Shown piece after piece: positions 1 to 64,000 of a DNA stretch of 64,000 bases. The position numbers were made by a program, and so were the translations under genes. The notes under the pieces are model-generated. The model was not told where the DNA came from and did no database searches. It saw nothing but the letters and a program-made list of their open reading frames with translations. The stretch lies in the IMG/VR virus record IMGVR_UViG_3300045988_098681. One strand, 5' to 3'. Every line of letters begins with the position of its first letter. Positions within the stretch are counted from its first letter, which is position 1. The DNA comes from a virus.

Positions 1-88
1 CCTCTTCCCGCTCCCATAACCCCATCACCTAGTATTCAATACTACATGCAGCACAAAAAAAATAGGGCTAACACCCACCAAAAAACAC

Positions 89-116
89 AAAAAAAAAAGA
101 AGCCGCTTCCGCAGCT
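89..116 (-). terminator. putative intrinsic terminator closing the leftward operon
   Basis: minus-strand GCUGC-GGAA-GCGGC hairpin (102-115) followed by a U-run (A-run 89-101 on + strand), just past the stop at 132. Confidence 0.45.
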
Positions 117-131
117 CCTTCTTTCCATATT

Positions 132-587
132 CTACCAATCCAAATCCTCCATGTCAAATATTACCGGCTTCACATATGCGATTCTTTCCCCGTACCCGTC
201 AACCGGATACACCTTAAACTGTGCGCCTTCTGTCAGGTCATCCATATTGAACCGACTCATTACATCACTTGCCGCGTCTTTTGCTGTCCTTGCCTTGATC
301 GCACTTGTTTCTTCTGTCGCGTGGGAATCTTTCCATTCACCAAAGCCAAGTTTTACTTCAACCTTCCAATTTCTTACAAATGGTACAATTTCGTACAATT
401 CCATTGCGTCCAATTCCGTGTCATGAAACCATATCTTGACACGATGCCTTTTCGCTTCTGCCCATGACATGCGCTTGTTTTCTGCCTCAAATAGTGCCGC
501 ATCAAGTGAAGCCTTCCACGTCCCAAACTTTTCTTCCTGCCCTTGCACGTCCTCATTTCTCATAATCATATTTACAAATTCTACCAT
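132..587 (-). CDS. hypothetical protein
   Basis: ORF 132-674 trimmed to the ATG (MVEFVNM) that avoids overlap with the upstream gene; no recognised domain. Confidence 0.5.
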   Translation of the reverse strand: MVEFVNMIMRNEDVQGQEEKFGTWKASLDAALFEAENKRMSWAEAKRHRVKIWFHDTELDAMELYEIVPFVRNWKVEVKLGFGEWKDSHATEETSAIKARTAKDAASDVMSRFNMDDLTEGAQFKVYPVDGYGERIAYVKPVIFDMEDLDW

Positions 588-610
588 TGTTATTTTCTTC
601 CTTCTATTTT

Positions 611-868
611 TTACCAAATATACTCTTCGTATCCAGCCTTGATAACTGCTTCCTTTATTTTCTTTAAAATCCAAGGCTGTAAATATCTGTAAAGTGTATA
701 CGCATTGCCATTGTTAAAGATAACATAGTCATGATAACCAAAACAGTTAGCCGGCGTTTCGACAGATAAATACTTTTTAGGCTTTCCGTCTCCCCATGAA
801 ATCATCGTGGTTATAATGAACCGATATTCTTCTTTATTGTATTTTCTTGTAAATAATAATTCTTCCAT
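611..868 (-). CDS. hypothetical protein
   Basis: ORF 611-940 trimmed to the ATG 8 nt after GGGAGGAA. Confidence 0.5.
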   Translation of the reverse strand: MEELLFTRKYNKEEYRFIITTMISWGDGKPKKYLSVETPANCFGYHDYVIFNNGNAYTLYRYLQPWILKKIKEAVIKAGYEEYIW

Positions 869-884
869 TTCCATTTCCTCCCAT

Positions 885-1442
885 TCAATCAAAATATGCC
901 GTTCCGTCATCCAGATATAAAATCTCGTTTGCTTCTGCATATTCCGCCATTTCTTCGTCGCTCACCTCATAGAAAAATTCGTATCCATATTTTTCTATTT
1001 CCCGTTCTGCCTTCTCGAGCTTTTCAAATACAGTTTCTACCATTTTTCTGATTTCCATTACTTGCCAATCTTTGATTTCGCGATCTGAAGCGCGCTCAAA
1101 TTCAGATATAATTTCATCGACAGTTTCCGTTTCTGTCTGAGATTTCAGACTGTAGCAGTATCTATAATTTTGCTTTAGCTCGAAACTGTCAACTTCTGAT
1201 TTTAACCATTCGAGCCCTTCGACGTTTTGCAAATCAAACTTCCCGTAAATGTTCACGCCGTCACCTTGACACGATGACAAACTGTATTGAACATTTAGCC
1301 CATCAGTAAATTGAAAATAATTTCTTACAATTTCCATGGCAATTTCTGTAAACATATCGCCATCAAGCTCACATCTTGCCTCTAAAAAGTTTTGCTTTGC
1401 CCGTTCTTTTGCTTTCTCGTCCAGCTCGTTATATTCATACAA
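885..1442 (-). CDS. hypothetical acidic protein
   Basis: 185-aa ORF, TTG start in track, no clear RBS; Glu/Asp-rich; SSCQGDG motif not confidently assignable. Confidence 0.5.
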   Translation of the reverse strand: MYEYNELDEKAKERAKQNFLEARCELDGDMFTEIAMEIVRNYFQFTDGLNVQYSLSSCQGDGVNIYGKFDLQNVEGLEWLKSEVDSFELKQNYRYCYSLKSQTETETVDEIISEFERASDREIKDWQVMEIRKMVETVFEKLEKAEREIEKYGYEFFYEVSDEEMAEYAEANEILYLDDGTAYFD

Positions 1443-1469
1443 ATTGATTTTTTTGTAATAGTTACCATT

Positions 1470-1652
1470 TTAACCCTCCATTTCCATCTTCTGACAACTA
1501 ACTTTTTTCACATAACATTTTAAAATTTTTAATTCCGCTGTTTTGTCATTATATTCTAATTGTAATTTATTCCCATCATTCAGCAATTCCGCGACTTCTA
1601 AAGCCTTGATCGCCTCCAGTAACTTTTCATTTGTAATATAACTTTTTACCAT
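1470..1652 (-). CDS. hypothetical protein
   Basis: ORF preceded by AGGGAGGAG RBS. Confidence 0.55.
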   Translation of the reverse strand: MVKSYITNEKLLEAIKALEVAELLNDGNKLQLEYNDKTAELKILKCYVKKVSCQKMEMEG

Positions 1653-1665
1653 TTTTTACTCCTCC

Positions 1666-1881
1666 CTATTCTTTTTCTTTCCAAGTTTTAACATTTAAAA
1701 TCGCATTTGCGGCTTCAAGCTCTGTTGTCAATCCAATTTTATAGGCTTTTACATATCTGTCAATTTCTGTATTGACTGTTTTCTCGTCCCTCATTTTATC
1801 GCGATAGTTGGCAAATATATAGCGCTGTCTTTTGTCGGATTTCTTTTTTTCGTTTGCCAATTCAATTACAAATCTTTTCAT
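1666..1881 (-). CDS. hypothetical protein
   Basis: ORF 1666-1887, second ATG chosen for spacing from GGGAGGAA. Confidence 0.55.
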   Translation of the reverse strand: MKRFVIELANEKKKSDKRQRYIFANYRDKMRDEKTVNTEIDRYVKAYKIGLTTELEAANAILNVKTWKEKE

Positions 1882-1895
1882 TTCCATTTCCTCCC

Positions 1896-2300
1896 TTATT
1901 TGTTTATAAATTCAATTTTATCATACTTTTCACATGAAATCAAATTCACAGCTTGCAAGATGCCTTCAAGAGTGTAAGAAATTTCCATTTCCCATATCAT
2001 CCCATCGAGTTTACTATTTCCGAAACATCCTTCTTGCGTTTCAAATTCGCTGTTTATATGCAAACAACATTCTTTTTTCAATTCCTTAACAGGTTTTTTT
2101 AACTCCCTTCCGGTTACTTTGTGTTTTTTTCGATAAATATATTTGTTGGCATCTGTAATTTCTAAAAAATACAGCCTTCCATCTTTTCCCATAATTCTAT
2201 CAACCGTGCAAACTCTATAGTTTCCAACATCTGACAAAAGATTGATTTTGTCAGATTTGAAAAAATCACAGCCGCGTTTTTCTAAAAATAATGTTTTCAT
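1896..2300 (-). CDS. hypothetical protein
   Basis: ORF 1896-2318 trimmed to MKTLFLEK start after GGAAGGAG RBS. Confidence 0.55.
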   Translation of the reverse strand: MKTLFLEKRGCDFFKSDKINLLSDVGNYRVCTVDRIMGKDGRLYFLEITDANKYIYRKKHKVTGRELKKPVKELKKECCLHINSEFETQEGCFGNSKLDGMIWEMEISYTLEGILQAVNLISCEKYDKIEFINK

Positions 2301-2323
2301 GTTTCTATCTCCTTCCATTTTTT

Positions 2324-2668
2324 TTAATATCTAACTAAAAACGCTTTCGGTTCTTCTTCATCGTCCACAGCTTCAATGAAACTGTAATGACTTTCCATAG
2401 AAATATCTCCCAAGCCTTGCTCCTTGTATAATTGTAAAATATTTTCAAATTCCTTCTCTCCTTCTTTGATGATGTTACAATAGTTGATTACGTCGTTATC
2501 AACTATCAAATTCACGTCAATTTCTGCGCCTTCAAAGCATCCGGCTTCAATTTCCGATTCATACATTTTTTCATATAAATTTAATGCCGTTGTTGTGTTA
2601 TTCCATTGTTCGACACGATCCATTAGCATTTCTAGTAAATCGTTTTCTTTAATTTTAACCGTTACCAT
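2324..2668 (-). CDS. hypothetical protein
   Basis: ORF with TAGGAGGT RBS. Confidence 0.6.
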   Translation of the reverse strand: MVTVKIKENDLLEMLMDRVEQWNNTTTALNLYEKMYESEIEAGCFEGAEIDVNLIVDNDVINYCNIIKEGEKEFENILQLYKEQGLGDISMESHYSFIEAVDDEEEPKAFLVRY

Positions 2669-2689
2669 TTTTTACCTCCTATTTCTCAT

Positions 2690-2842
2690 TTATTGCAAAC
2701 CGTATGCAATAACGAACAAACCTATAACAGTTACCATTACAAGCCCCATCTGTCCGCATACAATAGCGAACGGGGCTAACTTGGCAATGATCCATGAGGC
2801 GCGATATTTGCGACCGTTCACGGTGAAATACGCTTTTTTCAT
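2690..2842 (-). CDS. small hydrophobic (membrane) protein, 50 aa
   Basis: not in ORF track (<60 aa); MKKAYFTVNGRKYRASWIIAKLAPFAIVCGQMGLVMVTVIGLFVIAYGLQ preceded by AAGGGAGGA RBS; first gene after the leftward promoter. Confidence 0.5.
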   Translation of the reverse strand: MKKAYFTVNGRKYRASWIIAKLAPFAIVCGQMGLVMVTVIGLFVIAYGLQ

Positions 2843-3010
2843 TTTTTCGTCCTCCCTTTAGGTTTTCCTTTTCCAGCAGTTTAGGCAGCTTATGCGGCTT
2901 TATACTGTTTGCGCTCTTGCTTTCCATATATCGGCTATATGGAAAAGGTTACCATATTCACGCTATGAACGACACCCCCAAGAAAACCGTTGTTCCCTTG
3001 GGACACTTAT

Positions 3011-3039
3011 ATATTAGCACATTGGCAAAAAAATTGCAA
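3011..3039 (-). promoter_or_regulatory. sigma-A-type promoter for the leftward operon
   Basis: minus strand TTGCAA - 17 nt - TAATAT. Confidence 0.5.
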
Positions 3040-3170
3040 GTACTTTTTAAAAATTTGCGTTGATTTTTTTTGTACTTTTTTAATGCATTTTTAGTCAATA
3101 CGAAATCTTTTCTTTTTTTTTCGCTTATTATTTGCATAATATACAAATATCCTTGCATACTTATACACTA

Positions 3171-3192
3171 AAACATTGAAATTTCAATGTTT
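3171..3192. promoter_or_regulatory. perfect 22-bp palindrome (operator-like)
   Basis: AAACATTGAAATTTCAATGTTT equals its own reverse complement; lies in the divergent intergenic region. Confidence 0.5.
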
Positions 3193-3448
3193 ATATTTTT
3201 CTGAAAACTTATAAAATTGCATAATCTCAAGGTATAATCACTCGATGGATCAAAAAAAGTCGCTTAAAACGCAAATTAAAGCTCCCATGTTTTACCATTT
3301 TAAAGCTTTTCGTTCCTATTGTATCCGGTGTGATCCGATGCAATTCAAACACCTTAAAATTGTAAAGAATTGTATATGATGGAAAGATGTTGCAAGATGT
3401 TCAAAGATGGTGGATTTGGAAGGAATTGCCAGGATGTCCGAAGATCCC

Positions 3449-3612
3449 AGATGGTACATACTTCTTGTTATGGTAGAATATGGAAAGGGCTCGAAATAGT
3501 AGGATATGGTAAAAATGGAAACATCTCGCTATATGGTACATACTTTTATCTTTGGTAAATCTTGGGAAATTGTAAAATATTTGGAAATTTTAAAATGGGG
3601 CTTGACGTGTGG
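3449..3612 (+). repeat. degenerate ~82-bp tandem duplication inside the non-coding control region
   Basis: AGATGGTACATACTTCTTGTTATGGTAGAAT (3449) vs ATATGGTACATACTTTTATCTTTGGTAAATC (3531); also TATGGTAGAATATGGAAAG..CTCG (3469) vs TATGGTAAAAATGGAAAC..CTCG (3505). Confidence 0.55.
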
Positions 3613-3630
3613 CGTGTTTTTTGGTAAAAT
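3602..3630 (+). promoter_or_regulatory. near-consensus extended -10 sigma-A promoter with no ORF behind it
   Basis: TTGACG - 17 nt - TAAAAT with TGg immediately upstream of the -10. Confidence 0.6.
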
Positions 3631-3636
3631 AGAGAA

Positions 3637-3805
3637 AAATAGAATAATATGCGATCGATGCCAATGGGAGGCACGATTTCTGGAATGCCAAAAAATGGAA
3701 AGATTTGGCGCAAACACTCACCCTGCAAAAAATTTCCAAGTAAAAATTTTACAAGGGATTTTTTGGAAGGGAGTGCCGGAATCGTGCCTCTTTTTTGTAT
3801 TTTTG
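3637..3805 (+). ncRNA. candidate structured non-coding RNA (~165 nt)
   Basis: starts after promoter 3602-3630. An 11-bp helix GAGGCACGATT (3668-3678) / AATCGTGCCTC (3780-3790) encloses a 9-bp helix CCAAAAAAT (3688-3696) / ATTTTTTGG (3758-3766). A T-run CTCTTTTTTGTATTTTT follows the outer helix. No RBS for the overlapping 62-aa ORF. Confidence 0.35.
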
Positions 3806-4095
3806 GGAAAGAATGGATGGTTTACAGAAAATGGTAGAATTTGCAGGAAATTGCAGATTTGGTATGCTTGATATTATTTTACAAAATTTGGCAGAAAAAG
3901 GGGAAGAGAGGGCGGAATTTTTCCCATTAACGGGATTAAAATTTGCCCAAGTGAACGCCTATATAGCGCGCGCTCTAATTATGATTATATAATAATAATA
4001 TAAACATCATACTTGATGGTATTATATGTAAATATTTATTTTTATATTGGCATGAATACGATTTGTATTTATAATATATCCAAGGAGGTACGATT

Positions 4096-4581
4096 ATGAA
4101 AGTAGCGAATGAAAAATTAAAAAACTATCTCAACACAGAATCTAAAATTTTTGGCTATGATGTTAGCGAGGTTAACTTAAAGGTATCTAAAAACAAAATC
4201 TTGCTCAATGGCATTTCGCTTGAGGTTTGGCACAAGTTGCTATGGGGTTGGCTCAAGGAATCGAATGACAGGAGTAAAGAGGATTTCTGTGAAAGTCAAG
4301 CATTTTTTAATAAGAAAACAAAAGACTTGTTAAATCTTAATTCAAATTGTTTTGCTTGCCTTTATTGTTCAATCTTAGAAGAACTTTGGGATCAAGAATA
4401 CAATGAATGGATTCCTGCTTGTTACTTTTGCCCAATATGCGATGAAAATGATTTGTGCGCAAAGGGTTGGTATTCATTATGGGATGGAAGTTTTTATCCA
4501 AACTTAAAGAAATATGCAGCATCCAAAATTGAAAATCTAAAATGGGAATGGAAAGGAATCGAAAATGAAAATGAAGAATGA
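4096..4581 (+). CDS. hypothetical Cys-rich protein
   Basis: AAGGAGGT RBS; CFACLYC...CYFCPICDENDLC. Confidence 0.65.
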   Translation: MKVANEKLKNYLNTESKIFGYDVSEVNLKVSKNKILLNGISLEVWHKLLWGWLKESNDRSKEDFCESQAFFNKKTKDLLNLNSNCFACLYCSILEELWDQEYNEWIPACYFCPICDENDLCAKGWYSLWDGSFYPNLKKYAASKIENLKWEWKGIENENEE

Positions 4582-4680
4582 AAATGAAAAACAAGAATCG
4601 AAAACGAATATCGAAAATGAAAATCAAAATCAAGAATCGAATTTGAAAATGGAAATTGAAAACAAGAATCGAAAATTGGA
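4554..4680 (+). repeat. degenerate short direct repeats (CAAGAATCGAA x3, GAAAATGAAAAT x3)
   Basis: CAAGAATCGAA at 4592, 4631, 4663; (G/A)AATCGAAAA-like units at 4556, 4595, 4609, 4666. Confidence 0.6.
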
Positions 4681-4771
4681 TTTGCTTATGAATACTTTAA
4701 GATTGATTGCCAAAATCACAAACGATAATACAATCAAGGACATTGTGGACGATACACTTAATGGTAAATAG
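4565..4771 (+). CDS. hypothetical protein with low-complexity N/E/K-rich N-terminus
   Basis: ORF overlapping the repeat tract; the C-terminal half looks protein-like. Confidence 0.4.
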   Translation: MKMKNENEKQESKTNIENENQNQESNLKMEIENKNRKLDLLMNTLRLIAKITNDNTIKDIVDDTLNGK

Positions 4772-4847
4772 AATATGAAAACATAGGAAAACGACTTTTT
4801 AAGCGAGGAAACGCATTGGTCGATAATTAGTCAAGGAGGAAATAAAA

Positions 4848-5054
4848 ATGGATAATAAGCACGTTTTATCATTATTTAGTCTAATAAGTATATATTGCGA
4901 TTCGGTAAATTGTGACTTTTGCATCATAAAAGATATATGCGAATGCACTTATGATGAAATTGGGATACCTTGTCATTGGGTAAAGACTATTGAAAAAAGA
5001 ATTAAGAGAATTGAACAGGAAAAGTATAAAAAGAACAAAAGCAAAGGAAAATAA
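4848..5054 (+). CDS. small Cys-rich protein, paralogue 1 of 3
   Basis: AAGGAGGA RBS; IYCDSVNCDFCIIKDICEC. Confidence 0.65.
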   Translation: MDNKHVLSLFSLISIYCDSVNCDFCIIKDICECTYDEIGIPCHWVKTIEKRIKRIEQEKYKKNKSKGK

Positions 5055-5057
5055 GAA

Positions 5058-5225
5058 ATGAATAATAAAAATGTTTTAGAAGCAATTAAAACAATAATTG
5101 AATATTGTACATCAAGAGAATGTGAGAATTGCAAAATAGAAAATATATGCGATGAAATTTTTCCAATAGTAATGCCTTGTTATTGGGATTCTCGCATAAA
5201 AATCATCGAAGAAAGGACAACATAA
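5058..5225 (+). CDS. small Cys-rich protein, paralogue 2 of 3 (55 aa)
   Basis: not in track; MNNKNVLEAIKTIIEYCTSRECENCKIENICDEIFPIVMPCYWDSRIKIIEERTT. Confidence 0.6.
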   Translation: MNNKNVLEAIKTIIEYCTSRECENCKIENICDEIFPIVMPCYWDSRIKIIEERTT

Positions 5226-5228
5226 GAA

Positions 5229-5408
5229 ATGAATAATAAAGACATTTTGAATAAAGTTGAATTACTAAAAGCGGCTCGAACAATGATAGAATATTGCCAT
5301 AGCATGGAAGGGCATTGTGGCAATTGCATGTTCTTTGATATTTGCGGAGAGGTTATCATAAGATATTGGGACGAGTATCTACAAAAATTAAAAGAGGTTA
5401 AAAAATAA
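5229..5408 (+). CDS. small Cys-rich protein, paralogue 3 of 3 (59 aa)
   Basis: not in track; MNNKDILNKVELLKAARTMIEYCHSMEGHCGNCMFFDICGEVIIRYWDEYLQKLKEVKK; TAATG overlap with the next gene. Confidence 0.6.
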   Translation: MNNKDILNKVELLKAARTMIEYCHSMEGHCGNCMFFDICGEVIIRYWDEYLQKLKEVKK

Positions 5409-5920
5409 TGAAAACATTCGTAATAGCTGACCCACACTTTGGTCACAAAAACATAATTCAATATTGTAATCGATCCTTTGAATCTGTGTCCGAGATGGAT
5501 AAAGCCCTCATCGACAACTGGAACAAAACAGTCTCAAATGACGATATAATTTGGGTTCTAGGCGATTTTGCACTTGCATCAAGGGATTATACCAAATCCA
5601 TAATAAAATCGCTTAGAGGTCGAAAAAGGCTCATTTTGGGCAATCACGACAGGTATAGCCAAGAGTGGTATAGAGAGGCAGGATTTGAGTTTGTGTCACC
5701 TTATCCAATACTTATTGAGAACTTTATCATTCTATCTCATGCACCACTCGAATTTTTAAATGAAAATTGCCCATTCTTTAACATCTACGGTCACGTTCAT
5801 AATGACCCACGATATTTAGACTTGACAAAGAGAGGTGCTTGTGTTAGTATAGAGAGGACAGAATATAAACCGATTGAGTTAGATGGAATAATTAAAAAGG
5901 CAGGTGAATTAAATGATTGA
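5408..5920 (+). CDS. calcineurin-like metallophosphoesterase
   Basis: motifs ADPHFGH, LGDF, GNHD, GHVH in canonical order. Confidence 0.8.
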   Translation: MKTFVIADPHFGHKNIIQYCNRSFESVSEMDKALIDNWNKTVSNDDIIWVLGDFALASRDYTKSIIKSLRGRKRLILGNHDRYSQEWYREAGFEFVSPYPILIENFIILSHAPLEFLNENCPFFNIYGHVHNDPRYLDLTKRGACVSIERTEYKPIELDGIIKKAGELND

Positions 5921-6107
5921 AATGATAAAAAAATTTTTAATACTTTCTTTAATATTTACCACAGGAACAATACTAGTAGCATTATCTATAAGTATTATAC
6001 CTAAAGATGAGCTGTCATTGAAAAGTTTTATTGGTTTATTCTGCACTTTGTTCTTTGGAATGAGCGCAGTTACAGGTGCATATCACTATATAGACAAATA
6101 TATGTAA
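5913..6107 (+). CDS. small membrane protein
   Basis: two hydrophobic spans. Confidence 0.55.
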   Translation: MIEMIKKFLILSLIFTTGTILVALSISIIPKDELSLKSFIGLFCTLFFGMSAVTGAYHYIDKYM

Positions 6108-6120
6108 AGGAGGATATAAA

Positions 6121-6405
6121 ATGAACGATAAAATTAAACAACTTTGGTGGGATATTCAACACTATGGAGAGATATTAAGTCAGATTGATAAATCTGATTA
6201 CGACAACTTTTACACCGACCGAACCCATAAATACCAAGACGAGATTTATGAGTCCGTTATGCTAAACGGAGAGTTGATTGCATTACTCAAGCGATACGAC
6301 TATGAGATTTATTCATATACGAATGGTGAGAAGTTGCTTGATAGAACATGCTGGCTACCTGTTGGGCTTGAGATTGTAGATACATTAGGAGGAGAATCAT
6401 GTTAG
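6121..6405 (+). CDS. hypothetical protein
   Basis: AAGGAGGA RBS. Confidence 0.6.
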   Translation: MNDKIKQLWWDIQHYGEILSQIDKSDYDNFYTDRTHKYQDEIYESVMLNGELIALLKRYDYEIYSYTNGEKLLDRTCWLPVGLEIVDTLGGESC

Positions 6406-6641
6406 TTTTAATTGGTTTAATTGCAAGCCTTATTGTCGCGCTAATTATAGCAAAAATTCTTAATCGAAAGTTTTTCCCAATATGGCTTTGCGTGTTTGTT
6501 ACCATAGGAGCAATCGCAGTTTCGATTTTAACAGTAGTGTCGATTGTAGAATATGGCATTATAAATGAGTCAATGCTGACCTTGATAGGAGCTGTAATGT
6601 GTTGGATTAGTGCAGTTACGATGTGGAGGAGTGAGATATGA
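6399..6641 (+). CDS. small membrane protein
   Basis: GGAGGAG RBS; hydrophobic throughout. Confidence 0.55.
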   Translation: MLVLIGLIASLIVALIIAKILNRKFFPIWLCVFVTIGAIAVSILTVVSIVEYGIINESMLTLIGAVMCWISAVTMWRSEI

Positions 6642-6704
6642 AAATAAACAAAAACATTCTTGAATTTATAGCATTAGGATGGGATGAGTAGGAGGAAATA
6701 GATA

Positions 6705-7193
6705 ATGGGTATTATTGATTACATTTGCGTGTTTGTGATTTTTGCGACAGCCTTTGTGGCAATTATATATCCTATATATTATTTTTTCTACAAAGAAAGC
6801 TACGAATATTTGAAGTCGCTAAACAAAATACCATTTAAAAGTTTTGTAGCATTTTATAATATAGCACCCGCAAAATGGGGGTTAAATAAGAATTATGTGA
6901 TATATGAAGCGATTGATGTGGAAATGTTACGGGAAATCGAACAAGAGCCACAAATGAGATGTGTTTTTGGCGGTGTTTATAAAACTCCTAAAAAGACATA
7001 TGAGTTTGCTTTCAATTTCACAGATTTGATTCAATATCGCATTTGGCACAAAAGCATATTACATAACGAAAAAATAAAACAGAAAAAATATGAGCAAGAA
7101 CAATTATATAAACAGTATCAAGATGCGCTCAAAGAAATAAGCAAAGACCTCGAGCAATTCAAACAATCAAAACCATGGGAGGATCTAAAATGA
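6705..7193 (+). CDS. hypothetical protein with N-terminal TM segment
   Basis: TAGGAGGA RBS. Confidence 0.6.
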   Translation: MGIIDYICVFVIFATAFVAIIYPIYYFFYKESYEYLKSLNKIPFKSFVAFYNIAPAKWGLNKNYVIYEAIDVEMLREIEQEPQMRCVFGGVYKTPKKTYEFAFNFTDLIQYRIWHKSILHNEKIKQKKYEQEQLYKQYQDALKEISKDLEQFKQSKPWEDLK

Positions 7194-7525
7194 AGAAATT
7201 TGAGGTAGAGTGGACGGGCAGTTATCCAAGTTTATGTTCCGGTGTATGGAAACTTTATGTTGACGGAAAAGACAAGAGTGATTTGATTCCCGAGGAGTTA
7301 CGATGCTATCCAATGAATACGGCAGGAATGTATCAAATTTGGTATTTTGAAGATTGGCAAGAGGTGTTTGAGGATTACGAAGATGGGCTTGAGTGTGATG
7401 ATTGGATCAAAGAGAACGATTCTTGGATAAGCAAAATTGCTGATTACTACGATGAAAAGAAGGCATTGTTTGAAGCATTTCAAGCTCAAGATTTTCGCAC
7501 TTGTAGTTGCGGTGGATGTATCTAA
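7190..7525 (+). CDS. hypothetical protein
   Basis: ORF 7175-7525 trimmed to the ATG after GGGAGGA. Confidence 0.55.
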   Translation: MKKFEVEWTGSYPSLCSGVWKLYVDGKDKSDLIPEELRCYPMNTAGMYQIWYFEDWQEVFEDYEDGLECDDWIKENDSWISKIADYYDEKKALFEAFQAQDFRTCSCGGCI

Positions 7526-7544
7526 AAAATTTTCAAACAACCTA

Positions 7545-7573
7545 TTGACATTATCGTTTCTTTGTGTTAATAT
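7545..7573 (+). promoter_or_regulatory. sigma-A consensus promoter upstream of the recombinase gene
   Basis: TTGACA - 17 nt - TAATAT. Confidence 0.6.
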
Positions 7574-7603
7574 AGATATATCAAAGGAACGGAGGGTAAA
7601 ATA

Positions 7604-8425
7604 ATGGAAAGCAAATTAAATTTATACATCAATACATTACAATCTGAAAATACAAAGAAAGCATATAGACGCAATATCGAGTCTTATCTCAACACATGTG
7701 ATACTATTACGCTTGAATCCTACTTAACATGGGCGGCAACTATCGCAAGAGAGTCTGGTGCGACACAATACCAAAAAATCATGGCTGTTCGTGGGTTTAT
7801 TGGATTCTTGTTCGACTTAGGTGAGATTGATAGCGAAACTTACATGAAGATTAAAAAGCAAAGAACTCCAAAAGTGAACAATGCAAAGAAACTCCCGCTT
7901 AGCGCAGAACAAGTCAATGCAATCGTTCGCCAAGCAAGGACACCAAGAGAAAAAGCTATGCTTATGGTATTGTTCCATACTGGTATGCGTATTGGTGAAC
8001 TATTGAATATCAAGTTGTCCGACATTAACGCTGAAGGTGTAATCAAGGTTGTGGGCAAAGGTAATAAGTTCAGATATTGCTACATCAACGATGAAACAAT
8101 GGGGGCTATAAAAGATTATCTTAATGTTCGCAAAGAAAGTGAATATAATAACCTCTTCATCGGCAATCAAGGAAATCCAATGCAAGAGCAAAACTTTAAC
8201 AAGACAATCAAACTCCTTGCTGAACGTGCAGGAATTGATGTTGAGGCTTTGAACTTTAGTTGTCACTCGACGAGACACACAACAATTAGCATCTTGGCAG
8301 AAAAAGGTGTAACGATGCCTGTATTGCAAGAGATTGCAGGACACGCTGATATTCGTACCACAAAGAGATACATTGATAATAACCCAATGGCTGCAAGAGA
8401 AGCGATTATGGGATTAAGTTTTTAG
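7604..8425 (+). CDS. tyrosine recombinase / integrase (XerC/D-like)
   Basis: SAM-like N-domain; catalytic-region motifs TGMRIGEL, HSTRHT, GHADIRTTKRY. Confidence 0.85.
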   Translation: MESKLNLYINTLQSENTKKAYRRNIESYLNTCDTITLESYLTWAATIARESGATQYQKIMAVRGFIGFLFDLGEIDSETYMKIKKQRTPKVNNAKKLPLSAEQVNAIVRQARTPREKAMLMVLFHTGMRIGELLNIKLSDINAEGVIKVVGKGNKFRYCYINDETMGAIKDYLNVRKESEYNNLFIGNQGNPMQEQNFNKTIKLLAERAGIDVEALNFSCHSTRHTTISILAEKGVTMPVLQEIAGHADIRTTKRYIDNNPMAAREAIMGLSF

Positions 8426-8434
8426 GAGGTTGAC

Positions 8435-8608
8435 ATGGTTAGGGCACAAATTCACGATTTACGAGACGGCGACACTTATACAGAATGGTTCGATGACAAA
8501 AATGAGATGTTCGATTGTATAGTCGATTGGTATCCCGATTGCGACAGGACATTTAAACAAACAGATAATGGTGAATATATAGTTCAAATTGATGATTTAG
8601 AGAGATAG
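8435..8608 (+). CDS. hypothetical protein (57 aa)
   Basis: not in track; AGGAGG RBS 6 nt upstream; MVRAQIHDLRDGDTY... Confidence 0.45.
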   Translation: MVRAQIHDLRDGDTYTEWFDDKNEMFDCIVDWYPDCDRTFKQTDNGEYIVQIDDLER

Positions 8609-8673
8609 AAAGGATATAAAAAAAAAATGAAGTTAAGTAAGGTTTATAACGAGATAGTCAAAGGAGAATAAAA

Positions 8674-9264
8674 ATGAACAGGGATAAATTTGATCGCAAC
8701 TTAACCTTAATACTTATAGCAATCGTTATGGTGTTCTTCTTGGTTATTATGCCAAAGAACGCCTACGCTGAAATTAACCCGAACCAAGTGGCAAGCGATT
8801 ACAACATGGAACTTTGGGAAATGTGGACGCATGATACTGCTAATTCACAAAAGATGACCTATATGGACTATCGAGCCATTACTAACAAAGCATCTAATCA
8901 ATACAAGTTCCAACAACGTGACGATGTGTGGGTTGATGAATATGGGTTTTTAGTACAAAATTCTGAATGGTACGTTGTGGCTATGGGCAGCTATTGGGGT
9001 AAAATAGGTGATAAGTTTATTATTCACCTAGAGAATGGAGAGATTATTAGTTGTGTACTTGGGGATATTAAGTCTGATAGGCACACAGATAGACAAAACT
9101 ATGCGCACGAAAGCGATGGGCATGTGGTTGAGTTCTTGATCGATAGTGGTTCATCATATATGAAAGAAGTTGGTATGGCAAAGCATGGGCTTGTGAATAA
9201 GGTGTTTAAACAATGGGATAGTAAGATTGTAGGAATTTGTAAAGTAAAGGAGACGTGGCGATGA
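8674..9264 (+). CDS. exported/membrane-anchored protein of unknown function
   Basis: N-terminal hydrophobic span ending ..KNAYA (signal-peptide-like). Confidence 0.55.
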   Translation: MNRDKFDRNLTLILIAIVMVFFLVIMPKNAYAEINPNQVASDYNMELWEMWTHDTANSQKMTYMDYRAITNKASNQYKFQQRDDVWVDEYGFLVQNSEWYVVAMGSYWGKIGDKFIIHLENGEIISCVLGDIKSDRHTDRQNYAHESDGHVVEFLIDSGSSYMKEVGMAKHGLVNKVFKQWDSKIVGICKVKETWR

Positions 9265-9677
9265 AAAATTGGGAATTTTATGAAAAAGAATTGAGAACAT
9301 ATGGTATCAATTTTGCTATGGAGGATAATCAAATGTGCAGTTGTGCATTTGCTTCATGTGACAGATGTATGTTTAGTATGAGTGAATCATACCCATGTGA
9401 TGCAACTAGAGTAAAGTGGTTATATCAAGAATACAAAGAACCTGTTGTTTTGACCGATGATGAAAAAGCATTGTGTAAATTACTTGGTAGGGGCTGGATT
9501 GCAAGAGATGAAAATGGTAACTTGTGGTGGTATGAAAATAGACCAAAAGAAAAATTTATTGATGTCTGGCCTACTCCTAAGAATTCCACATTTATAGAAC
9601 TAGACGCTTTCCCTCAATGCAAATTCGATTTTATCAAATGGGAAGATGAAGAGCCGTGGGAGGTGCCACATGACTAG
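9261..9677 (+). CDS. hypothetical Cys-rich protein
   Basis: CSCAFASCDRCMFSMSESYPCD module. Confidence 0.55.
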   Translation: MKNWEFYEKELRTYGINFAMEDNQMCSCAFASCDRCMFSMSESYPCDATRVKWLYQEYKEPVVLTDDEKALCKLLGRGWIARDENGNLWWYENRPKEKFIDVWPTPKNSTFIELDAFPQCKFDFIKWEDEEPWEVPHD

Positions 9678-10125
9678 GGGAAATATGAAGAAACTTTTAC
9701 AAGATGTTGATTGGCTTCTTGATAAATATTGTCCGAATAGTGCATATTCTTGTGATGGTTGTAACTTAGAGTTGTTATGTGGAGACGATGTGTCACCGTG
9801 CATGTGGAAAGATATTTTGCAGAAAGAGATCTCTGCAAAAGACAAGCTCTTCTCCTCGAGATTTTCTAAAGAAATAAAAGTATCAGATCCTGTAAATTGG
9901 TATGATAAAAATAAAATCAAGGTCTCAATGTGGAACAATAAATTTTCTACCAACAAAGATACTGTAAGACTTATGTTTTTCTCCATAGACGATTTCATGA
10001 TGTATAAAGATTTCGACAAAGGAGATTTGGAAACTAATTGGTACTGTTGCTACGAAGATTACGAGAAACTGCCAAAAGTGGTTAGTGTACAATGGTTACT
10101 CGACCATGGATATAAGTTTTATTAA
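9670..10125 (+). CDS. hypothetical Cys-rich protein
   Basis: GGGAGGTG RBS; YCPNSAYSCDGCNLELLCGDDVSPC. Confidence 0.55.
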   Translation: MTRGNMKKLLQDVDWLLDKYCPNSAYSCDGCNLELLCGDDVSPCMWKDILQKEISAKDKLFSSRFSKEIKVSDPVNWYDKNKIKVSMWNNKFSTNKDTVRLMFFSIDDFMMYKDFDKGDLETNWYCCYEDYEKLPKVVSVQWLLDHGYKFY

Positions 10126-10191
10126 ATATAAAACATAAATAAAAAAAATAATTTTAGATAATATGTGGAAAATCATGGGAGGTGAAGGTAG

Positions 10192-10590
10192 ATGACTAAT
10201 TATGAACATTATAAAGAACAGATTGAAAGATTCGCTCGTATGGGGCAAAAGGTGGCGGTAAAAAAAGACACGAATGAAATCGTTTCTTGCGTTGATATAG
10301 TGTCAGGGTGTTGTGATGGTTGTTTGTTTGGAGGTTATGGCAATTGTGCTCAAAAAGCTATAGCATGGGCTGATGCTGAATACATTGAACCAAATGTAAA
10401 CTGGTATAAGATGACTGTTGACACGCCGATTATGGTTTCAAATGACAACATAGATTGGTATTGCAGACATTTTGCAAAATATGAAAACGGTTTATTTTAT
10501 GTTTGGGATGACGGAAGGACATCATATACAACAGATACAAAATCAACGTGGAAATACGCAAAATTAGTGAATGAAAATCAAACGATGTGA
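10192..10590 (+). CDS. hypothetical Cys-rich protein, tandem paralogue A
   Basis: MTNYEHYKEQIERF..., SGCCDGCLFGGYGNC, TVDTPIMV...WYCRHFAKYENG. Confidence 0.65.
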   Translation: MTNYEHYKEQIERFARMGQKVAVKKDTNEIVSCVDIVSGCCDGCLFGGYGNCAQKAIAWADAEYIEPNVNWYKMTVDTPIMVSNDNIDWYCRHFAKYENGLFYVWDDGRTSYTTDTKSTWKYAKLVNENQTM

Positions 10591-10595
10591 ATTTA

Positions 10596-11000
10596 ATGAC
10601 TAATTATGAAAAGTATAGAAGTGAAATTGAGAAATTTACTTGTTTAGGAATAACTTTTGGGTTTAATAAAGAAACTGAAGAATTTGATACTTGTTACAAC
10701 ATTAAATGCAGAAGTTGCATGTTTTTTGATATAGGAAATTGTATCAACAATAAAATGAAATGGGCTTATTCCGAATATATTGATAAACCAGAAGAAACTG
10801 ACTGGTCAAAAGTGACAGTTGATACACCAATATTGGTAAGAAATTCAACAGATAGTGATTGGTATTACAGACATTTTGCAAAATATGAAAATGGAAAAGT
10901 ATATGCTTGGCATGATGGGCTCACATCTTTTACTATTTATAATAATGATTTCGTAACTTGGTGGCTCTATGCAAAATTAGCGGAGGTAGACAATGAATAA
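10596..11000 (+). CDS. hypothetical Cys-rich protein, tandem paralogue B
   Basis: MTNYEKYRSEIEKF..., KCRSCMFFDIGNC, TVDTPILV...WYYRHFAKYENG. Confidence 0.65.
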   Translation: MTNYEKYRSEIEKFTCLGITFGFNKETEEFDTCYNIKCRSCMFFDIGNCINNKMKWAYSEYIDKPEETDWSKVTVDTPILVRNSTDSDWYYRHFAKYENGKVYAWHDGLTSFTIYNNDFVTWWLYAKLAEVDNE

Positions 11001-11391
11001 ATTTAATGAAGCATTAAATTTAATGAAGTGTTTCCCATGTAGTTTTATGAATTATGAGGGAGAAATTATATTCTATAAAAAAGGCAATATATTTTTTAGG
11101 TTTTCAAGTTGCGAAACTGAATTGGAAATTAAATGTAAAGTAATAGAGTTCCTTTCAAGGGCGGCATATAAAACACCTGTATATGATAGCGAGAGAAGGA
11201 ATAAAGAGTTTCATAGATATATGTTAAAAGGAATAAATGACTATCTAAATACCAATTTTGACTTTGACGATATAGAAATCATCTATACGTATCTTGGGAA
11301 TGGTGTTAATCGACCATTAACCGTAGCATTTATTGAAAGTGGATATGATATGAATGTTATAAAAGAATATGAAAGAAGTAGAAAATGGTAA
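10993..11391 (+). CDS. hypothetical protein
   Basis: GGAGGT RBS. Confidence 0.6.
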   Translation: MNKFNEALNLMKCFPCSFMNYEGEIIFYKKGNIFFRFSSCETELEIKCKVIEFLSRAAYKTPVYDSERRNKEFHRYMLKGINDYLNTNFDFDDIEIIYTYLGNGVNRPLTVAFIESGYDMNVIKEYERSRKW

Positions 11392-11594
11392 TGAAATGTG
11401 GTTGGAAATATAGAGGATATATTGCTGAATTTGACATGGATTATCCTGTAATTCCTTATTGTGGTCATATAGCAGATATAGGTGATTTGGTTACATTTGA
11501 AGCAGGTACACTTGATGAATTGGAAAAACAATTTAGATTAGCAGTTGATGATTATATCGAATTTTGTAAAGAGGTGGGTAAGAATGGAATTTAA
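11391..11594 (+). CDS. HicB-like antitoxin-family protein (orphan)
   Basis: YRGYIAEFDMD....GHIADIGDLVTFEAGTLDELEKQFRLAVDDYIEFCKEVG fits the HicB_lk_antitox pattern as I recall it; no HicA-like partner seen. Confidence 0.6.
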   Translation: MKCGWKYRGYIAEFDMDYPVIPYCGHIADIGDLVTFEAGTLDELEKQFRLAVDDYIEFCKEVGKNGI

Positions 11595-11928
11595 TTATTT
11601 AGTTGAAAAGCAAAGAATGTTAAATAGTTTAGGTCGAACATCAAAAATGTGCACTGGTGTGAATTGTTATGAGTGTCCATTAAATGCTTACAGTGAAGGT
11701 TGCGATTATTTTGAAGGTGAATATCCCTTAGAAGCTACCGAAATCGTTCGCAAGTGGGCTGAAGAACACCCACGAAAAACAAGAAAAGATGTTTTGTTAG
11801 AAAAGTTTCCAAATGCAACGTTAATGGATAATAATGGGGGTTATATGATTTGTGCAGAATATCTTGGTTTATGTTCTAATTGCGAAAGGAATAATTGTGC
11901 AAAATGTTGGAATACGGAGGTAGAATAA
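11584..11928 (+). CDS. hypothetical Cys-rich protein
   Basis: GAGGTGGG RBS; CTGVNCYECPLNAYSEGCDYF ... CSNCERNNCAKC. Confidence 0.55.
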   Translation: MEFNYLVEKQRMLNSLGRTSKMCTGVNCYECPLNAYSEGCDYFEGEYPLEATEIVRKWAEEHPRKTRKDVLLEKFPNATLMDNNGGYMICAEYLGLCSNCERNNCAKCWNTEVE

Positions 11929-12062
11929 TGAAATGCAACAATACACATTGTAAATATTATGTTAAAGCGAAAAAGGATTTGTTTGCAAATATGATGGGAT
12001 TAGGAACGTTAACCACCGATGGAGGTTGCAAATATCCATATTGCAAGAAGAACAATAAATAG
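11928..12062 (+). CDS. hypothetical small Cys-containing protein (44 aa)
   Basis: not in track; TAATG-coupled start; MKCNNTHCKYY...GGCKYPYCKK. Confidence 0.35.
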   Translation: MKCNNTHCKYYVKAKKDLFANMMGLGTLTTDGGCKYPYCKKNNK

Positions 12063-12077
12063 ATGAGGTGAACAAAA

Positions 12078-12326
12078 ATGAAAATGGACGGTAGAGGATT
12101 AGCATCTGAAGTCAATTATTTAGGTCAAGAACGAGCGGCAAGAAAGTTGTTGTTAAAAAATAAAATTGCAACGGCAGAAGAAATTGCTATTATGACAGAT
12201 ATTGAGGTGTATAATAAATTGCTTGAACAATACGAAGTTGTAATGATAGGAAGTGATAAGATTCTGATTATTGCAAAAGAAAATATTCAAACTTTTAATG
12301 ATATTGCAGTTTATCTTAGTAGGTAG
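12078..12326 (+). CDS. hypothetical protein
   Basis: GAGGTGA RBS. Confidence 0.6.
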   Translation: MKMDGRGLASEVNYLGQERAARKLLLKNKIATAEEIAIMTDIEVYNKLLEQYEVVMIGSDKILIIAKENIQTFNDIAVYLSR

Positions 12327-12341
12327 GGAGCATTAGTGGTA

Positions 12342-12704
12342 ATGAATCGAAAAAACATTACAAAAGCAGAAAGAGAAAAAGTGTATCAAAAGTATGGTGG
12401 GCATTGTGCATATTGCGGAAAAGAAATTGAATATAAAGATATGCAAGTTGACCATTTAATTCCTATAAATGGTTGGAATGAAATGGGAACAGATGATTTT
12501 GAAAATTTAATGCCATCCTGCCGTAGATGTAATCATTATAAGCGAGCAAATAGCCTTGAGGTTTGGCGAAAGATGATTGAAGAAATTCCACAAAAATTAG
12601 AACGTGATAGTTATATATACAGAGTAGCATTAGATTATGGGTTGATTGAACTGGAACCGCACAAGGTATGCTTTTATTTTGAGAAAGAAGGTGAACAGGA
12701 ATGA
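12342..12704 (+). CDS. HNH endonuclease
   Basis: HCAYCGK...VDHLIP......CRRCNHYK (CxxC..H-N-H..CxxC). Confidence 0.85.
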   Translation: MNRKNITKAEREKVYQKYGGHCAYCGKEIEYKDMQVDHLIPINGWNEMGTDDFENLMPSCRRCNHYKRANSLEVWRKMIEEIPQKLERDSYIYRVALDYGLIELEPHKVCFYFEKEGEQE

Positions 12705-12811
12705 TTAAGTGGTTATATTTTGGAGCGTGGAATGAAGAGAGAATATATGTATGGAAAAAGGTCGCATACAAAACGCCATTAAAGAAGCATTAGTAAGGGA
12801 GATGAGCAGGA

Positions 12812-13093
12812 ATGACATATGAGGAAATAATCACATGGAACAAGGTCAAAACAAGACCGTTAACCGAAGAAGAAAAAAGAGAAGCTATCGAGCAATTTGG
12901 TTATGAATTTAATTACATGTTTGATTGCAAAATGCCAGATGATGGCGATGAAATTTTGATTGTTACAAAATATGGGGTTGATACTGATGTATGCGGAATG
13001 GACGAGGGATACTACTTAGAAGGACTCGGCGATTGGGAAGGTGTTATCGCATGGGCAGAAATGCCAAAGTACAAGGTAGGTGAGCAGGAGTGA
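12812..13093 (+). CDS. hypothetical protein
   Basis: ORF with GGGAGATGAG upstream. Confidence 0.55.
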   Translation: MTYEEIITWNKVKTRPLTEEEKREAIEQFGYEFNYMFDCKMPDDGDEILIVTKYGVDTDVCGMDEGYYLEGLGDWEGVIAWAEMPKYKVGEQE

Positions 13094-13142
13094 TAAAATA
13101 TAAAGCAAAAAAAAACAACGGGGAAAGCGAGGTGTGATTTAT

Positions 13143-13421
13143 ATGATTGTAAGTGCTGCGGTAAAGATTATTACAACATCTAATGACAATAAGGTGATTA
13201 TTACAGGTTTAAGACATTGTGATTGTTATAATACATTGGCGAATTTAGGGCTGAAACAAATAGAGGACTATTTTATTGTTGATGATGGGTTTATTGACCA
13301 TCAAGGTAATTTTTTAGATAGAAGAGATGCGTGGAAACACGCTCGTAATTGTGGACAATTACCTGTAAATATTATTGAACATAATATAAGCGAAGAATTG
13401 TTTAGCGAAGATTTATATTAG
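13143..13421 (+). CDS. hypothetical protein
   Basis: ATG 8 nt after GAGGTG. Confidence 0.55.
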   Translation: MIVSAAVKIITTSNDNKVIITGLRHCDCYNTLANLGLKQIEDYFIVDDGFIDHQGNFLDRRDAWKHARNCGQLPVNIIEHNISEELFSEDLY

Positions 13422-13500
13422 AGAGGTGAACTACCCACCATCTAAAGTTTGTATTTTTAAAAATAGAAGAGGCAAAAGATAGCACTAAAGGAGGTACACA

Positions 13501-13758
13501 ATGGCTGAATATCATGTAGGGGCAGGCGTATTTGGAATTTATGCAGGAACGCTGAACAAGGCAAAGACCATGTGGCAGAATAAAACAGAATGTACAGACG
13601 AGGCGATAAATGCTGTGCGTGATTACATGGTCGGCGAACTGCTCGGTGGTTTGCAATGCACAAAAGCAAAACAAAGTGGTTATGAATGGACGTTGAAAGA
13701 CGGCAGAATAGTAAAGTTGCTGGTTGAAATTACGGCGGCTGAAAAGGAGAGGAAGTAG
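13501..13758 (+). CDS. hypothetical protein
   Basis: AAAGGAGGT RBS. Confidence 0.65.
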   Translation: MAEYHVGAGVFGIYAGTLNKAKTMWQNKTECTDEAINAVRDYMVGELLGGLQCTKAKQSGYEWTLKDGRIVKLLVEITAAEKERK

Positions 13759-13760
13759 GA

Positions 13761-13943
13761 ATGAGGATAGTATGTGATAGATGCAGAAAAAACACTGTTG
13801 ATTTTGAAGACAGAAAAGATTGGAAACATATAGAGATGTATGAAAAGGGATATGGAAAATTAGACGATTATTATTTTTGCAAAGAATGTTCAAGTGCATT
13901 CTACAAGTTTTTAAGTAATAAGGAGGTGAACAAGAATGACTAA
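13761..13943 (+). CDS. small zinc-ribbon protein
   Basis: CDRC ... CKEC. Confidence 0.55.
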   Translation: MRIVCDRCRKNTVDFEDRKDWKHIEMYEKGYGKLDDYYFCKECSSAFYKFLSNKEVNKND

Positions 13944-14163
13944 ATCAGAACTGAACGAAATTATGGATAAAAGTAATTTTTACATCGACTCCAATAACTT
14001 ATATGATATGCAAATTTTAAATATTCTATATGCCCAAACACATGCTTGTGCTAATTGTGCCGAAGCTGATTTTAGTTGTAACGGAGCGAGAATCTATTGT
14101 CTTAACCATGGTTGTTATATGAAGTTTGAGAACTGTTGCAGAGATTGGAAGGAGGAAGAATGA
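13936..14163 (+). CDS. hypothetical Cys-rich protein
   Basis: AAGGAGGTG RBS; CANCAEADFSCNGARIYCLNHGC. Confidence 0.55.
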   Translation: MTKSELNEIMDKSNFYIDSNNLYDMQILNILYAQTHACANCAEADFSCNGARIYCLNHGCYMKFENCCRDWKEEE

Positions 14164-14417
14164 CAGTAGAAGAATTAAGAGCAGAAGCCGATAAGATGGG
14201 CTATATGATATCAAGAAAACCAGAACGTGTCCCACATGGTAAATGTGAATGTGGTGGTCTAGGTCGAGCCAAACACCATTTTGTTGGTAGTGAACTTTGG
14301 GCATTTATTGTTTGTGATGAGTGTGGAGCAAAGACGCGAGATTATGACAGGGATAGCAAAGCATGGAAGGCTTGGAACAAAATGATGGGATACAATAAGG
14401 AGGAGGAAGATGATTGA
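14160..14417 (+). CDS. Lar-family restriction-alleviation-like protein
   Basis: CECGG...(x)...W.FIVCDECGAKT......AWKAWNKM matches the Lar-family Zn-ribbon pattern (recalled). Confidence 0.5.
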   Translation: MTVEELRAEADKMGYMISRKPERVPHGKCECGGLGRAKHHFVGSELWAFIVCDECGAKTRDYDRDSKAWKAWNKMMGYNKEEEDD

Positions 14418-14568
14418 ATTAACGAAAAGCGAAGTAGACTCCTTGATGGGCTTTATCGAGTTTAATATTTTCAATGTAATAAGGAATAACGAAGAGATTG
14501 ATAGCGTCACATGGTTAGACAACATGATGTCGATTTATAGAAAGTGTAAGGAGGTACTAAATGAATGA
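14410..14568 (+). CDS. hypothetical protein (52 aa)
   Basis: not in track; AGGAGGAAG RBS. Confidence 0.4.
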   Translation: MIELTKSEVDSLMGFIEFNIFNVIRNNEEIDSVTWLDNMMSIYRKCKEVLNE

Positions 14569-14693
14569 ATATATTAGCTAATATTATTCATGTGACATTT
14601 ATTGTTTGGGTAATTGTTGCATCAATAGTCGCGCTATTGGTCTATGGAAACATGAGTATCAATCATATAGAAAAGGGGGATAATGATGAATGA
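14565..14693 (+). CDS. small membrane peptide (42 aa)
   Basis: not in track; ATGA-coupled at both ends; MNILANIIHVTFIVWVIVASIVALLVYG... Confidence 0.35.
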   Translation: MNILANIIHVTFIVWVIVASIVALLVYGNMSINHIEKGDNDE

Positions 14694-15055
14694 AGAAACT
14701 AAAATTTGAATGGTATGTACTCAACGAGAACTTCAATCGCAATCACTCTATTGAGCCGTACAACATCTTTAACAACATTCGAGTTAATGAGGAAACCAAT
14801 GCTCTTTGCGTCAAGTATAAGCGTGATAAAATGACTTTCGAGGACTTTACCGAAGAGCTTCGTAAAATCATCATGTGGCAAGAATGGAGTAGATGTGAAT
14901 ATGAAATCTTGGTTAGCAGCATGTTTGACGACAAAAGAGAGCATGAGAAAAAGATTGATTGCTACGAACAGGCATTGCCGAATATCAAGATTATTGCTAA
15001 GTATGTTTTAGAAGAATACTACCCAAGACTAAAAATTTCACTCGACACAAAATAA
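14690..15055 (+). CDS. hypothetical protein
   Basis: 121-aa ORF. Confidence 0.6.
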   Translation: MKKLKFEWYVLNENFNRNHSIEPYNIFNNIRVNEETNALCVKYKRDKMTFEDFTEELRKIIMWQEWSRCEYEILVSSMFDDKREHEKKIDCYEQALPNIKIIAKYVLEEYYPRLKISLDTK

Positions 15056-15060
15056 TTAGA

Positions 15061-15089
15061 TTGACAATTTAACTCAAAATCTTTATATT
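15061..15089 (+). promoter_or_regulatory. sigma-A consensus promoter ahead of the recombination/replication module
   Basis: TTGACA - 17 nt - TATATT. Confidence 0.6.
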
Positions 15090-15108
15090 ATAACAAAGGA
15101 GGTGCTGT

Positions 15109-15609
15109 ATGAACGCATTATATGAAATTGACCATAATTTGTATGAGCTTTTAGAGAATGACATGGTTGTAGATGAGGAAACGGGCGAGATTTTGTTTGA
15201 AGATTCCGACATTGACAACTTACTCTTATCTCGTGACCAAAAACTCGAAAATACAGCTTGTTACATTAAAAACCTTATGGGAGACATTGACAAAATCAAA
15301 GTTGAGGAAAAAGCCCTAAAAGAACGCAGACAAACTAAAGAAAAAAAGGTCGAGAGGTTAAAGAGTTATCTTGCAAATTCTATGCTTTTGTTTGGCGATA
15401 AGAAATTTGAAACTCCAAGAGTTGCACTTTCGCTCAGAAAGTCTAAACAAGTCGAAATTGCAGAGGGGGCTGATATCCCACAAGAGTACATGACGATTAA
15501 GGTTGAGGAAAATCCGAACAAGACAAAACTCAAAGACGCAATTTTAAAGCAAGGATTAGTAATTGATGGGGTTAAAGTAGTAGAAAAAGAGAATTTACAA
15601 CTCAAATAA
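15109..15609 (+). CDS. Siphovirus Gp157-family protein
   Basis: overall pattern LYEI...L...D.ETGEI.....L.......K..N.A..IKNL......IK.EEK.L..RR.......LK.YL...M.....KKFET....LS.RKS..VEI matches Gp157 family (recalled). Confidence 0.65.
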   Translation: MNALYEIDHNLYELLENDMVVDEETGEILFEDSDIDNLLLSRDQKLENTACYIKNLMGDIDKIKVEEKALKERRQTKEKKVERLKSYLANSMLLFGDKKFETPRVALSLRKSKQVEIAEGADIPQEYMTIKVEENPNKTKLKDAILKQGLVIDGVKVVEKENLQLK

Positions 15610-15623
15610 AATAAGGAGAACAC

Positions 15624-15932
15624 ATGGTAACAATTTATCGAGTGAATGACAAAGAGTTCAACACTTACGAGGATGCAAAAGCATACGAAGAAGAACTCGA
15701 GCAAAAAGAAAAAGAACGCATTGAAAAAGAACAAAAGAAGCAAGAGCGAATCAAAGAAGTCGCTAATGCAGCCAATGAATATATGCGGCTCGTAGAAGCA
15801 TACGAAAAGGACTACGGCAAGATTGGCGTAAAAGAAAATAATAATTTGAACAATAACTTGAATAATAATTGGAATGCAAAAGCAAAAGAGTACGAAAGTA
15901 TTATTAGTGATTTTTTAAAGATTTTTTATTAA
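15624..15932 (+). CDS. hypothetical coiled-coil protein
   Basis: AAGGAGAA RBS; E/K-rich. Confidence 0.55.
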   Translation: MVTIYRVNDKEFNTYEDAKAYEEELEQKEKERIEKEQKKQERIKEVANAANEYMRLVEAYEKDYGKIGVKENNNLNNNLNNNWNAKAKEYESIISDFLKIFY

Positions 15933-15946
15933 AGAAAGGATAAACT

Positions 15947-16873
15947 ATGGCAATTAGAGAAACATTTAGCAAATTCAAAGCAGTTGGAAGATTAAAAGAA
16001 GAAAAATTAGAGATTGTAGACGGGAAGTTTGATGATGGTGTACCATTCAACACTATTCGTGGTCGATTCGTGATTAGTGTTGGCGATGGAGAATACACTT
16101 GTGAAGTTTACACAAGAGATAAGTTTGCAGGCGAAGAACACAAAGACAATAGTGACTACAAAGCACTTGCAGAACTCAAAAATTGTGCCATCGACACACC
16201 GGTTGAAGTCCAGATTAGAACGAATCGTTTTAATGACTATGTTGGAAAGAGCGGAAAGCTCGTAAGTGTTGATTGTCTCAATGTAAATCGTGTAAAGATT
16301 CTTAACGAGCCTTCCAATGAGGAAAAGTTTGAGGGTGCAATCGAGGGTATGGTTACAAAGTGTGTGCCGGAATATCGTAATGAAGAGGAAACTGGTCGTT
16401 TACTTGTAGAAGTCACAGGTGTAGGTTATGGCGAAAAGGCATTACCGCATGCTCTTATTGTAGATAGTGAACTTGCAGATGGGTTCAAAGACATGTATGA
16501 TGTTGGCTCTCTTGCGACTTTCTATATTGCTATTAGTACCGTAGAGTATGGAGAAAAGAAAACTACAACTACAGGTGGCTTCGGTAGAAAGGCAGATATT
16601 AACACTGGGTTTACGAGAGTTGAGTGGTTTATCATTGGTGGCGAAGAACCTGTCGACGAAGAACAAGTAAATAATAAAGGCGAAAAGTTATATATCGACC
16701 CGAAAGAAATCAAGAACTTGCTTGAAGAGCGCAAGATTGAACTCGAACAGATTTTGAAAGAATCTAAGAACAAAGCACCAAAAACTAAAGCAAAGCCAAG
16801 TTTTAAAGATATGAGTAAATCAAGTATGGCAGATGGCAATCCATTTGATATTGGTGAGAACCCGTTTCTGTAG
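15947..16873 (+). CDS. putative ssDNA-binding protein
   Basis: position between Gp157 and AAA_24 ATPase; acidic/aromatic C-terminal tail ...DGNPFDIGENPFL like the SSB tip. Confidence 0.4.
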   Translation: MAIRETFSKFKAVGRLKEEKLEIVDGKFDDGVPFNTIRGRFVISVGDGEYTCEVYTRDKFAGEEHKDNSDYKALAELKNCAIDTPVEVQIRTNRFNDYVGKSGKLVSVDCLNVNRVKILNEPSNEEKFEGAIEGMVTKCVPEYRNEEETGRLLVEVTGVGYGEKALPHALIVDSELADGFKDMYDVGSLATFYIAISTVEYGEKKTTTTGGFGRKADINTGFTRVEWFIIGGEEPVDEEQVNNKGEKLYIDPKEIKNLLEERKIELEQILKESKNKAPKTKAKPSFKDMSKSSMADGNPFDIGENPFL

Positions 16874-16884
16874 GAGGTGAGTAG

Positions 16885-17895
16885 ATGGCTAAGATTGATA
16901 TTTTTGCGAAACAAGATAATAATATGGTTAATAGCCTCGAAGGTGTTACTATCGAAATCTTCGGAAACTCCGATACTGGAAAGACACTACAAGGAACACG
17001 CTTACCAAAACCAATGCTAATTATGGCAGAGGCAGGTGGTAACGCTCGAAATGTGCAAAAATTCCCTGTGGATGATTGGGATGATTTTTGCCAAATTGTT
17101 AAACAATTAACAGATAATTATGCAAAAGCAAGAGAAATGTATCAAACGATTGTAATTGACACTTCTGAATCCTTGGTTAATATCGTTGAACAAAAAGTAG
17201 CAAAACGATATGGAGTTTTAGATGTTTCAATGGTTCAAGATGCTGATGACTCAAATCCAAATGGATACCTTTTAGCCAGAACCATGTTTAAGAATCAAAT
17301 TAACCTACTTACTCGTCATGGATATACGGTTGTATTTATTTCACATGAAATGGTTGACGAAGATAAAAAATCAGCGACATATGGGAAACTTATCCCGTAT
17401 GGTTCTAATAAAGTTAAAGGTTCAACAAGATTCATTCGCGATTTATGTGATTTTGTAATTTACACTTATGCAAATGGTGTTGATGAAGAAACGGGAACTA
17501 CAATTTATTCGTCTGCAATTTGTAAGGAAACAAACGATGTATTTGCTCGTTCTCGCTTTCCTATGATGCAAGTTCATATTAAAGAGTTCACTGCTGAAAA
17601 TTTGACAAAAGCTATCACAGATGCTATTGCTAAAACAGCAGAAAATGAAGGTGCAGGTCTTACATCTTTTAAAGAAAGAACCGTAGGCTATACAAAAGAA
17701 GATTACATTCAACTCTTACAACCGTATGTTGCTAAACTATTCTCATTATATCCAGACTATGTTGCAGAACAAATTGAATCACAACTTGGCGTAGGTAAGA
17801 AGCTCACAGAAGCAACAGATGAGCAAGTAACTGAACTTGGTGCTTTATATTCTACATTTATTGACTTTTGCACACAAAGAGGAATTAACATCTAA
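16885..17895 (+). CDS. AAA_24 / Sak4-like RecA-fold ATPase
   Basis: Walker A GNSDTGKT, Walker B TIVIDT; family context with Gp157 and SSB. Confidence 0.65.
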   Translation: MAKIDIFAKQDNNMVNSLEGVTIEIFGNSDTGKTLQGTRLPKPMLIMAEAGGNARNVQKFPVDDWDDFCQIVKQLTDNYAKAREMYQTIVIDTSESLVNIVEQKVAKRYGVLDVSMVQDADDSNPNGYLLARTMFKNQINLLTRHGYTVVFISHEMVDEDKKSATYGKLIPYGSNKVKGSTRFIRDLCDFVIYTYANGVDEETGTTIYSSAICKETNDVFARSRFPMMQVHIKEFTAENLTKAITDAIAKTAENEGAGLTSFKERTVGYTKEDYIQLLQPYVAKLFSLYPDYVAEQIESQLGVGKKLTEATDEQVTELGALYSTFIDFCTQRGINI

Positions 17896-17904
17896 CCCTA
17901 CAAA

Positions 17905-17932
17905 ATTTTCCCCCTTAATAGGGGGATTTTTT
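17905..17932 (+). terminator. intrinsic terminator
   Basis: TCCCCC-TTAATA-GGGGGA hairpin followed by TTTTTT. Confidence 0.7.
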
Positions 17933-17943
17933 ATAAAATAGTG

Positions 17944-17972
17944 TTGACAATCTCTCTCGAATGGGTTATAAT
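17944..17972 (+). promoter_or_regulatory. perfect-consensus sigma-A promoter
   Basis: TTGACA - 17 nt - TATAAT. Confidence 0.7.
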
Positions 17973-18011
17973 AAAGAAAATAAAACAAGTGAAAGAGAAA
18001 GGAGAATTAAA

Positions 18012-18218
18012 ATGAACACAAAAGGCGAAGTTGAAAACATGATTGTAGATGCTTACAAAGACAATGTTCGTAAAACTTATATCAAACACATGGTACAGGG
18101 ATATGAGGTGGCTATGCAAACAATATATGATTATCTCAAAAGACACACGAAAAAGGAAACACTGGAGTTTTGTAAGAAGTGTTTAGAACGTAAGAATTTA
18201 GATAAGATGGAGGGTTAA
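18012..18218 (+). CDS. hypothetical protein
   Basis: trimmed to the ATG after AAAGGAGAA. Confidence 0.55.
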   Translation: MNTKGEVENMIVDAYKDNVRKTYIKHMVQGYEVAMQTIYDYLKRHTKKETLEFCKKCLERKNLDKMEG

Positions 18219-18219
18219 A

Positions 18220-18705
18220 ATGAGCGAGAATTATATTGTAATCAATGGTAGGAGAGCCGAGTTAACAAAAGAACAAATGGAGCAGCTTGGGATTGAGGCG
18301 GAGAAAAAAGATAAAAGGTGGAGAGCAGATGGTCATACAAAATATTGGTTTCTTGATTCTCAAAATAGGATAGATGCCGATATGGAACTTAGACAAAGAG
18401 AAGATGACTTTCGTTATTATTCACACAACTACTTCCAAACTAAAGAAGAGGCTGAAATCTATGCTCGTGTGCTTGAAACAGAAATGTTGTTGAAAAAATA
18501 TGCAGATGAGAATAATACGGAGTTCGTGGACATTAAATACTACCTTCTGTGGTCTAAAACAGCTAATGAATTGCGAACGGACTATTTGGGCTCTCGTGCT
18601 TGTAGACCTCGCACTATATTTTTTTCGTCACAAGAAATTATACAAGAAGCCATTAAAAAAATCGGTTTAGAACGTATTTCTGAATATTTAACATACGAAT
18701 GGTAG
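18220..18705 (+). CDS. hypothetical protein
   Basis: 161-aa ORF. Confidence 0.6.
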   Translation: MSENYIVINGRRAELTKEQMEQLGIEAEKKDKRWRADGHTKYWFLDSQNRIDADMELRQREDDFRYYSHNYFQTKEEAEIYARVLETEMLLKKYADENNTEFVDIKYYLLWSKTANELRTDYLGSRACRPRTIFFSSQEIIQEAIKKIGLERISEYLTYEW

Positions 18706-18713
18706 GTGATAAT

Positions 18714-19148
18714 ATGAAAATTATTGATTTTGACAAAAAAGGTAACGTTGTACGATTTTATCTAGGTGATGATAATTGTAACGACTATTGGGGCGATGAT
18801 TGGAACGATACACCATATGAACACAATGCAGGTTCAGTATATGATAGATACATTACCAAATATATCGACATGTACTTCCCGTTCGATTCATTGGTGCTTG
18901 AGCCACAAGACGATTGGAGAAATAATTGTAACAGTCATTACTCTAAAGAGGATATGAAAAAGGGCTATGTTCCTTGCATTATCGTAGTACCTAGCGAGCT
19001 TGCGGGAGAAACATACGATGATACTTTTGGATATTGGATTGGCTCAAAGAACATCGAAAAGTTCTACTTTAATGACTCTGAACAAAAGCTAAAAGATTGT
19101 CATTATATGTACACAGAAAGGGATGTAGACCATGAACAAGAAGTGTGA
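18714..19148 (+). CDS. hypothetical protein
   Basis: ORF 18699-19148; second ATG preferred. Confidence 0.55.
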   Translation: MKIIDFDKKGNVVRFYLGDDNCNDYWGDDWNDTPYEHNAGSVYDRYITKYIDMYFPFDSLVLEPQDDWRNNCNSHYSKEDMKKGYVPCIIVVPSELAGETYDDTFGYWIGSKNIEKFYFNDSEQKLKDCHYMYTERDVDHEQEV

Positions 19149-19407
19149 AACGATAGTTATTCAAGAGTGCAACTATGAAACATACGAGGACTACAAAAGA
19201 GCAATTATCGACTTAATAGATACTCTTGTTAAAAACGATTATGTTGTTGTTGTAAGACAAGAGCTAAACAATATGATTATTGAATATAATTTTATTGACG
19301 AGAATTTGTCCGATAGCAGGCTCGTATGGCTTGGTTGCGATGAATATGTTATGAGTGATGAGTATTTTACACTTTCCGAGGAGGGCGATAAAGATGAAGA
19401 ATATTGA
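19132..19407 (+). CDS. hypothetical protein
   Basis: 91-aa ORF. Confidence 0.5.
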   Translation: MNKKCETIVIQECNYETYEDYKRAIIDLIDTLVKNDYVVVVRQELNNMIIEYNFIDENLSDSRLVWLGCDEYVMSDEYFTLSEEGDKDEEY

Positions 19408-20224
19408 CGCTATCCAAGCGACAATAGAGAGGGTCAAAAGCAAATATGATGTTGCCTATGACAAACTTGACGAAACTTGGAACGACTTCACCATTAAAGA
19501 ATGTCCGAATTGGCGTTTTGGATTATATTGCTATGAGTACAACGAAGATACGCCAAAGAAAGAATTATCTTACTTTTGCCAAAACGAACGAAATATCAAC
19601 AAGTTCAAGCCAAGTTGGAGCTACATTAAAAAAGACATTACAGTATACGATGACGATATTGAACAATGCGGGTATTGGATTCATGGTATTGACTACATTA
19701 TGGATAGCATAAATTTTATCCATAAGCACCCTATTCGAGCATGGGCAGAAGATTATTATGGATATATGGCTAATTGTATTTATGTGTCAAGTTGCAAAGT
19801 TTTCTTCCAATGGGTCAAATATAAGCTACACGAGGGCAAAGATAATTTTATAAAGAATACACTAAACAAAAGATTGCTTCGATGGTTCAAAAGGAATATA
19901 GTGCCATACATCTATGAATTTTCTGCCGTTGATGAAGACAATCCACCAATTAAAGGCAAAATTAGAATCTTTGACTTTGGCGAGTTTAATGGATACAGTG
20001 TTATTTATGAGCTTGACGAGCAGGAAGAACGTCCACATGGTTTCTATAATTGGTTCACAGATGTAGATAAGGATTGCGAATTGTCGCAAAAGTTCGATAG
20101 TTTTTGCGACAAGTACAAGAAAATAGCCGACTTTTTTAGAGTTTATTGGAGCAATCCATTTGACTATTCATACCAATATTTATATGAAAAGGAGATTCCT
20201 TATGAGTTCGCAAGTGAAGTGTAG
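19394..20224 (+). CDS. hypothetical protein
   Basis: trimmed to the ATG after GAGGAGGG. Confidence 0.6.
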   Translation: MKNIDAIQATIERVKSKYDVAYDKLDETWNDFTIKECPNWRFGLYCYEYNEDTPKKELSYFCQNERNINKFKPSWSYIKKDITVYDDDIEQCGYWIHGIDYIMDSINFIHKHPIRAWAEDYYGYMANCIYVSSCKVFFQWVKYKLHEGKDNFIKNTLNKRLLRWFKRNIVPYIYEFSAVDEDNPPIKGKIRIFDFGEFNGYSVIYELDEQEERPHGFYNWFTDVDKDCELSQKFDSFCDKYKKIADFFRVYWSNPFDYSYQYLYEKEIPYEFASEV

Positions 20225-20732
20225 GTATTGTGGCGAGATGGTTAATAAAGATTCAGCATACCAAGATAAAGAGCGTAGGGGCTATTATTTTTGCAACCAC
20301 GAACATTTTATCAAGGACAAGGAAAAAGTCGCTAAAAAAGCCACCAGCGAGCCTAAAGTGCCTATTCGACCACAAGCCTACAATGAACTTATCGCTTATG
20401 TGTATGAACTTTATAACAAGAACATACCAAGCTTCGTTTTCAAACAAATAAGCGATATGACAAAGCGCACCACAAAACCGTTCACATACAAAGGTATTGA
20501 ACTTTCCTTGCGTTATTGGGTGGATACTCTTAACCATGGGTTTGATAGAAATAATGGGCTTGGCATTGTAGAGTATGTGTATGATGAGGCAGAGCAATTT
20601 TGGAAAGATAGGCAAAGGGTGGCTAGGGCTGCACAAGGGATGCAAGGTGATAATGTAATCGCACAAGGCACAAAAACAAATGTAGAAGCCCTAAAGTATA
20701 AGATTAAGAAAGGTGGTAAGAGTAATGTTTAA
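20202..20732 (+). CDS. hypothetical Zn-ribbon protein upstream of helicase (possible loader/initiator)
   Basis: AAGGAG RBS; N-terminal CRYCG...CNHEH; function inferred only from position. Confidence 0.35.
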   Translation: MSSQVKCRYCGEMVNKDSAYQDKERRGYYFCNHEHFIKDKEKVAKKATSEPKVPIRPQAYNELIAYVYELYNKNIPSFVFKQISDMTKRTTKPFTYKGIELSLRYWVDTLNHGFDRNNGLGIVEYVYDEAEQFWKDRQRVARAAQGMQGDNVIAQGTKTNVEALKYKIKKGGKSNV

Positions 20733-20886
20733 ATCATATTTTGGTGCGAGTATAGAGAAACACCTGTCTGAACGATGGAAGGTTGGTGTAACCATTGTTC
20801 ACATGGATATGGAAACATACCTTTGTATTGACTTAGTGAAACGCCAATTAAGAATTGGTAAGTTATGTAGGTGGGAAAATGATTGA
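20725..20886 (+). CDS. hypothetical protein (53 aa)
   Basis: not in track; coupled to flanking genes. Confidence 0.35.
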   Translation: MFKSYFGASIEKHLSERWKVGVTIVHMDMETYLCIDLVKRQLRIGKLCRWEND

Positions 20887-21112
20887 ATTTTTAAAAAAAT
20901 TTTCTGATGAAGGGATTAAAGTATTTATTGACACAGATACTCATGGTATGATGAAAGTTAAATTAACTCATGGAAATAATCATTCGTATTATTTTGCTGA
21001 TTTAAAAGAATTAGTCCAATTAAATTTGTCAGATGATGATGTTTTTATTGAAATACTTCGTCATACATATTATGAATTAAAAGAATTTGAGGCAAGACAA
21101 AATGATTTATAA
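20879..21112 (+). CDS. hypothetical protein
   Basis: trimmed to ATG MIEFLKK. Confidence 0.5.
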   Translation: MIEFLKKFSDEGIKVFIDTDTHGMMKVKLTHGNNHSYYFADLKELVQLNLSDDDVFIEILRHTYYELKEFEARQNDL

Positions 21113-22640
21113 TCGTATAGCTGCACAAATGGCTCTTGGCATGATAATGAACAATGTATCTATCCTTTATAATGCTAGGTATAAATTATCCCCTAACGAT
21201 TTCAAACCCATCCTATGGCAATATTATTTATTCAGTGCAATCGAGATTATCGCCGAGAGTGGGTGCGAGGAAGTGGACGAAAACACAATTACTGCATTTC
21301 TGCTTAGTAGCGATAAGTATAAACCGATGCTTGAGGTGCTAAAGGAAAATAGTTATAGTGAGTTTATACGAGCCATTAAAGAGGCGGTAAGGGATGGAAA
21401 TCAAAGTTTCGACTATTACTACGACCAAGTAAAAAAATACTCTCTTGTGCGTGATTATAAGGCTCAAGGGTTCAATGTGGACGCTATTTATGACGAGGGC
21501 AAAGACGAAGCAGAACAAAAGCAAAAGCTCAACTCAATGGGGATTGAAGAAATCTTAAACTATTTTGACTCAATCCAAGTACGCATGAAAGCCGAGTATA
21601 GCAAAGAAGCACCGATTGAGGAAAGTTGGGTGGGTGAAAATACACATGAGTTACTAGAGCTATTCAAACAAACTCCTGCGACCGGTTGTGTTCTTAATTC
21701 ACCCTATTTATCCACGATTTCAGCAGGGTGGCAAAGAGGATATTTAATATTGCGTACTATGCCAAGTGGTACGGGTAAAACCGCTCAAGCTATTGGTGAT
21801 TTGTGTTTGGTATGTTGCAAGAAGATATGGGATGTTAAGAAGAACAGGTATGTTGACAACCCACAATATCAAGGTAGAGGCTTTTATATTCATACCGAGC
21901 AAAAGCAATGGGAACAAGTTATGCCAAGGTTCTTATCGTATATTTCGAATGTTGAGTGTTACCGTATTATGCGAGGACAATTAACCGAATATGAGGAACA
22001 AAAGGTTGAAGAGGCGGGTGCTATACTTAAAGATAGTGGCATAAGACTTATAAATTTGCCACAATTCACCATGAAGTCGATAAGAGATACAATTAAGAAT
22101 ATGGTGCTACAATACGGTTGTACTTATGGAGTATTCGACTATATCTTTGATAACACTAATTGTATGCAAGAATATAGACAAAAGGTTGGGAATAGCGGAA
22201 GGCAAGACATGATGTTCCTTGCGGTCGCTACTGACCTTAAAGAAATGGCAGAGGAATACAATATTGGTCTAATGTCAATGACACAAACCAATGGCAAGGA
22301 AAAACAAATAGGGAACGGAGCTGCCGATGAAAGTTGCGTGTTCGGTAGTACACAAATGAAGAACAAAGTTGATACGGGTGTTGTAAGTTTGTTTCCTAAA
22401 AAGTCAGAGCTTGAACTTATTGCACCGCTCATTGACAATTCGCCATTTGGGGACAAGATAAATATAAATATGGTTACAAGTGTGTATAAGGGTAGGTATA
22501 ATATGTACGGTGCTACAATTAAGATATGGCAACATTTAGATAGAAGCACAGGCAGGTCGATTGATTATTTTTGCACAGATGCAGATAATGAACCAATACA
22601 AGTGGATAGAACGGTGTTGGAAGGGGTTGAATTGGTATAA
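21102..22640 (+). CDS. dnaB: DnaB-type replicative DNA helicase
   Basis: DnaB-like N-domain; Walker A PSGTGKT; RecA-fold C-domain; track start is TTG, ATG at 21102 preferred. Confidence 0.8.
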   Translation: MIYNRIAAQMALGMIMNNVSILYNARYKLSPNDFKPILWQYYLFSAIEIIAESGCEEVDENTITAFLLSSDKYKPMLEVLKENSYSEFIRAIKEAVRDGNQSFDYYYDQVKKYSLVRDYKAQGFNVDAIYDEGKDEAEQKQKLNSMGIEEILNYFDSIQVRMKAEYSKEAPIEESWVGENTHELLELFKQTPATGCVLNSPYLSTISAGWQRGYLILRTMPSGTGKTAQAIGDLCLVCCKKIWDVKKNRYVDNPQYQGRGFYIHTEQKQWEQVMPRFLSYISNVECYRIMRGQLTEYEEQKVEEAGAILKDSGIRLINLPQFTMKSIRDTIKNMVLQYGCTYGVFDYIFDNTNCMQEYRQKVGNSGRQDMMFLAVATDLKEMAEEYNIGLMSMTQTNGKEKQIGNGAADESCVFGSTQMKNKVDTGVVSLFPKKSELELIAPLIDNSPFGDKININMVTSVYKGRYNMYGATIKIWQHLDRSTGRSIDYFCTDADNEPIQVDRTVLEGVELV

Positions 22641-22659
22641 TTTTTTTTAATTTACCCCT

Positions 22660-22688
22660 TGACAAACCCTCCAACATAGTGTAAGATA
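22660..22688 (+). promoter_or_regulatory. sigma-A-type promoter
   Basis: TTGACA - 17 nt - TAAGAT. Confidence 0.55.
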
Positions 22689-22716
22689 ATTATAACAACA
22701 CGAGGAGGTTTACACT

Positions 22717-23001
22717 ATGAAAACTATTACAAACGAATTGAGAGCAAAGTTAATAAAATCTAATGGCGGTCTTGCAAAAGTTAAGTGGGATGAAATTTTT
22801 GACAATGAGCAGGAGCTTATCGAAGCTATGTTTAACGAAAAGGTAGTTGTAGAAAATGCGCCAATGTATTTAAGATGTAGAGGGTACGAGTACATTAAGA
22901 GCTTTAGACGTTATTATGAGAAAAATGATTGTTTGACAGATAAGCAAATGACACAGCTAAAAAGGTTAGGTTCTCAAATTGCTTATAGGATTTATTGTTA
23001 G
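22717..23001 (+). CDS. hypothetical protein
   Basis: GAGGAGGT RBS. Confidence 0.6.
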   Translation: MKTITNELRAKLIKSNGGLAKVKWDEIFDNEQELIEAMFNEKVVVENAPMYLRCRGYEYIKSFRRYYEKNDCLTDKQMTQLKRLGSQIAYRIYC

Positions 23002-23021
23002 GAAGTTAGGAGGTAAATATT

Positions 23022-23432
23022 ATGCGTTTATGGCACAAAGATTTAATTCAAATTTTACCAAAAAATCAACTTTTATCTCAATAGAGAGAATGTTGTTGCA
23101 TTGCAAGGAATATTGCAATTAACGGGCATCCAAACCATATATTAGTCAATAAGATTATGGATTATGATATCGCTCATTTTTATTCTTACACTAAATTAGT
23201 GTATCTTGAAATGAGGAGGCGCGGATATAAGGTTGACGCTAATTGCTTTAAAAAGTGGGTTGGTGATTCTTGGTTTTGGTGGAGCGGCCATTATGTAGTA
23301 GATAAAGCACATATTTTTGAGGGGTGGCATAATGATAGATATTTAACACAGTGCTATTTTAATCTGCAAGAAAAATATGATTGTGTCGGTATCAGTGAAG
23401 AAGAGTGGTCAAAAATAGGAGGATCAAAATGA
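23022..23432 (+). pseudogene. T4 endonuclease V-like / TIGR02328-like (pyrimidine-dimer glycosylase family) gene with one in-frame TAG
   Basis: AGGAGG RBS; MRLWHKDLIQILPKNQLLSQ-TAG(23082-23084)-RECCCIARN...; in frame with track ORF 23157-23432. Confidence 0.5.
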
Positions 23433-23677
23433 GAGTGTTTAAATTTTATGATTTTGAATATCCAGATGAAATGTGGAAGATTATAAATTATTTAAAACAA
23501 CATGGCGAGATTAACGTTAAGTATACGAGGCTCGAAGAACTATATGAGGATTTTAGCTATGACGTATATTGCGCTCAATGGATGATGGTTTCCGATGAAA
23601 CTTTGCGTAGATTCGCTGAATATTTAGCAGATATAGAGGTAAAATACTATCTAAAATCGAGGTTGAAGAAGGAGTGA
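23429..23677 (+). CDS. hypothetical protein
   Basis: TAGGAGGA RBS. Confidence 0.6.
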   Translation: MRVFKFYDFEYPDEMWKIINYLKQHGEINVKYTRLEELYEDFSYDVYCAQWMMVSDETLRRFAEYLADIEVKYYLKSRLKKE

Positions 23678-23680
23678 ATT

Positions 23681-23962
23681 ATGAAAGCAACAGAAATTAA
23701 AAATATCAAAACACTCTCTATCGAAGAGTCGAGCTTCATAAATATTATGGCAAGATGCTATATTGCAAAAAACAAATGGGGGCATTTGATTGTTTATGAT
23801 TTTGAGCCAAAATGGGAAAATAACAAGTGGAAACCATTCTTCCCAGAATTTCCATGTATGTTAATAAGTTCAAAATACTTTCAATTTATTAAAACTAATG
23901 AATGTTGGTACTTTGAGCGCGATGGTGGAATGGCAAATGTAACAAACGCTTTGAAGGAGTAA
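23681..23962 (+). CDS. hypothetical protein
   Basis: GAAGGAG RBS. Confidence 0.6.
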   Translation: MKATEIKNIKTLSIEESSFINIMARCYIAKNKWGHLIVYDFEPKWENNKWKPFFPEFPCMLISSKYFQFIKTNECWYFERDGGMANVTNALKE

Positions 23963-23966
23963 AACA

Positions 23967-24365
23967 ATGAAAGAACAATTTACTTATAACGGACATGATT
24001 ATAAAAGAGGCGATAAGATAAGAATTGTATCGACCCTTTTTAATCGAGTATACGGAGAAGATGAAGATGTTGGCAAGGTTTATTCAATCATTGGTTGGTT
24101 AGAACCCAACGAAGGAAACGAAGGGCAACTAATCGAAGTTGAAAAAATAGAAGGCTCTGAAAGAAGATTTATAACAAAATATGACGAATTTGAGCCATTT
24201 GATGAATCGATAGAACTTGCATTATGTTACAATAAATTTACAAGAGATCAACAAGAAAAGTTGTGCAAACGATATGGTAAAGATATTGACAACATGACAG
24301 GAACCGAATTGTTGGATTTATTGTCGTTTCATTTAGACAATATCTTAGTGGAGGGGTTGGAATGA
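23967..24365 (+). CDS. hypothetical protein
   Basis: GAAGGAG RBS. Confidence 0.6.
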   Translation: MKEQFTYNGHDYKRGDKIRIVSTLFNRVYGEDEDVGKVYSIIGWLEPNEGNEGQLIEVEKIEGSERRFITKYDEFEPFDESIELALCYNKFTRDQQEKLCKRYGKDIDNMTGTELLDLLSFHLDNILVEGLE

Positions 24366-24586
24366 ACAAAATTGAGATTAAAGAACTTTCTCCTCGTATG
24401 GAGATAACAAAAAAGGTACAAAAAGATAATGGCAATTATCGGATTGAAGGGTTCGCGCCAGTTTATGAAAATGATAAGAAGGTTGGCAAACTTGAGATTG
24501 TTATATTTAATATCAATTTAGACAATGGATTGCTCTCACCAGACGAAGAAGGGAGATATTATGAAGTTTCTAAACGGTTGGATTGA
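24362..24586 (+). CDS. hypothetical protein
   Basis: GGAGGGG RBS. Confidence 0.55.
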   Translation: MNKIEIKELSPRMEITKKVQKDNGNYRIEGFAPVYENDKKVGKLEIVIFNINLDNGLLSPDEEGRYYEVSKRLD

Positions 24587-24824
24587 TATACCCGATGAAG
24601 ATTTAGAAAAAGACACTGATGAAGAAGTCAGAGTTTGTCAGTATTGCCAAGCAGACCCGAGTGAATGTGGGGAATGGGAAGAATGTTGTTATAATGGTGT
24701 TATAAGAGAAATGCAAAAGATGAAAAGCATGAACACAGATAAAACATTGCAGGAACATGCTCCATGGGAAACTAAGGTATTTGATTTTAGAACAGGCGAA
24801 GTTGTGGATTGGGAGGATTTGTAA
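24561..24824 (+). CDS. hypothetical Cys-containing protein
   Basis: GAAGGGAGA RBS. Confidence 0.5.
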   Translation: MKFLNGWIDIPDEDLEKDTDEEVRVCQYCQADPSECGEWEECCYNGVIREMQKMKSMNTDKTLQEHAPWETKVFDFRTGEVVDWEDL

Positions 24825-25546
24825 TGAAGTATGTAGGTAGCAAGAATCGTCTATCTAAAGACTTAGTTCCTATTATACAAAAGTTCATAGACAATAATAA
24901 TATCAAACATTACTATGAGCCATTTGTAGGAGTCTGTAATCTTATAGATAAGATTAAGTGTGAAAATAGGTATGGTAGTGATATTCATTCATATTTAATC
25001 GCACTACTCAAACAAGCACAAACTGATACAAGTATATTTCCTACCACAATCACTGAGGAAGAATATAAGTCAGTTCGTACCAACCCACAAAATTATCCAG
25101 ATTGGTATGTAGGATTAGTTGGTTTCTGTTCATTTGGTGGCAAATGGTGGGGTGGCTATCCTAGAGGTTATAAGGCGGATAAAGTAACCCCTAGAGATAT
25201 ATGCAATGAAATAATTCGCAACCTTATCAAGCAAGCACCTAACCTAAAAGACATTAAATTTGATTGTCGTTCATTCGAGCAAAGTGCAAAGGTTTCAAAT
25301 TTTGTTATTTATGCCGACATACCTTATCGCTCATCAATTAAGTATACAACCGAAGATTTTCCATACGAACGATTTTATGATTGGGCTAGAGCAATGAGTA
25401 AGGATAATATTGTTCTTGTGAGTGAATATTGGATGCCGGACGATTTTGAATGTATATGGAGTAAGACATTAAAGTGTACGTTAGATAAGAATAGTCGGAC
25501 TGATAAAGTTGAGAAATTGTTTAAGTGGAAAGGAGAATCTAAATAA
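24824..25546 (+). CDS. Dam-family N6-adenine DNA methyltransferase (orphan)
   Basis: N-terminal KYVGSKNRL (SAM-binding), catalytic D-I-P-Y (YADIPYR). Confidence 0.75.
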   Translation: MKYVGSKNRLSKDLVPIIQKFIDNNNIKHYYEPFVGVCNLIDKIKCENRYGSDIHSYLIALLKQAQTDTSIFPTTITEEEYKSVRTNPQNYPDWYVGLVGFCSFGGKWWGGYPRGYKADKVTPRDICNEIIRNLIKQAPNLKDIKFDCRSFEQSAKVSNFVIYADIPYRSSIKYTTEDFPYERFYDWARAMSKDNIVLVSEYWMPDDFECIWSKTLKCTLDKNSRTDKVEKLFKWKGESK

Positions 25547-25798
25547 ATGGGATTTATAAAATTTAATAATTCCTATATACGAGTCGATATTATTATTGCA
25601 ATCGTTCCAAAAATTTTCACAATCGTAAATGCGTCTATAGGCTTGCAAACAGAGTATGCAATTCGCTTGATTACGACTGACGAAAATGTCAATGTCAATT
25701 TAGAAGAAAGATATTTGAGTAAAGAAGAACGCGATGAGAGAATGGATAGTTTGGCTTATTTTATGAATAGGGCAGAGAAGATAAGGGAGAAAAAATGA
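25547..25798 (+). CDS. hypothetical protein
   Basis: 83-aa ORF abutting the previous stop. Confidence 0.5.
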   Translation: MGFIKFNNSYIRVDIIIAIVPKIFTIVNASIGLQTEYAIRLITTDENVNVNLEERYLSKEERDERMDSLAYFMNRAEKIREKK

Positions 25799-25841
25799 TA
25801 GTACAACAAATAGCAAATAGTGGAAAGGATAGAAAATAAAC

Positions 25842-26462
25842 ATGAATAATGATTGGATTGGAAATGCGAAAAGTGCATTTGTTTGTAACGGTGCAAGTAA
25901 CCACTCGGAAGCAGAAAGACAAAATGAAGATTATTATGCTACAGAGCCTAAAGCGGTGGAATTGTTGTTGGAGCAAGAAATTTTTTCGCCGTATGTATGG
26001 GAATGTGCTTGTGGTGAAGGGCATATATCAGAAGTACTCAAACAACATGGATATAAAGTTAAATCGACAGATATTATTGACAGAGGGTATGCAGATACGG
26101 AAGTTCAAAATTTTTTTAATATCACAGAAGAAACTCTAAAATACGATTTTCCAAGAGACATTATTACAAATCCTCCTTACAAATTTGCACAAAAGTTTGT
26201 TGAACATGCCCTTGAGATTTCAATGGACGGTACGAAAGTAGCTATGTTCTTAAAGTTGACATTTCTTGAAAGTAAAGCAAGGAAGAAAATGTTTGAAAAA
26301 TATCCACCTAAAGTTGTGTATGTATCATCGTCAAGACTTCAATGTGCTAAGAATGGGGATTTCGATACTTATAAACAAGGTGTTGGTACGGCGATTGCCT
26401 ATGCGTGGTATGTATGGGAAAAGGGATTCGTAGGCGATCCAATTATTAAATGGATAAATTGA
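25842..26462 (+). CDS. N6-adenine DNA methyltransferase (NPPY type, orphan)
   Basis: motif I ECACGEGH, motif IV ITNPPY. Confidence 0.7.
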   Translation: MNNDWIGNAKSAFVCNGASNHSEAERQNEDYYATEPKAVELLLEQEIFSPYVWECACGEGHISEVLKQHGYKVKSTDIIDRGYADTEVQNFFNITEETLKYDFPRDIITNPPYKFAQKFVEHALEISMDGTKVAMFLKLTFLESKARKKMFEKYPPKVVYVSSSRLQCAKNGDFDTYKQGVGTAIAYAWYVWEKGFVGDPIIKWIN

Positions 26463-26476
26463 GTAAGGAGTAACTA

Positions 26477-27254
26477 ATGAATACTAAAGCACTCAAGGAG
26501 CAACTGAATACAGATAATATAATTGAACTATGGGTTGATATAAGTGGATATGACGGTGATTATCAAATCAGTAGTTTTGGTCGAGTAAAAAGCAAGAAGG
26601 GTAATACCGAAAAAATATTAAATAATAATATAGACGGAAGGGGATATAATTTTGTAATTTTATGTAAGAATGGAATAAAAAAAACATATCGTATTCATAG
26701 ATTAGTTGGAATCTATTTTATACCAAATCCTCATAATTACCCTTGCCTTAATCATAAAGATGAAGATAAGACAAATAATCATATCTCTAATTTAGAATGG
26801 TGTACATATAAATATAATGCTAATTATGGAACAAAAAATGTCAAGACTTAAAAAATCATTAAAAAAATCAACAAAAAATAAAAAACAAGTAGTACAATAT
26901 GATATGCAAGGGAATATTGTAAATAAATACAATGGGATTAGAGAAGCAGGTAGAATAACAAATACACAAAAATCAGCCATATCATCGTGTTGTAAGGGAA
27001 AAAGTATAACTGCTAATGGCTATGTATGGAGATATGAAGAAGATGATTTTGATAAATTTCCATATGAATTTACACAGAAAATAACGGTTTATCAATATGA
27101 TAAATATTGGAATTTTATTGCAAAATTCGATTCTATAACACAAGCCTCAATAGTTACGGGGTGTGATAACTCTTGTATTACTAGATGTTGTAAAGGAATA
27201 CAAAAAACTTCTTTGGGATATAGGTGGAGTTATGATAGACGCAACGAAACTTAA
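26477..27254 (+). pseudogene. free-standing HNH (NUMOD4 + HNH_3 + NUMOD1-like) homing endonuclease split by a frame change
   Basis: ORF 26477-26851 has WVDISGYDGDYQISSFGRVKS and HRLV...NHKDEDKTNNHISNLEW; overlapping +1-frame ORF 26817-27254 has two IREAGRITN.../ITQASIVTG... helix-turn-helix repeats; junction lies in an A-rich tract ~26830-26870. Confidence 0.6.
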
Positions 27255-28302
27255 AAAAACTTTAGATACAAATGATATTATTCTAATTATTGAAAGTCTT
27301 GGTGGTGAGGTAAGAGATAGAGGAAATAACTATATTATTTTTACTTGTATTTGCTGTAAACTTCACCCCGAAGAACATAAAGCAAAGTTGTATTATTATA
27401 TTGATTCTAAGCGTTTCTATTGCTATAAAGAAGGTCAATCATATGATATATTCTCGCTCATTGAGGAAGTTTGGAATTTACGTGATATTGAGTTCTATTT
27501 TGGCGATATAGTCAATTTTATAACAAGCACCCTTGGTATCTCACAATCCGGCTTTAACTCAAAACAAAACCTGTCATGGAGAGATGACTTGCGCTTATTC
27601 ACTACCACCAAAACTATGGCAAAACACGCACAAATCTACCCTCTAAGCGACTTAAATCGTTTTGTCGATAAATTACCCTATGAGTGGATAAAAGAGGGTA
27701 TAAGCGTAGATACCATGCGTAAATACCATATAGGTTACTATCCGCTACTTGATTGCACGACTATACCCGTATTCGATAAAGAGGGTGAATTATTGGGTAT
27801 AAGGGGCAGGTTTTGGAGAGAAGAGGATATTGGGCTTGGTAAGTATCAACCGATATGGACGCTTGAAAGGGATTATAAGTTGCCGACTAGTAACTTGTTA
27901 TATGGGTTATACCAAAACCAAGATGTGATCAAAACAACACATGAAGTTAAACTCTTTGAGGGAGAAAAGTCTGTGATGCAAATGGAGGGCATACTTGAAC
28001 AGAATAATGCAGTAGCTATGTTCGGGTGCAATTTGAGTAAAATGCAGCTTCAACAGCTTATTGAACTAGAGGTGGAAAGGTATGTGATTTGCTTGGATAA
28101 GTGGGGGAGTGAGGACGATAAAGCAAGATGGCGAAAGGATGTTGATAAAATTGTAAAAATGTGCAAACCTTATGGTGAAGTTGTTGTTGTAGAAGATAAT
28201 GGAATGTTAGATTGGAAAGATTCCCCTAGTGATAAGGGGAGGGAAGTATGGGAGGAATTGTATAAAAATTCTCTTGACAAAACAAGCCCCAAAACAATAT
28301 AA
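27232..28302 (+). CDS. dnaG: DnaG-type DNA primase
   Basis: Zn-ribbon CICCKLH...C; TOPRIM-like FEGEKSVMQ and ICLDKWGSEDD; ATG after GGTGGAG. Confidence 0.75.
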   Translation: MIDATKLKKTLDTNDIILIIESLGGEVRDRGNNYIIFTCICCKLHPEEHKAKLYYYIDSKRFYCYKEGQSYDIFSLIEEVWNLRDIEFYFGDIVNFITSTLGISQSGFNSKQNLSWRDDLRLFTTTKTMAKHAQIYPLSDLNRFVDKLPYEWIKEGISVDTMRKYHIGYYPLLDCTTIPVFDKEGELLGIRGRFWREEDIGLGKYQPIWTLERDYKLPTSNLLYGLYQNQDVIKTTHEVKLFEGEKSVMQMEGILEQNNAVAMFGCNLSKMQLQQLIELEVERYVICLDKWGSEDDKARWRKDVDKIVKMCKPYGEVVVVEDNGMLDWKDSPSDKGREVWEELYKNSLDKTSPKTI

Positions 28303-28303
28303 T
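28274..28303 (+). promoter_or_regulatory. sigma-A-type promoter inside the primase 3' end
   Basis: TTGACA - 18 nt - TATAAT. Confidence 0.5.
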
Positions 28304-28325
28304 ATACATTAGAAAGGAGGACGCA

Positions 28326-29030
28326 ATGTATATTATATCAAATTTAGATGAAACAAAATTTATTACACTTGATGCGTTTGGTAAATTTACTTGGAATACG
28401 AACAAGTCCAATGCCTGTCACTATACAAAAGCAAAGGCACAAAACGTAATCAATAATTGTCTAACCAAACCGACAACTAATTACAAAGTTTTGGAACACA
28501 TAGAGCCGATTGTAGAGAATCAACAAACTGCAATCGACTCTATTGAAAACATTACCAAAACACATATTATGGATTGTGATTGGGACAAAAAGCTTGAGTT
28601 TGATGTGATACAAAGCGCAATTAGCTACAAATCTATGCTAAACAGTCTTGAGAACGAGAAAATTTTGCTCAACAACAAACTAATTATACTTTCAAGAGCT
28701 ATGGTAGACTTATACCACTACAAAGAGTTAAACAACAAATTGTCAGCAATTACAATATGTAGGTTACATAAGTTTGAGGTTGGTGTACTCACTAAGCGCA
28801 GAGAATGCAAAGATAGGTTGTTCTTTGTGGATAGGTTACTTGATGAGTTACATGGCAAGGACACACAACGAGACATTGACACTTTTTTAAATACACACCA
28901 TGAATATCGAGTTCGAGTGCTTGATGGGCTATTTGAATCTAATAATATCGGAGATTTTGATGAGTGGTGGAAAAATGTATTAGAAGGGAGAGGGCATGAA
29001 AATAAAGCAACTAGTTCCACAACTGAATAA
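28326..29030 (+). CDS. hypothetical protein
   Basis: AAAGGAGGA RBS. Confidence 0.65.
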   Translation: MYIISNLDETKFITLDAFGKFTWNTNKSNACHYTKAKAQNVINNCLTKPTTNYKVLEHIEPIVENQQTAIDSIENITKTHIMDCDWDKKLEFDVIQSAISYKSMLNSLENEKILLNNKLIILSRAMVDLYHYKELNNKLSAITICRLHKFEVGVLTKRRECKDRLFFVDRLLDELHGKDTQRDIDTFLNTHHEYRVRVLDGLFESNNIGDFDEWWKNVLEGRGHENKATSSTTE

Positions 29031-30699
29031 GGATACATTTGCCGACGATTACTTTCGAGCGTGTGGGATTGAGGATGTTGACGAGTTCAAAGAGCCTGTT
29101 GGAAAGTATGTTGGTGATATAAGAGAGTATAGTGCAATACAAAGAAAAGTTGAATTGTTTAAGGAAAAACTTGACGAGATTGTGAAAAATAATAAAAAAG
29201 TGATTATTGTACAAGATGTAGATGTAGACGGAATATGTTCTGCAACACTTACCTACAATATGTTGAGATGGTATGGCATTAAACATTCCAATATTATTAC
29301 TCTTCTTCATTCAGATAAGACGCATGGACTTACACCCGAAATTATGAAACAACTTAAAACTTATATGACCCCTTTCAACTTTGATATACGCATGGTTATT
29401 ATCCCAGATGCAGGAAGTAATGACATTGAACAAATTGAGGAACTTGTCAACGTATATCGTACAATGGTAGTAGTTCTCGATCACCATGAAGTTGACAAGT
29501 CAAACTTAGGCAAGTTGGATTCGCTTCAAAGACAACCAAACTTTATCATTATTAACAACCAACTCGAACGAAGAACCAATAAAAGCTTATGTGGAACAGG
29601 TGTAGTATTTAAGTTTTGGCAAGCGTTGTGTATGGATTTTAATGATGATGAATATTCTTATTATCTTGACCTTGTAGCACTTGCAAACATAGCTGATGTT
29701 ATGGATATGCGTAATCTCGAAAACATTGTATTCAATAAGTGGGGCTTGTGGAAAGGTGTGATAAACCCATTCTTGCGAGCTTTGTGCGAAAAGTATTGTA
29801 AAAAGACTAATGGCATTACGCCGGAAGATATTGCATGGAATATTGCACCAAAACTCAATGCTGTATGCAGGTCTAGTGACGAATGGATTAAGAATTATGT
29901 GTTATCAGCATTTTGCGAGGTTGTGGATAACTACGATGAGGCAATTAAGGGTATCGAGCGTTGTTATAGATATCAACGAGAAACTTGTAAAAAAATGTAC
30001 GAAAAGCTCATTTCAAAGCAAAATCCACAAGATAATTACGGGAAAGTCGTTATTAAATTTTGTGAGAATACTCCATATACAGGTCTAGTTGCCAATAAAC
30101 TTATGGAATATTATAACAAACCTGTGTTACTTGTGCATGAAAATGGTAGTAAATACACAGGCTCGTGTCGTAGTCCCATCCCGATTCGTGAACAAGTCGC
30201 AGCTTTCCCCGATATTGTATTTGCTCAAGGACATGAACACGCATTTGGGGTATGTTGGAAGAAAAAGGATACCAAAATGTTAGTTGATTACTTAGAGTCG
30301 CTTGAACTTGATTATGACCAAGAACAAGTTGTTACATCAATCCTTGACCCATCAAACATTCCAACGTGGCTTTTTGGAGTCACAGAACAATATGCTCGAT
30401 GTTGGGGAACAGGGGTTAAAGCCCCACAATTTTATATCCCACGCATTAGAATTAGTTCAAAAGACATTCGAGAGCTTGGTAATGGCAATACACTTAAATT
30501 CAAGTACAAAGACGTAGAATACGTCAAATTTTTCGCCTCCCACAATGATAAGGAGGCTCTAGCAATCGGCAAGAATAAGCCGTTAATCATAGATTTAATA
30601 GGTAGCCTTGGGGTAAACGAATATAGAGGTAATACAACACTCCAAGTTAAAATAGACAAGTTTGAGATTTTAGAAGAAAGGTGGGAGGATATATGGTAA
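28996..30699 (+). CDS. RecJ-like DHH-family ssDNA exonuclease
   Basis: DHH motifs VQDVDVDG, IIPDAG, VLDHHE. Confidence 0.75.
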   Translation: MKIKQLVPQLNKDTFADDYFRACGIEDVDEFKEPVGKYVGDIREYSAIQRKVELFKEKLDEIVKNNKKVIIVQDVDVDGICSATLTYNMLRWYGIKHSNIITLLHSDKTHGLTPEIMKQLKTYMTPFNFDIRMVIIPDAGSNDIEQIEELVNVYRTMVVVLDHHEVDKSNLGKLDSLQRQPNFIIINNQLERRTNKSLCGTGVVFKFWQALCMDFNDDEYSYYLDLVALANIADVMDMRNLENIVFNKWGLWKGVINPFLRALCEKYCKKTNGITPEDIAWNIAPKLNAVCRSSDEWIKNYVLSAFCEVVDNYDEAIKGIERCYRYQRETCKKMYEKLISKQNPQDNYGKVVIKFCENTPYTGLVANKLMEYYNKPVLLVHENGSKYTGSCRSPIPIREQVAAFPDIVFAQGHEHAFGVCWKKKDTKMLVDYLESLELDYDQEQVVTSILDPSNIPTWLFGVTEQYARCWGTGVKAPQFYIPRIRISSKDIRELGNGNTLKFKYKDVEYVKFFASHNDKEALAIGKNKPLIIDLIGSLGVNEYRGNTTLQVKIDKFEILEERWEDIW

Positions 30700-31025
30700 A
30701 AATGGAATGGAAGAAATTTTTAGCTTGCATGGAACACATTAAAAAGTGGAGTGATACAATAGATGATCTCTATGATAATTACAACGTAGACCTTGCTGAT
30801 TTGTCGGTCAACTTCATTATGGACGATTTGGTTGATATGTTAGAACTAAACCTTGGTGATAAATTTGAAACAATTTCTTGGTGGTGTTGGGAAGTTGATT
30901 TTGGAAGAAGAAAAGATGGATTTACACAAATTGAAAGAGAAGATGGCAAGGTTGCCAATATTGACTCAATTAGAAAACTTTGGGATTTTTTGAATGATGA
31001 GGAGGATATATGGGAAACGAAGTAA
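30693..31025 (+). CDS. hypothetical protein (paralogue of next gene)
   Basis: GGTGGGAGGA RBS; ...SWWCWEVDFG...IRKLWDFL. Confidence 0.55.
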   Translation: MVKMEWKKFLACMEHIKKWSDTIDDLYDNYNVDLADLSVNFIMDDLVDMLELNLGDKFETISWWCWEVDFGRRKDGFTQIEREDGKVANIDSIRKLWDFLNDEEDIWETK

Positions 31026-31312
31026 TAAAAAAGTACGTCAATGTTGAACGAGAGCTTTACTTTTGCGAGTTCAAGCGTATCCTAGATAATATGAAAGCCC
31101 TTTGGCTAACAATCGACCAAGCAGAACAGTGCGGTATCTCACTTGATGGAAGGCAATTTCGAGATGGTATGAGCGATATGCTCCTTATGCTCGCAACACT
31201 ACTCAAAGACAAAGACAATTTGCTCCCATACTTTTGTTGGGAAGAGTGCTTTGGTGAAGTAGAAGGTTGCCCAGATACAATCGAAACCCTATGGAACGAA
31301 TTAACAAAATAG
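31010..31312 (+). CDS. hypothetical protein (paralogue of previous gene)
   Basis: GAGGAGGA RBS; ...YFCWEECFG...IETLWNEL. Confidence 0.55.
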   Translation: MGNEVIKKYVNVERELYFCEFKRILDNMKALWLTIDQAEQCGISLDGRQFRDGMSDMLLMLATLLKDKDNLLPYFCWEECFGEVEGCPDTIETLWNELTK

Positions 31313-31327
31313 AAAGTAGGCAAAACT

Positions 31328-31528
31328 ATGAAGAGAAAAGTAAGATTTTTAGTAGACCATGTAGACTTAGACCTTGATGTTGCAGTTTGCGAAAATGGTC
31401 AGGAGGAAGAAGTTGAGGTTATTGACGATGGCATCATGTTCCAAAGATGGGTAGAGCGTGAAAAGGTAGAGATTTGGTATCAATTTCCTGCTTTAGAAGA
31501 GGGCATTTCTTACGAGTTTATTGACTAG
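31328..31528 (+). CDS. hypothetical protein
   Basis: 66-aa ORF. Confidence 0.5.
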   Translation: MKRKVRFLVDHVDLDLDVAVCENGQEEEVEVIDDGIMFQRWVEREKVEIWYQFPALEEGISYEFID

Positions 31529-31536
31529 GAGGGCTT

Positions 31537-32934
31537 ATGAACAGTAAAGTCCTTAAAAAAGGATATATCGAGTTTTGTGGGCATAATGCAACAGAAGTTA
31601 CGGGTTCGGCTAATTTAGTTAAGTTCCTAAACTATAATGTTCTTGTAGATTATGGTATGAGACAAACTGGCAACGAGGCAGATGACCATATTATCAACTT
31701 CAAGCGACATAAATCAATCAAACCTAAAAAACTCGATGCAATCATTCTAACACATGCCCATATAGACCATAGTGGATTGATACCAAAGTTGTATTCAGAG
31801 GGGGCAGATTGTCCTCTCTTTATCCCTCATGGCTCTAAGGGCTTACTTACACTTATGTGGCAAGATAGTGTAAAGATTTTCGTTCAAGACTATGAGAGAT
31901 ATGGCATGAATCCACTCTATATGCAAAGCGATATTGACAATACTTTAGCCCATGTTGTAGAGTGTGATTTATATGATAAATGCACTATCAATGATAATAT
32001 CTCATTTACTTATATCAATGCTCAACATATAGTGCTTGCAAGACAAGTATTTATGGAACTTACCGATGGGGTAAATACGCATAAAGTTGGGTTCACAGGG
32101 GATATTAGTAATTACAAGTACAGGTATTGGCTCGATGACTTAGACAAGCTGCCAAAGTGCGATATTGTGGTTGGGGAATGTACTTACGCTAATCCCAAAC
32201 GTGTTCATAAGAAAAAAGACAGAGATAGCGACCTTAAAAAAATCGACACAGCTATACAATATGCTCTTGAAAATGGCTCAAAAGTCATTATGCCAACATT
32301 CTCTTTGAATCGTATGCAAGATATGTTGGCTATGTTATATGAGCATTTTGATGGAGAAAGCCCAATTAAAATATTGGTTGATTCGCCCCTTGGTATGAGC
32401 ATTTCTAGGTTATGGGGTGGGTTGATAGATAGAGATTTAGACCTATGGCGCAGGATTTGTGAGTGGGAAGATGTGTATTACATTGATGATTTTAAGGATA
32501 GTGTGCATTTTAGTAAAGTAAAAGAGCCTATGCTTATCTTGGCAGGTGGAGGTATGCTTAGTGGTGGTCGTGCAAGATATTGGTGTAAAGAGTGTTTATC
32601 TGACAAGGATAATTACATTGTATTTACAGGTTATTCGACTCCTGATTCACCCGCAGGTCAAATCAAGTCCGGCAAGCTAAGAGAAATTAAACTTGATGGA
32701 AAATTAGTAAAGACAAACGCTAAAGTAATCACCCTAAACTCTCTAAGCTCTCACTGTGACCATAACGAACTAATGGATTACTATACTACCATTGGATACA
32801 ATAAACTCTATCTTGTACATGGCAACCAAGAGGATAAACTTAACTTTGCAAATGAGCTAAAAGAGCGATTGTCAAAAGAGTCCAAAACATGTAAAGTAAT
32901 TGCGACAACGAATGATACAAAAGCGCATTTATAG
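31537..32934 (+). CDS. metallo-beta-lactamase / beta-CASP family nuclease
   Basis: THAHIDHSG (HxHxDH) plus downstream beta-CASP-length C-terminal half. Confidence 0.75.
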   Translation: MNSKVLKKGYIEFCGHNATEVTGSANLVKFLNYNVLVDYGMRQTGNEADDHIINFKRHKSIKPKKLDAIILTHAHIDHSGLIPKLYSEGADCPLFIPHGSKGLLTLMWQDSVKIFVQDYERYGMNPLYMQSDIDNTLAHVVECDLYDKCTINDNISFTYINAQHIVLARQVFMELTDGVNTHKVGFTGDISNYKYRYWLDDLDKLPKCDIVVGECTYANPKRVHKKKDRDSDLKKIDTAIQYALENGSKVIMPTFSLNRMQDMLAMLYEHFDGESPIKILVDSPLGMSISRLWGGLIDRDLDLWRRICEWEDVYYIDDFKDSVHFSKVKEPMLILAGGGMLSGGRARYWCKECLSDKDNYIVFTGYSTPDSPAGQIKSGKLREIKLDGKLVKTNAKVITLNSLSSHCDHNELMDYYTTIGYNKLYLVHGNQEDKLNFANELKERLSKESKTCKVIATTNDTKAHL

Positions 32935-32943
32935 GAGGTTCTT

Positions 32944-33030
32944 ATGTTTGGTGTAGGATTTGCTTGTGGCGTGATTATCACACTAATTGCCATTTATGTA
33001 TTTCCATTTGATGATGGAGATGGCGTATAA
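32944..33030 (+). CDS. possible 28-aa membrane peptide
   Basis: TAGGAGGT RBS; MFGVGFACGVIITLIAIYVFPFDDGDGV. Confidence 0.3.
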   Translation: MFGVGFACGVIITLIAIYVFPFDDGDGV

Positions 33031-33043
33031 AAAAATTAAAAAA

Positions 33044-33069
33044 TAGGGAAAGTTTTTTAACTTTCCCTA
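33044..33069 (+). promoter_or_regulatory. 11-bp stem hairpin abutting a promoter -35
   Basis: TAGGGAAAGTT-TTTT-AACTTTCCCTA; no T-run after it, so the terminator role is uncertain. Confidence 0.4.
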
Positions 33070-33098
33070 TTGACATATATAGCTTCTTGTGATAAGAT
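33070..33098 (+). promoter_or_regulatory. sigma-A-type promoter
   Basis: TTGACA - 17 nt - TAAGAT. Confidence 0.55.
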
Positions 33099-33132
33099 AT
33101 AGAAAACAAAGAAAACCGAAAGGAGAAAAGTC

Positions 33133-33303
33133 ATGCTGACATCACAAAAAGAAGTTATTGAGGTATTATGGAAATTGGAGCAAGAGTATTTTGATAAAAT
33201 GATTTGTGCGATTCAAAAAGACCACAAGCCACTAGAAGAAAAATATAAGAACAAGTGTGACGCTATTGCTATAGCAAGAGCAGAGATTGCAGAAATGAGG
33301 TGA
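33133..33303 (+). CDS. hypothetical protein (56 aa)
   Basis: not in track; AAGGAGAA RBS. Confidence 0.45.
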   Translation: MLTSQKEVIEVLWKLEQEYFDKMICAIQKDHKPLEEKYKNKCDAIAIARAEIAEMR

Positions 33304-33307
33304 GAAT

Positions 33308-33544
33308 ATGTTTGCACAAATTGTTATGGGTATTGTTGGGCTATTATGGATTTTCCCATTTATATGGTTCGCATTTGGTGAAGAAAATACTTGGTGGGTG
33401 ATGAGCTTGATTATATCAATCGGTGCAATCATAGCCCTCACAGGATTAACCAAAGTTTTTGATGCTATTGACAAAGAAACAAGAACAAAAGGTAATGACG
33501 TATTCTATCTATATGACTATACAGATTTGTGGGGTGATAAATAA
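33308..33544 (+). CDS. small membrane protein
   Basis: two TM spans. Confidence 0.55.
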   Translation: MFAQIVMGIVGLLWIFPFIWFAFGEENTWWVMSLIISIGAIIALTGLTKVFDAIDKETRTKGNDVFYLYDYTDLWGDK

Positions 33545-33864
33545 TGTTTATGTTTTTATGTGTATTGTTTATCATTATTCCTGCATTTATAGATTACGCG
33601 TTACTTAGAGACTTACCAAATGCTTGGGTTATGTTCGCAACACTTGGGTTTTGGCTAGTTGTAGTAATAGCATTTTCTATCTCTAGGATTTGCAAGAAAG
33701 AACAGCTAGAAAAGCAACAAGAGCTTGCAAGAGAAGAAATTATGCGTCAACAAGAGGAACAAGCTAGAAGGATAAAAGAAGAACGAGAAAGGGTTAAAGA
33801 AAGAAACAAAGCAGAAAGACCTAAGAACGACAGATTTGTTATGAGGGAGGATAAAAATGTTTAG
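33544..33864 (+). CDS. membrane protein with charged coiled C-terminus
   Basis: two TM spans then E/R/K-rich tail. Confidence 0.55.
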   Translation: MFMFLCVLFIIIPAFIDYALLRDLPNAWVMFATLGFWLVVVIAFSISRICKKEQLEKQQELAREEIMRQQEEQARRIKEERERVKERNKAERPKNDRFVMREDKNV

Positions 33865-34117
33865 AGACGAAAGAATGTTTTGTTTATATAAGATTAAAGG
33901 TTTAGACAACAAACCTAAACACGAACAATGGGTTGGTAAGAAAGGCTATATCTTAGGAATTGTATTGGCAGGCACAAGATTAGACTTCTTGATTGCCAAC
34001 ACTAATGAACTTTTAACCACATCGACTATCATAGATTTTGAACTCACACCAAATGGATACATCATCGAAACCGAAAATAGCATCTATTACTTTGAGGAGG
34101 TTGAAAATGTTGTATAA
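33857..34117 (+). CDS. hypothetical protein (tandem paralogue A)
   Basis: GAGGGAGGA RBS; ends ...ETENSIYYFEEVENVV. Confidence 0.55.
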   Translation: MFRDERMFCLYKIKGLDNKPKHEQWVGKKGYILGIVLAGTRLDFLIANTNELLTTSTIIDFELTPNGYIIETENSIYYFEEVENVV

Positions 34118-34391
34118 GATTGGCAAGATTACAACACATGATGGGGTGGATAAGGTTGATAAAGATTCACTCAATCGCCTTGGCAGAGTAGGAGAAGTTG
34201 AGATTTGCGAGTCCAATTTATTCGATTGTGAATACATGTTATTTAAACCAAATAACGATCCTGCTCGATCATCATATGAAGGCTTTACTACGAGTGGCAT
34301 TTTAAGGATTGTCAATGGTGATAATATGAAAGTTATTGTAACGGAAAACAGTGTTTATGTATTATACGAGGTGGAAGAAAATGTTGCTTAA
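34107..34391 (+). CDS. hypothetical protein (tandem paralogue B)
   Basis: GAGGAGGT RBS; ends ...VTENSVYVLYEVEENVA. Confidence 0.55.
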   Translation: MLYKIGKITTHDGVDKVDKDSLNRLGRVGEVEICESNLFDCEYMLFKPNNDPARSSYEGFTTSGILRIVNGDNMKVIVTENSVYVLYEVEENVA

Positions 34392-34635
34392 ATTTAAAGG
34401 ATCGAAAGGTTGGCGAGATATAAAGAGCAGTGTTAAAACTGTACATGAGGCTTATAGGCTAATCAATGATGACCTAAGAGAAAATTACCCCCATTTTACT
34501 AGTTACTATAAACGAACATGGATGGAAGATGGGCGATTAAAATTTGATGTAGGCGATTATAGTTGTTTTTATTATTTGGAACTTGAGGAGGGAGAAGAAT
34601 GGGAAAACGTGGTGCAGGAATCACTGTTAAGGTAA
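34381..34635 (+). CDS. hypothetical protein
   Basis: GAGGTGGAAG RBS. Confidence 0.55.
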   Translation: MLLKFKGSKGWRDIKSSVKTVHEAYRLINDDLRENYPHFTSYYKRTWMEDGRLKFDVGDYSCFYYLELEEGEEWENVVQESLLR

Positions 34636-35006
34636 AAAAACCATTTCATAACGAAAGTTATTTTGCCAATATGTCATATTATTTTTGTGGAGATTTAGTT
34701 CCACAAGATGAAGAATTTGATATATGCTATTGGGAAAAGAAAGATGACATTGTAGAGCAAATTTGGAATAAATTAGAAAGCAGACCAGATTATTTTACAA
34801 ATACGGTAAGTGGTAAACATGTAGCAAAATTAGGTGTAAGTGAAATTGGGGATATTTTAAGTGTTTTATTTGAATCGTTATGCACAGATTGGGTACAAAC
34901 AGAAAATTCATTCTGGTGGACGAAAAAACAGATTTGTTCACTTGTGTATGTTGAAACTTTGTTAAATCAAGGTTTGGTTGAGGTAGAATGGTATGATTGG
35001 ATATAA
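34599..35006 (+). CDS. hypothetical protein
   Basis: GAGGAGGGAG RBS. Confidence 0.55.
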   Translation: MGKRGAGITVKVKKPFHNESYFANMSYYFCGDLVPQDEEFDICYWEKKDDIVEQIWNKLESRPDYFTNTVSGKHVAKLGVSEIGDILSVLFESLCTDWVQTENSFWWTKKQICSLVYVETLLNQGLVEVEWYDWI

Positions 35007-38000
35007 AATTAAACAAATTATTCCAACGCTTTCGTTTAATTTCCCTTACAGTGCAGATGAATGGTCTCAATCTTTACTTATAGAAAATTATCATTCACAT
35101 ACAGGATTTTCAAATACAACAATTATGGATTCTCCCGTAAGTGTGCAAGATTATGTTAATCGTATCCATGAACTTGGTGGCAAATGCTTGTTTAGTGGTG
35201 AACATGGGTCACAAGGTAATCATATCGAAGTGTATGATATTGCATCAAAGAACGGACTAAAATATGTTCACTCAACAGAAGCGTATTGGGTTAAAGATAG
35301 GCATGAACAAGATAATACAAATTGTCATATTTGCATTATTGCACTTAATGCCGAAGCAAGACAAGAATTAAATTATATTTTATCTATTGCCAATGAAGAT
35401 GGTTATTACTATAGACCACGATTAGACTTAGAGTTGATACTTGGGTTAAACCCGAAAGATTTTATCGTAACAAGTGCATGTATTGCCGGTTGGAGTTATG
35501 AAGATGCAGATGAGATTTGGTTAAAAATAGCCAAACATTTTGGTGAAAACTTTTTCTTTGAAGTGCAAAATCACAATACAACCAAGCAAAAAGAATTAAA
35601 TCAACACATTCTATCACTTGCAAAAGAACATAGTATTGATATTATATGTGGTCTTGACAGTCACTACATTTACGAAGAAGAATCTATTAAACGTGATTGT
35701 ATTGTCAAATTTAAGAAAAGCGAGAATGAAGATGAACTAGGTTGGTATATGGACTATCCAAGTGGCAAAGAAGTTTATCTTAGATTTGTGGAACAAGGTA
35801 TTCTTACCGAAGAACAAATTTTACGAGCCATGATGAACACCAATGTGTTTGTTGTTAAGTGCCAAGAAATTATTCTTGATAAACATTTTAAGATTCCTAT
35901 ATATTATAAGGGAACGACTTATGATGAGAGAGTGGGAATTTTTAAGAGTTTATTAAATGAACGATACCAAGAAGAAAAACTTAAATCGCAAGATAAAATT
36001 AAAGGCATACAATATGAAACTGAACAAGTTATTGATAGTCATGTAGTAGACTATTTCTTAACAAATTACCATATTGTTAAAGATGCTATTGAAAAAGAAG
36101 GAGGTGTTTTGACCCCTACATCTCGTGGTAGTGCTGCTTCATTCATTATAAATAAACTCTTAGGCTTTACAACAATGGATAGGTACAATTCAGAAATTCC
36201 TATCTATCCAGAACGATTCCTTACAAAAGAACGTGTTCAAGCAGGTCAAATGCCAGATATTGACCTTAATATTGCAAAACAAGAACCTTTTGTTAGGGCA
36301 TCGAGAAACATTTTAGGAGAACATGGTTGTTATCCTTTAATGGCAATCGGTTACATGAAAGAGAAGGCTGCATGGCAACTATATTCAAAAGTCAATGGAA
36401 CTGACCCACAAACAGCAAATGATATATCTAAATACATTGACAAATATAACGATGCTCTTAAATATGCAGAAGATGATGAAAAGGATTTTATCAAAGTGGA
36501 AGATTATATCCCAAGCGAGTATGTTGATTTATACAACGAAAGCAAAGAATATCAATCTATTGTTGATGGGTTAAAGTGCCATGCTTGTGGGCACTTGATA
36601 TTTGATGGAGATATTCGTAGGGAAATTGGACTTATCAGTGCTGTTTCTAAAGCATCAGGGAAAAGAACATTGGTGGCTTGTGTAGAAGGCAAATATCTTG
36701 ATGATTATGGATATGTAAAGGATGATTTTCTTATCGTAGATTCTGTTGCGTTGATGAATGAGTGCTTTGAGGAAATAGGAGAAAAAGTTCCATCTTTTGA
36801 CGAACTTAGAGAAATGGTACAAAATGATGAGCTGACATGGGGCATTTACGAAAATGGAATTACTTGTTGTGTTAATCAGCTTGAGAAAGATTCTACTGCT
36901 CAAAAAGCTATGTCTTATAAGCCAAAGAATCTTGCAGAACTTGCTGCTTTTATTGCGGGCATTCGCCCCGGATTTGCTTCATTGTTGCCAACATTTTTAA
37001 AGCGGGGATCATATTCAACTGGAGAGCCAAGAATTGATGAATTACTGGAAGATAGTTATCATTTTATGCTTTATCAAGAATCGATTATGAAAATACTATC
37101 ATTTTTAGATGTTCCAATGGGCGATAGTTATGGAGTCATAAAGAGTATAAGCAAGAAAAAACTAAAAGGAGAAAAGAAAGAAAATCTTAAAAAGCAACTT
37201 ATCCAAGCATGGAAAGAACATTTTGGTAACACAGATAAATTTGACGAAGTATGGAATGTAATTGAAGATTCTGCTCGATATAGCTTCAATGCCCCACATG
37301 CTTTAGCGATGGCAGGAGATAGTGCTTATTTAGCATGGTTCAAGGCTCATCATACATCTGTATTCTATGAAGTTGCAATTAACCACTATTTAAATAAGGG
37401 TAATAAAAAGAAAATGAATGCTTTAACTGATGAAGCTAAAGAAAAGTATGGATATAAAATTGCAACATATCAATATGGTGATGATAACACAAAAACCAAT
37501 GTCTCAGATGAAAAAAAACTTATTTATCCATCAATGAGTTTAATTAAGGGAATGCAAGCATCAGCACCTTATACACTGTTAAAAATAAAAGAGCAGAATC
37601 CTCAAGATGTAGTTGAACTAATGAAAGTGATTGGTGAAACTAAAACAATGTCAACCAAGAAAGAAGAAAAATTAAATGACTCATCATTAGCCAAACTTAT
37701 CCGTATAGGATATTTCAACCAATTTGGTACGATCAACGAGCTGTTAATCGCCAAGGAAATCTATAACACATACGGTACAAAGAAAACGCTCAAAAAACCA
37801 TGCGAGTTTGATGTTGAGGGGTGTTTTGGCAAGGAGACAGAAAAACAATACTCGCAGCTTGACAATTTAGCCCTTTGTCGCAAGATATTCACTCAACATA
37901 CTATCCCAAGCGACAACGAATATGCCCTTATCCAAAACCAAATTGAGATTATGGGATACACAATGCTCACAATACCAAACGCACCAATGAACTATTTTGC

Positions 38001-38289
38001 CCTACAAGGCGTTGAAGTGAACAAGTATGGCACACCATTCGTTAAACTTTATAGGCTCTACGATGGTGGTGTGATCGAGTGTAAGATGAATAAGAAATAC
38101 TTTGAAGAGCATCCGTTTAATAAGGACAATAGCGGCAAGTTTATGGCAGGACAAATTATGAAGTGTGCCTTTAAGAACAAAGAGAAACGTAAAAAGGTTG
38201 ATGGTAATTGGGTGCTTAGTGGCGAGTTTGAGTATGTACTTAGTGCTTATGTAGATGTGGAAGGGAAGAAGAATGATGGAATTAAATAA
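34993..38289 (+). CDS. dnaE: DNA polymerase III alpha subunit (DnaE-type, PHP domain)
   Basis: N-terminal PHP YHSHTGFS; PDIDLNI; IAGIRPGF; 1098 aa. Confidence 0.85.
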   Translation: MIGYKIKQIIPTLSFNFPYSADEWSQSLLIENYHSHTGFSNTTIMDSPVSVQDYVNRIHELGGKCLFSGEHGSQGNHIEVYDIASKNGLKYVHSTEAYWVKDRHEQDNTNCHICIIALNAEARQELNYILSIANEDGYYYRPRLDLELILGLNPKDFIVTSACIAGWSYEDADEIWLKIAKHFGENFFFEVQNHNTTKQKELNQHILSLAKEHSIDIICGLDSHYIYEEESIKRDCIVKFKKSENEDELGWYMDYPSGKEVYLRFVEQGILTEEQILRAMMNTNVFVVKCQEIILDKHFKIPIYYKGTTYDERVGIFKSLLNERYQEEKLKSQDKIKGIQYETEQVIDSHVVDYFLTNYHIVKDAIEKEGGVLTPTSRGSAASFIINKLLGFTTMDRYNSEIPIYPERFLTKERVQAGQMPDIDLNIAKQEPFVRASRNILGEHGCYPLMAIGYMKEKAAWQLYSKVNGTDPQTANDISKYIDKYNDALKYAEDDEKDFIKVEDYIPSEYVDLYNESKEYQSIVDGLKCHACGHLIFDGDIRREIGLISAVSKASGKRTLVACVEGKYLDDYGYVKDDFLIVDSVALMNECFEEIGEKVPSFDELREMVQNDELTWGIYENGITCCVNQLEKDSTAQKAMSYKPKNLAELAAFIAGIRPGFASLLPTFLKRGSYSTGEPRIDELLEDSYHFMLYQESIMKILSFLDVPMGDSYGVIKSISKKKLKGEKKENLKKQLIQAWKEHFGNTDKFDEVWNVIEDSARYSFNAPHALAMAGDSAYLAWFKAHHTSVFYEVAINHYLNKGNKKKMNALTDEAKEKYGYKIATYQYGDDNTKTNVSDEKKLIYPSMSLIKGMQASAPYTLLKIKEQNPQDVVELMKVIGETKTMSTKKEEKLNDSSLAKLIRIGYFNQFGTINELLIAKEIYNTYGTKKTLKKPCEFDVEGCFGKETEKQYSQLDNLALCRKIFTQHTIPSDNEYALIQNQIEIMGYTMLTIPNAPMNYFALQGVEVNKYGTPFVKLYRLYDGGVIECKMNKKYFEEHPFNKDNSGKFMAGQIMKCAFKNKEKRKKVDGNWVLSGEFEYVLSAYVDVEGKKNDGIK

Positions 38290-38923
38290 AATTTACAATG
38301 GAAACTGTTTCGATTTATTTGAACAATTAGAAGATAAAAGCATTGATGTTGTTTTTACTTCGCCCCCTTATAATAGAAAAAGAAATGATAAATACACTTT
38401 TTACAATGATACTTTAGTTGATTATTATTCCTTTTTAATGTACTTTATCGAAGAAAGTCGCAGGGTTGCAAAAGATAAGGTAATAGTAAATATTCAAACC
38501 AACTACTATAATCAATCAGAAGTATATCACATTATAGGCACTTACGCAGACATGATTAAGCAAATTATCATTTGGGAAAAAACTAATCCTATGCCGGCAA
38601 GTGGTTATAATATTACAAATGCGTATGAGATGTTTTTAGTAATAGGCGATAAGCCTCTTAAATCTAATACTACTTATACAAAAAATGTTATTTCAACATC
38701 GGTTAATTCTTCTATGCCAAAAGAACACAAAGCGGTAATGAAGCAAGAAGTGTCTGATTGGTTTATTGAGAAGTTTACAAGCGAAGGTAATGTTATATTA
38801 GACCCATTTATGGGAATTGGAACAACTGCTATATCTTGCAAAAAAATGAATAGAAAATATATCGGCTTCGAAATGATTAAAGAATATTGCGAGATGGCTG
38901 AAAAAAGAATAGAAAATGCTTGA
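38273..38923 (+). CDS. beta-class N4/N6 DNA methyltransferase (orphan)
   Basis: catalytic TSPPYN precedes SAM motif DPFMGIGTT (circularly permuted beta order). Confidence 0.75.
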   Translation: MMELNKIYNGNCFDLFEQLEDKSIDVVFTSPPYNRKRNDKYTFYNDTLVDYYSFLMYFIEESRRVAKDKVIVNIQTNYYNQSEVYHIIGTYADMIKQIIIWEKTNPMPASGYNITNAYEMFLVIGDKPLKSNTTYTKNVISTSVNSSMPKEHKAVMKQEVSDWFIEKFTSEGNVILDPFMGIGTTAISCKKMNRKYIGFEMIKEYCEMAEKRIENA

Positions 38924-38948
38924 CACCACCCCAAACCTATGCTATACT
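38920..38948 (+). promoter_or_regulatory. sigma-A-type promoter
   Basis: AATGCTTGACA - 17 nt - TATACT. Confidence 0.55.
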
Positions 38949-38969
38949 ACCCATATAAGGAGGTAGAAC

Positions 38970-41312
38970 ATGAAAACAAAAATTCATTGTAAAGTCGTTC
39001 GTAACGTCTTTACAGACAACGATGGTACATTCTCAATTTATGGGTGTGTGCCATCAAAAAACGATTTAGATAAAATCCACCTCAACAAGTATGGGAACTT
39101 CACACTTAAAGGCAATTTGAGTCTACTTGAAGTTGGAGAGGACTATACTGTTGAGGTAGAAGAAAAAAGTGGCTCATACGGCTATGAGTATTGGTTAGTA
39201 GGCTTTCCAGAGATAGAAGATTTTGACGTATCTAACGTTAAAGAAATCACAGATGACCAAGAAGCAGAAATGCTCAAATCTTTTATGACTCTTAGCCAAG
39301 CAAAATACGTTCACGAAGCCTATCCGAACTTTATTCGTTTAGTGCTTATGGGTGAACAAGACAAGATTGATTACAAAAATATTCACAATGTAGCCGAAAT
39401 TCGACTCAAAGGATATATTAACAAAGTCAACGAAAGGTTCAAGTATTATAAACTTCATCTTGATAATCCACAATACGAATTATCTATAGGTGATTGCTGG
39501 ACGCTTTGTTCAACATATTCGACCATACAAGAGTCAAACTTGGCACTTGCGACCAAGCCTTACGAGGTGCTTATTGATGTACTTGGCAGAGGCTTTCAAG
39601 AAGCCGACAGAATGATATGTGAGTACGATAACAAGTGGGGAGATTCCGAAGCAAGGTGCTTATACTTGACTTGTTACTTACTTGAGTGCAATGAGGAAGA
39701 TGGCAACACGAGAATCAATGGAGCGCAAATCGCTAACGTAATCAATCAATACAATCCGCAACTTAACAAGCACATAGTTGAGCTAGTGGAGAAAAGTGAT
39801 AAGGTTTACTATGATAAACAAACTAAGGACTTATCGTTAATGAAAACATACATTAGTGAGTGCAACATAGCTCAAACGATAAAGCAAAAGACTAAGAAGC
39901 CACAGGTGTGGAACATTGATATTGAAAAGTATCGAGTAAATGAAAATATCACACTTACTGATGAACAAATGGGCATTTTAGAGCTTGTATGTAACTATGA
40001 TTTTGCAATGCTTATGGGAAATAGCGGAAGCGGGAAATCAAGTTCTGTCAAAGCCCTTATCTCGCTCCTTGAGGACAATAACAAGTCTTACACCCTTCTT
40101 GCCCCAAGCGGAATTGCAGCCAAACGCCTTCGTGAAACAACAGGTCGCGAAGCAAGCACAATTCATAGACGTATCATGTCAAGCAACGATATTGAGAGCG
40201 ATGTTGTAGTTATTGATGAGGTGTCTATGGTCGATGTTCATTTGTTCTCGACTTTACTCAATCAAATTGCAAGCTATGCAAAGATTATTCTCGTGTTCGA
40301 TTCCGCTCAACTTGCCTCAATTCAATGTGGCAACTTAGTGCAAGATATGATGGATTCACACGTTGTTCCATGCGCAGAACTTACTAAGGTTTTCCGCTAT
40401 GGTATCGGTGGAATTGCAACCGTTGGTGCAGATGCTAGGAACGGAAGAGAATACTTAACAAGTGATGGAGAACTTAATTGTGAAAATGCCGAGAATATTA
40501 AAGACTACGAGTTTATAGAGGTTAATGATGAACCGCTTGAACAAGTTATGAGTGCATATGCAAAGTTAAGAGAAAAGTACGATGTAAAAGATATTCTTGT
40601 GCTTACACCATATAACAAGGGCAATTTTGGTACTTACGCAATCAACCAAGCAATTCAAGAAAAGTACAATCCTGCTGACCCTGTTGACGATGTAGTATCA
40701 AGAAAACTTCCACCATCACTAGGAGTTCCAATGAAAACCCTTAACTATCATATTGGCGATAAGGTTATTAACAAGAAAAATAACTATCATGCACTAACAG
40801 ATGAGGGGTTTGAACATTACTTGCAAGAACAAAAGTTAAGGCTCAAGATAGATGAATATAAAGTCAAGTTTGGGGCAAATGATGAAGGTGTTTTAGACCT
40901 TGAGGATACACTTAGAATGATGGAAGAACAAGAGCCACCCGAAGCCACAATATATAATGGTGATATTGGGTTCATTAAACACATTGACGATAAAGGTAAT
41001 GTATGGGTGCAATTTGATGAAGATATGATTGTGTGTCGTAAAAGCGACCTTGAAAACTTACTCCTTGCTTATGCCTGCACTAGCCATGCGAGCCAAGGTT
41101 GTGAAGCAAAGGGAGTTATTTTCTTAACCCACCCTAGTCAAAAGCGCATGTTGTCAAGGAACTTATGTTACATGTCGCTCACAAGAGCCAAAGAACACTT
41201 AATCGAGATTGGTGATATTTCAACTATCAATAATGCGCTCAAAGTCAATGAAACAAGATTGCGTTACACGTGGCTCAGGGAACTTTTGGAGGAAGATAAA
41301 GATGTTAAATGA
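38970..41312 (+). CDS. RecD-like SF1 DNA helicase
   Basis: Walker A GNSGSGKSS, Walker B VVVIDEVSM, C-terminal CTSHASQGCE. Confidence 0.8.
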   Translation: MKTKIHCKVVRNVFTDNDGTFSIYGCVPSKNDLDKIHLNKYGNFTLKGNLSLLEVGEDYTVEVEEKSGSYGYEYWLVGFPEIEDFDVSNVKEITDDQEAEMLKSFMTLSQAKYVHEAYPNFIRLVLMGEQDKIDYKNIHNVAEIRLKGYINKVNERFKYYKLHLDNPQYELSIGDCWTLCSTYSTIQESNLALATKPYEVLIDVLGRGFQEADRMICEYDNKWGDSEARCLYLTCYLLECNEEDGNTRINGAQIANVINQYNPQLNKHIVELVEKSDKVYYDKQTKDLSLMKTYISECNIAQTIKQKTKKPQVWNIDIEKYRVNENITLTDEQMGILELVCNYDFAMLMGNSGSGKSSSVKALISLLEDNNKSYTLLAPSGIAAKRLRETTGREASTIHRRIMSSNDIESDVVVIDEVSMVDVHLFSTLLNQIASYAKIILVFDSAQLASIQCGNLVQDMMDSHVVPCAELTKVFRYGIGGIATVGADARNGREYLTSDGELNCENAENIKDYEFIEVNDEPLEQVMSAYAKLREKYDVKDILVLTPYNKGNFGTYAINQAIQEKYNPADPVDDVVSRKLPPSLGVPMKTLNYHIGDKVINKKNNYHALTDEGFEHYLQEQKLRLKIDEYKVKFGANDEGVLDLEDTLRMMEEQEPPEATIYNGDIGFIKHIDDKGNVWVQFDEDMIVCRKSDLENLLLAYACTSHASQGCEAKGVIFLTHPSQKRMLSRNLCYMSLTRAKEHLIEIGDISTINNALKVNETRLRYTWLRELLEEDKDVK

Positions 41313-41901
41313 TAAGCAAAGAAAGTTCATAGAGGATAACATAAAACTCGTTTACAAGTTTTGCGCTAGGTACAACATTACTGACGAGGACGATATTAGC
41401 GACTTTGTATGCAAGTTTTGCGAGCTTGTAGAAAGTGATGCTTACGATGAAGATAGAGGTAAATTCTCTACCTTCATTTGGGCATCGCTCAACAACTACG
41501 CTCACTATCGCTATGAGGGTCAAAATGCCCTTAAACGTAACCTTGCCGAAGGTGAAAGATTCGTCTATTTAAACAAAATGATTGCTAATGGAAAAAGCGA
41601 CAAAGAGGACGAAACAGAAATACAAGAATTGGTTCAAACTCGTAATGATTACTTTGACGAGGTTGACTTAGGCATAGCGATTGAAAAAATGCGTAAGGCA
41701 GCTAGAGAACGTGATAATAGAAAAAAGTGCAAAAGGCGCATATCAAACGAAAAAATGCTCGATATTGTTCTCTACTATTACAAACACGAGAACGGCGAAA
41801 TGAATATTACAGAGGTCGCTCGTGCGCTTCATACTACAAAACAGACTGTATTTAACAATTTGCAAGAATTAAGAAAGTCGGCAAAGAGGTGTTTAGAATG
41901 A
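41302..41901 (+). CDS. phage sigma-70-family factor 1
   Basis: region 2-like FIEDNIKLVYKF...; C-terminal HTH ITEVARALHTTKQTVFNNLQELR. Confidence 0.65.
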   Translation: MLNDKQRKFIEDNIKLVYKFCARYNITDEDDISDFVCKFCELVESDAYDEDRGKFSTFIWASLNNYAHYRYEGQNALKRNLAEGERFVYLNKMIANGKSDKEDETEIQELVQTRNDYFDEVDLGIAIEKMRKAARERDNRKKCKRRISNEKMLDIVLYYYKHENGEMNITEVARALHTTKQTVFNNLQELRKSAKRCLE

Positions 41902-42443
41902 CAAGCGAACAATCAAAATTTGCAGAAGAAAATATTCGCCTCATGTATCGCTATTTCAACATGCACAACATTACAAACGAGGACGATAAAGCAGACTTGT
42001 TTGAATACTATTGTAAAGTAATTGAATGTTACGATGATAAAAAAGGAAAATTCAGCACCCTGCTCTATTTTTCCCTTGACAGATATCGTAGACATATTTA
42101 TAATTATAAGTATAATAAGTGTAGATTTTCTGATAAGCCGAGTATATCTTTAGACTCAACTTATGATGACGAAAACGATTGGCTACAAGAGCTAGTTTGT
42201 GAAAGGGACGTTGATATTGAGTTTGTGGAGTTCTTGGATATTTGTGAGCGTGTTTATGATAAACTTGCAACTAAGAAAAATAGTTACAATCGAAAACTCG
42301 AAGATAGAGAACTCTTTACAATGCTCTTGGCAGGCTACACGAGAAAGGAGATTGGCAATATGTATAATATCTCACAACAAGCATTGTCTGTGAGGATTAA
42401 CAAAATTAAAGCAATTTTTTATAAGGAAATGGAGGAATGTTGA
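41898..42443 (+). CDS. phage sigma-70-family factor 2 (paralogue)
   Basis: FAEENIRLMYRYF..., C-terminal HTH RKEIGNMYNISQQALSVRINKIK; ATGA-coupled. Confidence 0.65.
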   Translation: MTSEQSKFAEENIRLMYRYFNMHNITNEDDKADLFEYYCKVIECYDDKKGKFSTLLYFSLDRYRRHIYNYKYNKCRFSDKPSISLDSTYDDENDWLQELVCERDVDIEFVEFLDICERVYDKLATKKNSYNRKLEDRELFTMLLAGYTRKEIGNMYNISQQALSVRINKIKAIFYKEMEEC

Positions 42444-43748
42444 TGAGAGTAGAAGAATGGCTTGGCGAAGATAATAAGATTGGGTTAGATATTTGGCACA
42501 AAAAGTATCAACATGGCAATGAGACATTCGATGAATGGCTTGATAGAGTAAGTGGAGGTGATAATGACCTAAGAGAACTCATTAAAAGTAAAAAGTTCTT
42601 ATTTGGTGGCAGAGTGCTTGCGAATCGAGGTGTGCCAGATAGTGGGAATTTTTATAATTGCTTTTCTGCCGGATATGTAAAAGACGATTATGCAAGTATT
42701 ATGGACGTATTAAAAGAAGTTGGTATTACGTTCAAGTATCAAGGTGGTCAAGGAATCTCCATGTCGAAACTTCGTCCAAAAGGAACAAAAATTGGCGATA
42801 ATTATGAGTCAGATGGTATTGTTCCTTTTATTGAAATGTTCAATTCTGTCACTAAAGGTACTTCGCAAGGCGGTGCAAGAAAAGGTGCTTTGATGATTAG
42901 CTTAGACATCAATCACAAAGAAGCCGAAACATTCATCAAGCTAAAAACTGATCTTGACGCTGTAACAAAAGCGAATCTCTCTATGGAAATAGACGATGAG
43001 TTTATGACTGCGGTGCAAGAGTTCTACTATGATGGGACAATAAAAACATTACATAAGAGATACAACTACAATGGGCATGTTGTGGAATATGATATTACGC
43101 CGATTGAATTGTATAAATTGATGATGGAAGTTGTATGGGACTACGGGGAGCCGGGGTGTATCTTTGTAGACGAATTTAGGAACAACAACTTTTTAGAGCT
43201 TGATAACGAGTATCAAATAGAAACTTGCAATCCATGCGGAGAACAACCATTAAAAGCTCGTACAAGCTGCTTGCTTGGCTCATTAAACTTATACGAGTTT
43301 GTTGAAAACAAGTTTACAAGTGATGTGTATTTTAACTTTGAGGAATTTGCAAAAGCTATTAAAGTAGCCTCAAATGCACTTGATAACATCATCGAAGAAA
43401 ATGCTCCAAGGCTTCCTAAAGAACTGGAGCAATACAAACAAAACGCTTATGATTGGCGTAATATGGGGCTTGGTGTATTCAACTATGCACACATGCTCAT
43501 GGCTATGGGGCTTAAATACGGTAGCGAAGAAGCGTTGGCTTTTACTGATACGCTATTTTACACTATGATGATAGAAGCCATTATATCAAATGACGAAAGG
43601 GGCAAAGAAAAGGGTAATTATCCAAAGTTCAAAGGCGGGTTAGTACAAAAGTCCACGATGTTTAGAAACCATGCCCCCGAAGAACTTTTACAAAACGGTG
43701 CGCTACATGCTAGAAATTGCACGTTGTTATCTATCGCGCCAACTGGAT
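42443..43748 (+). CDS. nrdJ: class II (B12-dependent) ribonucleotide reductase, exon 1
   Basis: FGGRVLANRG, QGGQGIS, GGARKGA, CNPCGEQPL, ends at IAPTG; the read-through ORF stops at 43759. Confidence 0.8.
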
Positions 43749-44051
43749 TAACACAATAGGTTCAGTATAAACTATTTTAATTGCTGGAAACCCCTTAGAG
43801 CTACTTAAACTACAACGTAGGTATGAAATAAAACCAAGCGTGAATGTCTGAAAATTAAGTAGATTGGGCAATCAGCAGCTAAGACTCGAATAGAGTAAAG
43901 TTCAACGACTATCCCGCAAGGGAGTACACAATAAGCAAGAAATGATTGTGGAAAAGGATAGATACTATTTATAGTATAAGATATAGTCTATTCTTATAGG
44001 AAACTATAAGCAGTTATATAACGGCAAATGTCTTGCGAACATTTGTGAATG
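43749..44051 (+). mobile_element. ORF-less group I-like intron in nrdJ (3' boundary uncertain, 44051-44057)
   Basis: ~300 nt with stops in all frames between two halves of one conserved gene; P1 ACUGGAU(43742-48)/GUUCAGU(43760-66) with terminal U.G; GNRA-capped hairpin UCCC-GCAA-GGGA at 43912-43923. Confidence 0.65.
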
Positions 44052-45067
44052 TAAAAACTATTGCAACGATGGTAAATGGCGCAGGAGGGGTTGAGCCTGA
44101 GTTTGCCTTATCCTACACTCGTAGAACAGACAATTTAGATGAATCCTACAAGATTGAGTCAAACATCGTAAAAGAATATCGTATAATCACAGGCAACACA
44201 GGCGAGCTACCAGACTATTTTGTATCAAGCGCAGACATCCATTGGAGAGACAGAGTAAAAACGCAATCTGTCATTCAAAAACATATTGATACAGCAATTA
44301 GCTCAACTGTCAACTTACCAAAGGAAACTACCAAAGAAGAAATCGAGGAACTATACTTATACGCTTGGATTTGTGGGTTAAAAGGAATTACAATCTTTAG
44401 AGATGGGTGCAAAAGACTTGGCATTCTCACAACACAAGAAGATGAAGCTACGCAAAGTGAAAAGCCTAAATCAGAACTCACTCGTGGAACCATTCTTTCT
44501 GTTTCCGACGACTTGATTGGCGCAAAAAGAAAATTGAATACAGGCTGTGGGTCTTTGCATTTTGAGGTATATTTTGATGAAGTGACAGGCGAACCACTTG
44601 AAACCTTTGTAAACGTAGGCTCTAGTGGTGGATGTGAGAAAAACTTACAATTCATTTCTCGACTCATCTCACTTGCCCTTAGAGCAGGTGTATCAATCGA
44701 GGATATTATCGACCAATGCAAGTCAATTAAACCTTGCCCTGCATATGTATCTAGGACTAATAAAAAACACGATACAAGCAAGGGATCAAGTTGTCCTAGT
44801 GCCATTGGATATGCGTTAGAGGATTTGTATGACAAAATCAAAGAACGATGCTTTGCGGATTTTGATTTAGAAGATGGTTATGTTGAACCATTGACAATCA
44901 GTTCACCTGCAATCAAAGAATCAGATAAGGTTGTAAAAACAGGTGCAGATGGTCAAATGATTATTAAAAACTCTGATTGTATATGTCCTGAATGTGGAGA
45001 ACCTTTAGTATTTGAGGGTGGTTGTAACCAATGCAAGGCTTGTGGTTTGTATAGTAATTGCGATTAA
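44052..45067 (+). CDS. nrdJ: class II ribonucleotide reductase, exon 2
   Basis: resumes (S/T)IATMVNGAGGVEPEF; TVNLP; ITIFRDGC; C-terminal CPECG...CNQCKACG Zn finger. Confidence 0.8.
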
Positions 45068-45076
45068 GGAGGTCAT

Positions 45077-45292
45077 ATGAAAGACGACACAAAACAAATA
45101 AATCTAAACATTGGAAGTGTAATACAAATTGTGTTTATAATCCTTAAATTAACCAATTTAATTCATTGGTCTTGGCTTTGGGTGCTGTCACCACTTTGGA
45201 TATCTGCAATTATTACACTACTTGTGTATACTATATCAGCTTGCATTATCAAGGAGAAAAAGAAATATGAGAGTAACGAACATTCAAATTAA
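45077..45292 (+). CDS. small membrane protein
   Basis: AAGGAGGT RBS; two TM spans. Confidence 0.55.
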   Translation: MKDDTKQINLNIGSVIQIVFIILKLTNLIHWSWLWVLSPLWISAIITLLVYTISACIIKEKKKYESNEHSN

Positions 45293-45872
45293 AGGTTCGT
45301 GGAGCGAGGTCTTAAATGACTCTCGCTTCACCGTATCCAAACCACCACTTGACAAAAAGCCAAGCGAAAAGTTCAAAAAATCTATCATCACAGCCGAACA
45401 TTCGCCAATTCGCGACTTAATCGTGCGTGTAGATTTGGAGGATATTCCAACATGGGTTGCAACACACCTTGTTCGCCATAAGTGGGAAAAATTCGTACAA
45501 ACACAACGTACAGATCGCACAGGTGTGGATAGACATACTCTACCCCAAGACGCTCCTGTGTCTATGCGATGTGAACTTAACGCTCAACACCTTATCGACA
45601 CAAGCAGGAAACGTTTGTGTTTTCAAGCTAGTAAAGAAACTAGGGAACTTTGGGAAGAATTTAAGTATGAACTACACAAGGTTGAGCCTATTCTTGCCGA
45701 TATGATGGTTCCAAATTGCGTTTATCGATGCGGTTGCCCAGAGTTAAGTTGTTGTGGAATGGTAGAAAAGTGGTTACCGTTTACTAAAATTGACTTGACA
45801 AATATTCAAGAACGGTATAAAATGTATAACGAATGGTTGTATAATAAGTGGAAAGAAAAAAGGGGAGAGTAA
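45267..45872 (+). CDS. thyX: ThyX-like flavin-dependent thymidylate synthase (divergent signature)
   Basis: AEHSPIRDL..(x)..THLVRHKWEKFVQTQRTDR resembles the ThyX RHRxxSxxxxSxR motif but lacks the serines. Confidence 0.55.
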   Translation: MRVTNIQIKGSWSEVLNDSRFTVSKPPLDKKPSEKFKKSIITAEHSPIRDLIVRVDLEDIPTWVATHLVRHKWEKFVQTQRTDRTGVDRHTLPQDAPVSMRCELNAQHLIDTSRKRLCFQASKETRELWEEFKYELHKVEPILADMMVPNCVYRCGCPELSCCGMVEKWLPFTKIDLTNIQERYKMYNEWLYNKWKEKRGE

Positions 45873-46319
45873 ATGGGAAAATATATGGATAATGCAAAGT
45901 TATTACATGATTACCTTAAATCGATACAAGTTGGAAAGGGGAATAAGATGAAAGATAAAATTATTTACACTAAACCATTAGAAAAAACAGAATATGGAGG
46001 CACTTTATCGCCATTTTATATAAATAATACATATGGAACATTGGGCAATAAAGTATATATTGAAAAAGTCCTCTACAACAATCCTGCCACAATCGTATTT
46101 TGGAGCGATGGAACACAAACGCGCAACATCTGCCCAAAAGAAACACTCTACAACCCAGACACAGGGCTTGCATTTTGTGTCCTTAAAAAGTTCATGGGTG
46201 GCGATGAGATGGCTAAGTTGTTCAATGATTGGGAACTCAAAGACTATCGTAGAGATAAAGGTAATTGGGTTGAGCTAAAAGATGTAAGAAAAGCGCATAA
46301 AAAAGAAAATAATGCTTGA
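45873..46319 (+). CDS. hypothetical protein
   Basis: 148-aa ORF abutting the thyX stop. Confidence 0.6.
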   Translation: MGKYMDNAKLLHDYLKSIQVGKGNKMKDKIIYTKPLEKTEYGGTLSPFYINNTYGTLGNKVYIEKVLYNNPATIVFWSDGTQTRNICPKETLYNPDTGLAFCVLKKFMGGDEMAKLFNDWELKDYRRDKGNWVELKDVRKAHKKENNA

Positions 46320-46344
46320 CTCCTTGTAACGTTTATTGTATAAG
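46316..46344 (+). promoter_or_regulatory. sigma-A-type promoter
   Basis: AATGCTTGACT - 17 nt - TATAAG. Confidence 0.5.
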
Positions 46345-46366
46345 AAGAAAAAAAGGGAGGTAAAAC

Positions 46367-46612
46367 ATGAGTTATGCACATAACAAAAGAAAAAAGAATC
46401 GTGCAAAATTTGAGGACTTGATGTGCAATACATTCGATGAGTTTTGCACCAAGCGAAATCGTCCTGCACCAATGTTACTCACAAAAGAACAATACGACCA
46501 AGAGATGTATTTGTGGATCAACTACAAGAAATACTATAAGATGGAAATGACGATGCAAGAGAGAGCATGGGCATCTAATCATGCAAAGGAGGCTTATAGT
46601 GCGTTGGAATAG
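46367..46612 (+). CDS. hypothetical protein
   Basis: AAGGGAGGT RBS. Confidence 0.6.
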   Translation: MSYAHNKRKKNRAKFEDLMCNTFDEFCTKRNRPAPMLLTKEQYDQEMYLWINYKKYYKMEMTMQERAWASNHAKEAYSALE

Positions 46613-47222
46613 GCTTATCACAGAGATAAAAGAGGGGAAAAGAAAAGTTGTCGATGATAATATTCTTGTTCTCCTTGTGGGCAAAAGTGGGGCAGGAAAA
46701 ACAACCCTAGAAAATAGACTTGTTAAGAACTTTGGCTTTCGTGGCACAAAATCCTACACCACAAGACCAAGACGATTTGAAGGTGAGGATAGCCATATCT
46801 TTATTAGCGAAGAAGAGTTCAACGCTCTTGAAAATAAGGTTGCCTATACCGAGTTCAATGGCTATAAGTATTGTGCCACAAAAGAACAACTCGATAATGC
46901 AAATGTCTATGTAGTTGACCCAGATGGGGTGGAAACTCTTATGAAAAACTACGATAGGAACTTTTTCATCGTATTTCTTGACGTTAATAAGCAATTATGC
47001 GAAAAGCGTATGAAAGAGCGTGGTGACGATTCTAACGCAATTAAAACAAGGTTAGATAGTGATGAAAAAATCTTTGAAACATTCAAAGCAAAAGCAGATG
47101 TGGTTATTGACGCAAGTGGTGGCATAGATAGAATGGTGGGAGATTTCTTAGTGTACTATATTATGATGCGTCTTGAAAGCGAGGTGGTAGAGTGGGAACG
47201 TTTGAACCGAAAATTACCGTAA
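46599..47222 (+). CDS. guanylate-kinase-like (d)NMP kinase
   Basis: GTG after AAGGAGG; P-loop GKSGAGKTT; TTRPRR..E. Confidence 0.7.
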   Translation: MRWNRLITEIKEGKRKVVDDNILVLLVGKSGAGKTTLENRLVKNFGFRGTKSYTTRPRRFEGEDSHIFISEEEFNALENKVAYTEFNGYKYCATKEQLDNANVYVVDPDGVETLMKNYDRNFFIVFLDVNKQLCEKRMKERGDDSNAIKTRLDSDEKIFETFKAKADVVIDASGGIDRMVGDFLVYYIMMRLESEVVEWERLNRKLP

Positions 47223-47875
47223 TGGTTGATCTTGATGACGTCCTATGGAATTTGGTTGAGCATTGGATAGATATGTATAAACATCATCGTGCCATGAGTT
47301 TTAAGTGGTGTATTTTAGACGATGCACACGATGAGGTTCTTAACTCTTCCATGGTTACATCATGGGATATTGAGTCTTGTCTTGAGCCAACAGATAAAAA
47401 ACTATTTTGGTCGGTGCTTGATACTAAGGGATTTTGGGATACAATCACAGCAAATCTCGAAACAATCTATGCACTAAAAGCCATCAACGACAACCCAAAC
47501 ATCGACCTCATCATTTGCACCGATACTTACTATAAGTCAGCAACCGCAAAACTCACACGATTTTTCGAGTTATTCCCATTCATTGAGCCACGACAAGTTA
47601 TCTGTATGAAAGAAAAATGGAGACTCGATGCAGATATTGTAATTGATGACAAACCAGAAACACTTGAAAAATTTATGTTAAAGCAAAACCCACCTGTTGC
47701 AATTATGAAAATAAACAAACCTTGGAACGAAACGACAATTTGTGACTATTCGTTCAATGAGTTTAACGATGGGATTGCTAGATTTTGTAAAGATGCTGCT
47801 CAATCATACGTTGATGTAATGAAAGAAATTAGATTAGAAGGAGGAAATTCTTATGAGAGATGTTACTACAATTAA
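47222..47875 (+). CDS. HAD-family 5'(3')-deoxyribonucleotidase-like protein
   Basis: motif I VDLDDVL; later IVIDDKP; TAATG-coupled. Confidence 0.6.
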   Translation: MVDLDDVLWNLVEHWIDMYKHHRAMSFKWCILDDAHDEVLNSSMVTSWDIESCLEPTDKKLFWSVLDTKGFWDTITANLETIYALKAINDNPNIDLIICTDTYYKSATAKLTRFFELFPFIEPRQVICMKEKWRLDADIVIDDKPETLEKFMLKQNPPVAIMKINKPWNETTICDYSFNEFNDGIARFCKDAAQSYVDVMKEIRLEGGNSYERCYYN

Positions 47876-48302
47876 ATTTGCTAAACTTGTCGATAGTGCC
47901 ACTATCCCAAGTGGAAGAGATGAGGACTTGGGTATTGACTTTTACGCTTATGACAAGAGAATGTTAACCGTTACGTTAAAGCCACATATTGTATACCAAT
48001 TACCGACCGGTATCATTATGGCTATGGACGAAGGCTATGGCATGATTCTTAAAGAGCGTAGTTCGCTTGGCTCAAAAGGTGTTGCCCTAAGAGCAGGAGT
48101 CATTGATAGTGGGTATCGTGGTGAAGTCATTATTTGTTTAGAGAACACAACCGACAACGATATTAACATTGACCTTACTAAAGCAATCGCACAAGGGGTA
48201 CTTATCCCAAATCCTAAAAAAGTGATTGAGGAATACAAGATGGATGAGATTATGGCAATTGATAGCGAGAGAGGGGTTAGAGGATTTGGGTCAACAAATT
48301 AA
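47853..48302 (+). CDS. dut: dUTP diphosphatase
   Basis: GIDFYA, GVIDSGYRGEV, C-terminal RGVRGFGST. Confidence 0.85.
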   Translation: MRDVTTIKFAKLVDSATIPSGRDEDLGIDFYAYDKRMLTVTLKPHIVYQLPTGIIMAMDEGYGMILKERSSLGSKGVALRAGVIDSGYRGEVIICLENTTDNDINIDLTKAIAQGVLIPNPKKVIEEYKMDEIMAIDSERGVRGFGSTN

Positions 48303-48561
48303 AACTTCGACTAAGCTGACAGAAAATAGTTTGTGTGACAAACTCACCACTAATACTTCAAGCAAGACACAAACCATTACTATTAACAACAATGCAGTTC
48401 TATGCAGACAATGTCGTTTATGTAAACGTGATGTTGCGATATCTGCTTATTCACCAGAAAACAGTCCATATTGCCCCGATTGTGAAAAGGCACTAAACGA
48501 AATAATTACATGGTGGAATAGTACCGCTAGAAAGTGGTGGGTAAGCAAAAAAAGTAAATAA
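48244..48561 (+). CDS. possible Zn-ribbon protein (start uncertain)
   Basis: CRQCRLC...CPDC near the C-terminus; overlaps the dut 3' end; weak start signals. Confidence 0.3.
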   Translation: MRLWQLIAREGLEDLGQQIKTSTKLTENSLCDKLTTNTSSKTQTITINNNAVLCRQCRLCKRDVAISAYSPENSPYCPDCEKALNEIITWWNSTARKWWVSKKSK

Positions 48562-48567
48562 ATCCGA

Positions 48568-48600
48568 AAAAAGACAGAGAATTAAATTCTCTGTCTTTTA
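48568..48600. terminator. bidirectional intrinsic terminator between convergent arms
   Basis: AGACAGAGA-ATTAAAT-TCTCTGTCT hairpin flanked by an A-run upstream and a T-run downstream. Confidence 0.75.
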
Positions 48601-48619
48601 TTCTGTTATATATCACAAT

Positions 48620-49141
48620 TTATTGAATTTTCACGAGGTCAACTTCAACTTCTTGCGTTTTATCATTCATAATTGTTTGGCTCTTGCCTGTATAGCCATC
48701 TGCTTCGACTGTTACGCTATATTTTTCATCGAGCATAGGAAGGCAATACTTAATATAATCTTCCCCTGTTGCAATCGGGTCAACAGCAATTGAGTTCTTA
48801 TCGAGGACTTGTACTGTCGCTTCTTTTGGCGTAAATTTGACGGTTAAAATATAGCCATTGTTAAATGTGGTTACATTGCCAACTTTCACAAAGAAGTTCC
48901 CATCGAGTCCAACGCCACAATTCCCCGCAATCAAGTCTACATTTTTGCCATTGTTCTTGAGAGTTACACATGGTCTGTATCCGTCAACTTTTACAATCTT
49001 GAAAGTTTCTCCATCCCACATTTGACCGCAACCTGTGACTGCTTTTTGAACATCTACCTCTTGTGCATTTGCAAGGCAAAGAACGCCGTTAATAGTTTTA
49101 AGGCTTGCATCGAATTTGAAGCCTCCGCAAAATTTAGCCAT
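48620..49141 (-). CDS. hypothetical late protein (last gene of tail operon)
   Basis: TAGGAGGT RBS. Confidence 0.65.
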   Translation of the reverse strand: MAKFCGGFKFDASLKTINGVLCLANAQEVDVQKAVTGCGQMWDGETFKIVKVDGYRPCVTLKNNGKNVDLIAGNCGVGLDGNFFVKVGNVTTFNNGYILTVKFTPKEATVQVLDKNSIAVDPIATGEDYIKYCLPMLDEKYSVTVEADGYTGKSQTIMNDKTQEVEVDLVKIQ

Positions 49142-49151
49142 TTGTTACCTC

Positions 49152-49322
49152 CTATAAATTCGTGTAATCTACACCATATCTGTCGAAAAGTTCTTTAATT
49201 TCTTGTCTTTTTACAAGTTGTTTTCTTTGCCCTTTGTTTACATTGTCAAAGAGCGTTTGGAGAGCTGAACCTGTATCGGTCTTGGCTTGTTCAACTCTTT
49301 CTTTAAGTAATTGTTTATTCAT
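49152..49322 (-). CDS. hypothetical protein (56 aa)
   Basis: not in track; MNKQLLKERVEQAKTDTGSALQTLFDNVNKGQRKQLVKRQEIKELFDRYGVDYTNL; overlaps upstream stop (ATGAATAA). Confidence 0.4.
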   Translation of the reverse strand: MNKQLLKERVEQAKTDTGSALQTLFDNVNKGQRKQLVKRQEIKELFDRYGVDYTNL

Positions 49323-49530
49323 TAACATTTACCCCCAATTCTGTTAGAGCAGATTTATAATCTTGCTCTGTCGCTTGGTCGGATATTGATTTTTCACTTG
49401 GATATTGTCCAGTGATTGCGTAAAAATCCTCTTTTGTAATATTACCCCTATCATAAATTTTTTGAAGCCTATCGAGGGTAATTCGTTTACTATTATAAAG
49501 TCTTAAAAGACTATCGTTTAAAATTGACAT
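49315..49530 (-). CDS. xkdX: XkdX-family phage protein
   Basis: size, position after the fibre genes, and ...GNITKEDFYAITGQ motif. Confidence 0.6.
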   Translation of the reverse strand: MSILNDSLLRLYNSKRITLDRLQKIYDRGNITKEDFYAITGQYPSEKSISDQATEQDYKSALTELGVNVNE

Positions 49531-49802
49531 TATAGTACCCCGCTTTCAATTAGTGATAATGTATATTTATCGTTTGCATCATCAACAAGTATTTGTGCAA
49601 TTTGTGCATGATTCTCTTTGTATTCCTCATATGTATATTGACGCTCTGTGTATTCGTAAATATCTGCTTGTTCTAATAATTCATTTAGTTCATTTTTTAC
49701 TTCTGCTTTTTGAACGTTTGTGTGAACATATATTGTATCAACATTCATAATAAGTGGTGCAGATGCTTCTTTTGAGCCAGTAACCTTATCTATTTTTACC
49801 AT
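49530..49802 (-). CDS. hypothetical protein (XkdW-position)
   Basis: GGAGGGAGAG RBS. Confidence 0.55.
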   Translation of the reverse strand: MVKIDKVTGSKEASAPLIMNVDTIYVHTNVQKAEVKNELNELLEQADIYEYTERQYTYEEYKENHAQIAQILVDDANDKYTLSLIESGVL

Positions 49803-49870
49803 TTCTCTCCCTCCTTCTTGTCCTATGAGGACGGAAAATCTTAATTGTATTTTTGATAGTTTGTGTTGTT

Positions 49871-51328
49871 TTATAAGTACATTAGGCGGGAACCGAGGTA
49901 CGCATACGAGACCGACGCGGAGTTAATCACACTACAGTAGAACACTCCCGCAAAGTCACCACCATTCCAATGACCGCCGACAAAAGGAAAGCTAGACGCG
50001 TAGAGAAGAGCGTAGTCGGAGTAATATGTGGCTGAACTGCCATTCGCAACTTTTAGAACAAAACCGCCGTTATTTGCTCCTTGCGATTCTTTCATAAAAC
50101 CTTCAATATTACTTGTGACATCACTACTTACATTATATTCCCATGCACTTGCGCTTGTGTCTACACTAAAATTATCAGTTGTTGTAAGTAGATTTCTATT
50201 ACTATTACTATACAAACCACTAATAAACTGATACACATTTCCCCACAAGTCCTCAAGACCAAACAACTTCATTCTATCATCACCACTGTTCGGATTGCCA
50301 TAACACATACCCCGTGCATTAGTTGCGCCAGTTGTTTGAGCCCGTGACGCTGAGCCGCCTATAAACCCTTTACCAAGAGCCGCTTGTGAGTTCAAGTTAC
50401 CATATTTCATTACATACAATGCCTGCACATAAGTCCATTGATAAAAAGCCATAATTTCATAGCCGGAGCCACGATTATGTGCATAATTGATAAAGTCAGT
50501 GATTGATGTATTTACAAGTGGCGCAAATCCACTATTGCTACCTAACTTGCTACTTGAACCTGTGGCACTATATGCACCAAGATAAAAGTAATCTTTTTGC
50601 ACATTTCCACGTTTATGTGCTAGATACTGGAAATTACTATCGTTCTTTGCGTCAGTGAGTTTAATAGTAATAACCTTATTATTATCTGTACTGATATCCA
50701 AACCCATTCTAGGGAACTCAATCATTACGTCGTAATTTGTATCTGTAATTGGTGCGGTTGAGCCGCTTGTGTATTTTGTAAAATCATTCGGATTCAAATA
50801 TCCTTGCACTACACCATCGCGCATGATACAAGGTTTATAACCAAATATATCATCCCATTCACTCGAACCCTTTGTCATACCAACAGCATCATCTGCATAG
50901 GTACAACAAGTGAGTGGGTTAGAATTGCTTTGGTCGATTCTAATTGTATATATTTTCTCTGCAACAGGTGTAACACTTACAATCTGCGACCCATCTGTGT
51001 TAATTCCACCACTTGTAGTTTTCGGAAATACAGAAATATAATATGTAACTCCATTCGTCAATCCAGTAACTGTAAGTGGATTGCTTGCATATTGATTTCT
51101 AGTTGTTTCAACAACTGCCACTATTCCATCTGTTGCGCTCGTTGGTGCAGAACCAGCTTTATAGCGTACAACAGTCTCTTTCCATGTATAATTGTCACCT
51201 TGAGCCGCTGGGTCATTCCATGTTAAACTAAATTGACCACTTCCTTTTGTAACGACAATATTTGTGCATGGTGGTGGAGCGATTGATGGGTTGGCTCCTG
51301 TACAACAATTCGTCCATCCTTGTGCCAT
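49871..51328 (-). CDS. tail fibre / receptor-binding protein with N-terminal FN3-like domain
   Basis: ...FSLTWNDP...YTWKETVVRYKAGSAPTS...LTVTGLTNGVTYYISVFP. Confidence 0.6.
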   Translation of the reverse strand: MAQGWTNCCTGANPSIAPPPCTNIVVTKGSGQFSLTWNDPAAQGDNYTWKETVVRYKAGSAPTSATDGIVAVVETTRNQYASNPLTVTGLTNGVTYYISVFPKTTSGGINTDGSQIVSVTPVAEKIYTIRIDQSNSNPLTCCTYADDAVGMTKGSSEWDDIFGYKPCIMRDGVVQGYLNPNDFTKYTSGSTAPITDTNYDVMIEFPRMGLDISTDNNKVITIKLTDAKNDSNFQYLAHKRGNVQKDYFYLGAYSATGSSSKLGSNSGFAPLVNTSITDFINYAHNRGSGYEIMAFYQWTYVQALYVMKYGNLNSQAALGKGFIGGSASRAQTTGATNARGMCYGNPNSGDDRMKLFGLEDLWGNVYQFISGLYSNSNRNLLTTTDNFSVDTSASAWEYNVSSDVTSNIEGFMKESQGANNGGFVLKVANGSSATYYSDYALLYASSFPFVGGHWNGGDFAGVFYCSVINSASVSYAYLGSRLMYL

Positions 51329-51329
51329 G

Positions 51330-52433
51330 TTAATTCTCCTTTGTTAATATAATGTTCGGAATTGTAATAGTGCCACTTGGTTTGCTTTTGCACCAAATTG
51401 TAACAATCCCATTTCCACTTGTCGCACCAATGTAATTGCCACTTTCTTGCTCTGTTGGGGCAAAGTTGACAAGTGGAATATAATCTGCTGTCGCGCCTGT
51501 TACTGTTAAATTCGCCTTAAATTGGTAGTCAGTATAGGTTGTTGTGTCGCTAACCCATGCAGAAAGAGGACAAGATATATTTGTGACAACTTTTATGTCT
51601 GGGATAGGTGTAGTGTTTGGAATTGCGCCTACATCAGATGCGGTAAGTGTGACTGCGCCTGTTTTGTTGTTTACAGAGGTAACTGGTGATATAGGAATTT
51701 CATCAACAGTCCACACATTATCAGGACTCAAAAGAAATAAGATCATTCTATCGGGTTTGAATGTGATAAACGCAAAAGAATTATCAATGGGGAGAACTGA
51801 TAGTCCGGTTAATTCATGGTTATCGCTAAAAAGCACTTTTTTACCTGCATTAAACGCATTTACTACTTCTTGGTACGCTGTTACGTTGTACATAGCCCAA
51901 AATATATCAAGCTTTGATTCTAAAAACTTTTTATTAACAATACCCATATCGGTAGTTGGTCCTGCGGAAACTTCGATTTTACCACTGTACAATGCTTTAA
52001 TGTAAGCATTTTGTTTATATTGACCATAATAATATCCATCTTCGCCATTCAAAAAACCTAACTCTATATTTCCGCCAAGAGAACTTCCTGAAATTACTAA
52101 TTCCTCAACGTCATCATTTATCTTAGTCCATGCCGCAGGAACTGTTCCCACATTTCCAGCAGTAAGCGTAATATCTGCGCTCAGAGCTTTGCCATTTACT
52201 TTTCTAGTATTCGGCACATATGTATTTTGCAACGTTGCAACCGCACCTTTAACCGCTGTCATATCGGTTTTAAGTGCGCTTGTATCGGTCTGCAAACTCT
52301 CAATGTCCGATTCTGCCAGAGCTATATTATCTTCGTTTGTGTTAATACGAGTGGATAATGCCGTATCAGCATCATCCACATATTCTCTTGTTGTTAAATC
52401 TTTGGGGTCTTGAATTGTTCCTAAATATTTCAT
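51330..52433 (-). CDS. tail fibre protein
   Basis: N-terminal DPKDLTTREYVDD then coiled-coil heptads, typical fibre shaft. Confidence 0.6.
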   Translation of the reverse strand: MKYLGTIQDPKDLTTREYVDDADTALSTRINTNEDNIALAESDIESLQTDTSALKTDMTAVKGAVATLQNTYVPNTRKVNGKALSADITLTAGNVGTVPAAWTKINDDVEELVISGSSLGGNIELGFLNGEDGYYYGQYKQNAYIKALYSGKIEVSAGPTTDMGIVNKKFLESKLDIFWAMYNVTAYQEVVNAFNAGKKVLFSDNHELTGLSVLPIDNSFAFITFKPDRMILFLLSPDNVWTVDEIPISPVTSVNNKTGAVTLTASDVGAIPNTTPIPDIKVVTNISCPLSAWVSDTTTYTDYQFKANLTVTGATADYIPLVNFAPTEQESGNYIGATSGNGIVTIWCKSKPSGTITIPNIILTKEN

Positions 52434-52449
52434 AGGCTTGACCTCCTTT

Positions 52450-53826
52450 TTATAATGTTGTTACCACAATCTTTACTACATAAGTAACCGCTTTAGCAAT
52501 CGAAGCTGTTACTTTTGAGTCTTTTATAATTGAGTCTACAACAACCTCCTCCCCTGTTGTCGCATTTGTCGCAACAATAGAGAGGACTTCTTTATCACCA
52601 ATTTGGATTGCAACGCTCGTTGCACCAACAGCAATATTACCACTAACTTTTGTAATTGCTTTTGTTTTAAGTGTCGCAATATCAACAAGCGCACTTGTAA
52701 ATTTTGTGTGGTCTTCGGCACTCATAAGCCCATTCACGCTATCGGTAGCAACCGTTGAAGGAATCGTAACCTCGTGTTCGCCCGCCGCAGTTAATCTGCC
52801 ATATTGGTCTACGGTAAAACTAGGGACTTTGAATGTTGTGCCAAAAGCAGGAGTTTGTGCAGTTGAATCGCCATACCCACCTGTCGTAACGCCACTATTT
52901 TCAAGTGCGATTTCTCTAGTTGTGCCTGTGCCTGTTACACTAATTGGGCTATCGCCTGTAATGCTCGTGATTGCACCATCAATATTAGTTTGTACTACGT
53001 CCCAGTCGGAGTTTTGATTGCCTGTACCTTTTCTTGCTACAACAGCAATCATCAAATCGCCGACTTCGCACTTTTGCCCCACATAAGTTCCTGCTGTGCC
53101 AATCATATAGAGCCAACCTATATCGTAGGTAGTTGGAATATCGTCAACAGAATTGATCGTTCCTTTATAAACAATTCCTTGACTAGCAGAGATAATTGCG
53201 TCAACATAAGCCTTAATAACTTTATTTTGAACCGCATTGGTGCTAGTTGCAGACATTTCAGTATCAACTACCGGTTGGTCTGTTAAATCATTATAGCTAC
53301 CACTAAAGTCAGATGTACCTGCTCCAATATTGGCTCTAGCTTGAGTCTTTTGTTCGTTTGTTAAAGTTTGAGCCGTATATTTAACTGCGTTTGTAGTGAC
53401 TTCCCCACTTTGCCCATCTACACTCGTGACAGGCGTAATCGTGTTATTACCTAAAGTGATAACGCCACCCTCAATTTTAGCATCCACAATGCCATAGCCC
53501 GCAAGTGTAGTTGGAGTATCTAATACACCACTCCATTCAACACTATCGGCAACTCCACCGCCTGTGGTAGACAATGTACCCTCGGGGCTAATTTGTAAGC
53601 CTCCGCCTACTTTAATACCACCAAGCGTAGATGAACTTGCGATAGGAAGTTCATAAATCCCACCAACAGGCTTCCATTCTGTGCCATTGTGTTGGTACAA
53701 AAGTTTATCGGTTGTGTTAAAATAAAGTTGACCCGCTTTTCCATTTGCAGGTGGCGCAGCAAGATTTTGGATAACCGCATTTTGTAGCTCATTTTGCACT
53801 AAATCAATAGGAACTAAAAATTTCAT
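52450..53826 (-). CDS. tail fibre protein
   Basis: N-terminal ...NELQNAVIQNLAAPPANGKAGQLYFNT...LYQHNGTEWKPVG (common fibre N-module), G/T/S-rich repeats. Confidence 0.65.
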   Translation of the reverse strand: MKFLVPIDLVQNELQNAVIQNLAAPPANGKAGQLYFNTTDKLLYQHNGTEWKPVGGIYELPIASSSTLGGIKVGGGLQISPEGTLSTTGGGVADSVEWSGVLDTPTTLAGYGIVDAKIEGGVITLGNNTITPVTSVDGQSGEVTTNAVKYTAQTLTNEQKTQARANIGAGTSDFSGSYNDLTDQPVVDTEMSATSTNAVQNKVIKAYVDAIISASQGIVYKGTINSVDDIPTTYDIGWLYMIGTAGTYVGQKCEVGDLMIAVVARKGTGNQNSDWDVVQTNIDGAITSITGDSPISVTGTGTTREIALENSGVTTGGYGDSTAQTPAFGTTFKVPSFTVDQYGRLTAAGEHEVTIPSTVATDSVNGLMSAEDHTKFTSALVDIATLKTKAITKVSGNIAVGATSVAIQIGDKEVLSIVATNATTGEEVVVDSIIKDSKVTASIAKAVTYVVKIVVTTL

Positions 53827-53841
53827 AAATTTGTCCTCCTT

Positions 53842-54216
53842 CTAGTTTAAGTAGCATGTTCCAGAAAACGATGCACTAAACTGTATCGTTAAATTCTCTT
53901 TGTCTAAATATGTAACTTCGCCCATAACTTGCGTCCCCGCAGAGTCCACCACCGTACAACTTGGGAACTTGTTGAGGGGGTGTTTAATCGTCCATAAATC
54001 GAGAGGGGTTTTCTGCTCATGTATAAATGTCTCGGGATTATTTACCCCATACAAGTACAAATCTTTTGAGGTCTTATCACCGATCAATTTTACGCCATTG
54101 ATAGAAGGTTTATTGTTGAGGTCATTATAATTTGAACTATCTATTGTTTGAGCAACGTTAGGTGTAACCAAAGCAATAGAGCCATCAATCGAGGCAATTT
54201 CCATGTTAATTTCCAT
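53842..54216 (-). CDS. hypothetical tail-associated protein
   Basis: AGAGGTGA RBS. Confidence 0.55.
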   Translation of the reverse strand: MEINMEIASIDGSIALVTPNVAQTIDSSNYNDLNNKPSINGVKLIGDKTSKDLYLYGVNNPETFIHEQKTPLDLWTIKHPLNKFPSCTVVDSAGTQVMGEVTYLDKENLTIQFSASFSGTCYLN

Positions 54217-54569
54217 TATATCACCTCTTTATCAATCACCCTCACAACACGAATCTCATACTCAAGTGTGCCGATTATTTTATTTGTCGATTCGTTTTTT
54301 GCGCGAAGTTGTATTGAAATATTTTTATCCATTGTGAGCGTTTGTTCTTGTGTAAAAGTACACATAATCGCACACCCACAATCAGTTTGTGTAATTGTTA
54401 AATCTTCGTTCGTTAAGACGAAGTATTTGTTGACACCTGTTTTGACCGCAATACGCACATTATAACCTTGCGATAAATCATAGTCAACATTCAAAGTTAA
54501 AACAGGAGTTGTACCTTGCACGATTACAAGTGGTTTATCGACCTTGTAGCAATCGCTTTGACATCTCAT
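54216..54569 (-). CDS. hypothetical tail-associated protein
   Basis: AAAGGAGGT RBS. Confidence 0.55.
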   Translation of the reverse strand: MRCQSDCYKVDKPLVIVQGTTPVLTLNVDYDLSQGYNVRIAVKTGVNKYFVLTNEDLTITQTDCGCAIMCTFTQEQTLTMDKNISIQLRAKNESTNKIIGTLEYEIRVVRVIDKEVI

Positions 54570-54598
54570 ATTATACCTCCTTTCTAACTAGCTATAAA

Positions 54599-54627
54599 AT
54601 ATTATTGTCAATATATATAGTATGCAA
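54599..54627 (-). promoter_or_regulatory. possible internal sigma-A-like promoter in the late operon
   Basis: minus strand TTGCAT - 17 nt - TAATAT; AT-rich context, so it could be a chance match. Confidence 0.3.
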
Positions 54628-54628
54628 C

Positions 54629-54955
54629 TTAAAGTATATTAGATTCTACAAGAGACAATACAAGGTTATCTCTAATTTCATTTACAATTTTTTGTGGAAC
54701 ACCTCTATATTCTTCAACGGGTGCATCTTCATATTCAATCGAAAATCCATCAGTTGGAGTATATTTTACAAATCCTCGTTTGCCCTCTTTTCGTTCAATA
54801 ACAGGGTATGACTCTACAAGAAACCCTGTCTCTTTAAGTTGTTCCTCTGTCTTGATAGTCCCATCTTCATTTTTTATTCCATATTGTTCATCAAATGGTC
54901 TATAATGGGTCATAACAACTCTATTTGTATCCTTATTCGTTTGTATATAAACCAT
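54629..54955 (-). CDS. hypothetical tail-associated protein
   Basis: TAGGAGGG RBS. Confidence 0.55.
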   Translation of the reverse strand: MVYIQTNKDTNRVVMTHYRPFDEQYGIKNEDGTIKTEEQLKETGFLVESYPVIERKEGKRGFVKYTPTDGFSIEYEDAPVEEYRGVPQKIVNEIRDNLVLSLVESNIL

Positions 54956-54963
54956 AAGCCCTC

Positions 54964-55248
54964 CTATCCCATTTTAAGTGCAATATATCCATTCCCTGCG
55001 TTGCCATTGATAGCTTTTACAACAACACTATCCCCAACAGCTAGTGTATCTGAACTTTTGTTTTTTAGTCCAGTGTATGGTTTATCGCCACCTGCAATTT
55101 GGACTGTATAATTTTGCCCATTTATTGAAAGAATTGTGCCATACATAATAGTCTCAACATTATTTTCTTTTAATATTCTACTACATTCGGAAGCCGCAAT
55201 TTTCTTCATTATTTTTATCAATATACTCATCTCATCTTGTGTAAACAT
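54964..55248 (-). CDS. small baseplate-region protein
   Basis: trimmed to MFTQDEM after AAAGGAGGTGG. Confidence 0.5.
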   Translation of the reverse strand: MFTQDEMSILIKIMKKIAASECSRILKENNVETIMYGTILSINGQNYTVQIAGGDKPYTGLKNKSSDTLAVGDSVVVKAINGNAGNGYIALKMG

Positions 55249-55262
55249 CTTGCCACCTCCTT

Positions 55263-56462
55263 TTAGCTTGGGTAATATGGCAATGTTGCTATATTTGTGC
55301 AATCTATTGTCATGTTTGAGTGAATAGATAATGGTATAGAAATAGATTGAATAATAAATCTATTGTCAAAGTAATTAAAGAAATCATCTGTTATCGCAAT
55401 ACAATTATTCACATCTAAGTGTATCATAAATGCACTACTAATTTGTACAGTTTGTTGTACGATTGATAACTTGTTTAACTCATAGTCGGCTCTATCTTGG
55501 GCAAGTGTTTGAGTGTAGATATTGCTGTCCTCTAAGTAATAATTTTTTATACCTATTAAATCTACTCTCGTTTGGCTTCTTGGATTAGTATTTTCTGACA
55601 CAGCTATGTAAAGTCCACCATCAGAATTTACATTTGCGCCAACTACTGTTACTCGATTACGAACATCGGTGAAATCATAATTTATATGACCCGAAAGATA
55701 CTCATACTCGGTATCTTTGAATATCCATAAGGTTGGTTTATTTACTTGTGAAATATCCTTAATACCACTCTGAATTACCAAATTACCATTTGTATTATAA
55801 TAAATATCGCAAGCAATCATATTTGCTAATTCAATTAACATATCACCGTAGGATTCATTAGCAGATTTTGACAAAGTATAAACAGTGGATTCATTGATAA
55901 GCGATGGGTCAAAGAAAATGGTCTTCAAATCAATCGGAACACCATTCCCATTATCTTGAAGTAAGGTATCTACAATTATATTATAAATCTTCTCTCCTGC
56001 ATCAATCTCATAGGTCGCATCAAGAGTTCCACCAAGAGTTCCGTCTAGTAAAGCGAACTTATCATAACATTGTATATCAATTATTTTTCTTGCGTCTTCT
56101 CTTGTTATTTGTGGTGTACCGATAACAAATATCCCCGCGCTATTCCATACAACATCTCCGTTAGCCATTTCCATACCTAAATCTAATTGAAATTTTGTAT
56201 TTACCCAAATTTTACTGTTAATACCATTCGGCGTAAATACTCCGCTCTCATTGTTGAGAGTAAAATTAAGGCTTCTTCTTTGACCTTGTGCATATTGAAT
56301 TTGTAAACTTCCAGATCCTTGAATAAGATACTCACTTATATCCTCTCTAAAAGATTCATCTGGATATAACAAGCTCAATCGAAATCTAGGGCGAATAGCT
56401 TGCTCTTTTACGATTTTAATATATTGTTGTGGGGGCATTTGATTGAAATTTATATTCGCCAT
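55263..56462 (-). CDS. baseplate/tail structural protein
   Basis: 399-aa ORF in tail module; function from position only. Confidence 0.5.
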   Translation of the reverse strand: MANINFNQMPPQQYIKIVKEQAIRPRFRLSLLYPDESFREDISEYLIQGSGSLQIQYAQGQRRSLNFTLNNESGVFTPNGINSKIWVNTKFQLDLGMEMANGDVVWNSAGIFVIGTPQITREDARKIIDIQCYDKFALLDGTLGGTLDATYEIDAGEKIYNIIVDTLLQDNGNGVPIDLKTIFFDPSLINESTVYTLSKSANESYGDMLIELANMIACDIYYNTNGNLVIQSGIKDISQVNKPTLWIFKDTEYEYLSGHINYDFTDVRNRVTVVGANVNSDGGLYIAVSENTNPRSQTRVDLIGIKNYYLEDSNIYTQTLAQDRADYELNKLSIVQQTVQISSAFMIHLDVNNCIAITDDFFNYFDNRFIIQSISIPLSIHSNMTIDCTNIATLPYYPS

Positions 56463-56463
56463 A

Positions 56464-57312
56464 TTACCCTCCTATTACATTAACAGATTGAATATCATTT
56501 AATTGAACAAAATTGAATGATACTTGTGTAATTTGCTCTACGGACTCATCAATATACCGCATATTGTTACCCATCGTAGACACAACCCAACCGTTTCCTT
56601 TTCTATCTCTTAGCAGTTTCGGCGTTGGTTGGGCTATAAAATCAACAAACCTATTATATTGTTCAACTGTGTCAACATATCTACCATCTTTTATATTGTT
56701 AAGGAATGCAGTAATAGAACTTGATAAATAATTCTTTTTCCCGCTTGAAATTTTAGGGAATTGAGTAAAATTTTCAACTATATACTTATCTATATTTTGG
56801 TCGAAGCCACTAGATGTAAGCATAGTATCGAATAACCAAATATTATCACTATCAGCATAGTATAATCCGTTTATTCCGGAATCGTTTAATCCAACAATAG
56901 ACCAATTCCACCAAGATGCTTTTACAAAGTCCTTTTGTTCGAGTGGTGCTGAAATATAGTTCTCTGTCTCTGCAAAAATTGTATATTGATATTCATCGTT
57001 ATTTAATACATTAAAATCAGATACTTTATATTGAGCCGCCGGAACCTTGGCAACAAAAGTAAAGACAGAATCATCGGGTTTTCTTTTGTATATTTGCCAA
57101 GCTATAACATTATCAGATAATCCCACTACATTTCCACCATTTATATCAGAGTTAAATGGAGCAAGCATAAGTGTTGTATCGTCCCATTGTGGCGAATAAG
57201 TATAAGCTGACACAGTATCTATTTCAGACTGCTCTGCCACATAATTTTTTATCCAAACATAATCTACAATAGAATTGCCATAAAGAGTTGCTTTGTTATA
57301 TGAAAGTTGCAT
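56464..57312 (-). CDS. baseplate/tail structural protein
   Basis: 282-aa ORF in tail module. Confidence 0.5.
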   Translation of the reverse strand: MQLSYNKATLYGNSIVDYVWIKNYVAEQSEIDTVSAYTYSPQWDDTTLMLAPFNSDINGGNVVGLSDNVIAWQIYKRKPDDSVFTFVAKVPAAQYKVSDFNVLNNDEYQYTIFAETENYISAPLEQKDFVKASWWNWSIVGLNDSGINGLYYADSDNIWLFDTMLTSSGFDQNIDKYIVENFTQFPKISSGKKNYLSSSITAFLNNIKDGRYVDTVEQYNRFVDFIAQPTPKLLRDRKGNGWVVSTMGNNMRYIDESVEQITQVSFNFVQLNDIQSVNVIGG

Positions 57313-57315
57313 GTC

Positions 57316-58770
57316 TTACGCCTCCTCTATCGTTGCTGTAAAAGCGTCTGTTGTGATGGTGCGAGATGCTGTAACGGATGTATCTATAAAACGCGCAGAT
57401 GATGGATATGAAGAATAATACACATGTCCATACTCGTCTAGCACATAAGCGAACATATTTTGGCACTTTAACACAATATCTTCGTTGTCGGCAGCTTTAA
57501 TCTTATATATGTATCCTGCAATATTGACACTCATAGTAAATACAAATTTGTCCCAAATAAGAGTGCCAGAACTTGTACCTATTGTATATTTCTTTTGCCA
57601 AATATTTGTATCTGATACTGGTTGTATGCTTTCAGTGTGTCTAAAAATAGCAGTCCAATTTTGATTTGTATCTTGTATTGCCATTGTAAATTTTCTTGCA
57701 CCAACACCAGAATATTGTACGTCATATGTTAACCCTACTATTGTAGTTGTTCCAACACTACCGCTTGTTCCATACCAAGGATAAGAATAAGTTCCTTCTG
57801 ATAAAAGAGAACCATCGTTAATACTATAACTTGTTATTAAAACGCTAGAAGCATATGAATAACATAAGTAAATATTTCCAACATTTACACGTCCATTGGT
57901 TGAATCATATGAAGTCGAATTTCTCATTATTGTGCCTTTTTCAAAGCCATGAGTTCCAGATATATTCTTTTTAAAAGCGACACTTCCTGTTTGAGTGTCT
58001 ATACAAACGATAACAGGAGACCCACTTGTTAATGGTATAACAGTGAATACAATCGCACTATCATTTATGTTCTTAAAAACGTCATATTTTTGTAATGAAC
58101 CAGTTTCGTATTTTATAGCAGATAAATCTGTTCCATTTTTTATAATTACTATATAATTATCACCTTGGCTCTGGTCGGAATAATTCATTTGGGCTGTTAT
58201 AATATATAATTCATCTCTACCAGCGAGATTGTTATAAATAGGTACAACATCCACACTAGTGCTCATTGTGCCGTCAGAACTTACTACAATATATTGCGAT
58301 AAATCGAATGTTGCTATTATTTCGTTGCTTGTTTTATTGATGCAATATACAAGTTTATCGTCATTAACATAGCAATATACTAAAAATTTTCCAAAATAAC
58401 AATAGTTAAACGGTTCAGGATATGGTGATTCAAATGATTCTGGAGAAACTATTCCAGAAATAGCAGTTTCTTTTATTTCCAAATTACTAAAACTTGTAAT
58501 CTCATATTCAATTCCATAATCATCATCAAGTAAAAAAGCAACGCTTTTATTTGCGCTCTCATCGAATGAATTAAAATTTCCATTGACATTAAAAAGTGTG
58601 GTGCCAGTCCTGATATTTGAACTAGTTAAGTTTTTATCTCCATAAATTGTTAAATCTTTATCTAATAATGTATCTTTTGGTATAATTTGATTATTTGTAC
58701 TAGGAGTAATACTTTCTATATTTAATGGATTTCCACTTTGACCGCCTATCATTCCATACGCATTTGCCAT
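57316..58770 (-). CDS. tail structural protein (fibre/spike-like), shares N-module with 58782-59075
   Basis: MANAYGMIGGQSGNP...TPSTNNQIIPKDT...GDKNLTSSNIRTG. Confidence 0.5.
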   Translation of the reverse strand: MANAYGMIGGQSGNPLNIESITPSTNNQIIPKDTLLDKDLTIYGDKNLTSSNIRTGTTLFNVNGNFNSFDESANKSVAFLLDDDYGIEYEITSFSNLEIKETAISGIVSPESFESPYPEPFNYCYFGKFLVYCYVNDDKLVYCINKTSNEIIATFDLSQYIVVSSDGTMSTSVDVVPIYNNLAGRDELYIITAQMNYSDQSQGDNYIVIIKNGTDLSAIKYETGSLQKYDVFKNINDSAIVFTVIPLTSGSPVIVCIDTQTGSVAFKKNISGTHGFEKGTIMRNSTSYDSTNGRVNVGNIYLCYSYASSVLITSYSINDGSLLSEGTYSYPWYGTSGSVGTTTIVGLTYDVQYSGVGARKFTMAIQDTNQNWTAIFRHTESIQPVSDTNIWQKKYTIGTSSGTLIWDKFVFTMSVNIAGYIYKIKAADNEDIVLKCQNMFAYVLDEYGHVYYSSYPSSARFIDTSVTASRTITTDAFTATIEEA

Positions 58771-58781
58771 AATATTACCTC

Positions 58782-59075
58782 CTATCTTTGAATTGATGTT
58801 ATTTTATATACAGAATAGCCTCCATCAATATATAAGTATGCAGTCCCTATTCCACCTACATTCTGAACCGCAACAGCAGAACCACTGATTCCGAATATTG
58901 AAATGCCCAATTTTATATTTTTAGAGACTAAATTAGCATCCCCTTTAACAATCGTTTCCTCATCAAAATATGTGTCAACAGGAATTACGATATTATTTGT
59001 AGTAGGTATAATTGGGTTGCTCCCAGTATAATAATCTCCACCAAGACCACCTACAAGACTATAAGCATCTGCCAT
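58782..59075 (-). CDS. small structural protein carrying only the shared N-module
   Basis: MADAYSLVGGLGGDY...IPTTNNIVIPVDT...GDANLVSKNIKLG. Confidence 0.5.
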   Translation of the reverse strand: MADAYSLVGGLGGDYYTGSNPIIPTTNNIVIPVDTYFDEETIVKGDANLVSKNIKLGISIFGISGSAVAVQNVGGIGTAYLYIDGGYSVYKITSIQR

Positions 59076-59077
59076 AT

Positions 59078-59446
59078 TTATGCACCTACCTTAATCTTAA
59101 TAATGTTGACAACGATATTTGTAGTAGGAGTCTTAGTACAATTAAAAGTGATAGAGTTTGTTATCGTCACATTGTTCGGATAAATACCAGCTTTTGCATA
59201 TGCCTCAAAATTATTAGGACTCGGAAATGTTAAATAAACATATCCAGTTGTTTCCAATCCTACCACTTGAATTGTTTGCGTATTCCCACTCCATCTATTA
59301 GAGGACAATGTTCCAGTTAAAATACTTGAGGTTGCATTAAATATTGCAGTATCTATTTTATCAGAATTAGAATTTATAATGTCAACACTTACAATCGAAT
59401 CGCCATCTGGTTTTTCTAAATTATAATGACTCGTAAATGTAGCCAT
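59078..59446 (-). CDS. hypothetical tail-associated protein
   Basis: TAGGAGGTGA RBS. Confidence 0.55.
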   Translation of the reverse strand: MATFTSHYNLEKPDGDSIVSVDIINSNSDKIDTAIFNATSSILTGTLSSNRWSGNTQTIQVVGLETTGYVYLTFPSPNNFEAYAKAGIYPNNVTITNSITFNCTKTPTTNIVVNIIKIKVGA

Positions 59447-59457
59447 AAAATCACCTC

Positions 59458-61104
59458 CTATATCTTGTTATACCTAAGTTCATTCCAAGTATAACTCCTT
59501 AAATCATTCCAAGTATAATTTCTCAAATCGTTCCAAGTAGTAGCCATAATTTCAAGAGCTGTTATTATTACTTCGTTTGGCAATAATGCTATCTTGAACC
59601 AATAATCAGATAAATTACCGCTCAATGGTTGCATTTGAACAGTTTCTTGCTTATTTATATCTCCATTGGAAATCTCATATATAAAAGAGCCACCTTGATA
59701 TGATAATTGGTATAAAGCATTGGTATAGTTTGTTGTTTCCATATCCTCATTTATATCATCCCATAGATATCTAAGGTTTGTGCCAGTGTTATTATAAATA
59801 ACATCGTTTCTTGGACTTGTGCCAGTAGTATCCCATGTATTAGTTGATATGGCAGTGTAAATAAGTTTTGTTGTTGTATTGTAATATTTATCGCCTGCTG
59901 TAGCAGACACTGGTGCGCTTGTACTCATTGCAACCAAATCAATATATTCACCCTCTTGTTTATAAATTATCCCACTAAAGTTATTATCTGTAGTGTGCCA
60001 ATTTATAAAAGTCGTAGATTCATATGGAACATATAAAGGTGATTGTGTTGAACCAATATTCCAAATGATATTTGTTCCATCATTTATTCTTACACTATTG
60101 CTACCGATATAAGGTTCATTTGTGAGAAAATCATATTGTGGGGATGTTGCAGTTTCAGATACTGCTTCGCCTCTATTTATCAATAATGGAGACCACATCA
60201 AATCTATTGAATCATTCTCACAATTTACTCTAGCTGTCGGCGGATTATCAATTTGTGGTTGAGCATATTGAACATCGAACCATATTGTAGGTTGATTCAA
60301 AATAACTCCATCTTGATTTTCTAATACTAAGCTGACACCATATCTTTCACTATTGATGAAGCCATCAAAAGTATATTCTATTACGCCTGCACTAATCTCA
60401 CCACTTCTATTTATAATCTCGCCCAACCGATTATAAATTATCCATTCAAAATATTTATACCCAATATTCTCATTCTGCTCATAAGTAGCTTTAAATGTAT
60501 AGGATTTGTTATCTACAATACTTGGAATTGCAGATAGAGTAAGGGTAGGATTCGTCCTAGCTTTAAAATAATAACTTGTAGAAGTTACATTGTTATTATA
60601 GATATTATAACTTGCATTATTATTTGCATACTGATATAAAGACGGATTTGTCACAACATAAACTTTTCCATCTTCCTCACCCATATCAGTAATTAACCCA
60701 CGATATGCTCCAATCTGCATATACATACCAGTTTTTACAAATTGATTTGGTCTAATATAAATGTGTTGATTAACAGTTGTCCCAATGCCTTGGCAAGTTC
60801 CATAAGTTATCCAGATATCTGCTATTTCTGTATATAGAGTAACACTCCATAAATAATCAACTCCATTTACTAATCCTACTGTTGATGGAACAGTAAACGA
60901 TAAAATATCGCCAGAATACAATGGTTTTGATAATGTAATTACACTAGATTGATATATACTTTCTCCACTATCTGTCGTAATTACATACTTATACGATGTA
61001 ACTTTTGTTCCACCATCGGCATTTATGTAACATGAAAATTCATTCACCTTTTTTCCATCTATATCTGATAAATATGGTGATGGATAGGACGGTTGGTATA
61101 ACAT
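59458..61104 (-). CDS. tail structural protein immediately after tape measure (distal-tail position)
   Basis: AAAGGAGGAAA RBS; C-terminal TWNDLR repeats. Confidence 0.5.
   Translation of the reverse strand: MLYQPSYPSPYLSDIDGKKVNEFSCYINADGGTKVTSYKYVITTDSGESIYQSSVITLSKPLYSGDILSFTVPSTVGLVNGVDYLWSVTLYTEIADIWITYGTCQGIGTTVNQHIYIRPNQFVKTGMYMQIGAYRGLITDMGEEDGKVYVVTNPSLYQYANNNASYNIYNNNVTSTSYYFKARTNPTLTLSAIPSIVDNKSYTFKATYEQNENIGYKYFEWIIYNRLGEIINRSGEISAGVIEYTFDGFINSERYGVSLVLENQDGVILNQPTIWFDVQYAQPQIDNPPTARVNCENDSIDLMWSPLLINRGEAVSETATSPQYDFLTNEPYIGSNSVRINDGTNIIWNIGSTQSPLYVPYESTTFINWHTTDNNFSGIIYKQEGEYIDLVAMSTSAPVSATAGDKYYNTTTKLIYTAISTNTWDTTGTSPRNDVIYNNTGTNLRYLWDDINEDMETTNYTNALYQLSYQGGSFIYEISNGDINKQETVQMQPLSGNLSDYWFKIALLPNEVIITALEIMATTWNDLRNYTWNDLRSYTWNELRYNKI
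59476..59547 (-). repeat. 3 x 24-bp in-frame tandem repeat
   Basis: encodes (Y)TWNDLRN / YTWNDLRS / YTWNELRY at the C-terminus of 59458-61104. Confidence 0.7.
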
Positions 61105-61121
61105 ATACCATTTCCTCCTTT

Positions 61122-61156
61122 CTAAAAAGAATATCCCCTGTCGAAACAGGGGATTC
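61122..61156 (-). terminator. intrinsic terminator/attenuator right after the tape-measure stop
   Basis: minus strand AUCCCCUGU-UUCG-ACAGGGGAU then AUUCUUUUU. Confidence 0.6.
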
Positions 61157-61160
61157 TATA

Positions 61161-62103
61161 TTAACCCCGAACAATAGCAAGATTTTGTAATTGTCTTACA
61201 AAGTCTTTTGCGTTGTCGGATTGTACGGTAAGATTTTGAATTGTAATGGAGTGGTCGTTTGTAATCACAGACGATTGCGCACCCATTAGATTCTTTGGAT
61301 TGATTCTACCCCAATCCATAAGGTTTTTCGTTAAGTCAGCAGGAATAATGCCTGTTCCCTTCTTTAGAAAATCATAGTTTCCCGTAGGAGGAATCATAAG
61401 CTCGTCACCAAGCTCGTTGACATTATAAACACCTGTCTTTGGAAGAGAAAGCGAACCCGAAGCCTTCTTGCCTGCTTTTTTAAGTGGGTCAGCAGTGCCA
61501 GCTTTAACTTTTTTCTTTGAGGTCTTGGTACTAGAAGCTCTATAATGTAAATTACCTTGTGCATCGTACCAAACTTCTACCTCGTATCCCTCAGCACGTC
61601 TTTGGTCGATATTGGCTTGAACTGCACGATTACGGATTTCTTGTGCCGACATGGTTTCTTGGTAATAGTAGGTTGCATCTGTTGTTTTTGTAGATGCAGG
61701 TTTCCATTCCGGAACGACCATGTTGTTTGCATTATTGAGGGCTGAATTTGCTAAATCAAGCTCCTTTTGAGCTGCATTAACAGCTTGGATTGCCGCAATA
61801 ACCTCTTGTGTCCCACTAATGTACGAGTTCTTCCAATTTGTAAAGTTTTGTGTTCGACCTTGGAATATGGCTTGTTCAATAGTCATGCCAAGTTCCGCTT
61901 CAATGTTGTAGCGGTTAAGAGCCTTTGTTTGCTCATCAATTACATCTTGGTATGCTTTCTTTTCATCTTCTTTTTTCTTAATTAAATCCTCAAGAGCCTT
62001 AATTTGTTCTTGAATTGCTTGCTTTTCTTTTTCGCGCTTTCGAGCAGTATCAAAATCATCGAGTGCGGTTTGAGCATCCTTTACTTTTTTAGGGTCAGCA
62101 GTC
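61161..62103 (-). CDS. tail tape measure protein, 3' exon (boundary +/- ~6 nt)
   Basis: frame stays open 72 codons upstream of the first ATG (..WTADPKKVKDAQTALDDFDTARKREKEKQAIQEQIKALEDL..), same coiled-coil character as the 5' part. Confidence 0.65.
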
Positions 62104-63502
62104 CATCAGTCTGTTACTTTTATGACCTATAAAAATAGGCGAGCTGGCATTTCTACCAACTTCTCACATTTCATTATTTGATTATAGTGTGAGTTCGGAC
62201 TATATATTAAATCTGTCTAAACAGATTAACAACTTCAATATATATGTTACCATATATATCCTGTAGTCTCTACGGATTTTAAATGTTAATAAAAAAGTTC
62301 TGATAAAATATTTTTTATATTTTTATACTCCCAATAAGGTATTTCAATAAATCTGATATTATGTTTTCTACAATATTCTCTTTTAATGTTATCTCTAATT
62401 TGTCCATTTTTAAAATTTTGTAAAGCCTCTTCTTTTGATGAGCCAAATGTTACAACCTCATAATGTTGTTGCCCCATATATTCAATTACACAATTATACT
62501 CTGGGAGATAAAAGTCATATTCTAGTGAGTTAATATATTTACATTTATCAAGGACACATTGTTCTATATATTCTATCCCCATCTCATCTAAAAATTTAGA
62601 AACTTCTCGTTCGCCAATAGTAGCATAGCATTTTGGACATTTTCTACCTACCAACATTTTGTTTGGAATCATCTCAAATTCCTTATGGCAAATATTACAT
62701 TTACATAAAATAGGAGTAGAATTATTAATATATTCACCTAAAATCTCATAACTTTTATCTCTTCTTGCATCGTTTATCAAATCTTCTTTAGTAAAATTCA
62801 ATAAATGACAACTACACTTATTCCTCTTTGCCATTAACCTCAAAGATTGCAACATGCAAGATTGAACCCCTTTATTCTTGTGCCTTTTACAAATATAAGA
62901 AACCCTACTTTTTCTTCTTTGATTTTTTCTATCAATACCTACATAAATCAATCCCGCATTGTCGCACAAATTATTTAATTCATTTACATTAAAAGGTTTC
63001 AATAAATTTTCATCTTCTCTCATTGCATTATATCTACATTCGTTATTGCAATATATTTTATCATATAACTTATATCTTGCCAATGAAATTCTTATAGAAT
63101 TACCACAATATGAACATTTCGTAGAAATAGACTTATTGGTTATGTTTAAAAAATTATCTAAAAGAAATATAATATCATCTAAATTTTTATTGCTGTCATT
63201 TAAAACAATTTCATTCAAACATTTCTTTTGATATAATAATTGATACAATAAATCATCTAATTCGCCTATATGCCAATTAGTTTCCAATAAAACTTTTTCT
63301 ACCTCTTCTTTTCTTCTATAATAAAAACTATATATCTTACAATTTTTATCTATTTTATATGGACATACAAAACACTCATATCCACAATATTGTAACTTTT
63401 TCATAACATTTAATCTTTCCTCGGTCTACACTATCTCTAGTCTTTAACCGATATAGTTGTTTTATTCGATATATGTCTCCATATAAAGGGGCATGTTAGT
63501 CT
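62104..63502 (-). mobile_element. ~1.4-kb intron-like insertion (probable group I intron) in the tape measure gene
   Basis: splits one coiled-coil ORF; carries nuclease ORF 62286-63404 flanked by 91 and ~180 nt of non-coding sequence; markedly AT-richer than flanks. Confidence 0.55.
62286..63404 (-). CDS. intron-encoded Zn-ribbon + Vsr/DUF559-like (PD-(D/E)xK) putative homing endonuclease
   Basis: multiple CxxC pairs; C-terminal E..VSKFLDEMGIEYIEQ...YDFYLPEYNCVIEYMGQQHY. Confidence 0.6.
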   Translation of the reverse strand: MKKLQYCGYECFVCPYKIDKNCKIYSFYYRRKEEVEKVLLETNWHIGELDDLLYQLLYQKKCLNEIVLNDSNKNLDDIIFLLDNFLNITNKSISTKCSYCGNSIRISLARYKLYDKIYCNNECRYNAMREDENLLKPFNVNELNNLCDNAGLIYVGIDRKNQRRKSRVSYICKRHKNKGVQSCMLQSLRLMAKRNKCSCHLLNFTKEDLINDARRDKSYEILGEYINNSTPILCKCNICHKEFEMIPNKMLVGRKCPKCYATIGEREVSKFLDEMGIEYIEQCVLDKCKYINSLEYDFYLPEYNCVIEYMGQQHYEVVTFGSSKEEALQNFKNGQIRDNIKREYCRKHNIRFIEIPYWEYKNIKNILSELFY

Positions 63503-64000
63503 ACCCATCCTAAACTGCTGTCATATACCCTAACCGTCTTTTGCTTCTTGGCTTCTTCAAGTGCATTAACCAACTTAATACGTTCAGCCTGTTTATCAAG
63601 AGCTTCATTTTGCTCGTCCATAAGGTCAAGTTGTTCGTTAAGTTTTGCAATTTGCTCATTATAGCCATCTATCGTTTTGTCGATAATTTCTGTTTGCTCG
63701 TCTGCATAGAATTGCAAGGCTGATATAAACGCATTGGCTCTATCTTGTCTCTTTTGAGCTTCTTCTAACTTCTTTTGAGCTGCTTCGACTGCGGCTTCGG
63801 CGGCTTCAATCGCCGCTTGTTTAAGAGCCTTGGCAACCTCGTTCTTTGCTGCATAAGCTGCATCTACAAGTGCATTACGAGTCACCTTAACCATTGACTT
63901 GTCTAATGCACCCGACTTAACAGATTGTCTTATAGATTTTTCGGACTTCTTTTGAGCTTCGTCTACCTTCTTTTGGTATTGCTCGGCTGTTAGTTGTCCG
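63503..64000 (-). CDS. tail tape measure protein, 5' exon (partial, continues beyond window)
   Basis: A/E/K/Q-rich coiled coil; frame open to the window edge; ends ...YDSSLGWV. Confidence 0.65.

Follow-up and report, generated by a model that had tools for sequence, protein, structure and literature searches.

A mosaic early control region in an uncultured gut phage carries a predicted new family of structured small RNA next to a replaceable TGG-rich cassette

Variable slots that hold gene cassettes, or morons, between conserved blocks are known from lambdoid and other phages. The early promoters of phage phi29 are repressed by Spo0A, a protein of its host. In RNA sponges of the CsrB/RsmZ type, GGA motifs are dense, with roughly one every 15-20 nt, and most of them sit in hairpin loops; to our knowledge, none has been described in Firmicutes. 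In Bacillus subtilis, the sites of AbrB and Abh consist of bipartite TGGNA motifs that lie 4-5 bp apart (PMC3738160, PMC3025583). A prophage of C. difficile encodes RCd22, which is about 100-130 nt long, is transcribed from a sigma-A promoter, ends at a terminator that allows read-through and precedes the protein gene abiF (PMC12373285).

The locus analyzed here lies within a 64-kb stretch of viral DNA (64,000 nucleotides; IMG/VR record IMGVR_UViG_3300045988_098681), which is referred to as the window in this study. The original prediction placed a gene-free control region between divergent operons at positions 3160-4095. The control role is well supported: the last leftward gene starts at 2842 (minus strand) and the first rightward gene at 4096, and the region carries a leftward promoter (3039-3011), rightward sigma-A promoters (3602-3630 and 4047-4075) and a conserved promoter/operator-like block at 3040-3245 (Table 1). 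The extent, however, had been drawn too narrowly, as the protein-free gap spans 2843-4095; by the crude gene model used, this gap is plausibly the longest non-coding stretch of the window. Likewise, "gene-free" holds for proteins, as ORFs across the block are broken or frameshifted among relatives, but not for RNA, given the predicted RNA gene at 3637-3805. According to the explanation that we favor, and that taken as a whole is probably correct, an uncultured gut phage of about 100 kb has its early control region at 2843-4095, and positions 3160-4095 form the rightward half of it. This control region would be a mosaic of four pieces: 3040-3369, with promoter- and operator-like elements that are common to relatives up to about 3290-3369; 3370-3635, a slot prone to recombination that is filled by a non-coding cassette; 3637-3805, which would encode a conserved, structured small RNA; and 3806-4095, where the first rightward gene has its conserved leader and promoter. 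Overall, this is a phage early control region of the usual type to which a predicted new small-RNA family is added. A DNA search of the INPHARED phages with positions 2850-4100 gave no match. In the searches for a host or prophage, the RNA pattern had 0 matches in GTDB genomes and the integrase matches were just 28% identical.

Table 1. Features of the early control region and its first rightward gene (positions in the window)
Feature	Position	Strand	Details
Leftward early promoter P_L	3011-3039	-	TTGCAA (3039-3034)-17 nt-TGtgcTAATAT (-10 at 3016-3011); PWM 9.9
AT-rich DNA	3040-3130		
Promoter-like palindrome	3069-3098	.	TTGACT-18-TACAAA on minus strand; conserved in all relatives
Conserved block	3132-3223	+	TTGCATA boxes at 3132, 3153, 3217; kept in both clades
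Palindrome AACATTGAAATTTCAATGTT	3172-3191	+	Within conserved block 3132-3223
CodY-like box 1, ATTTTTCTGAAAACT	3195-3209	+	Within conserved block 3132-3223
Weak rightward promoter	3233-3238	+	-10 TATAAT, poor -35; PWM 6.4; kept in relatives
Variable cassette (a)	3370-3635	+	TGG-rich, C-poor, non-coding core; from comparison of relatives
10-nt tandem unit AAAGATGTTC (AGATG repeats)	3383-3409	+	TRF, 2.7 copies
Four TGGNA dyads	3417-3567	+	3417-3431 (everted); 3471-3485, 3507-3520, 3553-3567 (direct)
Degenerate 82-bp tandem duplication	3449-3612	+	Both copies begin ATGGTACATACTT
Small-RNA promoter P_nc	3602-3630	+	TTGACG-17 nt-TGgTAAAAT; best in both scans, score 13.6
Predicted conserved structured small RNA gene	3637-3805	+	About 160-170 nt; from promoter, fold and conservation
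Predicted RNA stems			P1, 3667-3683 with 3776-3791; P2, 3687-3692 with 3704-3709; P3, 3715-3775
44-mer	3677-3720	+	Invariant in clades 1 and 2
P2 loop AAAUGGAAAGA			Enclosed by 3687-3692/3704-3709
U-run	3791-3796	+	After P1
TGGTAGAAT box and CodY-like box 2, AATTTGCAGGAAATT	3832-3852	+	Overlapping; 3832-3840 and 3838-3852
Conserved hairpin-like element	3910-3948	+	GGGC..GCCC; encloses 13-mer TTTCCCATTAACG
Rightward-operon promoter	4047-4075	+	TTGGCA (TTGACA in relatives)-17 nt-TATAAT; score 12.1
RBS and first rightward gene	4082-4581	+	RBS AAGGAGG (4082-4088); gene 4096-4581, 161 aa, Cys-rich

The two outer pieces are those of a conventional control region. P_L has the best minus-strand PWM score of the region, and the aligned sequence in relative L001 (relatives are numbered L001, L002 and so on) is TTGCAT-18-TGgTATAAT. 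At the 3069-3098 palindrome, the relatives carry TTGAT(T/A)-18-TACAAT, readable on both strands. L004 has another non-coding block, with a palindrome, AACGTTGGAATTTCAACGTT, that resembles AACATTGAAATTTCAATGTT. The 44-codon ORF that would begin at 3245 lacks its start codon in L004 and L005. At the other end, the 4047-4075 promoter is kept in all three clades of relatives, as is the 13-mer (3920-3932), which is invariant. RNA covariation in the hairpin-like element around this 13-mer (alignment of 3806-4046) is weak, with 1 compensatory pair and 2 broken pairs.

Each of these outer pieces also carries a candidate CodY box. In the window, boxes 1 and 2 each deviate from the CodY consensus, AATTTTCWGAAAATT, at 2 positions. 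Box 1 has 0 mismatches in L005 and 1 in L007; box 2 has 1 in both L005 and L006, and the stretch aligned to box 2 in the L007 clade is an array, TGGTA-GAAAA-TGGTA-AATT-TGGGA. The 64 kb has no further site of this kind, chance alone would give about 0.08 in the intergenic region, and each of the two places a consensus match near a promoter, as is found at CodY-regulated promoters.

The composition that first drew attention to the locus is real, although it is confined to part of it. With expected counts taken from dinucleotide shuffles of 3370-3900, TGG occurs 27 times (16.8 ± 2.5 expected, z = 4.0), the unit [AT]TGG[AT]A 15 times (2.3 ± 1.5, z = 8.7), with just 1 copy on the minus strand, and TGGTA 8 times (0.6). 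The same stretch is C-poor, as had been claimed (10.9% C, against 15.9% window-wide), and in 500-bp bins along the 64 kb the [AT]TGG[AT]A count peaks in the bin that begins at 3501. The GGA saturation that had been noted together with TGG amounts to a marginal enrichment (20 vs 14.2 ± 2.6, z = 2.2). Nor does the TGG enrichment extend across all of 3160-4095: 11 of the 16 [AT]TGG[AT]A units fall within the 266 bp of 3370-3635, and 0 within 3040-3369. The repeats that had been seen by eye were recovered. AGATG is present at 3385, 3395, 3405 and 3449, and TRF reports the 10-nt unit. In L004, units of this type are mutated (AGATG at 3395 to AGCTG, and GGATG at 3432 to GCTTG). The two 82-bp copies (3449-3530 and 3531-3612) are identical at 57 of 82 positions in a gapped alignment, which scores 18 compared to -7.3 ± 4.5 (maximum 6) for shuffled sequences. 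A further repeat has an 18-nt unit in 2.2 copies. Two exact 17-mers of the cassette recur at 137-121 (minus strand) and at 30691-30707; extension of the matches to either place had no significance.

Comparison with relatives indicates how this composition may have arisen. Cassette (a) is present in the window, in L001, in L004 and partly in L006, and other sequences fill the slot in L002, L005, L007, L010, L011 and L018. L002 has 87 bp in place of 3370-3635; L005, L007 and L010 have a cassette (c) that consists of a promoter, a 37-aa ORF and a terminator; L011 has a 99-aa ORF; and L018 has another spacer with no ORF. No Pfam or PHROG family was found for the proteins of cassettes (c) and (d). 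The slot resembles those of morons in its sharp conserved borders and its alternative inserts, some of which, like cassette (c), have their own promoter and terminator. Unlike a moron, the insert in the window is non-coding and internally duplicated, and its 3' end gives the promoter of a conserved RNA gene. Judged from the aligned contigs, the TGG-rich block is thus a dispensable, mostly replaceable spacer, which would have grown by local duplication of short TGGTA/TGGAA units (about three copies of the 10-nt unit and two of the 82-bp unit). Its one clearly functional piece would be the strong sigma-A promoter at its 3' end. At the P_nc position, L006 keeps the hexamers with a changed spacer sequence, cassettes (c) and (e) place a near-consensus promoter of their own, and cassettes (b) and (d) have only weaker matches. 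Short stretches, AGATGGTACATACTT and TTTGGTAAAyCTTGG..GAAATT, occur collinearly in cassettes (a) and (c), a match that is borderline (score 30, shuffle maximum 29). A dispersed mobile element was also considered and rejected: a 36-mer of the cassette was found in IMG/VR outside the window solely in the L001 contig.

That the block is dispensable in relatives argues against an origin, an attP site or an essential control element. An attP site was set aside by argument: relatives without the block have an integrase that is 95-98% identical. One of the roles that had been proposed, that of a replication origin or iteron field, would agree with the minimum of the cumulative GC skew near 3150-3300, with the AT-rich DNA upstream and with short repeats phased at about 10 bp. 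However, the skew flips where the direction of transcription switches, the block is missing in relatives whose neighboring genes, taken as a proxy for the replication machinery, are 93-98% identical, there are no regular 17-22-bp repeats, and none of the 40 DnaA boxes in the window (allowing at most 1 mismatch) falls inside 2843-4095. We consider an origin at this site highly improbable.

Divergence within the cassette speaks in part against duplication and decay as its history. The 81 bp of 3370-3450 diverge from L004 by 16%, near the 24% of third codon positions, but 3451-3635 diverges by 7%, so this part may be constrained or recently exchanged rather than decaying. A hidden protein was rejected: the ORFs at 3370-3558 and 3506-3871 and a 146-aa ORF of L004 have no conserved frame or Pfam match, and the last is interrupted by a stop and a frameshift in the window. 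Another view is that the block is a set of tandem early promoters with extended -10 elements (TGGTAnAAT) that would increase small-RNA and rightward-operon transcription or set its timing, or would serve as a sink for RNA polymerase. P_nc indeed lies inside the block, TGnTAnAAT occurs 3 times with 0.1-0.3 expected, and TGGTAGAATATGGAAAG is also preceded, on the minus strand at 137, by a consensus -35. Three of the four TGGTA(A/G)AAT boxes that had been listed are exact (3471, 3622 and 3832); the one at 3507 reads TGGTAAAAAT, is no match and ends in A, not T. The TGGTAGAAT boxes at 3471 and 3832 lack a -35 and reach scores of at most 6.6, full -35/-10 matches are not enriched (10 vs 7.0 ± 2.8), the window as a whole already has about 1.5 sites per kb and strand that score at least 8, and TAGAAT has become TAGGAT in L001 and L002 and TAGAAA in L007. 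A multi-promoter field of this kind therefore finds little support and is quite unlikely.

The dyad enrichment suggests that the cassette does something. We defined dyads as TGGNA-N4/5-TGGNA, following the described AbrB and Abh sites (PMC3738160, PMC3025583). The cassette holds 4 of them (0.10 expected), which account for its TGG saturation, and the one at 3471 shares positions with an extended -10-like box, TGGTAGAAT. A possible, tentatively held reading is that phased TGGNA dyads are a putative operator field for a tetrameric host transition-state regulator of the AbrB type (swapped-hairpin); by occluding embedded -10 boxes (TGGTAGAAT and TGGTAAAAT), or by titration of the regulator, such a field would make early transcription follow the host growth phase. 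This reading is favored by the enrichment over the whole gap (7 dyads in 2843-4095, 0.24 expected, P < 0.001) and by the spacers, which are 5 bp in 6 of the 7 and 4 bp in the other, all other spacers from 0 to 12 bp occurring 0-1 times. The leftward operon has 6 dyads with 0.41 expected, and the remaining 60 kb is at expectation. Clade 1 and 2 relatives have 3-8 intergenic dyads whatever the cassette, and up to 16 in the left operon (0.5 expected) compared to 0-2 on the right side. Everted and inverted dyads are present despite the C-poor strand, TGGNA starts recur with a phase of 9-9.5 bp (uncorrected P about 0.002-0.005), and the 17-mer of the 3471 dyad recurs after a perfect TTGACA-17 at 137 on the minus strand.

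Several observations weigh on the other side. The TGGNA motif has little information content, and half-sites in coding DNA are often RBS or start-codon sequence (TGGGAGG, ATG GTA, ATG GAA). The dyads at 3471 and 3553 are not independent because they lie in two copies of one duplication. Dyads are not enriched in the third clade, the cassette is dispensable, a search of ORFs in the 64-kb window for AbrB, SpoVT or MazE-like proteins returned only noise (E > 0.6), and AbrB may be absent from the host. Compared to AbrB sites, the dyads share the pairing of TGGNA motifs 4-5 bp apart in direct, inverted and everted arrangement, the AT-rich clustering at about one helical turn and the overlap with promoter elements. 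They differ in spacers that are purine-rich rather than purely A/T (all A/T in 2 of 7; the others hold G or C, e.g., GAATA and AATCT), in being phage-borne and partly in coding DNA with RBS and start-codon mimics, and in being predicted from sequence. As Spo0A does in phi29, a protein by which the host regulates its transition state or sporulation would control early phage promoters from multiple sites, but with another regulator and another motif. AbrB-type binding can coexist with the favored mosaic explanation, of which the least secure step would be that the dyads, overlapping -10 boxes, are sites for such a host regulator; we treat it as a testable lead, not a finding.

Next to the replaceable cassette lies the most strongly conserved part of the region, the predicted small RNA gene. 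It diverges from L004 by 3.5%, compared to 24% at third codon positions of the next gene, and the 44-mer is invariant across clades 1 and 2 although the adjacent protein, encoded by the first rightward gene and here called p161, is just 32% identical between those clades. The gene does not encode a protein: its sole ORFs are hit by indels (+1 nt in L002 and L011, -13 nt in the L007 clade) and have no RBS. The minimum free energy is -57 kcal/mol (z = -5.4; folding z from -5.4 to -6.5 across clades), and the two clades fold independently into an identical three-way junction. Between them, the closing stem P1 shows double changes at 3 pairs in the MAFFT register and 5 in a hand-made register, and the cells of P1-P3 are paired at 95% compared to 35-55% when the 3' partners are slid. 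This covariation is essentially one split between two clades, in which P2 never varies, and RNAalifold on six sequences did not recover P1. A covariance model scores 210 bits on the plus strand and 29 on the minus strand, with a single copy in the window; this asymmetry and the G-U pairs point to a plus-strand RNA.

The third clade extends this picture. Its homolog, in L018, scores 63.9 bits by the covariance model and was the only one found among 35 loci from phosphoesterase relatives. It keeps P2, the junction and P3, and ends with a local hairpin in place of the long-range P1. Intrinsic termination is thus predicted in all three clades, from the 16-bp P1 stem plus U6 in clades 1 and 2, which a simple terminator scan missed because the loop is longer than 8 nt, and from an 8-bp hairpin plus U6 in L018. 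In L018, the P2 loop differs (AAAUGGGAGC) and the P2 spacer is one nucleotide shorter, which a loop tolerates and a dimer-binding DNA palindrome would not. A degenerate P2 pattern intended for distant homologs gave the same five contigs, Rfam searches with three clade variants (gathering threshold and E ≤ 10) returned only noise, and ARAGORN found no tRNA or tmRNA. Taken together, the variable slot and the predicted promoter, fold and U-run are evident in the aligned sequences, and the RNA gene is, on these comparisons, the founding case of a candidate small-RNA family that is previously undescribed and has no Rfam family.

How such an RNA would act is less certain. RNAduplex searches with the conserved segments against both strands of the window gave no convincing mRNA target; the best non-self match, 2906-2945 (plus strand), covers the leftward leader on the strand that is not transcribed. 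We also rejected a kissing contact of the P2 loop with the TTTCCCATTAACG loop, which would form 8 pairs and include a bulge, as it falls outside the top RNAduplex matches. The GGA-rich RNA of the original prediction, a CsrA-type sponge, would take the form of a G-rich, unstructured plus-strand transcript of 3370-3805 that binds a GGA- or AUGGAAAG-binding protein. It gains from the presence of an RNA gene, from the strong strand bias of the motifs, from the lower than expected structure of the predicted RNA of 3360-3640 (z = +1.9 relative to shuffled sequence) and from the octamer ATGGAAAG, which is the P2 loop, is invariant in clades 1 and 2 and has further copies at 3379 and 3480, giving 3 exact copies (0.03 expected), with the form ATGGAAAC at 3515. 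The TGG part is not predicted to fold, though, as a sponge would: apart from P2, GGA is not displayed in hairpin loops. GGA occurs once per 27 nt (20 in 531 nt, z = 2.2), the P2 loop is altered in L018, the cassette is missing from most relatives, no strong promoter lies upstream of it, and Rfam gave no match. The resemblance to CsrB/RsmZ is therefore limited to a G-rich RNA with recurring GGA motifs, one of them in a hairpin loop; the GGA density is about half, most motifs lie outside loops and there is no Rfam family in common. We regard a sponge as very unlikely.

The layout downstream of the RNA raises another alternative, namely that the RNA acts in cis, as a leader or attenuator, or forms an RNA-protein pair with the Cys-rich 161-aa protein, as in RCd22-AbiF. 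In each of the three clades, the RNA gene is succeeded by a gene of the p161 family, with the promoter, RNA, terminator, conserved spacer and p161 in this order, although p161 itself is only about 32% identical between clades, and this layout matches that of RCd22 (PMC12373285). The two systems share a phage-borne RNA of about 100-170 nt, a sigma-A promoter, an intrinsic terminator and fixed synteny with a downstream gene. They differ in the fold, a three-way junction here, and in the separate strong promoter between RNA and gene; since this conserved promoter (4047-4075) intervenes, read-through is unnecessary. The RNA yielded neither the abiF motif (RF03085) nor any other Rfam family, and p161 has no Abi_2 or other Pfam domain. 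Sequence searches of Pfam, PHROG and PDB with p161 gave no match, and its AlphaFold2 model has a pLDDT of 48. We find a cis-acting or partner role doubtful. Under the mosaic explanation, host sigma-A RNA polymerase would initiate near 3637 and terminate at the P1 stem and U-run, an RNA of 160-170 nt would be released early in infection, and this RNA may act in trans, on a protein or an RNA partner, through the conserved P2 hairpin and junction.

For annotation, the lesson of this locus is that conservation within the region is lowest in the TGG-rich block that catches the eye and that the functional signal adjoins it. The RNA gene is the most conserved element of an otherwise mosaic early region in human-gut phages that have no cultured host. 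If expressed, the RNA would be a candidate early regulator or anti-host RNA of phages of Firmicutes, from which few such RNAs are known. Two independent readings, either of which would be new, are put forward with low confidence: a family of three-way-junction small RNAs and a phage-borne field of AbrB-type binding sites. If the former is true, the RNA and the downstream Cys-rich protein may form an RNA-protein module, or the P2 loop may titrate a host RNA-binding protein. If the latter is true, the dyads over the leftward early operon and the control region would be a field for a host AbrB-type regulator, through which the phage could sense the growth phase of its host or disarm the regulator. 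The regional enrichment of dyads with 5-bp spacers thus bears on whether the early program of the phage is tied to a host transition-state regulator, and the CodY-like boxes raise the question of whether it is tied to the nutritional state of the host.

The C-poor, TGG/GGA-rich stretch between the divergent operons (3160-4095) was largely well described in the original prediction. On sequence comparison it is nothing out of the ordinary: a putative early control region of a phage, in which one slot varies, with a new predicted small-RNA family inside it. Among the roles first proposed, an early control region and the production of an RNA (here a predicted one) are retained, but a replication origin is not; nor is the region gene-free, as a predicted small RNA gene lies within it.

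The leftward operon's first gene starts at 2842 and the rightward operon at 4096, so that the protein-free gap is 2843-4095; GC skew changes sign at ~3150-3300, the exact site where transcription diverges. The phage is large, and genes for a DnaE-type polymerase, a DnaB-like helicase, a RecJ-like exonuclease and a tyrosine recombinase lie in the window. The polymerase shares 96% identity with that of a human-faecal 'Bacteriophage sp.' record lacking annotation and ~34% with those of Clostridium phage c-st and phiCD211. The recombinase (PF00589, 273 aa, 7604-8425) has no close relative among 185,579 bacterial and archaeal species genomes; the rest of the phage is equipped like a large lytic phage. 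Elsewhere, a group I intron (RF00028, 73.5 bits, 43713-44010) interrupts the ribonucleotide reductase gene, its flanking ORFs carrying the N-terminal part of PF02867 (42437-43759) and, 3' of the intron, the C-terminal part plus a TSCPD domain (44033-45067).

Most compositional claims were borne out within 3370-3900: C is low (10.9%), TGG occurs 27 times (16.8 expected), and the AGATG units with their 10-nt repeat are present. For [AT]TGG[AT]A, 15 copies were counted where 2.3 would be expected (z = 8.7), the opposite strand having a single copy, and TGGTA was found 8 times against 0.6. Of the 16 [AT]TGG[AT]A copies in 3160-4095, 11 fall in 3370-3635; 3040-3369 has none. With 57/82 identical positions, the 82-bp duplication is significant. 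GGA enrichment, however, is marginal (z = 2.2), and of the TGGTA(A/G)AAT boxes those at 3471, 3622 and 3832 are exact, whereas the one at 3507 is not.

Protein, DNA-pattern and exact-protein look-ups yielded 11 related contigs in three clades. In alignments, the segments from 3040 to ~3369 and 3636-4095 are common to the relatives; between them, at 3370-3635, lies a single slot for which five alternative fillings are seen (see table). As the TGG-rich block is replaced while neighbouring genes, such as those for a phosphoesterase and an integrase, are 93-98% identical, an essential role as origin, attP or core switch is ruled out for it. With cassette (c) it has only short collinear pieces in common; two of its exact 17-mers recur elsewhere in the window in matches that do not extend, and one 36-mer was found in a single other IMG/VR contig. 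A protein gene across the block was rejected for lack of ORF conservation: in the window, a stop codon and a frameshift break the ORF of 146 aa called in L004. None of the ORFs there matched a known family. Divergence from L004 is 16% in 3370-3450, 7% in 3451-3635 and 24% at the next gene's third codon positions; given the difference between the last two values, the 3' part of the block may be under constraint or may have been exchanged recently.

Features of the control region and alternative fillings of its variable slot
Feature	Position	Strand	Description
Leftward promoter	3039-3011	-	TTGCAA-17-TAATAT
Conserved block	3040-3245		TTGCATA boxes, palindrome, CodY-like box
CodY-like boxes	3195-3209 and 3838-3852		consensus AATTTTCWGAAAATT, 2 mismatches each in the window
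Filling (a)	3370-3635		TGG-rich block; window, L001, L004, part of L006
Filling (b)			87 bp with TTGCAA-17-TATAAT promoter; L002
Filling (c)			promoter, RBS, 37-aa ORF, terminator, new promoter; L005, L007, L010
Filling (d)			promoter as in (b) plus 99-aa ORF; L011
Filling (e)			short ORF-free spacer; L018
P1 closing stem (predicted)	3667-3683 with 3776-3791	+	16 bp, then U6
P2 hairpin (predicted)		+	GCCAAA/UUUGGC stem, loop AAAUGGAAAGA
P3 hairpin (predicted)		+	variable length
Rightward promoter	4047-4075		conserved in all three clades

The top-scoring promoter of the whole region (TTGACG-17-TGgTAAAAT, 3602-3630) is directed at 3637, where the predicted small RNA gene (3637-3805) begins. The 170 nt from 3637 fold at -57 kcal/mol (z = -5.4), whereas the preceding TGG-rich stretch is less stably folded than its shuffled versions (z = +1.9). 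Folded separately, the two main clades gave an identical three-way junction despite 8/16 differences in the P1 3' strand. In the MAFFT alignment 95% of cells are paired, compared with 35-55% for slid partners, and three P1 pairs show double changes, or five in a hand-made register with one single-nucleotide gap moved. The G-U pairs indicate a plus-strand RNA, as do the bit scores of 210 for the plus strand and 29 for the minus strand. The window contains a single copy of the gene, whose 44-mer 3677-3720 is invariant in clades 1 and 2, between which the downstream protein is 32% identical. A coding reading was excluded by +1 and -13 nt indels; Rfam, tRNA and tmRNA models matched no clade variant, and a duplex scan found no convincing target.

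In the third-clade homolog in L018 (63.9 bits), the P2 stem, junction and P3 are retained, and the P2 loop is shorter by one nucleotide, a difference more in keeping with a loop in RNA than with a DNA palindrome bound by a dimer. The homolog's 3' end is a local terminator hairpin rather than the long-range P1, so the structural model appears solid for two clades but covers the family only in part.

The small RNA, a conserved spacer and a p161-family gene occur in a fixed order in all three clades, although p161 is only ~32% identical between clades. This order recalls the layout of RCd22-AbiF (PMC12373285), a system whose defining features are all missing here. The 161-aa p161, product of the first rightward gene (4096-4581), has seven invariant cysteines (CxxCxxC ... 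CxxCxxCx5C); it matched no known family, and its AlphaFold2 model was unusable (pLDDT 48).

The two CodY-like boxes are the only matches with ≤2 mismatches in 64 kb, and they have 0-1 mismatches in L005, L006 and L007. The first lies just upstream of a -10 box at 3233; the second overlaps the TGGTAGAAT box at 3832. The palindromic 3069-3098 reads TTGAT(T/A)-18-TACAAT on both strands in the aligned L001, L002, L004, L005 and L007, and would comprise two fully overlapping promoter-like sites in opposite orientation. Downstream of the RNA, 3806-4046 is conserved with weak RNA covariation, and the 13-mer TTTCCCATTAACG (3920-3932) is invariant in 3/3 clades. A GC-rich near-palindrome amid AT-rich DNA, TATAGCGCGCGCTCTA (3962-3977), is conserved in clade 1 alone.

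The TGG units might also be sites for AbrB-type binding, which would be compatible with an early control region but which we consider rather unlikely. AbrB sites have been described as TGGNA pairs (PMC3738160, PMC3025583), and seven such dyads occur in 2843-4095 against 0.24 expected, with spacers of 5 bp in six and 4 bp in one, any other spacer of 0-12 being seen 0-1 times; purely A/T spacers, however, occur in only 2/7. TGGNA starts are phased at 9-9.5 bp, and the dyad at 3471 overlaps a TGGTAGAAT box, its 17-mer recurring after a perfect TTGACA-17 at 137 on the minus strand. The leftward operon has 6 dyads (0.41 expected), and the other 60 kb are at expectation. Clade 1-2 relatives carry 3-8 intergenic dyads irrespective of cassette and up to 16 in the leftward operon (0.5 expected), the rightward side not exceeding expectation; in the third clade dyads are not enriched. 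Moreover, TGGNA is a weak motif, a single duplication accounts for two of the dyads, many half-sites in coding DNA are RBS or start-codon sequences, and no AbrB-like protein is encoded within the 64-kb window.

The leftward operon's leader carries a hairpin or palindrome, TTTCCATATA-tcggc-TATATGGAAA (2922-2946), whose L004 counterpart (TTCCCATCTA..TAGATGGGAA) differs by two compensatory pairs; its minus strand, ATGGAAAG-N6-GCGCAAACA, repeats the small-RNA piece 3695-3716 with equal spacing. At that operon's far end is a second unusual non-coding block (L004 1-480), inside which the window starts (1-130). A very G-rich arm is followed there by a very C-rich one, and the block includes TGGTAGAATGTGGAAATAGGGCTG (paralogous to 3471-3494), seven TGGNA dyads of differing orientations, palindromes AACGTTGGAATTTCAACGTT similar to window 3172-3191, and CATTAACGGGA (about 345-355), related to TTTCCCATTAACG. 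On the window's minus strand (88-166), a perfect promoter, TTGACA-17-TGgTAGAAT, is followed within ~10 nt by a terminator hairpin (GCUGC-GGAA-GCGGC) and 10 T, which points to a very short transcript (~35-40 nt) or to a regulatory site instead of a promoter.

The stretch also yields a specific, testable hypothesis on candidate protein binding sites.

Follow-up and report, generated by a model that had tools for sequence, protein, structure and literature searches.

A group I intron with a predicted terminal adenosine in a class II ribonucleotide reductase gene from an uncultured phage

In the literature, the guanosine that ends group I introns is described as universally conserved and as essential for the second splicing step. 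Group I introns of subgroup IA2 are found in several phage genes of nucleotide metabolism, including T4 td, nrdB and nrdD/sunY, nrdE of the Staphylococcus phage Twort, and bnrdE and bnrdF of the Bacillus phage SPbeta (see PMC3984707). A natural group I intron ending in A has been described in hexacoral mitochondria, where ND5-717 carries a terminal A and yields ligated exons in vivo (PMC8146996, PMC6545197). This was the only precedent for a terminal A found in a literature search over an incomplete library, in which no group I intron lacking the terminal G turned up for bacteria or phages.

Here we analyze an intron in the window, that is, the whole stretch of 64,000 nt of phage DNA under study, where it splits a ribonucleotide reductase (RNR) gene. 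Phage RNR genes are known to carry group I introns, and the presence of one here is ordinary; what is unusual is a terminal A combined with a normal G pocket. Like the phage IA2 introns, the window intron is a compact ribozyme with P7.1 and P7.2, contains the core sequences AAUUGC.GGAAA, GUUCAACGACUA and AAGAUAUAGUC, interrupts an RNR gene in a strongly conserved active-site segment and runs into an in-frame stop soon after the 5' splice site. Its core shows DNA similarity to hundreds of phage introns, and in its family, as among the IA2 introns, a peripheral loop may hold a homing endonuclease ORF. It differs from them in its host gene, a class II (NrdJ-type, TSCPD-containing) RNR, in having no P2, and in a predicted last nucleotide that is A, not G. 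With ND5-717 it would share the natural ending in A in place of the otherwise universal G, and the large P8 insertion of the coral intron has its likeness in the window intron's family. However, ND5-717 is organellar, obligatory and strictly vertically inherited, and it is a giant intron with whole genes inside P8 that is partly processed by back-splicing, whereas the window intron is 309 nt long, is horizontally mobile and has same-site sisters ending in G. These same-site nrdJ introns of uncultured phages have an insertion point (between APTG and S) and a fold identical to those of the window intron.

The interrupted reductase gene and the fold of its intron

The window belongs to an uncultured phage with a genome of about 100 kb, and the closest RNR from an isolated phage is only 40% identical. 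The gene consists of two exons:

42437-43748, plus strand: exon 1 of the class II RNR (nrdJ-type) gene, from the ORF list and Pfam PF02867 positions 8-390
44058-45067, plus strand: exon 2, from the ORF list and Pfam PF02867 positions 391-522 plus TSCPD

Exon 1 ends with ...APTG plus U, the first base of a Ser codon. The first-pass annotation had placed its ORF at 43759 on the 3' side, with the terminus ...LSIAPTG-LTQ-stop, and both hold, but the start lies at 42437 and not at 42443, which is the third codon and also Met. In exon 2, CU finishes the Ser codon and is followed by IATMVNGAGGVEPEF..., the TSCPD domain, a C-terminal Cys-rich motif and the stop; as had been noticed, the frame reopening at 44033 reads (K)TIATMVNGAGGVEPEF, with PF02867 positions 391-522 and TSCPD. 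The Pfam domains of the RNR are PF02867 (barrel) and PF12637 (TSCPD), and the spliced product passes TIGR02504 NrdJ_Z (415.7 bits versus a cut-off of 399.95). Profile matching assigns the host gene to the class II (adenosylcobalamin) RNRs of the NrdJ type. An uninterrupted homologue that is 92% identical (P0003) reads APTGSIATMVNGAGGVEPEF across the intron site, and the host RNR gene family is under strong constraint, with an exon dN/dS of 0.06 to 0.09.

The region between the exons had been proposed to be an ORF-less group I intron within the APTG segment. The Rfam match, the 30 compensatory pairs and the TIGR02504 assignment of the spliced product bear this out, and at the level of sequence and predicted fold 43749-44057 is shown to be a genuine 309-nt group I intron, ORF-less, that splits the RNR between APTG and S-IATM. 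The Rfam search that the first-pass annotation had suggested gave a match of the RF00028 covariance model at 43713-44010 with 73.5 bits, against a gathering score of 50 (E = 9e-17, full model 1-253). Its alignment was mis-registered, with P1/P2 in the exon (43717-41) and the 3' end at G44010, the end of P9, and was corrected by hand. Over six same-site introns the resulting fold comprises 81 pairs, with 99.0% of cells paired and compensatory changes in 30 of the 81; slid alignments gave at most 3 compensatory pairs, and 0 of 500 shuffles reached the observed value. The elements of the fold are the following:

43742-43766, plus strand: P1 hairpin, exon ACUGGAU (43742-48) paired with guide GUUCAGU (43760-66)
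43754-43759, plus strand: P10 guide half CAAUAG, with 6 of 6 Watson-Crick pairs to the exon 2 start (44058-63)
43772-43961, plus strand: P3 (43772-78/43955-61), enclosing the P4-P6 domain, from the same-site intron alignment
43782-87/43872-77, plus strand: P4, within the P4-P6 domain
43792-94/43866-68, plus strand: P5, within the P4-P6 domain
43801-08/43855-62, plus strand: P5a, 7 of 8 pairs with compensatory changes
43878-79/43900-01, plus strand: P6, within the P4-P6 domain
43884-87/43893-96, plus strand: P6a, 3 of 4 pairs with compensatory changes
43907-43988, plus strand: P7 pseudoknot, GACUA (43907-11) with UAGUC (43984-88), an exact match to the Rfam consensus AGACUA/UAGUC
43912-23, plus strand: P7.1, UCCC-GCAA-GGGA, with a GUAA or AUAA loop in relatives
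43927-50, plus strand: P7.2, CACAAU (43927-32) with AUUGUG (43945-50), 3 compensatory pairs
43962-43977, plus strand: P8 hairpin, AUACUA/UAGUAU, with the endonuclease deletion scar between 43966 and 43967
43989-92, plus strand: J7/9, UAUU, of which U43991-U43992 form P9.0 with A44055-A44056
43993-44010, plus strand: P9 hairpin, CUUAUAG-GAAA-CUAUAAG, 5 compensatory pairs
44013-15/44020-22, within 44011-44045, plus strand: P9.1, from the same-site intron fold
44025-31/44039-45, plus strand: P9.2, CAAAUGU with ACAUUUG, loop CUUGCGA, 3 compensatory pairs
44046-44057, plus strand: 3' tail, UGAAUGUAAAAA, with A44057 at the omega (last intron) position by comparison with homologous tails

The P1 pairing described in the first-pass annotation, which ends in a U.G wobble, is present with 7 of 7 pairs in all six same-site introns. 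The 5' splice site would follow U43748, which forms the wobble with G43760, and the P1 loop spans 43749-59. P1 shows one compensatory change, from A-U to G-C, in L131 (exon GGG U with GCUCAGU). The complementarity of CAAUAG (43754-59) to CUAUUG (44058-63), previously read as a likely P10, also covaries in L131, with a compensatory A-U to U-A change (CAAUUG/CAAUUG). Together, P1 and P10 give an uninterrupted 13-nt guide that pairs with the ligated exons; when the first 40 nucleotides of the intron were shuffled 200,000 times, such a guide arose in 29 cases. The GCAA-capped hairpin reported at 43912-23 exists and corresponds to P7.1. The extra P7.1 and P7.2 hairpins between P7 and P3' are typical of subgroup IA, and the resemblance to phage introns suggests a finer, IA2-like assignment. 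Homology to the Rfam consensus AGACUA/UAGUC marks G43907-C43988 as the guanosine-binding pair. The P9.1/P9.2 architecture recurs in many phage introns.

As had been stated, the inter-exon gap (309 nt) has stops in every forward frame (5 to 13 in each), and none of TTG44033, GTG44045 and ATG44069 is preceded by a motif of the AGGAG type. No intron ORF was found in the window copy, whose longest forward open stretch is 26 codons. In the Aeromonas phage Aeh1, NrdA is reported to be split by a homing endonuclease gene into pieces that are translated separately and then assemble, and a similar assembly of two separately translated ORFs could be imagined here from the stop of exon 1 three codons into the intron (the UAG at 43757-59, within the guide) and from the ATG, GTG and TTG codons near the start of exon 2. 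However, no Shine-Dalgarno-like motif precedes any candidate start, the split falls inside a conserved active-site motif, and the intervening sequence holds a complete covarying ribozyme with a guide that pairs to both exons. We judge a reductase in pieces to be extremely improbable.

Placement of the 3' splice site

Every line of sequence evidence places the 3' splice site between 44057 and 44058, which would make A44057, not a canonical G, the last intron nucleotide. The first-pass annotation had left this site ambiguous; the P10 register without a terminal G stands, and G44051 does not. The products that it had derived from the reading frame were correct, namely APTG-LKT-IA from G44051 and APTG-S-IA from 44057/44058. 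In 95 of 95 full-length homologues AP[TN]G is followed by exactly one residue (S or T) before the alignment resumes, and an HMM of these homologues gave the S product a score of 1287.0. Products using G44051 (1278.0), G44045 (1275.6) and G44030 (1270.4) scored lower, and these bases were rejected as the terminal nucleotide. Splicing at G44010 (1258.0), the end in the Rfam alignment, with U43749 is in frame, but it would insert 17 residues and scores 29 bits worse, and it was rejected too.

A true terminus at G44051 or G44045 would satisfy the terminal-G rule, and both options are in frame and stop-free, with an insertion of 2 or 4 residues (APTG-LKT-IA or APTG-LNVKT-IA). Nonetheless, such an insertion in the active-site motif occurs in 0 of 95 homologues and lowers the HMM score by 9 to 11 bits, P10 would not form, and neither G is preceded by the AA required for P9.0 with the UAUU of J7/9. 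Furthermore, position 44051 is A in L001 and L127, whose introns are 95 to 98% identical to that of the window. Because of this substitution and the broken P9.0 the G44051 option fails, and an upstream G as the real end seems very unlikely. As a practical caution, covariance models end at P9, and annotation by terminal-G rules would misplace the window junction and predict the 2- to 4-residue insertion in the active-site motif.

Returning to the site at 44057/44058, the P9.0 pairing is UU/AA in the window and AU/AU in L129, L132, L133 and L134. In the sister family (67 distinct introns) the P9.0 rule was observed in 44 cases versus 24.6 in permutations, 0 of 2000 of which were as high. Homologous tails carry G at omega, as in L128 (GAAUGUAAAAG, followed across the junction by CUAUUG) and L072 (ending in GAAUAUAAAAG). 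P9.0 and the homologous tails place omega at A44057. Within the AAAAA run of the window, the P9.0 register is ambiguous when taken alone.

The same-site introns differ at this position. The intron ends in A instead of omega-G in the window (to which L125 is identical) and in L001, L126 and L127, these four forming lineage A, and likewise in L129 and L134, which belong to a diverged lineage B whose contigs are incomplete, with the 5' half absent. The terminal A is thus present in two intron lineages and six host alleles, with exons intact and motif-complete, and judging from this recurrence it is not a sequence error. Terminal G was found in L128, L131, L132 and L133. For its part, L128 is a natural G-ending sister that differs from the window intron, at splice-relevant positions, in the terminal base and in one guide position (CAAUAA instead of CAAUAG), the latter producing an A.C mismatch at the P10 junction pair. 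P7 is identical across the six same-site introns, A-ending and G-ending alike, and no core positions separating A-ending from G-ending same-site introns were found. The guanosine pocket was also inspected for the G-C to A-U switch that makes an engineered Tetrahymena ribozyme specific for adenosine; this was rejected, P7 being invariant. Within lineage A (four introns), pairing is kept by 12 of the 13 changes that fall in paired columns, including five double compensatory pairs, which is consistent with maintenance of the ribozyme fold while the terminal base was A. All five compensatory pairs lie on the L127 branch and could represent a block gained by recombination with another intron.

Predicted splicing pathway

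Taken as a whole, the locus is probably a subgroup-IA-type group I intron with a 3' site placed by P10 and P9.0, derived by deletion from an HNH-bearing intron, and presumably able to splice. In the proposed pathway the transcript would fold into the P1-P10 core, and free guanosine would dock on G43907-C43988 of P7 and attack after U43748, which would be held in P1 by the U.G wobble during this first step. The freed end of exon 1 would then attack the A44057-C44058 bond, positioned by the 6-bp P10, including the junction pair G43759-C44058, and by the 2-bp P9.0 (U43991-92 with A44055-56). Ligation would produce GGA-UCU-AUU, encoding APTG-S-IATM as in uninterrupted homologues, with a predicted exon junction of ...CCAACUGGAU joined to CUAUUGCAACG.... 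With this ligation point the last intron nucleotide would be A, while the guanosine pocket is unchanged.

In the Tetrahymena intron, Price and Cech in 1988 and Been and Perrotta in 1991 reportedly found that a terminal G-to-A change, with the wild-type G pocket, blocks exon ligation. Accordingly, step 2 would be expected to run poorly in an intron that ends in A and keeps a standard pocket. We infer actual splicing, and exon ligation tolerating the terminal A, from the anatomy and the comparisons, with the ligated exons of ND5-717 as a precedent, and propose with moderate confidence that this phage intron family ligates exons with a terminal A and an ordinary G pocket by relying on a strong P10, with its junction G-C pair, plus P9.0. 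If so, no earlier exception to the terminal-G rule from a bacterium or virus came up in our literature search of an incomplete library. Should the 309-nt intron splice, exon ligation would be the work of a small natural ribozyme that has no terminal guanosine, is tractable in vitro and has close G-ending natural relatives, unlike the giant ND5-717 introns. It would test how far P10 and P9.0 alone can specify the 3' splice site, and whether loss of the terminal G avoids unproductive hydrolysis and circularization.

Mobility and origin of the intron

All complete same-site relatives have an HNH ORF in P8, of 292 aa in L001, L126 and L127 (PF01844) and 288 aa in L128; the window copy has lost it and encodes no homing endonuclease. 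Compared with L001, 870 nt (L001 5247-6116) are missing from the P8 loop, flanked by ATTTAT direct repeats, and the ribozyme is untouched. The window intron is 98% identical to that of L001, versus 88 to 92% for the exons (exon 2 dS of 0.55); identity is 95 to 98% within lineage A and about 88% to L128. By alignment, the window intron is shown to be a recent deletion derivative of a mobile HNH-bearing intron. The flanking exon sequences carry a further mark:

43741-44122, plus strand: co-conversion tract, with exon parts 43741-48 and 44058-44122, seen against the intron-less L135

Within the tract there are 26 mismatches in 73 nt to L135, the closest intron-less allele, versus about 2.4% elsewhere, and only 4 differences to L001 and 3 to L126, both intron donors. 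This pattern of horizontal transfer with exon co-conversion shows, by comparison of alleles, that the intron entered the window phage lineage by homing. On entry about 70 nt of the flanking exons were co-converted, and the 870 nt of the endonuclease gene were lost afterwards between the ATTTAT repeats. Neither this origin nor the terminal A shared by relatives was mentioned in the first-pass annotation.

Such mobility opens another explanation, that of a selfish intron defective in step 2, which folds and may cleave the 5' site but, ending in A, would not ligate; nrdJ would be inactivated, and the element would be kept only by HNH drive into new alleles that outpaces its removal by selection. 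The standard G pocket and the block to ligation predicted from the published Tetrahymena mutagenesis favor it, as does the horizontal mobility itself, since intact exons need not then mean selection after insertion. Yet the terminal A recurs in two diverged lineages and in six host alleles whose exons are intact and motif-complete throughout, paired positions stayed paired as the A-ending clade diverged, and the dN/dS of the host gene family is below 0.1. Moreover, the endonuclease-less window allele cannot drive, and even so its exon 2 product is found on four assembled contigs, and the 870-nt deletion left the ribozyme unaffected. We therefore consider a defective intron rather unlikely and prefer the splicing one. 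Exon dN/dS was discarded as a sign of post-insertion selection, the host-gene dS (0.55 to saturated) far exceeding the intron divergence of 2 to 5%; as the intron spreads by homing, purifying selection mostly predates insertion and is no proof that the interrupted genes are expressed.

For the four contigs with the exon 2 product of the ORF-less allele, the sequence was examined in one (L125). Scans of IMG/VR with three intron-specific patterns gave no further copies, one metagenome scan gave two matches, both due to chance, and no record of the exon 1 protein was found in a search. The endonuclease-bearing copies fall short of the Rfam gathering threshold, since the insert in P8 interrupts the match to the model. 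The only source of additional copies was exon-2-sized ORFs in assemblies from ENA and Logan, the contigs deriving from the public sets ERZ27260635, SRR14509754, SRR25571777 and ERZ15609938.

Split nrdJ gene and its intron

In the window, the gene for a class II ribonucleotide reductase (RNR) is split into two pieces. The 309 nt between them contain 5 to 13 stops per forward frame, and no Shine-Dalgarno-like motif was found upstream of any candidate restart codon of exon 2. A search of isolate phages for a close RNR gave none more than 40% identical. In the record L125, guanylate kinase, 5'-nucleotidase and dUTPase come after this nrdJ module.

Features of the split nrdJ gene and its surroundings
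38970-46400: nucleotide-metabolism and replication module around nrdJ (RecD-like helicase, two sigma-factor-like ORFs, nrdJ, small membrane ORF, ThyX-like ORF)
42437-43759: exon-1 ORF; Pfam PF02867 (RNR barrel), profile positions 8-390; ends ...NCTLLSIAPTG, then LTQ-stop
43742-43748 (exon ACUGGAU) with 43760-43766 (GUUCAGU): P1
43754-43759 (CAAUAG) with 44058-44063 (exon 2 CUAUUG): P10
from 44033: exon-2 frame; PF02867 positions 391-522 plus TSCPD domain

An Rfam scan of the whole 64-kb window returned one family only, Intron_gpI, at 43713-44010 (E = 9e-17; score 73.5 bits, gathering score 50), confirming the ORF-less group I intron proposed by the first-pass annotation in the RNR gene. The ends of the Rfam alignment were rejected, since it sets P1 in the exon and stops at G44010, which is just the end of P9. 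At the DNA level, core stretches of the intron resemble introns in 339 phage records.

A structure drawn by hand (P1, P3 to P9, P7.1, P7.2, P9.1, P9.2 and P10) was scored on an alignment of six complete introns that interrupt related phage nrdJ genes at one and the same codon (window, L001, L126, L127, L128 and L131), the endonuclease ORF being cut out, where present, before aligning. Paired cells amounted to 99.0%, and both-sided changes were observed at 30 of the 81 pairs, compared with 3 or fewer in each slid control; none of 500 shuffles reached the observed value. P1 and P10 proved to be exactly as first annotated, and in L131 a compensatory change is seen in each of them (P1, exon GGGU with GCUCAGU; P10, CAAUUG with CAAUUG). 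The GCAA-capped hairpin of the first-pass annotation is P7.1. Together, P7.1 and P7.2 mark a subgroup IA architecture, which the window intron shares with classical phage introns.

CACAAU is present twice in the window, once at 43752-43757 in the P1 loop, where it overlaps the P10 guide, and once at 43927-43932 as the 5' strand of P7.2. Both copies are able to pair with AUUGUG at 43945-43950, so an alternative pairing competing with P10 is possible; the 5' copy is absent from L131.

Position of the 3' splice site and the terminal A

Four independent lines, namely protein homology, guide pairing, P9.0 and homologous tails, place the 3' splice site at 44057/44058. The first-pass annotation had left it ambiguous; the P10 register at 44057/44058, lacking a terminal G, was upheld, while the alternative terminal G44051 was rejected because L001 and L127 have A at this base. 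P0003, a 92% identical homologue with no interruption, reads APTGSIATMVNGAGGVEPEF, the exact product of this junction, and exactly one residue (S or T) occupies the junction point in 95/95 full-length RNR homologues. Scored with a profile built from these homologues, the S product reached 1287.0 bits, versus 1278.0, 1275.6, 1270.4 and 1258.0 bits for ends at G44051, G44045, G44030 and G44010, respectively. The guide (43754-43766) pairs unbroken with 13 nt of ligated exon, which was equalled in 29 of 200,000 shuffles. In P9.0, the last two J7/9 bases pair with the two bases preceding the terminal nucleotide; in the window these are UU (43991-43992) and AA (44055-44056), followed by A44057, and the remaining same-site introns carry UU/AA or AU/AU. 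A sister family provided 67 distinct introns, of which 44 have the matching dinucleotide followed by G; permutations gave 24.6, and none of 2000 reached 44. Related introns carry G at the aligned terminal position, such as L128 (GAAUGUAAAAG/CUAUUG) and L072 (GAAUAUAAAAG/).

Exon-2-sized ORFs in public assemblies revealed the same site to be occupied in many diverged nrdJ genes, and the terminal base was assigned from read-through of the intron tail and then from the DNA itself. Lineage A, ending in A, comprises the window intron (identical to L125), L001, L126 and L127, with ribozymes 95-98% identical; lineage B (L129/L130 and L134) also ends in A and has a clearly different P9 region. L128, L131, L132 and L133 end in G. 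The terminal A is shared among relatives and is not an error. The G-ending intron closest to lineage A is L128; at splice-site-relevant positions, it differs from lineage A in the terminal base and the guide (CAAUAA); the first P10 pair is an A.C mismatch in L128 and G-C in lineage A. The P7 guanosine-binding pair (G43907-C43988) and the remaining core do not differ between introns ending in A and those ending in G; the engineered adenosine-specific pocket is not reproduced here. In lineage A, pairing is preserved by 12 of the 13 substitutions that fall in paired columns, five double compensatory pairs (P6, P6a and P9) among them; this argues for continued selection on the fold during the time when the terminal base was A. 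The five double pairs all sit on the L127 branch, however, and could derive from recombination.

The lineage B tails (L129 985-1004; L134 67-86) look like a 6-nt duplication, UAAAUG-UUAAUA/CUAUUG in L129, where AAUG six nt upstream would provide a canonical P9.0 and terminal G, in frame (APTG-FNT-IATM); in L134, A replaces that G (UAAAUA-UUAAUA). Given this tail, the terminal A of lineage B may have an origin other than the simple G-to-A change of lineage A.

Homing and endonuclease loss

An HNH endonuclease ORF (288-292 aa) lies in the P8 loop of L001, L126, L127, L128 and L131. The window lacks 870 nt (L001 5247-6116), flanked by ATTTAT direct repeats, and retains a short P8 hairpin. Window and L001 are 98% identical in the ribozyme versus 88-92% in the exons, and exon 2 dS is 0.55 between them and saturated against L127 and L128, which indicates that the intron has moved between phages. 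Compared with L135, the closest intron-less allele (96.4% identical overall), the window shows 26 mismatches in 73 nt around the junction (43741-43748 plus 44058-44122), versus ∼2.4% outside; within these 73 nt it agrees with the intron donors. They form a co-conversion tract: the intron came in by homing and lost its endonuclease afterwards, as is usual late in the homing cycle.

Where the window has APTGSIATMVNGAGGVEPEF, the closest intron-less alleles (P0001, P0002, P0007, P0008 and L135, at L135 2805-2885) have APNGSISTMVGGSGGAEPEF; the genes are 96% identical, and about one-third of their differences are concentrated at the intron site. This clustering fits donor co-conversion, and the intron-less allele possibly carries an endonuclease-resistant target.

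Predicted splicing and other insertions

This is a real phage group I intron, ordinary in kind, with an unusual and well-supported terminal A; its interest hinges on its predicted splicing. From the anatomy, guanosine would initiate cleavage in the ordinary way after U43748, and exon ligation would then occur at A44057/C44058, held by P10 and P9.0. In Tetrahymena mutagenesis, a terminal A with the wild-type pocket reportedly blocks ligation. A terminal A also occurs in the ND5-717 intron of hexacoral mitochondria, for which ligated exons are nevertheless found in vivo; the authors of that work suggested that this A keeps the 3' site from being hydrolysed and the intron from circularising (PMC8146996, PMC6545197). 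This intron was the sole natural precedent in the literature searched, where no bacterial or phage group I intron with a terminal A was found reported.

Homing spreads this intron, so neither the intactness of the exons nor their low dN/dS (0.06-0.09) proves post-insertion expression. Function is favoured by three observations: the recurrence of the terminal A (two lineages, six alleles), the endonuclease-less allele, and the ribozyme left intact by the 870-nt deletion. The endonuclease-less allele is no longer able to drive; its exon 2 product is encoded on four assembled contigs, L125 being the only one that was read.

The catalytic CNPC motif is a second insertion hot spot in this nrdJ family; the homologous site in the window, near 43240 (...ETCNPC/GEQPL), is uninterrupted. 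Many 485-515 aa C-terminal fragments among the public-assembly matches reflect a split at this motif.

Other insertions
L001, about 3800-4600: intein with HNH_3 domain, at CNPC
L128, 951-1843: group I intron with LAGLIDADG ORF, at CNPC
L126, 1645-1830: ∼190-nt ORF-less insert at CNPC, P7-like AGACUAAGCG...GCGAUAGUCC pair; no Rfam call at the gathering threshold
L002 (PV449003.1, Bacillus phage vB_BceH_LBC2), 1001-1306 and 1411-1638: tandem group I introns, Rfam 50.8 and 86.6 bits

The two Bacillus phage introns occupy a stretch that has no annotation; a 'virion structural protein' CDS precedes it and a homing endonuclease CDS follows. The second intron (tail UGAAAAUAUAAAAGG, J7/9 UUAU, terminal nucleotide not obvious) has its P9/P9.1/P9.2 tail architecture in common with the window intron.

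What the first reader, a model, noticed from the sequence alone, without database searches (positions are those of the whole stretch)
62104..63502. Tape-measure gene interrupted by an intron-like element encoding a Vsr/DUF559-type nuclease
The minus-strand coiled-coil ORF entering from the window edge stops at 63496 (...SSLGWVD-stop). An ORF of identical character is already open at 62105 (WTADPKKVKDAQ...), 72 codons before its first ATG at 61886 and without any RBS. That argues for RNA splicing rather than two separate genes. The 1.4-kb insert is visibly more AT-rich. It carries a 372-aa ORF with several CxxC ribbons and a C-terminal ...YDFYLP..IEYMGQQH.. nuclease signature (PD-(D/E)xK, Vsr/DUF559-like, reminiscent of EDxHD-type homing enzymes). 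One junction with a 5' U and a 3' G (63503 | 62103) restores the frame as ...GW-V-TADPKK. Introns in tail-length-determining genes are uncommon, and this nuclease architecture is not one of the classical LAGLIDADG, GIY-YIG or HNH intron enzymes.
Basis: partly seen in the sequence, partly recalled or inferred. Interest (0 to 1): 0.75.

Follow-up and report, generated by a model that had tools for sequence, protein, structure and literature searches.

The report
Mobile intron splitting phage tail-length gene
A gut-phage tail tape-measure gene is interrupted by a 1.4-kb self-splicing group I intron that carries its own Vsr-like homing nuclease gene; this is a real but well-precedented kind of selfish element.

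Summary
The minus-strand tape-measure (TMP) reading frame breaks at 63503 and resumes at 62106. The 1396-nt insert (63502..62107) is AT-rich and carries a 372-aa ORF.

A 97%-identical faecal phage scaffold (MT837813.1) has the same gene uninterrupted, reading ...GWVWTADPKK. This fixes the junction at U63503 | A62106, with the intron's terminal G at 62107.

The insert folds as a group I intron, with P1-P10 and a P3/P7 pseudoknot.
- On 25 relatives, 89.6% of cells pair, against 34-41% in slid controls, and 51 of 76 pairs show changes on both sides.
- The splice-site U·G pair is present in 25 of 25.
- An ORF-less relative matches Rfam Intron_gpI over its full length (E = 4e-6).

The ORF fills the P6 loop exactly. 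Its C-terminal domain models confidently, and its best structural matches are Vsr and the I-Bth0305I catalytic domain, with E-D-x-H-D-type residues invariant. Upstream lie CapR/DUF4379-like zinc ribbons.

Both parts have precedent:
- TMP group I introns have been described since 2008.
- This nuclease architecture was described in 2025.

Splicing and cleavage are inferred, not shown. Verdict: a new member of a known kind, of low to moderate interest.

The parts
63503..64000 (-). Tape-measure gene, exon 1. Only its 3' part is in the window; it runs off the window edge. The last exon base is U63503.
   Evidence: Aligns without gaps at 96.8% to L001 2363-2860, inside an uninterrupted 1129-aa ORF. 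That ORF matches the TMP family PHROG 4211 at 2.7e-25.
62107..63502 (-). Group I intron, 1396 nt. It starts at A63502 and ends at the terminal G62107. The exon frame meets a stop (TAA 63498-63496) two codons into the intron.
   Evidence: This block is absent, to the base, from L001. The fold is supported by covariation. An ORF-less relative hits Rfam RF00028 over the full model.
63489..63495 (-). Internal guide sequence 5'-CAUGCCC-3'. GCCC (63492-63489) pairs with the exon-1 end GGGU (63506-63503), forming P1 with a U63503·G63492 wobble. CAU (63495-63493) pairs with the first exon-2 bases AUG (62106-62104), forming P10.
   Evidence: P1 is paired in 100% of cells, 3 of its 4 pairs show changes on both sides, and the U·G is present in 25 of 25. 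P10 is seen across the family.
63470..63485 (-). P2 hairpin, UAUAUG-GAGA-CAUAUA.
   Evidence: All 6 pairs show changes on both sides and 99.1% of cells pair. Coordinates.
63421..63461 (-). P3 5' strand (63461-63456), then P4 (63451-63446 with 63426-63421) and P5 (63441-63438 with 63433-63430, GAGA loop).
   Evidence: P3 has 3 of 6 pairs and P5 has 4 of 4 pairs with changes on both sides. P4 is invariant. Coordinates.
63405..63420 (-). P6 5' strands: GG at 63420-63419 and UUAAAUGUU at 63413-63405. They end directly at the ORF's start codon.
   Evidence: They pair with 62275-62274 and 62287-62279. All 9 inner pairs covary.
62286..63404 (-). Homing endonuclease gene (372 aa) filling the P6 loop. 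It has degenerate CapR/DUF4379-like zinc ribbons (about residues 90-262) and a Vsr-like nuclease domain (about residues 262-372). Residues E265, D297, E308, H314, D338 and K341 are invariant.
   Evidence: PHROG 559 at 5e-46, 9084 'homing endonuclease' at 2e-29, 7140 'intron encoded nuclease' at 5e-12. 104 homologues found. Invariant residues. Foldseek best matches are Vsr and I-Bth0305I.
62274..62287 (-). P6 3' strands. AACAUUUAA (62287-62279) overlaps the ORF's TAA stop. CC lies at 62275-62274.
62198..62268 (-). Catalytic core, 3' half: P7 5' strand GACUA (62268-62264, within the R-like element CCGUAGAGACUACAGG); the P7.1 hairpin (62260-62237, GUAA loop); P3 3' strand (62233-62228); P8 (62227-62210); J8/7 and P7 3' strand UAGUC (62202-62198, S-like element AAUAUAUAGUCC). 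P3 and P7 form the group I pseudoknot.
   Evidence: P7 has an A-U to G-C swap (14 against 11 sequences), P7.1 has 9 of 10 pairs with changes on both sides, and P8 has 7 of 7. The Rfam alignment of the L006 relative places the same elements. Coordinates.
62107..62193 (-). Peripheral 3' domain: P9 (62193-62188 with 62168-62163), P9.1 (62161-62156 with 62147-62142), P9.2 (62139-62135 with 62130-62126), then the conserved GUAACAGACUG ending in the terminal G62107.
   Evidence: P9 has 4 of 6 pairs and P9.1 has 5 of 6 pairs with changes on both sides. P9.2 is seen in individual sequences but is badly aligned. nhmmer finds this 3' half once in the window.
61161..62106 (-). Tape-measure gene, exon 2 (A62106 to the stop at 61161).
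   Evidence: Aligns without gaps at 97.8% to L001 2862-3867. Joining 63503 to 62106 in silico gives one open frame to 61161 reading ...SSLGWVWTADPKK....

Best explanation
The element is a mobile group I intron, subgroup IA-like, with an extra hairpin between P7 and P3'. It is inserted in a conserved motif (KQKTxRVY..GWV|W.ADP) of a gut phage's tail tape-measure gene.

Splicing (inferred). After transcription the intron RNA folds into P1-P9. Its guide sequence CAUGCCC holds the exon-1 end GGGU through a U·G wobble. An exogenous guanosine cleaves after U63503. The freed exon-1 3'-OH then attacks after the terminal G62107, while the guide sequence aligns exon 2 through P10. The exons are joined as GGA UGG GU|A UGG ACU, so one full-length TMP is translated. 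The in-frame TAA two codons into the intron stops ribosomes on unspliced RNA.

Mobility (inferred). The P6 loop carries a homing endonuclease gene. The protein uses zinc-ribbon (CapR/DUF4379-like) modules to bind DNA and a Vsr-like (EDxHD-type) domain to cut. In a mixed infection it would cut the intron-less TMP allele near the insertion site. Repair from the intron-plus copy would then copy the intron in.

Shown here:
- the precise presence/absence polymorphism;
- the conserved, covarying RNA fold;
- the nuclease fold and its conserved residues.

Inferred, not shown: splicing in vivo and cleavage of the target.
For: 1. Intron-less allele. MT837813.1 is 97-98% identical and gapless on both sides. 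It lacks exactly 63502..62107 and encodes one 1129-aa TMP reading ...GWVWTADPKK.
2. Frame. The in-silico splice 63503|62106 gives a single open frame.
3. RNA fold. With P1-P9.2 and the P3/P7 pseudoknot laid on 25 ORF-deleted relatives, 89.6% of cells pair against 34-41% when partners are slid. 51 of 76 pairs show changes on both sides. 0 of 500 shuffles reach the observed values. The U·G at the 5' splice site is present in 25 of 25.
4. Guide sequence. It co-varies with unrelated exon ends at different insertion sites (GGGU/GCCC, CGGU/GCCG, GGAU/GUCC, GAGAU/GUCUC, UCUCU/GGAGA). P10 of 2-9 bp accompanies the frame-keeping, G-terminated 3' site in 24 of 25.
5. Rfam. An ORF-less family member (L006) matches RF00028 Intron_gpI over model positions 1-253 with E = 3.8e-6.
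6. ORF position. The ORF occupies exactly the P6 loop. Relatives have the same loop empty, filled with other ORFs, or holding a decayed remnant.
7. Nuclease. PHROGs labelled 'homing endonuclease' and 'intron encoded nuclease' match. E265, D297, E308, H314 and D338 are invariant in 69 homologues. The domain model has pLDDT 93.9. Its top PDB matches are Vsr-DNA 1CW0 (6.7e-4, TM 0.70), 1VSR, and I-Bth0305I 3R3P (1.6e-3, TM 0.70).
8. The same window holds a second, canonical group I intron in its ribonucleotide reductase gene (73.5 bits).
9. Precedent: PMC2504315, PMC10448857, PMC12350094.
Against: - No RNA or protein data are available, so splicing and cleavage are inferred.
- Rfam gives no Intron_gpI hit on the window's own copy, even at E <= 10 on the 3' part. 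The L006 relative scores 30.5 bits, below the family's gathering score of 50.
- The covariation alignment was assembled by me from ORF-deleted pieces, and the structure was first drawn on the window sequence. This favours the unslid structure somewhat.
- P10 in the window is only 3 bp.
- The ORF has no Shine-Dalgarno sequence of its own at normal spacing. GAGG lies 14 nt upstream and sits inside P4/P6, so expression may be weak.
- The N-terminal ~90 residues model poorly, and their zinc-ribbon modules are degenerate compared with those of the homologues.
Confidence: 0.9

Rival explanations
1. Genes in pieces. A free-standing homing endonuclease gene landed inside the TMP gene and split it. The two halves are translated separately and assemble without any RNA splicing.
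For: Exon 1 ends at a stop two codons after the break. Database annotators treat such loci as separate genes: in Thomasclavelia phage TR-TP1 the pieces are 'tape measure protein', 'HNH endonuclease' and 'hypothetical protein'. Split genes caused by endonuclease insertion are known in T4-like phages (cited in PMC10448857).
Against: Exon 2 has no start codon for 73 codons and no ribosome-binding site. About 280 nt of non-coding sequence flank the ORF. They form a conserved, covarying group I fold whose guide sequence pairs with both exon ends. ORF-less copies of the same RNA interrupt TMP genes in the same way. The insert boundaries obey the U|...G| rule and restore the exact intron-less protein.
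Confidence: 0.04
2. A dead intron or relic. The RNA is a real group I intron by descent, but this copy no longer splices or its endonuclease is inactive. The contig would then represent a defective phage, or an intron that persists only passively.
For: The window copy gets no Rfam hit. The N-terminal zinc-ribbon modules are degenerate and poorly modelled. Related copies clearly show ORF decay (L007 remnant, L003 frameshift). The ORF lacks a well-placed Shine-Dalgarno sequence.
Against: Every helix of the family consensus is intact in the window copy, and all invariant core positions are kept. The copy at 88% identity (L002) differs from the window in P2 by compensatory changes and keeps a full-length ORF. 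All invariant catalytic residues are present. A phage cannot build a tail without a complete TMP (general knowledge), so selection on splicing is strong.
Confidence: 0.06
3. Another kind of intervening element, namely an intein or a group II intron.
For: Both occur in phage genes. Homing endonucleases with the same CapR-like plus Vsr-like architecture were found in phage group II introns (PMC12350094).
Against: The insert is not in frame with the exons: there is a stop two codons in, and the ORF has its own ATG 98 nt downstream. That excludes an intein. There are no group II domain hits apart from one noise-level match at E = 4.9. The RNA instead has the group I P1-P9 layout with R/S-like elements, and a relative matches RF00028.
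Confidence: 0.005

Closest known systems
Group I introns in tape-measure genes of Bacillus cereus-group prophages (TMP-IVS1/2/3; Tourasse & Kolsto 2008, PMC2504315), and the spliced TMP intron of vibriophage ICP1 (PMC10448857)
   Same: The host gene is the same and the intron class is the same (IA-type phage introns). As here, similar intron cores sit at different TMP sites and are retargeted through P1/P10. Copies occur with or without an endonuclease gene. An early in-frame stop follows the 5' splice site.
   Different: The phage lineage differs (uncultured human-gut phage; the nearest cultured carriers are Thomasclavelia phages). The insertion site differs. The endonuclease family differs: those introns carry HNH or GIY-YIG genes or none, whereas this one carries a Vsr-like gene. 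Sequence relatedness of the RNAs to those introns was not tested here.
I-Bth0305I, prototype of the EDxHD (Vsr-like) homing endonucleases, from the recA group I intron of Bacillus phage 0305phi8-36 (PMC3239194; PDB 3R3P)
   Same: Both are intron-encoded, with a C-terminal catalytic domain of about 100 aa and a Vsr fold (Foldseek 1.6e-3, TM 0.70). Both have an ordered set of conserved E, D, x, H, D residues. Here these are E265, D297, E308 or Y309, H314 and D338. The D-to-H spacing is 17, as in I-Bth0305I (196 to 213).
   Different: There is no detectable sequence match. The H-to-D spacing is 24, closer to Vsr (28) than to I-Bth0305I (9). The DNA-binding part consists of CapR/DUF4379-like zinc ribbons, not NUMOD/helix-turn-helix motifs. 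The ORF sits in P6, not P5.
CapR-like plus EDxHD/Vsr-like homing endonuclease genes reported in phage group II and group I introns (NAR 2025, PMC12350094)
   Same: The architecture is the same: several ~60-aa modules distantly related to Pfam CapR, DUF4379 and DUF723, followed by a ~100-aa Vsr/EDxHD-like domain. That paper says the homologues lie mostly in group I introns and form a large, unannotated group.
   Different: I did not compare sequences with that paper's four proteins directly. The window protein has fewer and more degenerate zinc-ribbon modules than its homologues (only weak Pfam hits). No member of the group has been tested biochemically.
Phage T4 td intron with I-TevI (from general knowledge, not tested here)
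   Same: It is a group IA phage intron with the endonuclease ORF looped out of P6. The core is split into a 5' part of about 100 nt and a 3' part of about 180 nt.
   Different: The host gene differs (thymidylate synthase) and so does the nuclease family (GIY-YIG). No sequence comparison was run.

Membership tests
Group I intron | P1 helix formed by the exon-1 end and an internal guide sequence, with a U·G wobble at the 5' splice site. | tested here: met
   GGGU (63506-63503) pairs with GCCC (63492-63489). The U·G is present in 25 of 25 relatives, and the other P1 pairs co-vary with the exon sequence.
Group I intron | The intron ends in G, and P10 pairs the guide sequence with the start of exon 2. 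| tested here: met
   G62107 precedes exon 2. CAU pairs with AUG (3 bp). The intron-less allele fixes the site. 24 of 25 relatives have a G-terminated, frame-keeping site with P10 of 2-9 bp.
Group I intron | Conserved core P3-P9 with a P3/P7 pseudoknot and P4-P6 stack, supported by covariation. | tested here: met
   89.6% of cells pair against 34-41% in slid controls. 51 of 76 pairs have changes on both sides. 0 of 500 shuffles reach the observed values.
Group I intron | Match to the curated covariance model Rfam RF00028 at its gathering score. | tested here: inconclusive
   The window copy, with 1.1 kb in P6, gives no hit. The ORF-less relative L006 matches the full model 1-253 at 30.5 bits, E = 3.8e-6, below the gathering score of 50.
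Group I intron | Guanosine-dependent self-splicing of the RNA. | not testable with these tools
   Needs in vitro transcription and splicing, or RNA-seq of infected cells.
EDxHD / Vsr-like homing endonucleases | Catalytic domain with the Vsr endonuclease fold. | tested here: met
   The domain model has pLDDT 93.9. Foldseek top hits are 1CW0_A (6.7e-4, TM 0.70), 1VSR (8.1e-4) and 3R3P_B I-Bth0305I (1.6e-3, TM 0.70), all with probability 1.00. The full-length model also has 1VSR as its top hit.
EDxHD / Vsr-like homing endonucleases | Conserved composite active-site motif E...D...x...H...D. | tested here: met
   E265, D297, E308, H314 and D338 are invariant in 69 homologues.
EDxHD / Vsr-like homing endonucleases | Significant sequence similarity to family members. 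| tested here: not met
   phmmer and a profile search of all PDB chains do not find 3R3P or Vsr. Pfam gives only DUF2726 at E = 0.07. This is consistent with the 'outgroup' status stated in PMC12350094.
EDxHD / Vsr-like homing endonucleases | Cleaves the intron-less allele next to the insertion site. | not testable with these tools
   Needs the expressed protein and a target such as L001 2840-2885.
CapR-like plus Vsr-like homing endonuclease group (PMC12350094) | Several N-terminal ~60-aa CapR/DUF4379/DUF723-like zinc-ribbon modules ahead of the nuclease domain. | tested here: met
   Window protein: CapR at 1e-4 and DUF4379 at 0.04. Most of the 104 homologues carry PF14311, PF05265 and PF21817. 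The profile matches DUF4379 proteins in the PDB over positions 140-250. The modules in the window protein are fewer and degenerate.
HNH endonucleases (the label of PHROG 559 and of the TR-TP1 annotation) | HNH/beta-beta-alpha-metal catalytic motif. | tested here: not met
   No HNH family appears in the Pfam or NCBIfam scans. The catalytic domain has a Vsr-type alpha/beta fold. The label looks like a misnomer.
Phage tail tape-measure protein (the host gene) | Match to TMP families, and position in the tail module upstream of distal tail genes. | tested here: met
   The uninterrupted homologue matches PHROGs 4211, 14917 and 1533, all 'tail length tape measure protein'. A related locus carries PF10145 PhageMin_Tail. 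The exon-2 piece alone has no hit.

The most novel reading that the evidence does not exclude
The intron-encoded protein may be an active member of a large, biochemically untouched branch of Vsr-like homing endonucleases. In this branch DNA recognition would be built from strings of small CapR/DUF4379-type zinc ribbons. In that case this intron RNA family, seen here at many different TMP sites with many different ORFs in P6, spreads by swapping guide sequences and nuclease cassettes. A modular zinc-ribbon array joined to a Vsr-type cutter would be a new scaffold for target-site engineering. The window provides a natural enzyme/target pair, with MT837813.1 as the uncut allele.
Probability: 0.5. 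Interest if true: 0.4.

Novelty: new member of a known kind. Interest (0 to 1): 0.25.

Why it matters
For annotation: this TMP is one gene, not two. Public records of related cultured phages (Thomasclavelia TR-TP1 and TR-TP2) list the pieces as 'tape measure protein', 'HNH endonuclease' and 'hypothetical protein'.

For biology: this adds a well-defined case to the picture that tape-measure genes are hot spots for mobile group I introns. The case has a precise intron-less allele, mapped splice sites and a covariation-backed structure.

It also supplies a clean enzyme/target pair for the first biochemical test of the CapR-like plus Vsr-like homing endonuclease group.

It does not change any concept.

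Tried and rejected
- Rfam on the window copy (61500-64000 at E <= 1; 62095-62300 at E <= 10) found no group I match, only noise. The model does not tolerate 1.1 kb in P6 and is weak on this subgroup. I therefore went to ORF-less relatives.
- Rfam on L004, a different TMP intron-like gap carrying a homologous nuclease, found nothing. It was not pursued.
- A five-locus Rfam scan did not re-find the family copies. It found other group I introns beside them.
- Pfam and NCBIfam on the ORF gave only sub-threshold hits.
- PDB sequence and profile searches found only zinc-ribbon proteins.
- hhalign against Vsr was weak (E = 0.085). The nuclease assignment therefore rests on predicted structure and conserved residues.
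- Automated P1 detection mis-called several loci, so I curated the 5' splice sites by hand.
- I looked for a co-conversion tract around the insertion by comparing window and L001 mismatches. They are scattered evenly, with only two silent changes next to the junction.
- Intein and group II readings were rejected (see the rival explanations).
It keeps the frame, but it deletes the Trp present in the intron-less allele and has only 1 bp of P10.
- No covariance model was built, because the pair counts already answered the question.
Full report
**1. The observation**

On the minus strand, a coiled-coil reading frame enters from the window edge. It ends ...SSLGWVD, with TAA at 63498-63496. A frame of the same character is open from 62105 (WTADPKK...), right after a TGA. 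It has no ATG, GTG or TTG until 61886, 73 codons later.

Between the two lies a 372-aa ORF at 63404..62286. G+C drops to 21-31% across the insert, against 36-46% in the flanks.

**2. An intron-less allele**

A megablast of 61100-64000 against phage records found one hit, MT837813.1. It is an unannotated 6.1-kb scaffold from human faeces, and it covers the two flanks but not the middle.

Pairwise alignment gives the following:
- window 64000-63503 aligns to L001 2363-2860;
- window 62105-61100 aligns to L001 2862-3867;
- both are gapless, at 97-98% identity, with one base between them.

In L001 a single 1129-aa ORF runs through and reads ...SSLGWVWTADPKK.... That ORF matches tape-measure PHROGs (2.7e-25).

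The sequences compare as follows:
- L001 has GGT TGG GTT TGG ACT.
- The window has GGA TGG GT | A GAC TAA ... CAG ACT G | A TGG ACT.

Removing 63502..62107 (1396 nt) therefore restores GWVWTAD exactly. The last exon base is U and the last intron base is G, as group I splicing requires. Joining 63503 to 62106 in silico gives one open frame down to the stop at 61161.

Mismatches between the two phages are scattered over 3.6 kb without gaps. These are therefore two variants of one phage lineage, with and without the insert.

**3. The RNA**

By eye the non-coding parts are strongly structured. An R-like element (CCGUAGAGACUACAGG) and an S-like element (AAUAUAUAGUCC) are recognisable.

Rfam found nothing on the window copy, so I collected relatives:
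- The ORF's closest homologues lie in the same intron in the same gene (L002 at 88% identity; L003).
- Two pattern scans of IMG/VR with conserved core strings gave 3 and 41 loci.
- Most loci examined sit in TMP-like genes, at several different sites.
- P6 is either closed (ORF-less, intron about 300 nt) or carries inserts of 0.2-1.7 kb.

An ORF-less member (L006 1031-1259) matches Rfam Intron_gpI over the whole model (1-253). The score is 30.5 bits, E = 3.8e-6, which is below the gathering score of 50.

I aligned 25 distinct ORF-deleted introns (A1). I then laid on them a structure drawn on the window sequence: P1, P2, P3, P4, P5, P6, P7 (as a pseudoknot with P3), P7.1, P8, P9, P9.1 and P9.2. 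Results:
- 89.6% of cells form standard pairs, against 34-41% when the 3' partners are slid by 1-3 columns.
- 51 of 76 pairs show changes on both sides.
- No shuffle out of 500 reaches the observed values.
- The splice-site U·G is present in 25 of 25.
- P4 is invariant.
- P9.2 is badly aligned and uninformative.

The guide sequence changes with the exon end at different insertion sites: GGGU/GCCC, CGGU/GCCG, GGAU/GUCC, GAGAU/GUCUC, UCUCU/GGAGA, GAUGGU/GCCAUC.

In 24 of 25 members, a G-terminated 3' site that keeps the reading frame also pairs with the 5' part of the guide sequence (P10, 2-9 bp). In the window this is AUG with CAU.

The extra hairpin between P7 and P3' points to subgroup IA. 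That assignment is from my knowledge of the Michel-Westhof classes and was not tested. The window has only one copy of this intron family.

**4. The ORF**

Its ATG follows the P6 5' strand directly, and its TAA overlaps the P6 3' strand, so it fills the P6 loop exactly.

Family matches:
- PHROGs labelled 'HNH endonuclease' (5e-46), 'homing endonuclease' (2e-29) and 'intron encoded nuclease' (5e-12) match.
- Pfam gives only weak CapR, DUF4379 and DUF2726 hits.
- 104 homologues were found, most carrying DUF4379, DUF723 and CapR labels.

In an alignment of 69 homologues, E265, D297, E308, G311, H314, D338, K341 and Y357 are invariant.

Structure prediction:
- The full-length AlphaFold model is confident only from about residue 210 onward. 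Its best PDB match is E. coli Vsr.
- A model of residues 252-372 alone has pLDDT 93.9.
- Its three best matches are Vsr-DNA (1CW0, E = 6.7e-4, TM 0.70), Vsr (1VSR), and the I-Bth0305I catalytic domain (3R3P, E = 1.6e-3, TM 0.70).

The order E-D-x-H-D and the D-to-H spacing of 17 match the EDxHD motif defined for I-Bth0305I (PMC3239194). Sequence searches do not connect the two, and hhalign to Vsr is weak. No HNH motif or family is detected, so the 'HNH' labels are probably wrong.

**5. Mechanism**

See the best explanation.
- Shown: the presence/absence polymorphism, the fold, and the nuclease fold with its conserved residues.
- Inferred from the established chemistry of group I introns and from the homing paradigm: guanosine-initiated splicing that joins 63503 to 62106, and cleavage of the intron-less allele followed by repair-mediated copying.

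**6. Comparison with what is known**

- Group I introns in TMP genes were described at three sites in Bacillus cereus-group prophages. Related cores there were retargeted through P1/P10, and the introns carried HNH, GIY-YIG or no endonuclease genes. Lactobacillus phage JCL1032 (TMP) appears in that paper's table of related phage introns (PMC2504315).
- The EDxHD/Vsr family is one of the recognised homing endonuclease families (PMC3239194, PMC6083498).
- The CapR/DUF4379/DUF723-like plus EDxHD/Vsr-like architecture was described in 2025. It was called a large unrecognised outgroup found mostly in group I introns (PMC12350094).

Both halves of the finding are therefore members of known kinds. 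The combination (a Vsr-like endonuclease gene in a TMP intron) and the lineage (an uncultured human-gut phage) are new instances.

The nearest cultured carriers are Thomasclavelia phages TR-TP1 and TR-TP2. Their record annotations do not recognise the intron.

**7. Verdict**

This is a real, well-defined mobile group I intron with a Vsr-like homing endonuclease gene.

- Novelty: new member of a known kind.
- Interest: 0.25.

Noticed in passing
window 43713-44010 (+): There is a second group I intron in the window. Rfam RF00028 scores 73.5 bits, above the gathering score, over the full model. It is ORF-less, about 300 nt, and splits the ribonucleotide reductase large-subunit gene. The flanking ORFs 42425-43756 and 44000-45064 match PHROG 84 at profile positions 248-666 and 666-973. 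A 65-nt stretch of it is 90% identical to Enterocloster phages.
   Followed up: partly
L005 2530-960 (-); the same exon-1 end occurs in L018 and L044: Three large IMG/VR phage contigs share the exon-1 end GAG CGG TCA AGG GU|. In L005 the 3' splice site best supported by P10 (6 bp...AAUG|UCGUAUGG) puts exon 2 one base out of frame. Relative to the related L007 (GAA GGU CAG GGA UGG GU|A UGG) there is one extra C. An in-frame, G-terminated site 9 nt further on has no P10. Possible causes are an assembly error, a pseudogene or an unusual 3' site choice; this is not resolved.
   Followed up: partly
L007 5060-4800 (-); L003 3598-4762: The endonuclease gene is decaying inside otherwise intact introns of the same family. 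L007 keeps only the last ~70 codons of the nuclease domain in its P6 loop. L003 has the ORF split by a frameshift. This fits the invasion, decay and loss cycle.
   Followed up: partly
L006 2570-960 (-); L020, L022, L029, L032, L033, L038, L039: Single TMP-like genes carry two or three introns. Several loci have more than one copy of this family. Others have a different group I intron (RF00028 at 37-45 bits) a few hundred bases from the family copy.
   Followed up: partly
L046 = Thomasclavelia phage TR-TP1 PQ571309.1 28534-30045 (also TR-TP2): This cultured phage has a related intron (3' half 80% identical) four codons upstream of the window's site (YEEG|VGWTWQANPEDVKEA). The record annotates the pieces as 'tail length tape measure protein', 'HNH endonuclease' and 'hypothetical protein'. 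A second 'HNH endonuclease' lies just upstream of the TMP CDS.
   Followed up: partly
window 63426-63404: The endonuclease ORF has no Shine-Dalgarno sequence of its own. The only GAGG lies 14 nt upstream and is part of the P4/P6 strands, and the ATG abuts the P6 stem. Many relatives instead carry a separate AGGAGG inside the P6 loop. Translation here may depend on the intron being unfolded. This was not tested.
   Followed up: no
window 62202-62281 (-): There is a weak Rfam match (18 bits, E = 0.68) of the P6'-P7 region to RF02841 'Enterococcus sRNA 70'. The consensus of that family begins with a GUAGGGACUACAGG-like string, resembling a group I R element. It may be chance.
   Followed up: no
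L004 1650-3440: Another TMP-like gene is interrupted by a 1.8-kb gap. The gap carries a homologous nuclease (P0003, 36% identity) behind about 350 nt of structured RNA with R/S-like strings, but Rfam finds no group I match there.
   Followed up: partly
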